A stretch of 22,016 nucleotides of DNA from assembly GCA_964373695.1 (NCBI GenBank), contig CAYJVT010000013.1, positions 1 to 22,016 on the forward strand, read 5' to 3'. Under the pieces are notes generated by a model, which did no database searches, had not been told where the DNA came from, and was given only the letters and a program-made list of their open reading frames with translations. The stretch comes from an uncultured archaeon (GTDB taxonomy: Archaea > Aenigmatarchaeota > Aenigmatarchaeia > GW2011-AR5). Every line of letters starts with the position of its first letter. The first letter of the stretch is position 1. The position numbers and the translations under genes were made by a program. Shown one piece after another: positions 1 through 22,016 of this stretch.

Positions 1-1
1 T

Positions 2-1246
2 GTTTATTGGCTTTCTAATGAGTATAGGGTATTTATTTACCTTGAACACATCTTTCTTATTGTATAGAATATCTGCAAGACATATTATGCAATTCGTGTA
101 TTCCCTGCTATATTGATAATTCATCCCGTAATTATCAACATTATCTATAAGTATTTGAAATTCTTTTTTAATTATAGTAGAATCAATGCTGCTATTAGTG
201 ATTTTTTCAATATCTTTTATCTTTTTGTCTAAAGATAAAAATTTCTTATTCAAAAGATATAACTTTCTTTGTTTCAGTTCATTAGATAAATTCTCTATTA
301 GTTCTAAATAAGATCTGCTAAATTCATTATTTTTGTCTTTTGAAAATTTATCAAATTCGTTATAGAATACATCTTTTTCGTGTTGTTTAAAATTTCTTTT
401 TACCTTATTTTCCAAAACTTTAATCATATCTTCATAAGTAAAATTCTTTTTCCTATAGAGAATTATATTTTTGTTTATTTTTGATCTCATGAGCCTTTTC
501 TCAGTATCATTCATGCCAAAAAATCTGCTATGTATCGAGAAAGTTATGAATTGTTTTATACTACGTGAGATGTAGTCTTTACTTTTTTGGCTTGATAATC
601 CTTGTCCTTTACCTATAATTGGTTGCAATGGTTCCGTAACCATATAAATTTCTATAGGCTTTTGAAAAGTGTCGCTTTTTGGAAATGCCTCTATAACAAG
701 CTTTTTACTGGCGAAACTAATCGAAAAGCTAGTTGGCCAAAGTCCTATCCTCTTTGGCTTGAAGTAAATATTACCTTTATTTATTTTTTCTATGGTTTTC
801 TCTCTCTTAGTTCTTGCACGCTCAAGCTTCTCTAGTTCTTTTTGCCAATAATTCTGTGTATGAAATTTTGTTCTCAGAAATCCAGAAATTACATATTCTT
901 TTGGTCTAAAATTAGAAGGTTTTCCTGGGTATCTATCTTTTTTGCTTTCATCCCTTAACATTTCTGATATTGTCGTATATCTGTCTTGTATTTTTTCTAA
1001 TTCTTGTTCTTTCTGTTCTGCTTGTTTTTGCATAGCTCTTTTTAGGTCTTTTATGTCAGTTTCAGCTTGATTAAGTTGCGTCTTATTAAACCAAATGCCA
1101 TGAGAACTATCTTTTGGCGCTAGAGATTCTTTTGGGACACTTTTATAACTCATTCTTGTACAAATAGCTGCCCATTTGTTAAACATTTCGTCAAGAATTT
1201 GATATTGTTCTTCGGATGGCAATAGCCTTAATTTTAAGGCTTTCAT
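2..1246 (-). CDS. cas12f: Type V-F CRISPR effector, Cas14c/Cas12f3-like, N-terminal 415 aa (runs off the left edge; RuvC not in window)
   Basis: Hand translation from ATG at 1246 is open to position 2: MKALKLRLLPSEEQYQILDEMFNKWAAICTRMS...FNKTQLNQAETDIKDLKRAM...NFRPK...FKPKRIGLW...TEPLQPIIGK...HSRFFGMN...KYPILIRKPIN. These blocks match my recollection of Cas14c-type sequences. It starts 2 nt after the cas4 stop in a cas1-cas2-cas4 operon. It is absent from the ORF track, presumably because it has no stop in the window. Confidence 0.82.
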   Translation of the reverse strand, partial: MKALKLRLLPSEEQYQILDEMFNKWAAICTRMSYKSVPKESLAPKDSSHGIWFNKTQLNQAETDIKDLKRAMQKQAEQKEQELEKIQDRYTTISEMLRDESKKDRYPGKPSNFRPKEYVISGFLRTKFHTQNYWQKELEKLERARTKREKTIEKINKGNIYFKPKRIGLWPTSFSISFASKKLVIEAFPKSDTFQKPIEIYMVTEPLQPIIGKGQGLSSQKSKDYISRSIKQFITFSIHSRFFGMNDTEKRLMRSKINKNIILYRKKNFTYEDMIKVLENKVKRNFKQHEKDVFYNEFDKFSKDKNNEFSRSYLELIENLSNELKQRKLYLLNKKFLSLDKKIKDIEKITNSSIDSTIIKKEFQILIDNVDNYGMNYQYSREYTNCIICLADILYNKKDVFKVNKYPILIRKPIN

Positions 1247-1248
1247 TA

Positions 1249-1836
1249 TTAACTTCTCATGCAAATATTCTTAAAACAACAGTCTGTGCATCTTTTGACG
1301 AATTTTGTCGGCTTGGGGTTATGCTCTTGATAGATTATTTTTCCTATTTTTGAGAAAGTTTCTATTAAGTCGGCCTTATCGGCTTCGCTTATGAAGACCT
1401 TTATCAAATCCCCGGAACGCAAGAATTTTATATATCCATAAGGAACTTTATGCCCAAAAATTTCTTCTATAAGCATAGCTTCCATTACAATCTGTCTTTT
1501 CTGTGCCTTGTAAATTTTTCTCGGCGTAAAGCTGTATTTAGCCTGTATAGGATAAGCTTCTCCTTTCTCCTTGTTTATCAATATTGAATCTACTATAGTT
1601 TTCCAGCCCAATTTCTCAAAAACAAGATGAACCTTCAATATCTTAGGCAGTTTTGGATAACTCTTGACGATTTTTGTTCTTCTTGCCTTTGCCTGAAAAT
1701 CCACCTCTTTTTCCCTGCCTTTGTATTCTTTTTTTGTTGTGAACTGGGGTTTCCTCAGAACATGGACAAAATATATTATTCTTGGGCAATAACTGTAATT
1801 CATCAAATCCGTCGCCGTAAGGTATTGCTTCTCCAT
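1249..1836 (-). CDS. cas4: CRISPR-associated Cas4 (Fe-S RecB-like nuclease), 195 aa
   Basis: YCPR N-terminal Cys plus C-terminal CxxCx5C (CTDCCFKNIC) Fe-S ligands; motif II D (IVDSI). The likely start MEKQ at 1836 overlaps the cas2 stop (TGATG), rather than the track start at 1932. Confidence 0.9.
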   Translation of the reverse strand: MEKQYLTATDLMNYSYCPRIIYFVHVLRKPQFTTKKEYKGREKEVDFQAKARRTKIVKSYPKLPKILKVHLVFEKLGWKTIVDSILINKEKGEAYPIQAKYSFTPRKIYKAQKRQIVMEAMLIEEIFGHKVPYGYIKFLRSGDLIKVFISEADKADLIETFSKIGKIIYQEHNPKPTKFVKRCTDCCFKNICMRS

Positions 1837-2132
1837 CAGGCAGCACCGTTCAGGATGAGGAAGTCCCTCTTCTTTATGATTTCCTCGTCGAAATGACCCT
1901 CTATTATCCTGCCGCCGAAGCATACCTTGCATGTGGGAAAGATGAAGACGCAGTTTTCCGTCCCCTGAAGTATTTCCTTTATCTCAATTGAAAGCATGTC
2001 GAGCTTGTTCTTTGTTACGTTGCCAAGAAAGGCGCTCTTCTGCACCCTTTCGAGGCCGTAATCCTTGCATTTCGAGGCTATCCTTGAGCGCAGGTTATTT
2101 TCGGATATGTCATAAATAATCCAGTAAATCAT
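1836..2132 (-). CDS. cas2: CRISPR-associated endoribonuclease Cas2
   Basis: IIYDIS N-terminal motif, YGLERVQKSAFLG, 98 aa, located between cas1 and cas4. Confidence 0.95.
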   Translation of the reverse strand: MIYWIIYDISENNLRSRIASKCKDYGLERVQKSAFLGNVTKNKLDMLSIEIKEILQGTENCVFIFPTCKVCFGGRIIEGHFDEEIIKKRDFLILNGAA

Positions 2133-2136
2133 GGAA

Positions 2137-3153
2137 TCACCATTTATGGATGAAGGGCTTGTATTCGCTTTTCTCCCCCAGAAGGAACTTGGCTATCATC
2201 CTTGCCTGATGGAGCATTATTCTCTGAAGGCTTGCTTTCTTGTCCTTGTAGGTTATTTTTGTGTGGAGCCTTTCCATGACGGCCTCTATGACCTTTTCCC
2301 GGCCTTTTTTGCTCAGCATGAAGCAATTGCCAGATGTCTCGAAGTCGGAATCTTCCACTTTCTTCAGGGCAAAAAGCGTTATTATTGCCCTGTCGACAAC
2401 AGGCTGCCTGAACTCCTCTATCATGTCAAGAACCATGGAAGGCTTGCCGTACCTGTCGGTATGAAGGAAGCCAAGATAAGGGTCAAGACCGGCCAGAATG
2501 CACGACTTCTCAATCTCTGAATAAAGTATCCCGTAGCCGTAATTCAGCATCGCATTCACCGGGTCTTTTGCTTCATGCTCCCTCTGGCTGAAAGGCAGTA
2601 TCTGCGTCAGGCAGGCAAAATATTGGTTTCCCGCGTAACCTTCTATTCCCAGAATCTCCTCGCGCATTTCGTCAACTGTTCCGCTGATTGATTCAAGCTT
2701 TGTCAGAGAATTCAGCATCGAATCTGCGGTTTGACAGAAATCAACCTTTTCCCTTGTCTTACTGAGGGACTTGAGCAAATAAGCCTGGTTTTTCACTTTT
2801 GCCTCAACAAAAGCCTTTACAAGCTTTGGCGCTTTTTCGGTATTATATTGGGTCGCCTGGCTTCTTCTTGTAAGGGTTGTGCCGCCAAGCTTGCATGGAT
2901 AGACCCTTGCAACAGGCATCCCGTAGTAGTTTGTGTATACAATGTCTATGTTGCTTTCCATCGCCAGCTTTACGGCGTCCGTAGAAACAGAGGAAGCCGT
3001 TGAAATTATTATCTGCCTTACCTTGTCTGCAGAGAATTCCTTCTCGATTTCCGTTTCGCTATCGTCTTTGGGTTTCTTGGTCACGATAAATCTGTTTCCC
3101 TGCTTTCCCAAGAACATCCCATAATCGTCCAATATTATTTGCATGTAAAACAT
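2137..3153 (-). CDS. cas1: CRISPR-associated integrase Cas1 (alternative start 3144)
   Basis: LGIEGYAGNQYF, DPVNAMLNYGYGIL, GLDPYLGFLH and LDMIEEFR supply the catalytic E/H/acidic residues; 338 aa. Confidence 0.96.
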   Translation of the reverse strand: MFYMQIILDDYGMFLGKQGNRFIVTKKPKDDSETEIEKEFSADKVRQIIISTASSVSTDAVKLAMESNIDIVYTNYYGMPVARVYPCKLGGTTLTRRSQATQYNTEKAPKLVKAFVEAKVKNQAYLLKSLSKTREKVDFCQTADSMLNSLTKLESISGTVDEMREEILGIEGYAGNQYFACLTQILPFSQREHEAKDPVNAMLNYGYGILYSEIEKSCILAGLDPYLGFLHTDRYGKPSMVLDMIEEFRQPVVDRAIITLFALKKVEDSDFETSGNCFMLSKKGREKVIEAVMERLHTKITYKDKKASLQRIMLHQARMIAKFLLGEKSEYKPFIHKW

Positions 3154-3236
3154 ACACTACTTTTTAGTAATTTATTTAAGGACAATTACCTTCACTTACG
3201 TCTAATTCTTAAGTAATTTCAAGGCATCTTAACAAC
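3154..3236. promoter_or_regulatory. AT-rich divergent promoter region shared by the cas operon and mre11-rad50
   Basis: 83-nt AT-rich gap between two divergent starts, with TATA-like TTTATTTAAG near 3171-3180. Promoter function is inferred from position only. Confidence 0.5.
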
Positions 3237-4421
3237 ATGAAGTTCGCCCAGTTCCCGGACTGCCACCTGGGCTCGTGGTCGTCCCATCCCGACATGAAGG
3301 AATATCCGCTTCTGGCATTTGAGAAAGCCGTCAATGCGTGCATAAAGGAGAAAGTCGACTTCATACTGCAGTGCGGCGACTTCTTCGACACTTCGATACC
3401 TGGCATAGACGTGCTGAGGCGTGCAGTCTCTGCGCTGAGGAAGTGCAGGGACGCCGGCATCAGGTTCTACGCGATAAACGGCTCGCATGACTTCTCGCCG
3501 ACCGGGAAGACTATGCTCTCGGTGCTGGAGGACGCCGGACTGCTGGTGAACGTGGCGAAAGGCGAGGAGCACGAGGGAAAGCTCAGGCTTGCCTTCACTG
3601 AAGACCCGTCCGGAGCCAGGCTGACAGGAATAGTCGGAAGGAGGAACGCCCTCGACATTGACTACTTCCGGAACCTCGACAGGAGCATAGAGAAGGAGAA
3701 CGGGACGAAGATATTCGCATTTCACGCGGCCGTAACCGAGTACAGGCCGGACGGGATGCAGATGGAGTCGATGCCGCTGTCGCTCCTGCCGAAAGGCTTC
3801 GACCATTATGCCAGCGGCCACGTGCACAAGAAGTTCGTCGGGGAGTACGATGGCAGGAGGCTGGCGTACGCCGGAGTCCTTTTCCCGACCAGCTTCGACG
3901 AGCTCGAGAACTACGAAAGCGGGTTCTACATATTCGAGGACGGCGGCATGCGGTGGCTCGACATGAAGCTTTTCGACACCGAGCTGGTCAGAATCGCGGC
4001 CGACGGCAAGCGCCCCGAGGACATCGAGCGGGAGACAAGGGAGCGGCTGGAAGGCGCGAAAGGGAAGTTCGTCCTTTTGCGCGTGTCGGGCACGCTCGAA
4101 AGCGGCAAGCCGACAGACATCGACTTCCGCTCGCTGGCCGAGCACGCGATGTCGCAGGGAGCCGTATCCATGAAGATGAACAGGAACGCCCTCACCACGA
4201 AGGAGTTCGAGGAAATAAAGATACGCCACTCCTCGTCCATAGAGGAGATGGAAAGGGAGATAATAGCGGAGCACGAGTGCCAGATAAAGCTCGGGGGCCT
4301 TGACGGTTCAACCGTAAGGGAACTGATGAGGTGCCTGAAGGCGGAGAAGCAGGAAAATGAAAACGCATCGGCATACGAGGAAAGGATAGTTTCAGAGGCG
4401 AAGAAGGTGCTGGGATTATGA
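3237..4421 (+). CDS. mre11: DNA double-strand break repair nuclease Mre11
   Basis: Phosphoesterase motifs DCHLG, GDFFD, GSHD, FH and GHVH; ATGA overlap with the downstream rad50. Confidence 0.93.
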   Translation: MKFAQFPDCHLGSWSSHPDMKEYPLLAFEKAVNACIKEKVDFILQCGDFFDTSIPGIDVLRRAVSALRKCRDAGIRFYAINGSHDFSPTGKTMLSVLEDAGLLVNVAKGEEHEGKLRLAFTEDPSGARLTGIVGRRNALDIDYFRNLDRSIEKENGTKIFAFHAAVTEYRPDGMQMESMPLSLLPKGFDHYASGHVHKKFVGEYDGRRLAYAGVLFPTSFDELENYESGFYIFEDGGMRWLDMKLFDTELVRIAADGKRPEDIERETRERLEGAKGKFVLLRVSGTLESGKPTDIDFRSLAEHAMSQGAVSMKMNRNALTTKEFEEIKIRHSSSIEEMEREIIAEHECQIKLGGLDGSTVRELMRCLKAEKQENENASAYEERIVSEAKKVLGL

Positions 4422-6382
4422 TACTGAAATCGCTCAGGCTGCACAACATAAGGAGCTACGCAGACGAGAAGCTCGACTTCCCGGAAAAGGCAACGCTCCT
4501 GTCGGGCGACATAGGCTCCGGAAAATCTACGATACTCATGGCAGTGGACTTCGCCCTCTTCGGCCTGAAGAAGGGCGAGCTCCAGGGCTCCGACATCCTG
4601 CGGCACGGGAAGGACGAGGGGTTCGTCGAGCTGGAGTTCGAGTCGGGCGGGAAGCCCGTCATCATAAAAAGAACGCTGAAAAGGGGCAAGAGCGTGTCGC
4701 AGGACTCGGGCTCCATGTCGATAGGCGGCGTCGGGAATGCGATGAGCCCCATGGAGCTGAAGGCAGCCATCATGGACATGCTCGGATATTCGCAGCCGAG
4801 CATATTCAGGTACACCGTATATACGCCGCAGGAAGAGATGAAATCAATACTGCTGAAGCCGGAAGCGAGGCTGGAGATACTGAGGAACGTCTTCGACGCC
4901 GAGAAATACTCCCGGATAAAGGGCAACTCCAGGACGCTTCTTTCGGAGATGCGGGCCATGAAAAGGGAGTCCGACGCCTTCTCGAGGGACATCGAGGAGA
5001 AGCAGGGATTCCTGGACGGGCAGAGGGAGCTCATGAAGTCGTCGGAAAATGAGCTCTCGTCGCTGGAAGAATCCCTTGGGGCGGTGAACGAGAAGCATGG
5101 CAAGCTGAAGAGCTCCATAGACTCCATGAAGGCAGACTACGAGAAGATGGTGAGGCTGAGGAATGAGGCCGAGAAGAAGGAGATTGAGGAGAGGAGCGCC
5201 AGGCTCAGGCTCGACAAGCTTTCGAAGGACATCGAAGAGGCCGGAAGGAGGGTGGAGGAAAGCGGGGCCGCCCTCGCCGGATACCAGCAGACGGACGCCG
5301 GCTCGCTTGAAAGGATAGCGGATGAAACGGACTCGGAGAAGGCAAAAATAATCTCAAGGAAGGCCGTCCTGTCCAGGGAGATGCAGAACCTGTCCGCCAT
5401 ACTGGAGAAAAAATTCTGCAGCGTCTGCGGGCAGAGCGTTGCAAACCCGGAGGGCTTCAGGAAAAAGATAGAGGACATGGCGGACGAGATAAGCGGGATG
5501 GAGAAGCAGTTCCGCGGATTCTCGGAGCAGTCGTCCAGACTGAGGGAGACGATAGCCAAGGCGCACAGGATGGAAAGCGTCATCAAGGGCCATGAATCGG
5601 ACAGGAAATGGCTCGGCAGGCTGCAGAAGGAGAAAGCTGAAGCCGAAGGCGCGCTCCTGTCGCTTCAGAGGGAAATGGAAAGCCTGCAGCCGCCCGAGGA
5701 GACAGAAACTGCGGGAAAAAAGATACGCCTGGCCGAAAACGAGCTCTATCTGGTGCAGGACGAGAAGCTCAAATTGGAGAAATTGAAGGCCAGGAAGGAG
5801 CAGGAAAGGGCCGGCATAGCCGCCGCCATAAAAAGGGTGGAGGAGGAGATAAGGCTGAAGGCAGAGGCAAAAAAGAAATCGCTCAGGCTCTCCGAGACGG
5901 AGCAGTGGATGGACTCTTACTTCCTTCCTCTCGTGGACACCATAGAGAAGAACGTCCTGGCCAACATACAAATGGAGTTCGACAGGTTCTTCCAGAAGTG
6001 GTTCGGGCTCATAATGGGGGAGCAGCTGTCGGTCAGGATAGACGACAAGTTCACCCCGATAATAGAGCAGAACGGCTACGAAACCGAGTATGTGAACCTG
6101 TCCGGAGGCGAGAAGACTTCAGTCGCCCTTGCGTACAGGCTCGCCCTTAACAGGACGATAAACATGCTTTCGGACAGCATAAAGACGAAGGAGCTCATAA
6201 TACTTGACGAGCCGACCGACGGGTTCAGCACCGAGCAGCTCGACAGGATAAGGGACGTCATAAACGAGCTTGACATAAGGCAGATAATAATAGTGTCGCA
6301 CGAGCCGAAGATAGACACATTCGTGGACAGCGTCATACGGGTCTACAAGGAGAACCATGTGTCGAGGATAGCTTACAGCTAG
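4418..6382 (+). CDS. rad50: DNA double-strand break repair ATPase Rad50 (short coiled coil, 654 aa)
   Basis: Walker A GDIGSGKS, Q-loop YTPQ, central Zn hook CSVC, signature LSGGE, Walker B LIILDEP, H-loop SHE. Confidence 0.94.
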   Translation: MILKSLRLHNIRSYADEKLDFPEKATLLSGDIGSGKSTILMAVDFALFGLKKGELQGSDILRHGKDEGFVELEFESGGKPVIIKRTLKRGKSVSQDSGSMSIGGVGNAMSPMELKAAIMDMLGYSQPSIFRYTVYTPQEEMKSILLKPEARLEILRNVFDAEKYSRIKGNSRTLLSEMRAMKRESDAFSRDIEEKQGFLDGQRELMKSSENELSSLEESLGAVNEKHGKLKSSIDSMKADYEKMVRLRNEAEKKEIEERSARLRLDKLSKDIEEAGRRVEESGAALAGYQQTDAGSLERIADETDSEKAKIISRKAVLSREMQNLSAILEKKFCSVCGQSVANPEGFRKKIEDMADEISGMEKQFRGFSEQSSRLRETIAKAHRMESVIKGHESDRKWLGRLQKEKAEAEGALLSLQREMESLQPPEETETAGKKIRLAENELYLVQDEKLKLEKLKARKEQERAGIAAAIKRVEEEIRLKAEAKKKSLRLSETEQWMDSYFLPLVDTIEKNVLANIQMEFDRFFQKWFGLIMGEQLSVRIDDKFTPIIEQNGYETEYVNLSGGEKTSVALAYRLALNRTINMLSDSIKTKELIILDEPTDGFSTEQLDRIRDVINELDIRQIIIVSHEPKIDTFVDSVIRVYKENHVSRIAYS

Positions 6383-7017
6383 CGCGTTTCATGCTTCACG
6401 GCGCCCCTTATCTCGTCAGCGCTCCCGAAATCATTCACCACGATAGGAACGTATTCATAGCCCGGAAGCATCCAGGACCTTCTTCTGGCCTCCTCTTCTG
6501 TAGGCACGACATCAATTATCTTCCTGCCCACAACGGCATCAACCTGCAGGAACTGGCCGTCGCATGCCCGGACATATTTCTTCCACCTGAATTCCCCTCT
6601 GCCGCCAAGAGCACGGTAAAGCGCGTCCTCGCCGTCCTCCTCGGTGACGCCCCTCGGATAATGCCTTGCCGTCCTCTCTTCATGCAGAATCCTGCGTTCA
6701 TGGACGACTAACGGGTATTCAGCCACATATTCACGGACGAGCGGTGCAGGATAAAATACAGGCTGCGGCACGGCTTCGTAGCTGCTGAAATCAATGTGAA
6801 GCCTTCCCGTCGTAAAATGCCCGCCAAAATAAGTTCCGCTGAACGGAATTCCGCGCCGTACGATAATCATGTCGCCTGCATAGCCGAAGGGTATATAGTT
6901 TCTATGAACCCACCCGCCCGGCGCCCGAATCTGGCATGCAAACTGCGCGTCTGCTTCCCCGGCTGCCAACGCAAGAACAGAAGCGCCTATGCCGGCCAGT
7001 GTCGACATTCTTCCCAT
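6379..7017 (-). CDS. Hypothetical protein with a possible N-terminal signal peptide
   Basis: 212-aa ORF; N-terminus MGRMSTLAGIGASVLALAAGEADAQ has a hydrophobic core and an AxA-like cleavage motif; its stop overlaps the rad50 stop. Confidence 0.6.
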   Translation of the reverse strand: MGRMSTLAGIGASVLALAAGEADAQFACQIRAPGGWVHRNYIPFGYAGDMIIVRRGIPFSGTYFGGHFTTGRLHIDFSSYEAVPQPVFYPAPLVREYVAEYPLVVHERRILHEERTARHYPRGVTEEDGEDALYRALGGRGEFRWKKYVRACDGQFLQVDAVVGRKIIDVVPTEEEARRRSWMLPGYEYVPIVVNDFGSADEIRGAVKHETR

Positions 7018-7124
7018 AAGAATAAGACGCGATAAATCTTCTTAATAGCAGAAAACAACGATTTTGGGACGTTATCTGCAAAGACCGAAGGTCTTTGATA
7101 TCAAAGCATTCGCATACCATGGAT

Positions 7125-7315
7125 TATAGTGAAACAATAAAATAATACCGGCATTATAGCTTGTTTCACATATATAGTGAACCAAATAAATAAACAGGAT
7201 ATAACTTATTTGGTTCACATATAGTGCCCAAGAAAACTAATAATTATGATTGTTTTCTTGGAGCACTATAGTGCCCAATGATATAATATCCTTTTTATTT
7301 CATTGGAGCACTATA
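7125..7315. mobile_element. Two nested copies of a TA-flanked double-hairpin MITE-like element (outer 7127-7174 + 7271-7313; inner 7175-7268)
   Basis: Four ~50-nt imperfect inverted repeats TATAGTG...CAC(A)TATA start at 7125, 7173, 7220 and 7267. Junctions CACATATATAGTG and CACTATAGTG are exactly what insertion of one TAGTG..CACTA unit into the central TATA of another, with TA duplication, predicts. Confidence 0.7.
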
Positions 7316-7377
7316 AAGCCACGCTCATATTATGAATGCTTATGATTTATGCAAAATGCTATAAGAATAGCGCAAAA

Positions 7378-7491
7378 CTACTTTTTTGACGAATTCATCT
7401 TCTGCTTGCACGCGAAACATATGACGCCTTTCGCCCTGTCAACGAGCCTTATCTTCTTGCACAGGGAGCACCGAGAAATCGACAGTTTCAT
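7378..7491 (-). CDS. Zn-ribbon microprotein, 37 aa
   Basis: MKLSISRCSLCKKIRLVDRAKGVICFACKQKMNSSKK*: two CxxC pairs; AT-rich TATA-like tract upstream near 7510-7520. Confidence 0.65.
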   Translation of the reverse strand: MKLSISRCSLCKKIRLVDRAKGVICFACKQKMNSSKK

Positions 7492-7532
7492 CACTATAAT
7501 TATTACATCCGGTTTGATATAAAGTTATAAAG

Positions 7533-7838
7533 TCACCCGATTTTTCTTACTTCCTTCCTTTCCTCATGCGATTTCAGTATCTGCTCGGACTTCCTGATGC
7601 CGGCGCTGACGAACTTCAGTGTCCTTCCGCGCTCAAGGCGGGAAAGGTTCTGCTCCTCGAGTATGACGAGATTGGGCTCGACCTGGTCAAGGACGGAGAA
7701 TATGGAACTCCTCTTCTCATAGTCCTTCACCTTGTTGGTCTTCTCCCGAATCCTGTCGTATTTTTTCCTGAGCTTATATATCCTGTGGCGCCTGCTTATG
7801 AGAAACGACAGGGGGCCGAATATCCTTCCCAGAACCAT
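7533..7838 (-). CDS. Hypothetical basic helical protein, 101 aa
   Basis: The ORF fills the gap between promoter-like AT tracts, and its composition resembles neighbouring genes. Confidence 0.65.
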   Translation of the reverse strand: MVLGRIFGPLSFLISRRHRIYKLRKKYDRIREKTNKVKDYEKRSSIFSVLDQVEPNLVILEEQNLSRLERGRTLKFVSAGIRKSEQILKSHEERKEVRKIG

Positions 7839-7886
7839 ATGTAATTATACTGTCAGGTTTAATATAAACCCTTCGCAATTATCATT

Positions 7887-8531
7887 ATGGGACGCATAGG
7901 AGTGGACGAGTCCGGGAAGGGCGACTACTTCGGATACCTGGTGGTGGCAGGAGCCTATTCCGACGAGAAGACGGACGCAAAGCTGAAGGAAATGCGGGTA
8001 AGAGATTCGAAAATAATAAGCGACTCCGAATGCCTGAGGCTCTCAACCAGAATAAAAAAAATATTCACCCATGACGTTCTCAAGATATCGCCGGAGAAAT
8101 ACAACAGCCTGTACGGGAAATTCGGCAACCTGAACAAGATGCTCGCATGGGGCCACGCGAAAGTCATAGACAACATGACGAAGAAGGTGAAGTGCACAAA
8201 GGTGATTTCAGACAAGTTCTCCGAGGAAAACCTCATAGAAGGCTACCTCGACCAGATGAAGAAAAATAATCCCGCCCTGGGGAAGGTAAGGCTCGAAAGA
8301 AAGGTCCGCGCGGAGAGCGACATGGCCGTCGCGGCCGCGTCAATCCTAGCAAGGGCCGAATACCTCAGGACGCTGCGCGCCATATCGATGGAGATAGGAT
8401 ACAGCCTGCCCAAGGGCGCTACCCATATCATGCAGGCAAGGGAAGACATCGTCAGGATGCACGGCGAAGACGCCTTGCAGCATGTCGCAAAGCTGCACTT
8501 CAAGATTGGTGGGAGAAAGCAGGGAACATGA
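7887..8531 (+). CDS. rnhC: Ribonuclease HIII-type RNase H (catalytic domain only)
   Basis: IGVDESGKGDYFG, VISDKF, RAESDMAVAAASILAR and LPKGA give a D-E-D-E acidic set typical of RNase HIII rather than HII. Confidence 0.85.
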   Translation: MGRIGVDESGKGDYFGYLVVAGAYSDEKTDAKLKEMRVRDSKIISDSECLRLSTRIKKIFTHDVLKISPEKYNSLYGKFGNLNKMLAWGHAKVIDNMTKKVKCTKVISDKFSEENLIEGYLDQMKKNNPALGKVRLERKVRAESDMAVAAASILARAEYLRTLRAISMEIGYSLPKGATHIMQAREDIVRMHGEDALQHVAKLHFKIGGRKQGT

Positions 8532-8562
8532 GGATTTATAGACTTCTATAAACCCAGAAATA

Positions 8563-9300
8563 ATGGGTCAATTAAAGGTCCTCATGGACTCGGAACAGAG
8601 AGAAAGATATGTTTCCGGCCTTCTCGAGCTTGAGGGATTGGAGGGAGTAGAGGAAGATGTATATGCCGCCTACTGTCCGATATCACTTACATCAACTCCT
8701 CAAAGGATAAAGCCCTACGTAAAGATGCGCCAGGAGATACTGAAAGGAGTTCTAAGACAATCCGGCATCACGCCCTATGACCCAAGCAATTCGGCGTCAT
8801 ACAATCCGGACATTAATAGATCCGCCAAACCCGAAGAAGTATACAATTTCGATTCCATGAGAGTGGCTCAGGCCAGATATTTCACGGGACACATGATTAT
8901 ACCTACATCAGGTTTCGGCGTCGAGATGGAAAAAGCCAGAACATTGAATAAGATAGCTGTCGCCCTATTGGATTCGAACATAAGAATAAGCCGCATGCTG
9001 CCGAGCAGAGTAATATATCTGCAATATGAGAATTTCGGCGACCAGTCCGATGAGTTCGTCCCGGTTTTCGATATGCTGAGGGGATTTGAGCCAGGCATGG
9101 GCCTTGATGACAGAAGACCTGTTCTTCTAGGATTTGAAAGGGGCTCCGGCAGGATAGTGGACCTTGCGGAAGAAGTTTATGCAGGGTTTCCCGAACTGAA
9201 ATTCAAGTATGACAAAGACACACCCCTGCTGGAGCTGGAATGCAGAGACATGGAGCGCATCTACGGAAGCCCGACTGCCAGAACCCTGCATCCAGATTAG
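8563..9300 (+). CDS. Nucleoside 2-deoxyribosyltransferase / DNPH1-like N-glycosidase fold protein
   Basis: PEEVYNFDSMRVAQA...PTSGFGVEMEKARTLNKIAVALL...ISRM parallels the NDT-family pattern VYxxD...PSxGxGxE...KxxxxL...SxM, including the candidate catalytic Glu. Confidence 0.6.
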   Translation: MGQLKVLMDSEQRERYVSGLLELEGLEGVEEDVYAAYCPISLTSTPQRIKPYVKMRQEILKGVLRQSGITPYDPSNSASYNPDINRSAKPEEVYNFDSMRVAQARYFTGHMIIPTSGFGVEMEKARTLNKIAVALLDSNIRISRMLPSRVIYLQYENFGDQSDEFVPVFDMLRGFEPGMGLDDRRPVLLGFERGSGRIVDLAEEVYAGFPELKFKYDKDTPLLELECRDMERIYGSPTARTLHPD

Positions 9301-9416
9301 GACTTCCTCATCTTGTCCTTGCAGACGTTGCATATGCTGCCGGCATTCGATTTCTCGAGCGCCCCCTCGCATATGATGCACTTTCCAGAAAAAGCCTTTT
9401 CTCTCGGGACAGCCAT
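9297..9416 (-). CDS. Zn-ribbon microprotein, 39 aa
   Basis: MAVPREKAFSGKCIICEGALEKSNAGSICNVCKDKMRKS*: two CxxC pairs; its stop overlaps the stop of the convergent NDT-like gene. Confidence 0.65.
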   Translation of the reverse strand: MAVPREKAFSGKCIICEGALEKSNAGSICNVCKDKMRKS

Positions 9417-9545
9417 GTTATCACTGCATTAATTTGCACGGAAAATTTATTAAGGCAAGACCCCAATTACGCCGGAATCACGCCGAAACCCCGCTTAACC
9501 TGTTGAATGACTTTAAGTAATTTCTTGGATAAAGCCATTAACATC

Positions 9546-9583
9546 TCAGAATGAGTGGTGCGCATTCTGAAGATTTAAATCTT
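9546..9583. promoter_or_regulatory. Tandem palindromes over a TATA-like box in the divergent region upstream of sepF
   Basis: TCAGAATG-n9-CATTCTGA (9546-9570) abuts the perfect palindrome AAGATTTAAATCTT (9570-9583), which contains TTTAAA. Confidence 0.45.
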
Positions 9584-9628
9584 TCATGATACATATAATA
9601 AAATATCTTTGACAAAAGAGGTGCGTAT

Positions 9629-9961
9629 ATGCTGAACATTTTCAACAGGAAGAGGGAAGAGGAGCCGAAGATAGAGGAGTTCACTGAAGTCCTCCAGGAA
9701 GATGACGAGCAGAAAAAGATAAACATAATAATAGAGAAGCTCGAGGGCCTCGTGGATGCCGACCCCATAATAAAGAAAGTCAAGGACGGCCACATCGTCC
9801 TCGCCCACATAAAGGGCCTCCGGGAGAGCAACATGGAGGAGCTGAAGCAGAGCATCGGCAAAATCAGGACCTACACCGCCAACATGAACGGCGACGTAGT
9901 GGGCGTCGGCGACGAATGGCTTGTCGTGGCACCGTCAAGCGTCGAGATAAAGAGGAACTAG
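9629..9961 (+). CDS. sepF: Archaeal cell division protein SepF
   Basis: Acidic N-terminal linker, then IIKKVKDGHIVLAHI...LKQSIGKI...GDVVGVGDEWLVVAPSSVEIKR, the archaeal SepF/DUF552 core; GAGGTG RBS upstream. Confidence 0.85.
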   Translation: MLNIFNRKREEEPKIEEFTEVLQEDDEQKKINIIIEKLEGLVDADPIIKKVKDGHIVLAHIKGLRESNMEELKQSIGKIRTYTANMNGDVVGVGDEWLVVAPSSVEIKRN

Positions 9962-10064
9962 GATGCAAAGGTCTAGGGTATATTGAGAAAGAAAAGAAGC
10001 TGGCCTCAGAAGGGCAAGAAGACAGTATGAGACGGCAGAAAGAATTCATTCTAATTTATGTTAT

Positions 10065-10286
10065 ATGAAGGGCAAATCCGGTGCTGAAATCAGGCTACTT
10101 CTGAATAATGAACAACCCAAAGAGTTATATTTCCGCGACCGTGTATATAGAAAACTAATCGGAATGGACCCAGACACTGAAGTTTATAACCCAGAAGCGA
10201 TTGGTATAATCAAACGACAAACTCTAAAGATGGCTGGCAGAATACGGGCGAGAAGAATGTCGGAAAATGAATATACGACTCTCTGA
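10065..10286 (+). CDS. Hypothetical protein, 73 aa
   Basis: ORF in an otherwise empty gap; no recognisable motif. Confidence 0.4.
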   Translation: MKGKSGAEIRLLLNNEQPKELYFRDRVYRKLIGMDPDTEVYNPEAIGIIKRQTLKMAGRIRARRMSENEYTTL

Positions 10287-10419
10287 AGGCTTCTCCAGAA
10301 GAGATAATGTCGTCGATGATGGAAACAACACAGGTACTCTAGAACCTTTAAGAAGCGCATCCTACAATTATAATCAGGCACGTTAGTGCTTATCAATAAA
10401 AAATCGGAGTGTGGTTTGA

Positions 10420-10575
10420 ATGGCAGCAAAGAAAGCTTTCGGCGGATACAAGATATCCTTCAAGGGAAGAAGCGATACAGTAGAAGACGTCTTCGGGAAA
10501 GGAGACCTTGCGCCGAGCGAAATGACCAAGAAACTGTGGGTATACATCAAGGCAAAGAAACTTGCCGGCAAATAA
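10420..10575 (+). CDS. Small SWIB/MDM2-domain-like protein, 51 aa
   Basis: MAAKKAFGGYKISFKGRSDTVEDVFGKGDLAPSEMTKKLWVYIKAKKLAGK*: the P/S-E-x-TKKLW-x-YIK-xx-L SWIB helix motif; GGAGTG RBS at 10406. Confidence 0.75.
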   Translation: MAAKKAFGGYKISFKGRSDTVEDVFGKGDLAPSEMTKKLWVYIKAKKLAGK

Positions 10576-10661
10576 GTTATTTTTCTCTTCTTTTTGTTTC
10601 TCTATCTGTTATAAATACTCGAAGCAGTCATATCATTCTTAACAAAAATGGAGGCGGTTCC

Positions 10662-10832
10662 ATGGGATTGGTAGTTGTATCAGGCGTGAAGGAAGTCGTG
10701 AAGAAGCACGAGATGAACTGCGGCGGGGATTTATGCGAAGCCCTTGACAAGAAGGTGGAGCATCTCATCGCCGAGGCGGCAGCACGCGCGAAGTCCAATG
10801 ACAGGAAGACTGTAAGAGCAGGCGACTTATAA
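10662..10832 (+). CDS. Short histone-fold protein (DUF1931-like), 56 aa
   Basis: MGLVVVSGVKEVVKKHEMNCGGDLCEALDKKVEHLIAEAAARAKSNDRKTVRAGDL*: long central helix and the RKTVxxxDL histone C-terminal motif; GGAGG RBS at 10650. The track's 148-aa start is an upstream read-through. Confidence 0.85.
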   Translation: MGLVVVSGVKEVVKKHEMNCGGDLCEALDKKVEHLIAEAAARAKSNDRKTVRAGDL

Positions 10833-10868
10833 GGTTCCTTTTAATCCTGCGATTTCCATTTTATTTTT

Positions 10869-11624
10869 ATGGCTGTCCTTCTTTCCACATTGCACGACCC
10901 CGACGGGAAGTTCGCCCGGATAAAAAATGCGGAAAAACTTGTGGAAGCCGCGGCTTCCAACTACCCGAAGTCAGTGATAAACATCACGAAGGCCACTTCG
11001 GCCTGGACAAAAAAACTTGTTTTGAAACGCTTCGAGTGCATATACTCGGGAACGGGGAGCATGGGCGAGCACATGGTAAGCCTGATGAAGCACTCATGGA
11101 CAAAAGGCGACACTTTTCATTACTGCGACTTCGACAGGCTGCTGCACTGGCAGCGCCGATATCCGGAGGAGCTGAGGAAAACGGCCCGGGCAGTATCGTC
11201 GTCAAAAGGCTTCATTTTCATAAACAGGAGCAGGCGCGCGTTCGAGAGCCATCCTGAAACCCAGAAGGACACGGAAACGATAATGAACATGGTCGCGTCG
11301 GCGTACATGGGAAGGCGCGTCGACATCGGAAGCGGCACCTTCGGCTTCGACCGGAAAGCGTGCAGGAAATTCTCCATGATAAGGGGCGACGTTTCCGAAC
11401 TGAGGTTCCTCGGGCACTTCATCGCATCCGTAAAGAAAAGCAGGATGCCGGTGAGATGCATAAACTCCGAAGGCATGGAATGGGAAACACCCGACATCCA
11501 CCAGGACGAGATAAGGCGCATAGGGTACAAAAGATGGCTCGCAAGGTTCCAGAGCCAAAAGGAATGGATAAGAAGGACGGAAAACCTGAGGCAGGTCGTC
11601 GAGATACTCACGGATGATTTTTAG
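10869..11624 (+). CDS. Conserved hypothetical protein, possibly GT-A glycosyltransferase-like fold
   Basis: HYCDFDRLLHW (DxD), RAFESHPxxQxxTE and EWETPD blocks that I recognise as a conserved uncharacterised family; the fold is inferred. Confidence 0.6.
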   Translation: MAVLLSTLHDPDGKFARIKNAEKLVEAAASNYPKSVINITKATSAWTKKLVLKRFECIYSGTGSMGEHMVSLMKHSWTKGDTFHYCDFDRLLHWQRRYPEELRKTARAVSSSKGFIFINRSRRAFESHPETQKDTETIMNMVASAYMGRRVDIGSGTFGFDRKACRKFSMIRGDVSELRFLGHFIASVKKSRMPVRCINSEGMEWETPDIHQDEIRRIGYKRWLARFQSQKEWIRRTENLRQVVEILTDDF

Positions 11625-12315
11625 TCTTTTTTCGGCTTTTTTTCTCGGCCGTTGCATGGGCCGCCCTCGCTCTGCATTCTTCCATCAGAACCTCGTCTTC
11701 GCTTAACCTTATCCTCCATGTCTCCCTTTGAGCCTTCGCCCTGTCTGCCACATTCAGCTCCAGGGCATGAACATCTATCAATACCCCACGATAGAGTCCT
11801 TTGGGATACATGGCCAGCAAGCTCGGGTATCTTTCAACATATCTGGCAACAGACGATACTGAAACTTCTTCAGGCGGCAAATACCTGCCGTTTTCGCCTC
11901 TGGTTCCGAATTGCGGTAGTATAACCTTCCTCAATAAAAGCCTTCTCCTCTCCTTCATGCGGCTTCTGTTGTGTTTTGCGGCCCTGCCAATCGCTCTTCT
12001 ATGCGTCTCATAGTCCTGGCTCATGCGGGCTTTCCCCAGATTGTCAAGAATTCTTTGGCGGTGTTCTGCATCAGAACGCATCTTGTGATAAGCCGCTATG
12101 CTTATCGCCTCCCTCCTTCCTACTTCAACTTCCACAAGAGTTCCCCGGTTAATCATTTCATCTATGTCGTCAGCCGCCATTCCGTATGATATAAGGTCTT
12201 GCCGCCTGAATCTGTAGGTTTTCAAAGACAGATAGCCAGCTAAAGACGTATTGACATCTTCGGATTGCCTTACTGCATCAAGTATTTTTTTATGATTGAA
12301 CTGGTAGACCTTCAT
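11608..12315 (-). CDS. Hypothetical, strongly basic protein, 235 aa
   Basis: Long ORF filling the space divergent to XPD; Arg/Lys-rich; no family recognised. Confidence 0.6.
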   Translation of the reverse strand: MKVYQFNHKKILDAVRQSEDVNTSLAGYLSLKTYRFRRQDLISYGMAADDIDEMINRGTLVEVEVGRREAISIAAYHKMRSDAEHRQRILDNLGKARMSQDYETHRRAIGRAAKHNRSRMKERRRLLLRKVILPQFGTRGENGRYLPPEEVSVSSVARYVERYPSLLAMYPKGLYRGVLIDVHALELNVADRAKAQRETWRIRLSEDEVLMEECRARAAHATAEKKSRKKTKNHP

Positions 12316-12378
12316 AGATGGCGTAAAACAGTAAATTATTTATGCTTGATTCTTAAGCCCTTATCCCAATATGTAAGA

Positions 12379-14247
12379 ATGTTCCCGTTCTCCGAGCCGC
12401 GCGCAGTGCAGATGGAATTCATCGCGGACGTAAAGGGCTGTCTTGAGAATAAAAGGCATCTGATAGCGAACGCGCCGACAGGCCTCGGGAAGACTGCGGC
12501 GACCATATCTTCATGCCTTGAATTCGCCATCGAGCACGGGAAGACGGTGTTCTTCCTGACTCCGAGGCACTCCCAGCACCAGATAGCCATAGACACCCTC
12601 AGGCTGATAAAGAAGAAATTCCCCGACAGGAAGTTCACCTCTACCGACATCATAGGGAAGAAATGGCTGTGCTCCGTGGGCGGGATACAGGAGCTGACAA
12701 GCGGCGAGTTCCACAACTACTGCAGGACCGTCGTCAGGGAGGAGAGGTGCAACTACTACAACAACACGAGGTCGAAGAGCCACGCCCTGACCCTATCGGC
12801 TGAATCGAAACTGAAGGAACTCCTTTTGCTGCAGCCCCTTCATGCGGAGGAAACGCTTTCTGACAGGTTCTGCCCGTACGAGCTGCTCATCGACATGGCA
12901 CGGAAGAGCGACATAATAATCGGCGACTATTACCACATATTCTCGCCGCACAGGGGAGCCATGCTCATGAAGATGAAGAAGGAGCTTTCCGACCTTATAC
13001 TCATAGTTGATGAGGCCCACAATCTTCCGGATAGAGTGCGCAGCCTCATGACCAGAAAGCTCAGCTCGCTGTCCCTCGAAAGTGCGATGAAGGAAGCAAA
13101 GGCCTTCGGGTATGAGGACATAAAGCAGAGGATACTGGGCATCATGGAAGCCATGGAGTCCGTCAAGAAGAACAAGCTGAAGAACGACGCGGAAAATTTC
13201 GTCGAGAAGGACGCCTTCACAAGGCTCATGGAGGAGAAGGCCGGGAACCTGGGCGATTTCACTGAGGCGCTGGACGAGGCGGCCGGAGAAGTGATAAAGG
13301 ACAAGAAACGCTCCTACATCGACATGCTTTCGGAGTTCGTCAGGGGATGGACGGAAAGCGACGAGAAGGGCTATTCAAGGGTCATATCCAGGAGGAAGAG
13401 CATGTCCGGAAAAAGTTTCATCCTTCTGAGCCACAGGTGCCTGGACCCGTCCCTGTATACGGGCGACATAATAGGGGGCACGCACTCCACGATAATAATG
13501 TCAGGGACCCTGTCGCCCACGGAGATGTACAGGGACATACTGGGATTCCAGCCCGAAAGGACGGACATGCGGAGCTACAAGTCGCCTTTCCTCAGGAAGA
13601 ACCGACTGAACATAATAGTGAGGGGCGTCACCACAAAATACTCCATGAGGACGGACGACAACTATGCGAAGATGGCAGGCCACATCGTCGAAGCATGCCA
13701 TCGCATCCCGAACAACGTCGCAGTGTTCTTCCCGAGCTACTTCATGAGGGACATGATACACAGGCTTGTAATGGACAGGCTTGGAAAAGAGATAATACTT
13801 GAGGAGCAGAACGCCGGCAAGGCGGAGAAGCGGATGATATACGACAGGTTCGTCGCGGCGCATGAGAAAGGCGCGGTCCTTCTGGGCGTGCAGGCCGGGA
13901 GCTTCGCCGAGGGCGTCGACCTGCCCGGCAAGTTCCTGAACGGCGTGATCGTGGTCGGCATCCCGCTGGAAAGGCCGGACCTTGAGACGAAGGCCCTCAT
14001 AGAATACTACGACTACAAGTTCAAGCGCGGATGGGATTATGGATACACATATCCTGCCATGGTCAGGTCGATACAGGCGGCCGGGCGCTGCATCCGCTCC
14101 GAAAGCGACAGGGGGGTGTGTATATTCCTCGACGAGCGCTTCGGGTGGGCCAACTACAGGAAGGTCTTCCCGCCGGACCTCGACATAAGGACAATGGACA
14201 ATCCGGTGCCGCTTGTGGAGGAGTTCTTCAGGGACGGCAGCTCTTGA
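12379..14247 (+). CDS. xpd: XPD/Rad3-family Fe-S DNA helicase (likely start MFPFSEPR at 12379)
   Basis: Q motif PRAVQ, Walker A APTGLGKT, four Fe-S Cys (WLC, YC, RC, FCPY), DEAH, SGTL, VFFPSY, EGVD, QAAGRCIRS. Confidence 0.93.
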   Translation: MFPFSEPRAVQMEFIADVKGCLENKRHLIANAPTGLGKTAATISSCLEFAIEHGKTVFFLTPRHSQHQIAIDTLRLIKKKFPDRKFTSTDIIGKKWLCSVGGIQELTSGEFHNYCRTVVREERCNYYNNTRSKSHALTLSAESKLKELLLLQPLHAEETLSDRFCPYELLIDMARKSDIIIGDYYHIFSPHRGAMLMKMKKELSDLILIVDEAHNLPDRVRSLMTRKLSSLSLESAMKEAKAFGYEDIKQRILGIMEAMESVKKNKLKNDAENFVEKDAFTRLMEEKAGNLGDFTEALDEAAGEVIKDKKRSYIDMLSEFVRGWTESDEKGYSRVISRRKSMSGKSFILLSHRCLDPSLYTGDIIGGTHSTIIMSGTLSPTEMYRDILGFQPERTDMRSYKSPFLRKNRLNIIVRGVTTKYSMRTDDNYAKMAGHIVEACHRIPNNVAVFFPSYFMRDMIHRLVMDRLGKEIILEEQNAGKAEKRMIYDRFVAAHEKGAVLLGVQAGSFAEGVDLPGKFLNGVIVVGIPLERPDLETKALIEYYDYKFKRGWDYGYTYPAMVRSIQAAGRCIRSESDRGVCIFLDERFGWANYRKVFPPDLDIRTMDNPVPLVEEFFRDGSS

Positions 14248-14332
14248 AATCCGTGCGAGGAATAGAAGCAGTTGTATCACACGATAAAGAAGTCATGTCT
14301 ATAATAAATTTCATAAGCCTAAATTTTAGGTT

Positions 14333-14428
14333 TATAGTGAAACAAGCAAATAAACAGGATATGATTTGCTTGTTTCACATATAGTTCCAAAGAAAAGTAT
14401 ATATTGAATCTTTTCTTTGAGCACTATA
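14333..14428. mobile_element. Third copy of the TA-flanked double-hairpin element (core 14335-14426)
   Basis: TA-TAGTGAAACAAGCAAAT-AAACAGGATATG-ATTTGCTTGTTTCAC-A-TATA-GTTCCAAAGAAAAG...CTTTTCTTTG-A-GCACTA-TA; colinear with 7173-7270 and sharing the loop AAATAAACAGGATAT. Confidence 0.7.
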
Positions 14429-14429
14429 A

Positions 14430-15326
14430 TCATTCATATAGAAATTTATAATTCTTCTTAATGGCTCTGAAAAGAAAGTCAGTAATCATTCTATAATTCT
14501 CATCATTCCCTTTCCTCACAGACTTTATGTAATTATTTCTGTCCTTTACACAGATATTAACCTCAGGATAATTGTTTTTCTTGAGTATATAATTCATGAG
14601 AAGGCGTGAAATTCTTCCGTTTCCGTCTGTAAATGGATGTATGGTAACGAATTTCATTGAAAATAGTATTGCAAGCTCAAAAGGATGTATATTCTTGTTT
14701 TTCTTGTACCATTTCATTAAATTGTGCATTAATTTAGGGATTTGGGAATGCTGAGGCAACTTGACATCCGAGCCTATAGAAACTCTGACTTCCCTGTATT
14801 TCCCTTTTTTATCATCTATATTGTTCATTATAATGCTATGCAACTTTAATATTATTTTCTCATTTATATCGCCTCTATAGCGAGAAAGAAATTCAAGAGC
14901 TTCTTTATGGTTTTTTGCCTCATTGACTTCCCTGAGGCTTGTGTTTTTCGGTATTATGTTGTCGTTTATTATCATGGAAGTTTCCCTGAGGCTGAGGGAA
15001 GTCCCTTCTATGGCGTTTGAATTATAAGTAAGCTCTGTGAAGAACCATTCCATGAAGCGGCTTTGGGCGGCTTTGCCACCTTTTTTCGAATATTCGTCAA
15101 ACTTCAACTTTATTTCTTCTATCTGCCTGATTTGTTCCCTGTCAAGATATGAATGTTTTACAAGATTTTTTTCGAAAACGGCCTTTTCCATTTCTATAGT
15201 TTCTTTCGGCAGATTTCCCTTCCCTATATACTTTCGTATCTTCTTCCAGCCTCCGTTATGCCTTATATTTTTGACTAGATAAAAATACCTCTTCTTCCCT
15301 TTTCTCTTGACTTCTATATATGCCAT
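14430..15326 (-). CDS. fic: Fic-domain AMP-transferase with an N-terminal beta-rich basic (putative DNA-binding) domain
   Basis: Canonical HPFTDGNGRISR; internal inhibitory-type SNAIEG motif; N-terminus MAYIEVKRKGKKRYFYLVKNIR. Start 15326 is preferred because TTTAAATA lies about 22 nt upstream. AT-rich. Confidence 0.9.
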   Translation of the reverse strand: MAYIEVKRKGKKRYFYLVKNIRHNGGWKKIRKYIGKGNLPKETIEMEKAVFEKNLVKHSYLDREQIRQIEEIKLKFDEYSKKGGKAAQSRFMEWFFTELTYNSNAIEGTSLSLRETSMIINDNIIPKNTSLREVNEAKNHKEALEFLSRYRGDINEKIILKLHSIIMNNIDDKKGKYREVRVSIGSDVKLPQHSQIPKLMHNLMKWYKKNKNIHPFELAILFSMKFVTIHPFTDGNGRISRLLMNYILKKNNYPEVNICVKDRNNYIKSVRKGNDENYRMITDFLFRAIKKNYKFLYE

Positions 15327-15335
15327 GAATCTATA

Positions 15336-15375
15336 TACGGGCACAAATATTTAAAGACAAAAATATGTGCCCGTA
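15336..15375. promoter_or_regulatory. Inverted repeat enclosing the fic TATA box (candidate operator)
   Basis: TACGGGCACA (15336-15345) and TGTGCCCGTA (15366-15375) form a perfect 10-bp IR around TTTAAA at 15350-15355. Confidence 0.6.
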
Positions 15376-15405
15376 ACTAACTAAAGGAATTGGTCCGAAC
15401 AGTCG

Positions 15406-15655
15406 TCAGGGGCTGTAATTGACGACGTCCTCGAAGCTGCATTCACACGGCGCTTTCCTGCACTCGTGGCAGTTTTCGGAAAACATCCTTGAAATCTCGT
15501 CGGCCACACCCCTACATATTCGCAATGAGCTTCCATGTACCGCCCCACGCCGGCTGACAGCATCAAAACCTCTTCGGCAGGCTGTCGTCGAGAAAATGCA
15601 ATAAGGCGTCTGTAAGAATCCGTCTGTACGTGCCGAGGCCCGCTTCATGCCCCAT
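15406..15655 (-). pseudogene. Possible decayed MazG-like gene remnant
   Basis: One frame ends VADEISRMFSENCHECRKAPCECSFEDVVNYSP, resembling the Cys-rich tail I recall from CPR/DPANN MazG-like proteins. Upstream coding-like pieces (MGHEAGLGTYRRILTDALLHFL; TWKLIANM*) are in another frame. Confidence 0.3.
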
Positions 15656-15680
15656 GCAATTTATTTCATTCGTGTACTAT

Positions 15681-16796
15681 TTATACTTTGACGACTTCCT
15701 TCCCCTTCATCGCCTTCGACACGAGCGAATCCATGTCAAGAGCCTTCTCAATGTCTTCCACTGCCACGATGTCCGCGCGCGTCTCAGGATGCTTCGCCAC
15801 CATGAACGAGCAGCAGTCCTGGTATTTCCTTATGGAGGCGTCGTAAGTGCCGATGCGCTTCGCCTCGTCCACGATTTCCTGCTTGTCCATGCCGATGAGG
15901 GGTGCAAGCACCGGATACGATGAAGCTGTGTAAATGCACCTCAGGTTTTGCATCGTCTGGCTCGCGACCTGCGACAGCGAGTCGCCGGTGACGAATGCCT
16001 TGGCATTCTCCTTGAGGAGTATTTTCTCCGATATGCGCAGCATGACGCGCCTGTAAAGCAGCATCCTGTACTTGTCCGGGCACGAAACGATAATCTCGTT
16101 CTGCGCCTCCCTGAAAGGGATGAAATAGAGCTTGCACGGGCCCTGGAATTTTTTCAGGACTTTCACTATGTCCGTGAGCTTGCTCCTGTCCTTCTGGGTA
16201 TAGAAATGCATAAAAATGACTTTGCAGCCGCGCTTCATCATGCGGACGGCCGCCACCGGACTGTCAATGCCGCCGGACAGCATGCAGACGGCCTTCCCGG
16301 CCGTGCCGACGGGCACGCCTCCCATCCCCTTTATCTTTTCCCCGTACACGAGGGCCGTGTCCGTGCCGACCTCGACGAAGAACTCGGCGTCCGGATTCTT
16401 CAAGTCGACCTTTTTCCTCATCTTCCATACGACTCCGGCCAGCTTCCTGTTGAGCTCCATCGAGTTCATGGGGAAGGACTTGTCGGAACGCGAGGCCGTT
16501 ATGCGGAACGTCCTGAAATCAAGCTTTTTAGCTTCTGAAACCAGCGCCTTTTCTATGGACTTCACATCGGGCCTGCAGGAAACAGCGTAGGAGAAATTGG
16601 CTATGCCCGGAATGGACGAAAGGGCGGCCGTAAGCTTCCTGGAAGGACGGGCCCTGGCCAGGAGGCTCCCGAACCTTATTTCAGGGGACAGGCCTGCCAA
16701 CAGTTTCACGTTTTCGGCCAGCTTCCTCTCGAAAAATCGCCTGTTTCCGCCTTTTATGCCTATTTCCGCATACCGTATGACAACAAAGCACGCCAT
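15681..16796 (-). CDS. thiI: tRNA 4-thiouridine synthase ThiI (THUMP + PP-loop, no rhodanese domain)
   Basis: RYAEIGIKGGNR, THUMP FRITASRSDKSF, PP-loop LSGGIDSPVA, GDSLSQVASQT, QDCC. Confidence 0.94.
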   Translation of the reverse strand: MACFVVIRYAEIGIKGGNRRFFERKLAENVKLLAGLSPEIRFGSLLARARPSRKLTAALSSIPGIANFSYAVSCRPDVKSIEKALVSEAKKLDFRTFRITASRSDKSFPMNSMELNRKLAGVVWKMRKKVDLKNPDAEFFVEVGTDTALVYGEKIKGMGGVPVGTAGKAVCMLSGGIDSPVAAVRMMKRGCKVIFMHFYTQKDRSKLTDIVKVLKKFQGPCKLYFIPFREAQNEIIVSCPDKYRMLLYRRVMLRISEKILLKENAKAFVTGDSLSQVASQTMQNLRCIYTASSYPVLAPLIGMDKQEIVDEAKRIGTYDASIRKYQDCCSFMVAKHPETRADIVAVEDIEKALDMDSLVSKAMKGKEVVKV

Positions 16797-16872
16797 ATAG
16801 AAGAAATTTGAGGATAGGCTTATAAAAGTTCCAGCAGTCTACTAATCTGTTGCATTTACGGAGGGGGCATCA

Positions 16873-18360
16873 ATGGACATCAATATCAGCAATGAAACCG
16901 CCGACATGATAAGTACAGGCCTGCTAGTGGCCGGTATGTTCGAGAAGGACACAAATGAAGAGATAAAGGGCCTTGACAAGCACCTGAAAGGCGCCATATC
17001 TTCCATGATATCGGAAGGAAGGTTCAAGGGCGAGTGGGGAGAGACGGAAACCACAGACACCCTCGGATGCATAGGGGCCGGGAGGATACTTCTCGTGGGC
17101 CTCGGGAAGAAGGAAGAGTTCACGCTCGAGAAGATGAGGAAGGCCGCCGGAATATCGGCGAAGGCCGCCCGCGACGGCGGCATAAAGAAATACGCCACGA
17201 GCCTGCAGAATGTCCAGATGAAAGAAAGCGTGCAGGACAGGTGCCAGGCGGTGGCAGAGGCAACGCTCATGGCGCTCTACGCCTTCAACAAGTACAAGAC
17301 CGACAGGAGCAAGATAAAAACAGTCGATTCGCTCTTCCTCGTGATGGAAGGCGGCCAGGAAGAGGCCAAGAAAGGCCTGGAGAGGGGGATTGTATATGCG
17401 GAAGCCGCCAACCTCGCAAGGGATGTCGTGAATACGCCGGCCAACATAATGACGCCGCAGGCATTCGCGGACGAGGCGAGGAAGATGTCAAAGGAATGCG
17501 GACTCAAAATCACCGTAATTGGAAAGAAAGAGCTTGAGAAGGCCGGCATGAACGCCATAATTGCGGTTTCTGAAGGCAGCGACAAGGAGCCGCAGCTCGT
17601 CATAATGGAATACCTCCCGGAAGCGAAAGAAAAAGTCGCGCTCGTCGGGAAGGGCGTCACGTTCGACACCGGCGGGCTCGACCTCAAGCCGTGGGATTCA
17701 ATGGAAAACATGAAATCCGACAAGGCGGGCGCCGCGGCCGTGCTCGGCGCGATGAAGGCGTGCGCAAAACTGAAGCCGAAAACCGGCGTCATAGGCGTGA
17801 TAGTCCTGACAGAGAACATGGTTGGGGAGAATGCCATGAAGCCCGGCGACATAATAAAGATGTACAACGGAAAGACAGTCGAGATAATGAACACGGATGC
17901 TGAAGGAAGATTGGTGCTGGCGGACGCCATAAGCTACGCGGAGAATAATTACAAGCCTTCAGCCATAGTAGACATCGGAACCCTCACGGGCTCCTGCATA
18001 ATCGCGCTGGGCTTCCATGCGTCGGGCCTCGTGAGCACGGATGATGAGCTGGCGAAGAGGATAACAGAAGCCGGAAGCAAGACATACGAAAGGGTGTGGC
18101 AGTTACCGTTCTGGGAGGAGTACCATGACGTCTACAAGAGCGACAACGCGGACGTCCGCAACGTCGGGAAGGAAAAATACGGACCAGGGGCCATAAGCGG
18201 CGCCGTATTCATAAAGCAGTTCGTCGGGAAGACGCCATGGGCGCACCTTGACATCGCGGGGCCGGCGTGGCTCAATTCCGGAAGGGAATACATACCGGCA
18301 GGCGGCACTGGATGGGGCGTACGCATCATGGCGCAGCTCATTGAGGACTGGAGACCCTAG
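16873..18360 (+). CDS. pepA: Leucyl aminopeptidase (M17)
   Basis: VGKGVTFDTGGLDLK, MKSDKAGAA, NTDAEGRLVLADA, WAHLDIAG; GGAGG RBS. Confidence 0.96.
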   Translation: MDINISNETADMISTGLLVAGMFEKDTNEEIKGLDKHLKGAISSMISEGRFKGEWGETETTDTLGCIGAGRILLVGLGKKEEFTLEKMRKAAGISAKAARDGGIKKYATSLQNVQMKESVQDRCQAVAEATLMALYAFNKYKTDRSKIKTVDSLFLVMEGGQEEAKKGLERGIVYAEAANLARDVVNTPANIMTPQAFADEARKMSKECGLKITVIGKKELEKAGMNAIIAVSEGSDKEPQLVIMEYLPEAKEKVALVGKGVTFDTGGLDLKPWDSMENMKSDKAGAAAVLGAMKACAKLKPKTGVIGVIVLTENMVGENAMKPGDIIKMYNGKTVEIMNTDAEGRLVLADAISYAENNYKPSAIVDIGTLTGSCIIALGFHASGLVSTDDELAKRITEAGSKTYERVWQLPFWEEYHDVYKSDNADVRNVGKEKYGPGAISGAVFIKQFVGKTPWAHLDIAGPAWLNSGREYIPAGGTGWGVRIMAQLIEDWRP

Positions 18361-18689
18361 ATGAGCTTATACAGCCTTAAAATCTCCATCATGCCATACT
18401 CAGTTCCGCTGCAGACCACCTCACTCGAAACTCTCCTGCCGGATTTCCGGTCCGCCATACAAATATCAACCATATACAAAAGAGCGTTTCTCTTTTCATC
18501 CGGATAGTTGAAAAGCACTATTTCCCGGGAACCGTCGGTGAAAACAACGGAAGGCGGACTACCTTCGTCGCAACTGAAAGTCCATCGTATATCCATGTAT
18601 CCATCGTTCGTTGCGAGCGTTATCAAGCCTTTATAAATCCTGTCCCTGACCACTTCAGATGTATCGTTCTTTACGTAACATTCCTGCAT
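18357..18689 (-). CDS. Hypothetical protein, 110 aa
   Basis: ORF convergent with and stop-overlapping pepA; TATA-like tract about 35 nt upstream. Confidence 0.55.
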   Translation of the reverse strand: MQECYVKNDTSEVVRDRIYKGLITLATNDGYMDIRWTFSCDEGSPPSVVFTDGSREIVLFNYPDEKRNALLYMVDICMADRKSGRRVSSEVVCSGTEYGMMEILRLYKLI

Positions 18690-18736
18690 ACCAAATCACA
18701 GGAAACTCTAATAAAAGCCAAGCATATAAGTTTATC

Positions 18737-18829
18737 ATGCAGGACGGGAAGCTCGAAGCGTTCGAAAGAAGGAAGAGGAAAGGCCGCAGGCCTTACAGGA
18801 AAGGCATTGGGAACAGGCTCGGTAGATAA
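18737..18829 (+). CDS. Possible highly basic microprotein, 30 aa
   Basis: MQDGKLEAFERRKRKGRRPYRKGIGNRLGR*: a GC-richer island within an AT-rich intergenic gap. Confidence 0.3.
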   Translation: MQDGKLEAFERRKRKGRRPYRKGIGNRLGR

Positions 18830-18873
18830 GAAATTTCTTCCGGGTTTAAATAATTTCACTCAAAAGTAATACA

Positions 18874-19410
18874 ATGGAGCTCGAAGGAAAGCGTGTTGTA
18901 ATTCTCTGCGCGGACGACTTCCAGGACATGGAGCTGATGTACCCGTACTACAGGCTCATCGAGGAAGGTGCCGACGTCTTCATAGTGGGCGTGAAGGACG
19001 GCGAATACAAGGGGAAATATGGGTATCCTGTAGAGACGAATGGCAGCGTAGACAACTATGAGCCGAAAGAATGCGACGCCGTCATCATCCCTGGCGGGTG
19101 GGCGCCGGACAAGCTGAGGCGCAGCAAGGACGTTCTCAATTTCATAAAGGCAATGGACGAGGAAGGCAAGATAATCGCCGCCATATGCCACGGCCCCTGG
19201 GTCCTGGTAAGCGCCGGCGTCGCCAACGGCCGCAGGATGACGTGCTTCAATGCGATAAAGGATGACATAGTGAATGCCGGCGCCGAATATTCCGACGAGT
19301 CTGTGATAATAGATGAAAATATAGTCACCTCAAGGACGCCGGACGACCTTCCGGACTTCTGCCGGGCCGTCATAGGCCTGCTGCAGCTCAAGAAAGCTGA
19401 AGCCGAGTAA
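18874..19410 (+). CDS. pfpI: PfpI/DJ-1 family protein
   Basis: DFQDMEL (conserved Glu), IIPGGWAPDKLR, nucleophile elbow AICHGPW, TSRTPDDLPDF. Confidence 0.93.
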   Translation: MELEGKRVVILCADDFQDMELMYPYYRLIEEGADVFIVGVKDGEYKGKYGYPVETNGSVDNYEPKECDAVIIPGGWAPDKLRRSKDVLNFIKAMDEEGKIIAAICHGPWVLVSAGVANGRRMTCFNAIKDDIVNAGAEYSDESVIIDENIVTSRTPDDLPDFCRAVIGLLQLKKAEAE

Positions 19411-19458
19411 TTTTTGCATTTTCTAAATCTTATAAACATTTGCGGCATATAAACGAAA

Positions 19459-20070
19459 ATGACTGTCAACAAAGAAATATTAAAGGATGTCCGGTCGTGG
19501 CACCTTTACAACGACATAAAGGGGATGGACTTCAACGGCTTCCTCGCCAAGACGGGCAAAAAGGAATGGGTGGCCATAGATCCGGCTACATTCACGGACC
19601 TCAACCACCTGAAGAAATTCAAGGTCAGTGCGGTCCTGCTGACGAATGCCGACCACGCCCGCGACGCGAATAAATTCAAGGACTTCTTCCAGTGCAAAAT
19701 CCTTGTCAATGAGAAGGATGCGCCGCTTCTGGAGGATGTAAAGGCTGACGGGACCTTCAAAAACGGCGATGTTATACACGGAATGCGCGTCGTGGAAGTG
19801 CCCGACAACAAGACCCCAGGCGAGTCCGCTTTCCTGTGGGAAGAACGCAAGATACTTTTCATTGGCGACGCCGTCGTTGGAAAGCCTATGTGGAAGCTGA
19901 ACCTGCTCGCAGACGACAAGTACAGGGACGTGAAAAAGGCGGCTGAAGGCATAAAGGTCCTTTACAATCTGGACTACGACACCATGCTGCTCGGCGACGG
20001 CGAGCACCCGATGTTGAAAGGGAAGGAATACCTGCTGGATTTCTTCAAGAGGCATGAAATAAAGATTTAA
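19459..20070 (+). CDS. Metallo-beta-lactamase-fold protein with a degenerate metal motif
   Basis: LLTNADHARDA (HxHxDH position), KTPGE, FIGDAV, LLGDG. Confidence 0.75.
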   Translation: MTVNKEILKDVRSWHLYNDIKGMDFNGFLAKTGKKEWVAIDPATFTDLNHLKKFKVSAVLLTNADHARDANKFKDFFQCKILVNEKDAPLLEDVKADGTFKNGDVIHGMRVVEVPDNKTPGESAFLWEERKILFIGDAVVGKPMWKLNLLADDKYRDVKKAAEGIKVLYNLDYDTMLLGDGEHPMLKGKEYLLDFFKRHEIKI

Positions 20071-20186
20071 ATAGGTTTTCAGGATTGTAATTCAAAGGCA
20101 TCACATTCCATATGAAGTAAGAGTCGCGGAGCCAGAAGCTCTGCTTGCTTCAGGAAAATCCTCAAAAAGGAAATCTTTTTGGGATG

Positions 20187-20603
20187 TCAAACGTCCAGAA
20201 CGACGCGCGCCTTCCATTTCCCGTTTTTTCTGACTTCGAACATGTGCATCGTCACGGCCTTCACGTCAACAAGCATTTCGTGCTTCTTCATGTCGAGCTT
20301 TTCACCGAAGATTTCTCCAGAAAGCGACGTCTCTGAAACCTTGATTTTGAATTTGCTGAAAATCAGGAGCTCCGAATCCTTGAGGAAGATAAGCTCTTCC
20401 AGGAATGCGTAAAGCAGCTTCTCCACGCTTTCAGCTTTGAGCATGATTTTCTTTTTCACCTTCGGCTTCACAGTCTTCAAGTCTTTTACCATTGTTTCTG
20501 TGGTGGCTTCCGCCGCCGAAACGAACATCTCCTCAAGCGTTTTGCCCTTCGCCTCGAATGCTACGTCGGCAAGCGATATGTTCTCGAGGAATTTGTACGT
20601 CAT
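20187..20603 (-). CDS. Archease (RtcB cofactor)
   Basis: ADVAFEAKGKTLEEMF, EELIFLKD, DVKAVTMH and C-terminal VVLDV. Confidence 0.92.
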   Translation of the reverse strand: MTYKFLENISLADVAFEAKGKTLEEMFVSAAEATTETMVKDLKTVKPKVKKKIMLKAESVEKLLYAFLEELIFLKDSELLIFSKFKIKVSETSLSGEIFGEKLDMKKHEMLVDVKAVTMHMFEVRKNGKWKARVVLDV

Positions 20604-20622
20604 ATTTACACATCCAAATACA

Positions 20623-20949
20623 TTAAGGATTTTTCATATTTGAGTCTGAAATCTTTTCCTTAACGCCGCTATAACATATATTTCTCTGCCAAGCATCTTC
20701 TATTTTATCGCATATTAAGAGGTTTTTTGTGTTAACGGCTACAACATTATAACATATATCCCTGTTTGATGCGACATATAATTTTTCGCAGGTTTGGGGA
20801 TTGTTTTCATTCATGCCGAATCCAAAGGCTCCTGCAGACAGAGTGTTATTGAAATTCCACACCAAAATAACCACACCCAGCAAAACCAATACAGCTATAA
20901 CAAAAAGAATCTTCAATTTAGTATTTATATCATTTCGCTTCTTTTTCAT
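20623..20949 (-). CDS. Single-TM membrane-anchored protein with Cys-pair repeats
   Basis: MKKKRND plus hydrophobic ILFVIAVLVLLGVVILVW, then TCEK..RDICY..ICDKI..RNICY; the start at 20949 gives an ATGA overlap with the GTPase stop; AT-rich. Confidence 0.7.
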   Translation of the reverse strand: MKKKRNDINTKLKILFVIAVLVLLGVVILVWNFNNTLSAGAFGFGMNENNPQTCEKLYVASNRDICYNVVAVNTKNLLICDKIEDAWQRNICYSGVKEKISDSNMKNP

Positions 20950-21827
20950 AGCCCGCACTTCCTTATCATCTCTTTTATTTTGTTTTCATGCTTTTTGACA
21001 CTGCTTCCTATAAAAACAAGCTTTGTCTTGCTGGCAGGAAATTCCTCCATGTCATACCTTCCCGCGACGTAGTTGAACAGGTATGAGCCGTCTTCGCAGA
21101 CAACAAATCCCTTCGCCCTGTAGATGTCTTCGGGCATGGATTTAACGAAGGAAACGAACTTTTCCATATCCAGTTTTCCTGCTTCGACTGTAAAGAACTG
21201 GATGCTGCCTTCTTCTATGTGGCTGTGCTCCTTCATGTCCACATATTTTGAGGAGTAAATGCCGAAAAGCATCTCTATGTCGACGCCGCATTTCACAGTC
21301 CGGAGCTTGACGGCCTTGGGGTTGATGCCGTGTATTTTCGCCTCAACCTCCTCCAGCTGCTTTTCTGTAACGAGGTCTTTCTTGTTGACGAGTATTATGT
21401 CGGCCATCTCAAACTGGACGCGGCCTGTGTAACCTATGCTGGGATACTTCACTATGGAATCGGCATCCGCCACGGTTATTATGGAGTCAAGCCTGACGCC
21501 CTTTATGTTCTCGTCTATGTCGACGACGATAGCATCAGGCTCCGCCACTCCTGTTGTCTCGACAATTATATGTTCGGGCTTGACTTTCTCTATGACCTCT
21601 TTCACGGCGGCCTCGAATTCGCCCGTGAGGGAGCAGCACACGCAGCCGCCCGAAAGCTCGACCATGTCGACGTTCTTGCCTTTAATGATTTCGCCATCAA
21701 TGCCGACCTCGCCAAACTCGTTCATTATCACTGCAATTCGGCGGTCGCTATCCGACAGTATGCGGCGCAGAAGCGTGGTCTTTCCGCTGCCCAGGTAGCC
21801 TGTAATCACCGATATGGGAATGCGCAT
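20946..21827 (-). CDS. COG0523/CobW-family G3E GTPase metallochaperone
   Basis: GYLGSGKTT, metal-binding GCVCC, ETTGVA, NKKDL, C-terminal YRAKG..LVFIG; TTATAA box at 21850-21855. Confidence 0.93.
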   Translation of the reverse strand: MRIPISVITGYLGSGKTTLLRRILSDSDRRIAVIMNEFGEVGIDGEIIKGKNVDMVELSGGCVCCSLTGEFEAAVKEVIEKVKPEHIIVETTGVAEPDAIVVDIDENIKGVRLDSIITVADADSIVKYPSIGYTGRVQFEMADIILVNKKDLVTEKQLEEVEAKIHGINPKAVKLRTVKCGVDIEMLFGIYSSKYVDMKEHSHIEEGSIQFFTVEAGKLDMEKFVSFVKSMPEDIYRAKGFVVCEDGSYLFNYVAGRYDMEEFPASKTKLVFIGSSVKKHENKIKEMIRKCGL

Positions 21828-21875
21828 AAGAAGTCTAGTTCAAAAGCCGTTATAAGCCTTTCAACAGGCGGTTCT

Positions 21876-22016
21876 GTCAACGGCCACCGCCTTCAGGCGG
21901 CGGCTTGTCTGCAAAAGAGCTTTGGTTTTCATACATTTGTGCATTCAAGTGCAACAGGTTTGTTGAGCACATGGCAGACTGAAAGTCTGCCTGTGCCGGA
22001 AGAGCACAGTCCCCAA
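21876..22016. mobile_element. IS200/IS605-superfamily terminal hairpin with adjacent structured sequence (candidate omega-RNA); element continues off the right edge
   Basis: GTCAAC-G-GCCACCGCC-TTCA-GGCGGCGGC-TTG (21876-21907) matches the GTCAAC...hairpin...GCTTG end pattern of TnpB/IscB elements. Further stems: GGCAGACT-GAA-AGTCTGCC (21973-21991) and CTGTGC-n7-GCACAG (21991-22008). Confidence 0.6.

Follow-up and report, generated by a model that had tools for sequence, protein, structure and literature searches.

A probable 3'-truncated relic of a Cas12f2 (Cas14b) effector gene in the cas1-cas2-cas4 operon of a DPANN-type archaeon

The DNA analysed here (the window) is a stretch of 22,016 nt from an uncultured archaeon of the Aenigmatarchaeota. 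The minus-strand frame at 1246..2 is most probably the 5' part of a cas12f2 effector gene, the rest of which has been deleted, leaving the locus unable to carry out interference; we put the probability of this reading at about 85%. The effector relic is the last gene of a DPANN-type cas1-cas2-cas4-effector operon. On the combined evidence of frame, homology, junction and fold, the gene (2..1246, minus strand) is described as a 3'-truncated cas12f2 of the cas14b clade, of which the first 415 codons, encoding the WED/REC lobe only, are present.

The cas operon and its truncated last gene

Upstream of the relic, three apparently intact genes are arranged on the minus strand: cas1 (2137..3153, 338 aa; PF01867, E 7e-77; TIGR00287, 285 bits), cas2 (1836..2132, 98 aa; PF09827, E 1e-17; TIGR01573) and cas4 (1249..1836, 195 aa; PF01930, E 9e-11; TIGR00372, 83 bits against a cut-off of 65). 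The Pfam and NCBIfam assignments bear out the DPANN-type cas1-cas2-cas4-cas14 operon proposed in the preliminary description, and the same layout is common to the relatives' loci L013, L015, L036, L038, L040 and L041. An intergenic spacer at 3154..3236 (no strand), delimited by the ORF map and a step in GC content, separates cas1 from the divergent host mre11/rad50-like genes. Direct reading of the sequence places the cas4 stop codon TAA at 1251-1249 and, after a 2-base gap, the effector ATG at 1246-1244, exactly as first described. From MKALKL onwards, the ORF listing and translation give 415 codons without a stop, open past the window end, and all of the motifs quoted earlier are found in the translation (MKALKLRLLP, FNKTQLNQ, NFRPK, FKPKRIGLW, TEPLQ, HSRFFG and KYPILIRKP). 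Base 1 of the window is base 1 of the contig (C13), so the effector frame is cut by the contig end. The host genome (G000) comprises 1.02 Mb in 60 contigs and is 91% complete. Database proteins match the translated frame at E values of 1e-86 to 1e-202, and the frame is therefore not a chance one.

The continuation of the frame could be read from two Logan assemblies, ERR4904390 (locus L011) and ERR3478686. Both contain the same gene with an identical junction, encoding a product of 433 aa (P0002) that is 100% identical to the window frame across 415 aa. Contig C16 of the host genome abuts C13, with a 14-nt overlap at the C13 start, and L011 spans both contigs with one mismatch each. The relic frame meets a stop 18 codons past the window edge; these last codons and the stop (L011:5075-5131) lie on C16, and the 18 residues are unrelated to the family. 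The homology to the nearest intact relative, P0041, and to all other relatives stops exactly at N415, the end of the motif KYPILIRKPIN, about 30 residues ahead of the RuvC-I motif GIDRG of the relatives. Past KYPILIRKPIN, the intact relatives possess GIDRG, the RuvC-II E, the motif IDADLNAAR with the RuvC-III D, and a CxxC...C zinc ribbon, matching PF07282/PF01385. The 433-aa product has none of the RuvC-I D, RuvC-II E, RuvC-III D and CxxC...C zinc ribbon, and PF07282 (TNB), present in the intact relatives, was detected neither in the fragment nor in P0002.

The preliminary description had taken the frame for a hidden functional effector, with RuvC-I/II/III motifs and a zinc finger to be expected on leftward extension and a tracrRNA/anti-repeat region and a CRISPR array next to the gene. 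None of these is there: beyond N415 the frame soon stops, the tracrRNA region and array are missing from the locus, and the only arrays of the genome lie on another contig, C11. What came about is thus an early stop with no RuvC motifs, the very outcome that the description had named as speaking against it.

The missing part was sought throughout the genome. Searches of all 60 contigs with the Cas12f2 and PF07282 HMMs, and by tblastn with five C-terminal halves, did not find a C-terminal half, returning only unrelated ORFs on C11 or noise at E >= 0.2; a split gene was rejected on this ground. The protein database holds no close orphan C-terminal fragment, the best matches being 47-50% identical. 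One candidate for the missing half, P0049 (76% identity), was set aside as a contig-start fragment from another sample. The arrays of the intact relatives lie 270-460 nt downstream of the effector, but there is no CRISPR array in the window or on C16, and no repeats of the family type are left in the genome, where three repeat types, searched with <=9 mismatches, matched only the C11 arrays.

Family assignment, intact relatives and predicted fold

Pfam search detected no domain in the 415-aa fragment or in P0002, and searching PDB sequences with the fragment gave no meaningful match, the solved Cas12f1 chains included. The sole NCBIfam family match of the fragment is the Cas12f2 model, a weak one (E 1.7e-5, 23.8 bits); the 450-bit cut-off of this model (NF049972) is missed by the fragment at 23.8 bits and also by the intact relatives at 130-165 bits. 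For the intact relatives, Cas12f2 is nevertheless the best-scoring curated model, and no other Cas12 subtype model matches even at E <= 10. They also score about 75-106 bits against the generic guided_TnpB model, as expected because they are Cas12f proteins. TnpB as the identity of the fragment was rejected: it has no RuvC or TNB domain, and its neighbours are cas genes, not tnpA.

The homologues are full-length type V-F effectors of 600-843 aa with Cas12f/TnpB RuvC and zinc-ribbon domains. The nearest intact relative, P0041, which is the closest intact protein among about 15 billion sequences, has 765 aa and shares 77% identity with the fragment over residues 1-415 with zero gaps, in line with the large ancestral protein of about 800 aa envisaged at the outset. 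Another member, P0009 (603 aa), is 42% identical to the fragment (E 5e-72) and agrees with AuCas12f2, that is Cas14b18, in length, over its opening 34 residues and at two internal 11-mers, as given in the supplement of PMC7229846. Three of five further P0009 motifs were not found in the text of that supplement, so the equation of P0009 with AuCas12f2 rests on the 34-residue N-terminus, the two 11-mers and the length. Because the sole curated Cas12 model match is Cas12f2 and the member P0009 corresponds to AuCas12f2, we assign the family, at the sequence level, to Cas12f2/Cas14b and not to Cas14c/Cas12f3. The earlier Cas14c/Cas12f3 label is thereby replaced by that of a family that includes the characterised AuCas12f2. 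In the nomenclature of PMC7229846, Cas12f2 corresponds to Cas14b and Cas12f3 to Cas14c/V-U2/U4; in the 2025 classification, the type VII effector is also named Cas14. Cas12f2 proteins cleave dsDNA in dependence on a T-rich PAM (Karvelis et al. 2020, PMC7229846).

Compared to the described Cas12f2 systems of type V-F2 (AuCas12f2, and Mi1Cas12f2 and Mi2Cas12f2 from Micrarchaeota; PMC7229846), the locus has the same cas1-cas2-cas4-effector order in a DPANN host; however, the G000 copy is without RuvC, zinc ribbon, tracrRNA region and array, and its intact ancestor belonged to a subclade of larger proteins (765-843 aa), in which the REC and zinc-ribbon regions carry insertions. Cas12f3 (Cas14c, V-U2/U4) likewise belongs to the miniature type V-F effectors that derive from TnpB (PMC7229846), but nothing points to it as the home of the relic family, which has a named Cas14b member and matches the Cas12f2 model only.

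The relatives were found in Micrarchaeota, Pacearchaeota and other uncultured archaea, and their CRISPR arrays, where the contig is long enough, have 37-nt repeats with a period of 73-74 nt. The long relatives P0041, P0006, P0023, P0043, P0044 and P0045 (701-843 aa) possess an insertion of ~80-110 residues in the zinc-ribbon region, and most of these six have an extended helical REC insertion too. As far as could be found, these 701-843-aa proteins form an uncharacterised large Cas12f2 subclade. In P0007, the frame carries a single in-frame TAG within the RuvC domain (L038:3558-3560) and continues normally after it; a nonsense mutation, an error in sequencing or read-through might each account for this.

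The 415 residues were modelled confidently by AlphaFold, with a pLDDT of 89.9 and a pTM of 0.77. Foldseek of this model against the PDB returned nothing at E <= 0.001. A wider structural aligner gave whole-span matches only to the N-terminal WED/REC lobes of Cas12f, TnpB and related effectors, including AsCas12f (PDB 8dzj; Z 9.3, RMSD of 2.9 over 139 residues) and Un1Cas12f1 (PDB 7c7l; Z 7.6 over 143 residues). These scores are middling for a helical model, yet agree with the sequence evidence; the predicted resemblance to Cas12f N-terminal lobes answers the earlier call for a structure prediction. Homology and structural matches together uphold the earlier view of the frame as the N-terminal, WED/REC-side half of a Cas14-like type V-F effector. 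With respect to the structurally solved Cas12f1 proteins (Cas14a/Un1Cas12f1, AsCas12f), the model of the relic aligns over its whole span to their WED/REC lobes, and their chains are matched in sequence by the C-terminal halves of the relic's intact relatives at E 1e-14; by contrast, the fragment itself has no sequence-level match to them, and its helical REC region is much longer.

An acquired island and its proposed deletion

The GC content is 0.46 in cas1/cas2, 0.36 in cas4 and 0.29 in the effector (falling from 0.33 to 0.25), compared to 0.49 for the genome; where the island gives way to the host genes, it rises from 0.29-0.46 to 0.53-0.57. The spacer at 3154..3236 marks where the acquired cas island ends on the left. 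Beyond it, mre11 shares 82% identity with its counterpart in the sister genome G001, in which no cas1 was found. The two genomes of the same genus (81% and 76% complete) likewise yielded no cas1 gene, and a search of 60 related genomes did not find the N-terminal effector family in any of them. The low GC content of the effector and cas4, the absence of the family from these 60 genomes and the failure to find a congeneric cas1 mark the island as foreign to the host. Cas1 and Cas2 are nearest to the GC-rich locus L015, and the effector is nearest to low-GC proteins of the P0003/L013 type. This incongruent similarity and the GC step suggest a mosaic of adaptation and effector modules.

Straight after the breakpoint lies a HicA fragment without start codon context, which covers profile positions 21-58 of 58, the C-terminal two-thirds; the downstream stub does not reach a full-length HicA domain. 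About 17 nt past the hicA stop starts a redoxin/Thioredoxin_10 host gene (DipZ-like; L011:5224-5973, corresponding to about 16086-16802 of C16). Compared to its 328-aa orthologue in G001, the G000 redoxin is without residues 1-89, which include the signal peptide and CxxC; ccdA and thioredoxin genes, located upstream of the intact redoxin in G001, are both absent from G000. In the intact locus L040, cas1-cas2-cas4-effector is followed, after 460 nt, by a CRISPR array with four repeats, an ORF of 68 aa and hicA, and the G000 HicA stub is 57% identical to the C-terminus of the L040 HicA. No mobile-element hallmarks were seen in the 10 kb beyond the junction.

Farther along, ~10 kb of ORFs without Pfam domains (L051:2191-12545; about 5.7-16 kb of C16) encode, among others, proteins of 882 and 683 aa and a ParA-like ATPase. 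This variable region, in which no mobile-element genes could be recognised, separates the redoxin gene from a 274-aa membrane-protein gene that is directly adjacent to it in G001.

We propose that an AT-rich cas1-cas2-cas4-cas12f island was horizontally acquired by a DPANN-type archaeon with a genome of ~1 Mb, and that the present structure goes back to one deletion reaching from effector codon 416 to a point within hicA. Its left breakpoint lies immediately past codon 415 (KYPILIRKPIN), and some 350 codons, for the second WED segment, RuvC-I/II/III and the zinc-ribbon TNB domain, would have been lost. By analogy with the intact relative, the loss probably extended over the tracrRNA region, the CRISPR array and a small hicB-like gene and took the 5' part of hicA as well. 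The frame now reads 18 unrelated codons before the stop. The 433-aa product would be a well-folding WED/REC lobe, presumably non-functional; with no nuclease, cognate guide RNA or array, interference would no longer be possible at the locus.

Adaptation genes and rival readings of the surviving frame

The adaptation genes of the island look intact at the level of their sequences. The invariant Cas1 columns E171, H231, D243 and E246 are conserved, as are, in common with three intact loci, four Cys and the D...QxK motif of Cas4; identities to the intact locus L015 are 59% for Cas1, 52% for Cas4 and 67% for Cas2. The Cas4 motif of the family is D...QxK, not the usual D...ExK, with Q invariant in all four loci (alignment A2). 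The window cas1 is the only cas1 match in the genome. On C11, at about 8.2-12.3 kb (L010:3239-7251), there are two tandem Cas12f/TnpB-like ORFs of 543 and 464 aa with weak Cas12f2/TNB matches, flanked by two small arrays with the repeat CTTGCAC...ATGGAAC. These arrays, the only ones in the genome, have no adaptation genes nearby; they consist of 37-nt repeats and 36-38-nt spacers, with a geometry as in the arrays of the effector family. A same-family genome, G007, has a cas1 gene beside a 567-aa Cas12f-like ORF (C35:4660-8218), the N-terminus of which lies outside the effector family; different V-F variants thus circulate in the lineage.

The persistence of the island might be explained, as a complement to the relic reading, if its cas1-cas2-cas4 supplied spacers in trans to the C11 arrays, a suggestion that we regard as tentative and rather unlikely. 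The sole cas1 of the genome and its sole arrays would then belong together, the conserved Cas1 and Cas4 motifs would be accounted for, the repeat/spacer geometry on C11 is that of arrays beside the adaptation modules of the family, and the GC content of cas1/cas2 (0.46) is near that of the host (0.49), unlike that of the effector (0.29). However, the C11 repeat agrees with the family repeats at no more than 14-18 of 37 positions, and the C11 arrays are tiny and partly degenerate, which is not suggestive of active acquisition.

Within codons 1-415, the relic has no stop, frameshift or indel compared to P0041. Private substitutions at conserved columns number 2 of 31, within the range of 0-5 of the intact members. 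Since there is neither an excess of private substitutions nor an indel, decay of the surviving frame is not demonstrated, only the loss of the C-terminal half; either the deletion is recent or the fragment is tolerated. A second truncated member, P0021 (L039:146-1642, ENA ERZ4902915), shares 33% identity with the relic and 59% with the intact 825-aa P0023. It is cut off, mid-contig, at a distance of three codons from that same KYPI..RKP.NK boundary and has a natural stop; the genes beyond it are unrelated and lie on the opposite strand. This truncation is independent of that in the G000 relic and might indicate that a short form is selected for. An A-rich tract begins at each of the two breakpoints, and a fragile site is therefore favoured over such selection.

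The surviving frame has also to be weighed as a maintained, functional WED/REC-only protein of 433 aa, a nuclease-less RNA/DNA-binding module co-transcribed with cas1-cas2-cas4, with possible roles in spacer selection, regulation or partnering the C11 Cas12f-like proteins; both the module and these roles we consider improbable. The 415 codons have stayed intact in very AT-rich DNA with the family residues conserved, the predicted fold is a confident one, the start 2 nt past the cas4 stop implies co-transcription, and P0021 was independently truncated at nearly the same position. Yet the 18-residue tail is an unrelated read-through into the hicA remnant, as an accidental deletion predicts, the A-rich tracts offer a plausible fragile site, and no orthologue of the short form occurs in relatives, the N-terminal family being missing from all 60 related genomes mentioned above. 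To our knowledge, no Cas12f REC lobe has been found to function on its own. It is slightly less probable still that nuclease-less WED/REC derivatives of large Cas12f2 proteins arise repeatedly at one boundary, here and in P0021, and are kept as partners of Cas1-Cas2-Cas4; a role such as PAM-aware spacer capture feeding the C11 arrays would be equally doubtful.

The contig break of the G000 assembly sits exactly at the junction, where the DNA has ~21-25% GC, and might stem from a second allele in a mixed population instead of low coverage. With an overlap of only 14 nt between C13 and C16, the short form could then be due to misassembly or to a deletion allele carried by a minority, and the real genome would carry an intact effector of ~765 aa. 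We judge this highly improbable, the least probable of the readings weighed here: two further assemblies from different runs have the identical junction, the contigs of a 91%-complete genome hold no C-terminal half, the protein database holds no close orphan of one, the closest intact protein known among the billions searched is only 77% identical, and GC as low as that at the break suffices for a drop in coverage.

The truncated-relic reading places the locus among degenerate CRISPR-cas loci with orphan adaptation modules, with which it shares intact cas1/cas2/cas4, a disabled effector and no adjacent array; it differs from others in having a breakpoint located to codon precision and an intact relative, L040, that displays the likely ancestral layout. 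An apparent uncharacterised large Cas14c-type effector thus becomes the truncated relic of one from a family already characterised, Cas12f2/Cas14b, and the locus offers no new nuclease, PAM or tracrRNA. Instead, it documents to codon level the decay of a type V-F locus in a reduced DPANN genome. The only adaptation module of this genome is orphaned, a point of relevance to spacer acquisition by the separate Cas12f-like arrays on C11. The proper targets for effector discovery are the intact, uncharacterised relatives of 765-843 aa in other metagenomes.

Follow-up and report, generated by a model that had tools for sequence, protein, structure and literature searches.

Duplication of a TA dinucleotide is the hallmark of the IS630/Tc1/mariner superfamily, and MITEs derived from IS630 include the RUP elements of Streptococcus pneumoniae, attributed to IS630-Spn1, and the SM-type MITEs of Sulfolobus. 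The Correia elements (CREE/NEMIS), which are known only from Neisseria, pair end to end through 26-bp repeats, and the nested Stowaway and Tourist MITEs of plants, which are TA-targeting and of Tc1/mariner type, insert into each other. Units made of two hairpins are represented by REPINs and BIMEs (REP doublets, RAYT) and by the PATEs of IS200/IS605, whose single-stranded DNA hairpins are recognised by HUH transposases and which generate no target duplication. Archaeal MITEs are on record from Sulfolobus, Halobacterium, Haloquadratum and Desulfurococcus, and the Aenigmatarchaeota (DPANN) are absent from the review that covers them (PMC10969869). Our search of the literature found no description of the unit family analysed here, nor of any MITE from Aenigmatarchaeota.

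In this work we analyse a double-hairpin unit encountered in a 22,016-nt stretch of DNA (hereafter, the window), which constitutes contig C13 of a Ca. Aenigmatarchaeota MAG (assembly G000; 1.02 Mb, 60 contigs, 48.6% G+C). Like RUP and SM-type MITEs, the unit is small and non-coding, is present in many dispersed copies, shows TA duplication and carries repeats copied from an IS630 element, the transposase of which would act in trans. It departs from them in having an inverted partial copy after each end repeat, so that the strong pairing takes place within halves, and also in its at least four co-resident subfamilies, its compensated stems, the shuffled combinations of its two hairpins (A and B) and its DPANN host. 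With Correia elements it shares units of about 100-150 bp, TATAG-type tips, TA at both ends, a mostly intergenic location and a host genome without an assigned transposase, but the two have no sequence relationship and here the parent insertion sequence (IS) is identified in relatives. The two hairpins per unit and their conserved bulges recall REPINs, BIMEs and PATEs, yet in this case the hairpin arms are duplex repeats of an IS630 element and the four Y1 genes examined lack matching flanks. Stowaway and Tourist elements differ from the unit in being eukaryotic, longer and paired end to end.

Reading and folding of positions 7125-7315 confirmed the four strong hairpins, in the order A1-A2-B1-B2 (7127-7313), that had been described in the initial annotation of this DNA. 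The segment consists of TA, A1, TATATA, A2, TATA, B1, TATA, B2 and TA, and its layout is TA-TAGTGAAACAA..TTGTTTCACATA-TA-TAGTGAACC..GGTTCACATATAGTGCCCAAG..GGAGCACTA-TA-GTGCCCAATGA..GGAGCACTA-TA. Folded as single-stranded DNA, it forms exactly four hairpins with an energy of -44.2 kcal/mol, which was matched by none of 200 shuffled sequences (-13.2 +/- 2.9 kcal/mol; z = -10.9), and the pattern TAGTG-N(30-50)-CACWATA has four matches against 0.00 expected. Both the MFE and the centroid folds place the pairing inside each half, and not end to end as in Correia elements. The A-TATA-B plan that had been proposed for the unit is borne out by the single un-nested copy of the window, a unit of subfamily F3 at 14335-14426 (plus strand) with the plan TA-TAGTG-A-CACATATAGT-B-CACTA-TA, its flanking TAs lying at 14333-14334 and 14427-14428. 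This copy is located between an XPD-type helicase gene and a Fic-domain gene and is 98% identical to that at C4:7375-7466 of the same assembly; downstream of the helicase gene, conservation with the congeners G001 and G002 is lost. The neighbouring Fic/DOC-domain gene (14430-15344, minus strand) is not found at the orthologous place in either of them.

The A-A-B-B array is an F2 unit nested in an F1 unit. The left half of the outer F1 unit (7127-7174, plus strand), which contains hairpin A1 and the central TA-TA, was delimited by its fold and by its 96% identity to the left halves of un-nested F1 units (C1:78927, C4:7764, C4:45276 and C3:27379). Its right half (7269-7313, plus strand), made up of the duplicated TA at 7269-7270 and hairpin B2 with the end CACTA, is 98% identical to un-nested F1 right halves on C3, C1 and C4. 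Between them lies the inner F2 unit (7175-7268, plus strand), a 94-nt element with the structure TAGTG-hairpin A2-CACATATA-hairpin B1-CACTA that shares 97-99% identity with the un-nested copies of C47, C1, C27, C8, C45 and C9 and has a fold energy of -26.9 kcal/mol (z = -10.6). The TA at 7173-7174 is the target of the inner unit, and the target duplication of the outer unit is the TA at 7125-7126, repeated at 7314-7315. In un-nested units the centre reads CAC-A-TA-TA-GTG and in the nested copy CAC-A-TA-TA-[TAGTG..CACTA]-TA-GTG, that is, one unit and one extra TA. The junction arithmetic put forward for the entry of one unit into the central TA of another, with duplication of that TA, consequently holds.

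The same order of hairpins might have been generated if single hairpins had been duplicated locally or by slippage, or had inserted independently of one another, with no entry of one unit into another. Every hairpin of the array does have TA at its borders and inverted TAGTG/CAC(A)TA tips, and a solitary B does exist at C41:5603-5653. However, the two A hairpins come from different subfamilies, and so do the two B hairpins, and the number of TAs over the two junctions is that of one unit plus one TA. Furthermore, the outer pair A1+B2 occurs un-nested, as an intact adjacent pair, at five other loci of the assembly (C1:78930, C3:27336, C4:7721, C4:45278 and C57:2874), and the inner pair A2+B1 at seven or more (C1:74848, C47:2228, C8:4981, C45:812, C9:12154, C27:9171 and C2:53524). 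Since each pair is found un-nested elsewhere, the nested insertion can be taken as real and local hairpin duplication as excluded; as a whole, we deem the alternative highly improbable.

The nest extends to a third layer. The F1 unit resides in a 127-nt host element, TAGCAG...ATGCTA (7046-7124, TA and 7316-7361), which it entered at GGAT-TA-AAGC, another T-TA-A site. Host element and nested units add up to a composite of 316 nt (127 + 93 + 96) at 7046-7361 (plus strand), with TAA on either side (7043-7045 and 7362-7364). Contig C30 of G001 lacks exactly this block, displaying the empty site CTTCT-TAA-GAATAG against the filled CTTCT-TAA-[...]-TAA-GAATAG, and the target duplication of the host element is ambiguous between TA and TAA. 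A second copy of the composite was located at C3:55493-55812 of G000, with 97.8% identity and within a 322-bp shared repeat; 84 and 47 bp of its flanks are identical to those of the window copy and the nested part is identical at both loci. The composite has evidently been moved or copied as a block to a second locus. The copy on C3 is the only other copy of the host element in the genome, and an exact 22-mer search of metagenome and genome collections found no host-element allele without the F1 insert. The ends of the host element are not significantly similar to IS630 repeats (2761/3000 and 1123/3000 shuffles equalled them), and short matches to its internal hairpin, CAAAGACCGAAGGTCTTTG, occur in G001. 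On one side of the composite is a conserved 38-aa zinc-ribbon ORF (7378-7494, minus strand), on the other a 212-aa ORF with its start at 7017. The 38-aa ORF, just upstream of the insertion, has two zinc-ribbon-like CxxC pairs, and the 170 nt around it (7362-7531) show 90-92% identity to G001, compared with about 77% for neighbouring genes; it is probably the gene of a conserved small protein.

The genome-wide search suggested in the initial annotation, carried out here as a regular-expression scan followed by an nhmmer profile scan of the whole assembly, revealed many further copies. G000 contains some 20 full-length units (91-94 nt), another 10 or so cut by contig ends and a few degenerate ones; these roughly 30 small, non-coding copies are spread over at least 25 contigs. 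They form four subfamilies (F1 to F4) that are distinct in stem sequence, with F2 copies being 97-100% identical within the genome. A search of 40 related genomes detected the family in 21 of them (22 of 41 with G000 included): of the 24 that belong to the taxonomic family of G000, 19 have it, and it extends to two further families of the order. In these relatives the A and B types appear in new, shuffled combinations. Units are mostly intergenic and have TATA-rich ends. At three loci (C1:78930, C4:45278 and C10:22421), in-silico removal of the unit and one TA produces open frames of 739, 335 and 249 aa, respectively, as if the insertions had interrupted genes; in a Pfam search of the frame halves at these loci no single domain was split in two. 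The assembly also holds a rearranged copy (C2:18073-18198), in which the 5′ arm of A is inverted and 33 unrelated nt precede its 3′ arm, followed by an intact B.

To analyse target duplication, the surroundings of elements in G001 and G002 were compared with the corresponding flanks in G000. Seven independent loci were identified at which the congener has x-TA-[TAGTG..CACTA]-TA-y and G000 has x-TA-y with a single TA, the context of these empty sites being mostly T-TA-A. One of them, at 9539-9540 of the window, is an unoccupied TA exactly where G001 carries a 92-nt unit: contig C30 of G001 reads AAAGCCAT-TA-[TAGTG..CACTA]-TA-ACATCCCAG and the window AAAGCCAT-TA-ACATCTCAG. Orthologous sites with a single TA had thus been correctly predicted, and the postulated TA duplication is supported alike by the seven filled and empty comparisons, by the TA found on both sides of all 14 cleanly parsed G000 copies and by the nested junctions. 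At least one insertion (C4:7375) is common to G000 and G001 at an orthologous place, from which it follows that some copies predate the split of the two species. Formally, an arrangement of TA, element and TA also fits site-specific insertion beside a TA without duplication; the T-TA-A preference seen on both sides favours a palindromic duplex target.

A Pfam search for DDE_3 returned the domain in 5 of the 41 genomes of the related set. Neither DDE_3 nor a match to the 355-aa transposase of G007 (P0001) was found in G000, G001 or G002, assemblies that are 76-91% complete and in which many contigs end in repeats. The statement that the window encodes no cognate enzyme is hence correct, and extends to DDE_3 genes across G000 at that completeness. 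The IS630 copies of G004, G026, G015 and G028 were considered as parents and rejected, as their repeats differ (e.g. GTACTATGACAA in G004). Transposases with matching ends, which the initial annotation had proposed to look for, were found in G007, G207 and G224. The G007 protein scores 118.6 bits for DDE_3 (cut-off 28.6) and contains HTH_33, HTH_32 and HTH_29, and a phylum-wide search with it (371 genomes) yielded homologues in G207 (69% identical) and G224 (two, 61-63%). The IS is exactly 1124 bp long in G007, in G207 and in both copies of G224, with the bounds T-TA-TAGCTAACC...GCTAGCTA-TA-A and T-TA...TA-A flanks in all four.

The ends of the unit were then compared with the repeats of this IS by ungapped identity over 34 positions, using 20000 shuffles as reference. 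The left end of F4 agrees with the left repeat of G207 at 27 of 34 positions, with a common 16-mer (AAAGAATCTGGACATG), and the left and right ends of F1 agree with the left and right repeats of G224b at 25 and 23 positions, none of these values being reached in 20000 shuffles. Similarity at the right end is weaker in some subfamilies, as in F3, with 18 of 34 positions, equalled by 719 of 20000 shuffles. The IS-carrying genomes themselves contain matches to the unit (25 in G207, 11 in G007 and 6 in G224). In G207, the left ends of its own MITEs share 26-31 of 34 positions with its own IS repeat, including the TAGTT tip, and BLAST pairs MITE positions 1-31 with that repeat. Among the IS630 lineages compared, repeats match only in that of G007, G207 and G224. 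In terms of the hairpins, the 5′ arm and loop of A correspond to the left repeat of the IS, and the loop and 3′ arm of B to its right repeat. Given that the ends of the unit are collinear with the IS terminal repeats, the unit is very probably a non-autonomous MITE of this IS630 lineage of Aenigmatarchaeota. The original reading of the unit as an archaeal MITE with ends of the IS630/Tc1-mariner type therefore stands, on the strength of its many copies, its TA duplication and the homology of its ends to the repeats of the 1124-bp IS.

The IS itself has no inverted partial copy after its repeats. In an analysis of the stems of 32 distinct copies from several genomes, canonical pairs occupied 92% of stem positions in A and 96% in B, and several positions showed two or three different Watson-Crick pairs; when the 5′ arm was combined with the 3′ arm of another copy as a control, 81.5% of positions were paired (maximum of 85-87% over 500 permutations). 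Both hairpins are kept by compensatory changes, for which a duplex-binding transposase offers no explanation. The compensation may result from selection, acting either on the ability of so short an element to transpose or on an RNA, or the units may have arisen repeatedly, through fold-back repair, from different IS variants. The latter would explain why the repeat core of F4 is that of the G207-type IS (GAATCTGGACATG) and that of F1 the G224b type (AATACCGACAT). The unpaired A of hairpin B, present in 32 of 32 copies, is simply a repeat nucleotide missing from the inner arm.

Covariation in both stems is also what commends a different reading, in which the host selects the hairpins chiefly as a structured RNA or regulatory module (a terminator, transcript stabiliser or promoter donor) and their spread is secondary. 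The persistence of the family across many genera, the insertion that G000 shares with G001 at an orthologous site, the TATA-rich ends and the mostly intergenic location would all agree with such a function. Set against these points, no Rfam family was found in the whole window at gathering thresholds, units occur in both orientations relative to neighbouring genes, their presence differs between congeners at seven or more sites, long open frames reappear at three sites once units are removed in silico, and the IS630 repeat core is conserved in the loops too, not in the stems alone. We accordingly view a primary host role as very unlikely, and retain the interpretation of the unit as an IS630-derived MITE.

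The strong pairing within halves had led to the suggestion of a hairpin-recognising recombinase or transposase, which is not sustained by our results, as arms and loops turn out to be the terminal repeats of a conventional IS630 DDE element present in relatives. In its most explicit form, this explanation would have a hairpin-recognising HUH/Y1 transposase mobilise the unit in single-stranded form, either as a minimal IS200/IS605 derivative (PATE) or as a REP/RAYT-like doublet, and insert it next to a TA without duplicating it. The unit does possess two terminal hairpins with compensatory changes and a conserved asymmetry in the A of hairpin B; TA, element and TA can be accommodated by non-duplicating insertion; and Y1 (HUH) transposase genes exist in G000 (C52:1333-1746, 98.9 bits for Y1_Tnp) and in nine other genomes of the set. 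Yet nothing similar to the unit was found when the element profile and tip motifs were searched beside four Y1_Tnp loci, including that of C52, so that the expectation of a Y1-type transposase flanked by A- or B-like hairpins was disappointed at these loci. The palindromic T-TA-A flanks are common to the IS630 copies, and on large G006 contigs stretches of a few kb hold copies of both orientations intermixed, unlike the strand-biased insertion of IS200/IS605. Collinearity of arms and loops with duplex IS630 terminal repeats largely refutes movement by a HUH enzyme, to which we assign little probability. An IS607-type serine recombinase integrating a circular form via a TA crossover would likewise leave TA at both junctions, and the observed junctions are compatible with such a 2-bp crossover site, but it does not account for inverted-repeat ends homologous to IS630 repeats and appears extremely improbable. 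All in all, an IS630-type mover remains the preferred reading.

A hairpin-rich repeat at the end of the window (21875-22016) matches both ends of C52, a 3.6-kb contig with the Y1_Tnp (IS200/IS605-type) gene, as well as the ends of C44, C31, C28, C6, C35 and C12. It is likely, judging from these matches, to be the end of another, assembly-breaking mobile element.

The initial annotation had further inferred that the unit, by bringing its own target site along, builds nested arrays. One insertion of a unit into the centre of another is upheld, but the generalization was overstated: across G000 and about 390 kb of relatives' loci there is one A-into-A event (with copies on C13 and C3) versus 60 normal centres. 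The central site, A-TA-T/G, differs from the preferred T-TA-A. Of the 49,886 TA sites in G000, about 60 lie in element centres, and one nested hit in about 25-30 insertions exceeds the 0.03-0.04 expected, albeit as a single event. Some further hint of a somewhat favoured site comes from around one fifth of the copies in relatives, together with those on C53 and C37 of G000, in which A and B are separated by one to four small hairpin modules, and from a G000 copy with a third TA in its centre. A 52-nt module in the centre of some relatives' copies, found mostly inside such centres, is either a nested insert or ancestral. In long variants (L044 on G001:C33, L041, L089, L093/L094 and G000:C53:2380-2620) the modules measure about 20-25 nt each, some of them forming 50-nt T-shaped pairs bounded by TA, and their stems vary with compensation. 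That copy, at C10:22421-22514, has a centre, CACATATATAGTG, with three TAs instead of two; excision of a nested unit would give this third TA by leaving its TA duplication behind, and slippage of the TA would do so as well.

The comparisons above establish the copy number of the unit, its TA duplication and empty sites, the order of nesting and the homology to the IS repeats, and these results can be assembled into a scheme of origin and movement. The outer ~30 nt on each side of the unit are the left and right terminal inverted repeats of the IS, and behind each of them its outermost 10-15 nt recur in inverted orientation; hairpins A and B arise in this manner, with the two halves meeting at TATA. 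An IS630-type DDE transposase acting in trans, putatively that of the 1124-bp IS in view of the shared repeats, would bind the duplex repeats and cut and paste the unit, and the target TA, preferentially in T-TA-A, would be duplicated on insertion. At the array, an F1 unit was the first to insert, into the TTAA of a 127-nt element of another kind, followed by an F2 unit at the second TA of the F1 centre (7127-7313), after which the whole 316-nt composite reached its second locus. Points that speak against the scheme are the lack of a DDE_3 match in the incomplete assemblies G000, G001 and G002, despite the 97-100% identity of the F2 copies in G000, the compensated hairpins and the weaker right-end similarity of some subfamilies.

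A more speculative extension, which we consider rather unlikely, is that the hairpin at each end is not incidental, being required as a cruciform or regenerated by fold-back, and that the TATA centre is a preferred landing pad. A unit of 92 bp might be too short for its two repeats to be brought by bending into a single transposase complex, and might rely on a cruciform extruded at either end; alternatively, fold-back repair after excision may have regenerated the double-hairpin architecture again and again from different IS variants. In either case the centre, where inverted tips abut around TATA, would be favoured by this and other TA-targeting mini-elements.

The unit is a well-documented IS630-derived MITE, a familiar kind of selfish DNA, and our analysis provides a documented IS-MITE pair for Aenigmatarchaeota, with clean pairs of filled and empty sites, three levels of nesting and a composite that moved as a block. 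The family breaks the assemblies of these genomes of about 1 Mb, in which many contigs end inside copies, and marks places of difference between congeners. In these genomes, intergenic hairpins should not be taken for RNAs or regulatory sites until units of this family have been masked or annotated. The wider interest of the family lies in the presence of a compensated hairpin at each end of an element that would be moved by a duplex-binding DDE transposase.

Follow-up and report, generated by a model that had tools for sequence, protein, structure and literature searches.

The window, by which we mean the entire 22,016 nt stretch of archaeal DNA analysed, contains six hairpins that each carry one unpaired base and whose stems differ between copies whilst pairing is kept. 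What are these hairpins, and is their folded form the thing that an enzyme recognises? The initial annotation likened them to the attC sites of integrons and proposed a system for structure-specific recombination or RNA processing. We conclude that each pair of hairpins is a non-autonomous MITE, derived from an IS of the IS630/Tc1-mariner family found in Aenigmatarchaeota-type DPANN archaea, and that this IS most likely moves it in trans. We put the probability of this reading at roughly 0.85. The identification follows from duplication of a TA target, polymorphism of the insertion sites and homology of the TIRs, all of which were observed directly. The relevant features are as follows.

7046–7361, + strand: composite insertion; an outer element of ~125 nt (TAGCAG...ATGCTA) carrying the nested MITEs
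7125–7174, + strand: hairpin A1; left half of an outer MITE copy that a nested insertion interrupts (z −3.6)
7173–7203, + strand: left TIR of the MITE; left arm of hairpin A and 'loop', in gap-free alignment with the initial 31 nt of the IS630-type IS
7173–7223, + strand: hairpin A2; left hairpin of the inner MITE copy
7173–7270, + strand: inner MITE copy; A2 plus B2 (model match 114.9 bits)
7175–7268, + strand: inner MITE copy, element proper (TAG...CTA); the TA flanks are 7173–7174 and 7269–7270
7220–7270, + strand: hairpin B2; right hairpin of the inner MITE copy
7240–7270, − strand: right TIR of the MITE; 'loop' and right arm of hairpin B, including the unpaired A at 7262 (repeat position 9)
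7267–7315, + strand: hairpin B1; right half of the outer MITE copy, with its unpaired A at 7307 (z −6.5)
9539–9540, no strand: empty TA target site; a genome of the same genus (G001) has a MITE exactly here (G001:C30:6933–7028), with the TA duplicated
14333–14383, + strand: hairpin A3; left hairpin of the third MITE copy
14333–14428, + strand: third MITE copy; A3 plus B3 (104.5 bits)
14380–14428, + strand: hairpin B3; right hairpin of the third MITE copy

When folded as DNA, all six hairpins were far more stable than shuffled sequences (z −3.6 to −9.2). The unpaired A falls at 7170, 7219 and 14379 in hairpin A (CAC-A-TATA), and at 7262, 7307 and 14420 in hairpin B (G-A-GCAC). Hence, as first described, each of the six hairpins has one such base at a place fixed for its class. 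A base-by-base comparison of 7173–7270 with 14333–14428 reproduced the original list of five compensated stem changes against one uncompensated. Three of the compensated changes are in hairpin A (C:G>A:T, A:T>G:C and T:A>C:G) and two are in hairpin B (C:G>A:T and C:G>G:C). The remaining change, G>T at 14386, creates a T:C mismatch and is private to the third copy; a sister copy at C4:7373 has G. The loop AAATAAACAGGATAT is common to both compared copies. In all copies the hairpin feet read TATAG...CTATA and integron attC cores are absent, in agreement with the earlier description. The heptamer TATAGTG occurs 9 times in the window, compared with an expected 1.15.

The insertion history of the element can be read from filled and empty sites. 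In four pairs of sites, filled in G001 and empty in the genome studied here (G000), TA has become TA-element-TA. One of these pairs includes window positions 9539–9540. Thus, presence or absence of the element is polymorphic between the two genomes. The MITE measures 92–96 nt (92 nt plus the duplicated TA). The inner copy lies within the outer one, at the second TA of its central TATA, with a TA repeat of 6 bases on the left and 4 on the right; this arithmetic is compatible with TA duplication only. Intact counterparts of the interrupted A1–B1 copy are present elsewhere in the genome (C1:78928, C3:27334, C4:7719 and C4:45276). The composite insertion that carries the nested pair is itself flanked on both sides by TAA (7043–7045 and 7362–7364). 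It is missing from the syntenic site in G001:C30, where there is a single TAA, and has a second copy, of 97.8% identity, at C3:55493–55812. The third MITE copy sits amid convergent genes for an XPD-like helicase and a Fic protein.

This genome has ~25 complete copies and ~9 cut by contig ends, and a 1-Mb genome contains ~25 to 50. Across 151 sampled genomes of the phylum, the MITE was seen only in the family to which the window belongs; among 41 related genomes, 25 of which carry it, it was seen in four further families of the same order as well. The copies are dispersed, and 61 of 62 are intergenic; the intergenic regions they occupy are short. They are often in promoter-like, TA-rich gaps and beside tRNA genes. 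The only two Phage_integrase matches are on other contigs (C21 and C5). An Rfam search gave no family match at the element, and tRNA and tandem-repeat searches found nothing there. Some contig ends fall at the junction of hairpins A and B, and we considered whether these could mark a longer element; assembly breaks ~50 nt into a repeat explain them better. Separately, the + strand copies are in excess in genome G041 (15 of 19 strong copies). Over the 780 kb examined, this excess fits neither gene-strand bias nor GC skew, and it is unexplained or due to chance.

The end sequences of the MITE match those of a full-length IS. Four copies of this IS were found, in genomes G007, G044 and G061, each exactly 1128 nt long with TIRs of ~28 nt. 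The gene product has 347 aa and contains HTH_29/32/33 and DDE_3 domains, as identified by domain search. It matches NCBIfam model NF033545 (IS630 family transposase) with 228.8 bits, the cut-off being 100. The left end of the IS aligns, without gaps, to the left arm and loop of hairpin A; up to 26 of 31 bases are identical, for instance between the IS left end in G044 and the A4 copy in G000. Similarly, the right end aligns without gaps to the loop and right arm of hairpin B (~21/28). The IS right ends read CTTGG-A/C-(G/T)AGC-TATA, and the unpaired A of hairpin B, at repeat position 9, is present in this homology. What was described as a conserved loop corresponds to the inner half of this IS630-type inverted repeat. 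Hence, homology to IS630 TIRs accounts for both the loop and the bulge of hairpin B. Beyond TATAG, the left and right TIRs of a single MITE agree only in part. The IS ends fold no better than shuffled sequences (z −0.9 to +1.5), compared with −3.6 to −9.2 for the MITE halves. Folding back is thus a property of the MITE ends and not of the IS ends.

No IS630-type transposase was found in the assemblies of this genome, G001, G002, G006 or G014, the first four of which also gave no DDE_3 match, and self-BLAST of this genome for multi-copy IS longer than 500 nt returned none. These assemblies contain many MITE copies, so the link to an IS630-type enzyme, which would act in trans, is drawn from TIR homology and from the argument that binning loses short contigs of the IS. 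In metagenomes there are ~60 close homologues of the transposase, two of which are named by NCBI as IS630 family transposase, Candidatus Aenigmatarchaeota. Many are on contigs of ~1130 nt that consist of the IS alone. Binning would drop contigs of this kind, which would account for the missing gene.

The transposase of an IS630-family element such as ISY100 binds its TIR by way of two N-terminal helix-turn-helix motifs and inserts into TA, which is duplicated; this duplication is a signature of IS630/Tc1-mariner elements (PMC2170065). Each end of the MITE is a TIR of ~31 nt. The outer 13–17 nt form the outer arm of the hairpin, and the inner 14 nt (AAAnAAtCnGGAyATG) form the 'loop'. By analogy with ISY100, this inner part is a putative duplex-DNA site for the helix-turn-helix domains of the transposase. 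Inside the element, a short stretch that is complementary to the outer TIR supplies the inner arm of the hairpin. Movement would proceed by DDE cut-and-paste into T-TA-A sites with duplication of TA. The fold-back has persisted through many changes in TIR sequence, so that pairing must be either under selection in those lineages that have spread or renewed by templated correction.

To what extent is the pairing conserved? Among 13 copies, both sides changed in 13 of 31 pairs. We extended the alignment to 56 distinct copies from ~21 related genomes. In this set 95.5% of stem cells are paired, and 18 of 29 pairs show changes on both sides. The covariation score was 0.374; shuffles gave 0.118, with none of 500 reaching the observed value, and sliding the partners gave 0.095 at most. 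Bulge bases were counted in 64 unique copies using a fixed geometry, without a fitted alignment. The base at the bulge of hairpin B was A in 57 of the 64, and the hairpin A spacer was A in 58. None of the 64 had a hairpin B without the bulge, and the pairs flanking this bulge covary on both sides. The larger alignment had been named beforehand as the test that could refute the structural observation; the place of the bulge proved fixed and the covariation was kept. Base pairing of the stems, beyond their sequence, is therefore conserved across an order of archaea. This bears out the structural part of the earlier proposal; the caveat given with it, that correction within the repeat could also produce the covariation, still applies.

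Several other readings of these hairpins must be weighed. One is that the sites are recognised as folded single strands through extrahelical bases, either like attC or like the ends of IS200/IS605 elements and REPs, on which a Y1 HUH transposase acts. A fixed unpaired base within covarying stems does recall attC sites and IS608 ends, and a Y1_Tnp gene is present in the genome (C52:1357–1749, with a fragment on C17). However, neither HUH nor integron recombination produces a TA target-site duplication, the hairpin feet are TATAG/CTATA rather than attC core sites, and copies lying behind ORFs point either way. TIR homology, moreover, accounts for the loop and for the bulge of hairpin B. The Y1 gene on C52 has GC-rich hairpins of its own, unrelated to the MITE, and Y1_Tnp was not found in G001, G002, G006 or G014, each of which has 25–95 matches to the MITE model; it was found in 10 of the 41 genomes, several MITE-rich ones not being among them. 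With unrelated hairpins, no co-occurrence and a duplicated TA, an IS200/IS605 PATE or REP-like element was rejected, and recognition of folded single strands is, overall, very improbable. TnpB-like matches on C11 have no link to the element. Nor is the fold the signal read by a structure-specific recombinase, and in place of the attC-like system suggested at the outset there is a duplicated TA and a pair of ends that are TIRs of an IS630-family DDE transposon. A different possibility is that the element works as RNA, the hairpin pair terminating or stabilising transcripts or being processed within them, so that covariation reflects RNA structure. We consider this unlikely. The copies are evenly oriented with respect to neighbouring genes (72 same, 62 opposite), both at 3' ends (35 versus 31) and at 5' ends (37 versus 31). 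G:T wobbles do not outnumber A:C mismatches (43 versus 46), and the test of wobble asymmetry for a strand-specific fold revealed none. Conservation is highest at bases in common with the IS TIR rather than at structural ones. These results, and the lack of an Rfam match, also speak against the RNA-processing system of the initial annotation. The RNA reading does have precedents: there are other MITEs that are transcribed and whose RNA folds are maintained by compensatory changes, such as bcr1 (PMC3184786), and for the pneumococcal elements BOX and RUP an effect on co-transcribed genes is predicted (PMC3049150). The location of copies in short intergenic regions would also suit it.

Covariation might instead arise without selection. 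The stems are quasi-palindromes, in which a mutation on one side may be carried over to the other, either through intrastrand template switching or through gene conversion among copies. Templated correction of this kind of sequence is well established as a mutational process. Two observations point this way: in copy C9:12151 an extra T now pairs with the A that hairpin A otherwise leaves unpaired and, in the most similar pairs of copies, 40% of differing stem pairs are double changes that preserve pairing. The latter fraction does not decide between selection and self-correction. Similarly, orthologous copies were compared for compensation in place, and both sites found hold different subfamilies in the two genomes. 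Conversely, the hairpin B bulge is retained in 64 of 64 unique copies while the pairs around it covary. A palindrome undergoing neutral self-correction would be expected to lose its bulge sometimes, so this retention counts against the process. Mutations private to single copies are mostly uncompensated (e.g. 14386, C8, C27 and C2:53522), and the IS ends, in which the same inverted repeat exists in weaker form, have not turned into hairpins. We regard covariation without selection as unlikely. As to why the fold is kept, we lean tentatively, at somewhat under even odds, towards a DNA-level aid to the transposition of so short an element, in which a cruciform or bending joins the ends or turns the flanking and central TA into a good target. 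That the fold is maintained by tolerance, or by a transcript function independent of orientation, is doubtful; self-correction is about as doubtful, and any other cause is improbable. It is also distinctly unlikely, to a similar degree, that fold-back is a working part of transposition, such that the DDE transposase, alone or with a host factor, acts only on hairpin, cruciform or single-strand ends and the unpaired A sets the register. If true, this would place a structure-dependent step in the otherwise purely duplex, sequence-driven reaction of Tc1/mariner/IS630-type elements; it would also explain how the ends of so short an element are paired, and the nesting in the central TATA.

An IS630-derived MITE has parallels in bacteria. 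RUP and Nezha derive from IS630-family elements (IS630-Spn1 and an ISNpu3-like element, respectively) (PMC3049150, PMC3184786). Like the archaeal MITE they are non-coding, of ~100–170 bp, multi-copy, equipped with IS630-like TIRs and thought to be moved in trans by an IS (PMC3049150, PMC3184786). RUP and BOX each form a single long fold, made by pairing between their two TIRs (PMC3049150). In the archaeal MITE, by contrast, each TIR pairs with its own internal complement, generating two hairpins with a one-base bulge each. Furthermore, the hosts of RUP and Nezha are bacterial, whereas that of the MITE is a DPANN order of archaea. Our literature search found no paper describing this MITE family. 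The Correia elements (CREE/NEMIS) of Neisseria are small non-coding repeats, flanked by TA, intergenic and often near promoters. They have 26-bp TIRs that pair together and are confined to Neisseria, neither of which is true of the archaeal MITE. Correia elements have no known cognate transposase; for the archaeal MITE, with its two independent hairpins, a cognate IS630-type IS has been identified. Compared with ISY100, the autonomous relative belongs to the same NF033545 protein family and has imperfect TIRs of ~28 nt with TA flanks. The window element differs from ISY100 in having no gene, and the closest full-length IS copies that were found belong to different genera within the same order. 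Nor is covariation in itself new for a MITE: bcr1, of the Bacillus cereus group, is a MITE-like repeat in which compensatory changes keep a cruciform-like fold (Delihas 2011, PMC3184786). The differences are that bcr1 has 5-bp direct repeats, a proposed structure at the RNA level and an origin in another transposon family. The MITE resembles attC sites in its imperfect hairpins, unpaired bases at fixed places and variable stems. In attC sites, however, the cores are RYYYAAC/GTTRRRY, the orientation behind cassette ORFs is fixed, IntI is the partner and no target is duplicated; none of this applies to the MITE. The extrahelical feature here is one unpaired A at a fixed place in each hairpin, which in hairpin B is a TIR nucleotide found also in the unfolded IS end. 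IS200/IS605 PATE or REP/RAYT elements insert beside a specific tetra- or pentanucleotide and duplicate no target. The MITE, unlike these, duplicates TA, and the Y1_Tnp gene is flanked by other hairpins.

The original observation stands. As for the element, it is selfish DNA of an ordinary kind rather than an integron-like system. A recurrent repeat of tiny archaeal genomes has thereby been identified and its likely driver, an IS630-family transposon, named. Signs that appear attC-like, namely covariation, fixed unpaired bases and a conserved loop, can occur in an ordinary MITE of a DDE transposon. Hence, alone, they are no mark of structure-specific recombination. Because contigs break in the MITE, it matters for the annotation and assembly of DPANN genomes. 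The separate folding of each end, together with the kept bulge, bears on how the ends of very short transposons are paired.

The window contains six imperfect hairpins, each starting with TATAG.

7125-7174: hairpin A1
7173-7223: hairpin A2
7220-7270: hairpin B2
7267-7315: hairpin B1
14333-14383: hairpin A3
14380-14428: hairpin B3

At their 3' ends, A-type hairpins read CAC-A-TATA and B-type hairpins G-A-GCAC-TATA; adjoining hairpins have a TATA in common. As single-stranded DNA, all six fold far better than shuffled sequences (z of -3.6 to -9.2). The initial annotation counted five compensated stem changes and one uncompensated change between 7173-7270 and 14333-14428. Our base-by-base recount returned exactly these numbers, with three compensated pairs in hairpin A and two in hairpin B. 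The uncompensated change, at position 14386, is private to that copy; at C4:7373, the sister copy carries a G that pairs. Elsewhere in the window, the minus strand of 1-3153 encodes a CRISPR adaptation module with Cas1 (2137-3153) and Cas4 (1249-1932). A 421-aa ORF (2-1264) without a Pfam match adjoins these genes, in DNA of only 24-34% G+C, and the window has no CRISPR array.

The repeat unit is an A hairpin followed by a B hairpin, spanning 94-98 nt including TATA at either end. Block 7125-7315 consists of unit A2B2 nested within a second unit, A1...B1. The window is an entire contig (C13) of a 1.02 Mb genome in 60 contigs (G000), which holds ~25 complete copies and ~9 cut by contig ends. 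At least four subfamilies have identical members, and there are diverged ones as well. Contigs C20, C22, C24, C33, C35 and C38 end ~50 nt into a copy, at the A|B junction; evidently, the repeat breaks the assembly. Relatives were searched using a covariance model of the A-B unit, and matches were found in 25 of 41 related genomes. When 151 genomes were sampled from the phylum, the element was found only in the window's own family; the 41 related genomes add four further families of its order. Some copies in the related genome G006 have other mini-hairpin families, for example GGTGGATTCCATGAATCCACC and CATGGTAAAGCAAAGCTTTACC, inserted in the hairpin B loop or the central junction (L050:46-195, L051:10528-10677 and L055:18068-18215).

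Copies from ~21 genomes were used to measure covariation. In 64 unique copies, counted at fixed geometry with no fitted alignment, at least 90% of pairs are Watson-Crick across stem positions 5-15 (hairpin A) and 5-16 (hairpin B), and a single position may show as many as four pair types. In hairpin B the unpaired base, 9th from the 3' end, was A in 57 of 64, and the hairpin A spacer was A in 58. No bulge-less hairpin B was seen among the copies examined. Among 56 distinct copies aligned with MAFFT, 95.5% of stem cells pair and both sides have changed at 18 of 29 pairs, in 221 cells. The covariation score was 0.374, compared with 0.118 in shuffles (0 of 500 reached the observed value) and at most 0.095 with partners slid. 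Thus, bulge positions were not random in the larger sample, and covariation persisted.

A search for DDE_3 domains among relatives identified an autonomous insertion sequence (IS) in G007:C27. There, TATAGCTAACCC... and ...CTTGGCTAGCTATA flank an ORF of 347 aa, whose product combines HTH_29/32/33 with DDE_3 domains and matches the IS630 family transposase model NF033545 of NCBIfam (228.8 bits; cut-off 100). G044 and G061 contain three further full-length copies, all of exactly 1128 nt, with TA on either side and imperfect terminal inverted repeats (TIRs) of ~28 nt. An ungapped alignment places the initial 31 nt of the IS on the left arm and loop of hairpin A, with identity at up to 26 of 31 bases. 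Its final ~30 nt align with the loop and right arm of hairpin B. The conserved loop corresponds to the TIR's inner half, where the miniature element (MITE) and IS are most alike. By analogy with ISY100, this segment is probably bound in duplex DNA by the HTH domains of the transposase. The unpaired A of hairpin B is TIR position 9, and the base is present in IS right ends too: CTTGG-A-GAGC-TATA (G061b) and CTTGG-A-TAGC-TATA (L143). In the hairpin it lacks a partner solely because the inner arm falls one base short. Hence, the alignment of IS and MITE ends explains both the conserved loop and the hairpin B bulge of the initial annotation. The IS ends fold no better than shuffles (z of -0.9 to +1.5) and so the two hairpins are a feature of the MITE; one IS copy has a weak 7-of-9 forerunner of hairpin A.

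Four sites empty in G000, one of them in the window (9539-9540), are filled in G001, a genome of the same genus. In each case a single TA has become TA-element-TA, at T|TA|A-like sites. The nested window copy is bordered by six TA-repeat bases to the left and four to the right; among simple schemes, only a TA duplication accounts for this arithmetic. Such duplication is the hallmark of IS630/Tc1-mariner transposition (ISY100: PMC2170065).

Block 7046-7361 is an outer element of ~125 nt carrying the nested units. The syntenic G001 site lacks the block and has a single TAA, and a second copy lies at C3:55493-55812; the carrier and its cargo moved as one unit. The carrier itself (7046-7124 and 7316-7361; TAGCAG...ATGCTA, ~125 nt without the nested MITEs) contains a small hairpin, CTGCAAAGACC-GAA-GGTCTTTG. 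Two orthologous sites are filled in both genomes compared (C2:53522 in G000 and L094 in G001:C12; C3:27334 in G000 and L102 in G002:C28), with one hairpin of a different subfamily, a pattern suggesting that the same TA was hit more than once or that one copy took the place of another. One site is directly behind a tRNA gene. In the region C2:53300-53520, the tRNA gene adjoining the MITE at C2:53522 has 29 more bases in G000 than in G001, possibly an intron or insertion.

The IS630-type gene was not found in the G000 assembly, nor in the MITE-rich genomes G001, G002, G006 and G014. Metagenomes contain ~60 close homologues (60-87% identical, 347 aa), many on ~1130-nt contigs, one of which comprises the IS and a single extra base per side. 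These contigs look like a collapsed multi-copy repeat, and their shortness would exclude them from most binning. That bins lack the gene therefore says little about whether the genomes truly lack it. The link between the G000 MITEs and an IS630-type enzyme is an inference.

Other drivers were considered. Contig C52 of G000 encodes an IS200-type Y1 HUH transposase (C52:1200-1800; 130 aa), which was rejected: the gene has its own GC-rich end hairpins, and the family was found in only 10 of 41 genomes and not in several MITE-rich ones. A further repeat, TTGCACTTGAATGCACAAATGTATGAAAACC..., is present at both ends of C52 (60-120 and 3540-3644). Integron attC sites have core sites and a fixed orientation behind ORFs; the MITE has neither, nor an array or neighbouring integrase. 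To our knowledge, TA duplication is a product of neither HUH nor integron recombination. Almost all copies (61 of 62) are intergenic, and their orientation to flanking genes is even (24 versus 24 at 3' ends, 22 versus 22 at 5' ends; 35 versus 31 and 37 versus 31 with G041 added). G:T wobbles (43) did not outnumber A:C mismatches (46). An Rfam search returned no match for the element. These observations argue against a strand-specific RNA or single-strand role. A role independent of orientation would be compatible with the counts; we consider an RNA function unlikely overall. Hence, of the initial proposal, the conserved fold stands; the attC-like, structure-specific recombination or RNA-processing system does not, since TA is duplicated, the ends are IS630 TIRs, orientation is even and Rfam has no match. 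In G041, the + strand of contigs C1 and C2 (L104-L142) carries 15 of 19 strong copies. With GC skew flat, and genes favouring opposite strands in C1 and in the first 200 kb of C2, this excess showed no tie to the direction of replication or of transcription and may be chance.

Two candidate explanations address why the fold is kept. Selection on the fold is consistent with an outer TIR sequence that varies by subfamily with the inner arm following, with survival of the hairpin B bulge though pairs on either side covary, and with private mutations of single copies being mostly uncompensated. Self-correction of quasi-palindromes could also generate covariation: one copy (C9:12151) has gained a base pairing the hairpin A spacer, and even between closely similar copies, 40% of the stem pairs that differ have changed on both sides. 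We consider this unlikely as the source. Compensatory changes in MITE folds were reported previously for bcr1 (Delihas, 2011; PMC3184786) and are therefore not new in themselves. The architecture differs from that of RUP, BOX and Correia elements, in which one TIR is the pairing partner of the other (PMC3049150); each TIR of the MITE described here pairs with its own internal arm.

The element is a MITE derived from an IS630-type transposon, hosted by an order of DPANN archaea, and NCBI names of transposase homologues fit the Aenigmatarchaeota (DPANN) placement. Our contribution is to identify an autonomous IS630 partner, to map loop and bulge to its TIR, to count covariation and bulges in a large sample, and to test orientation and wobble pairing.
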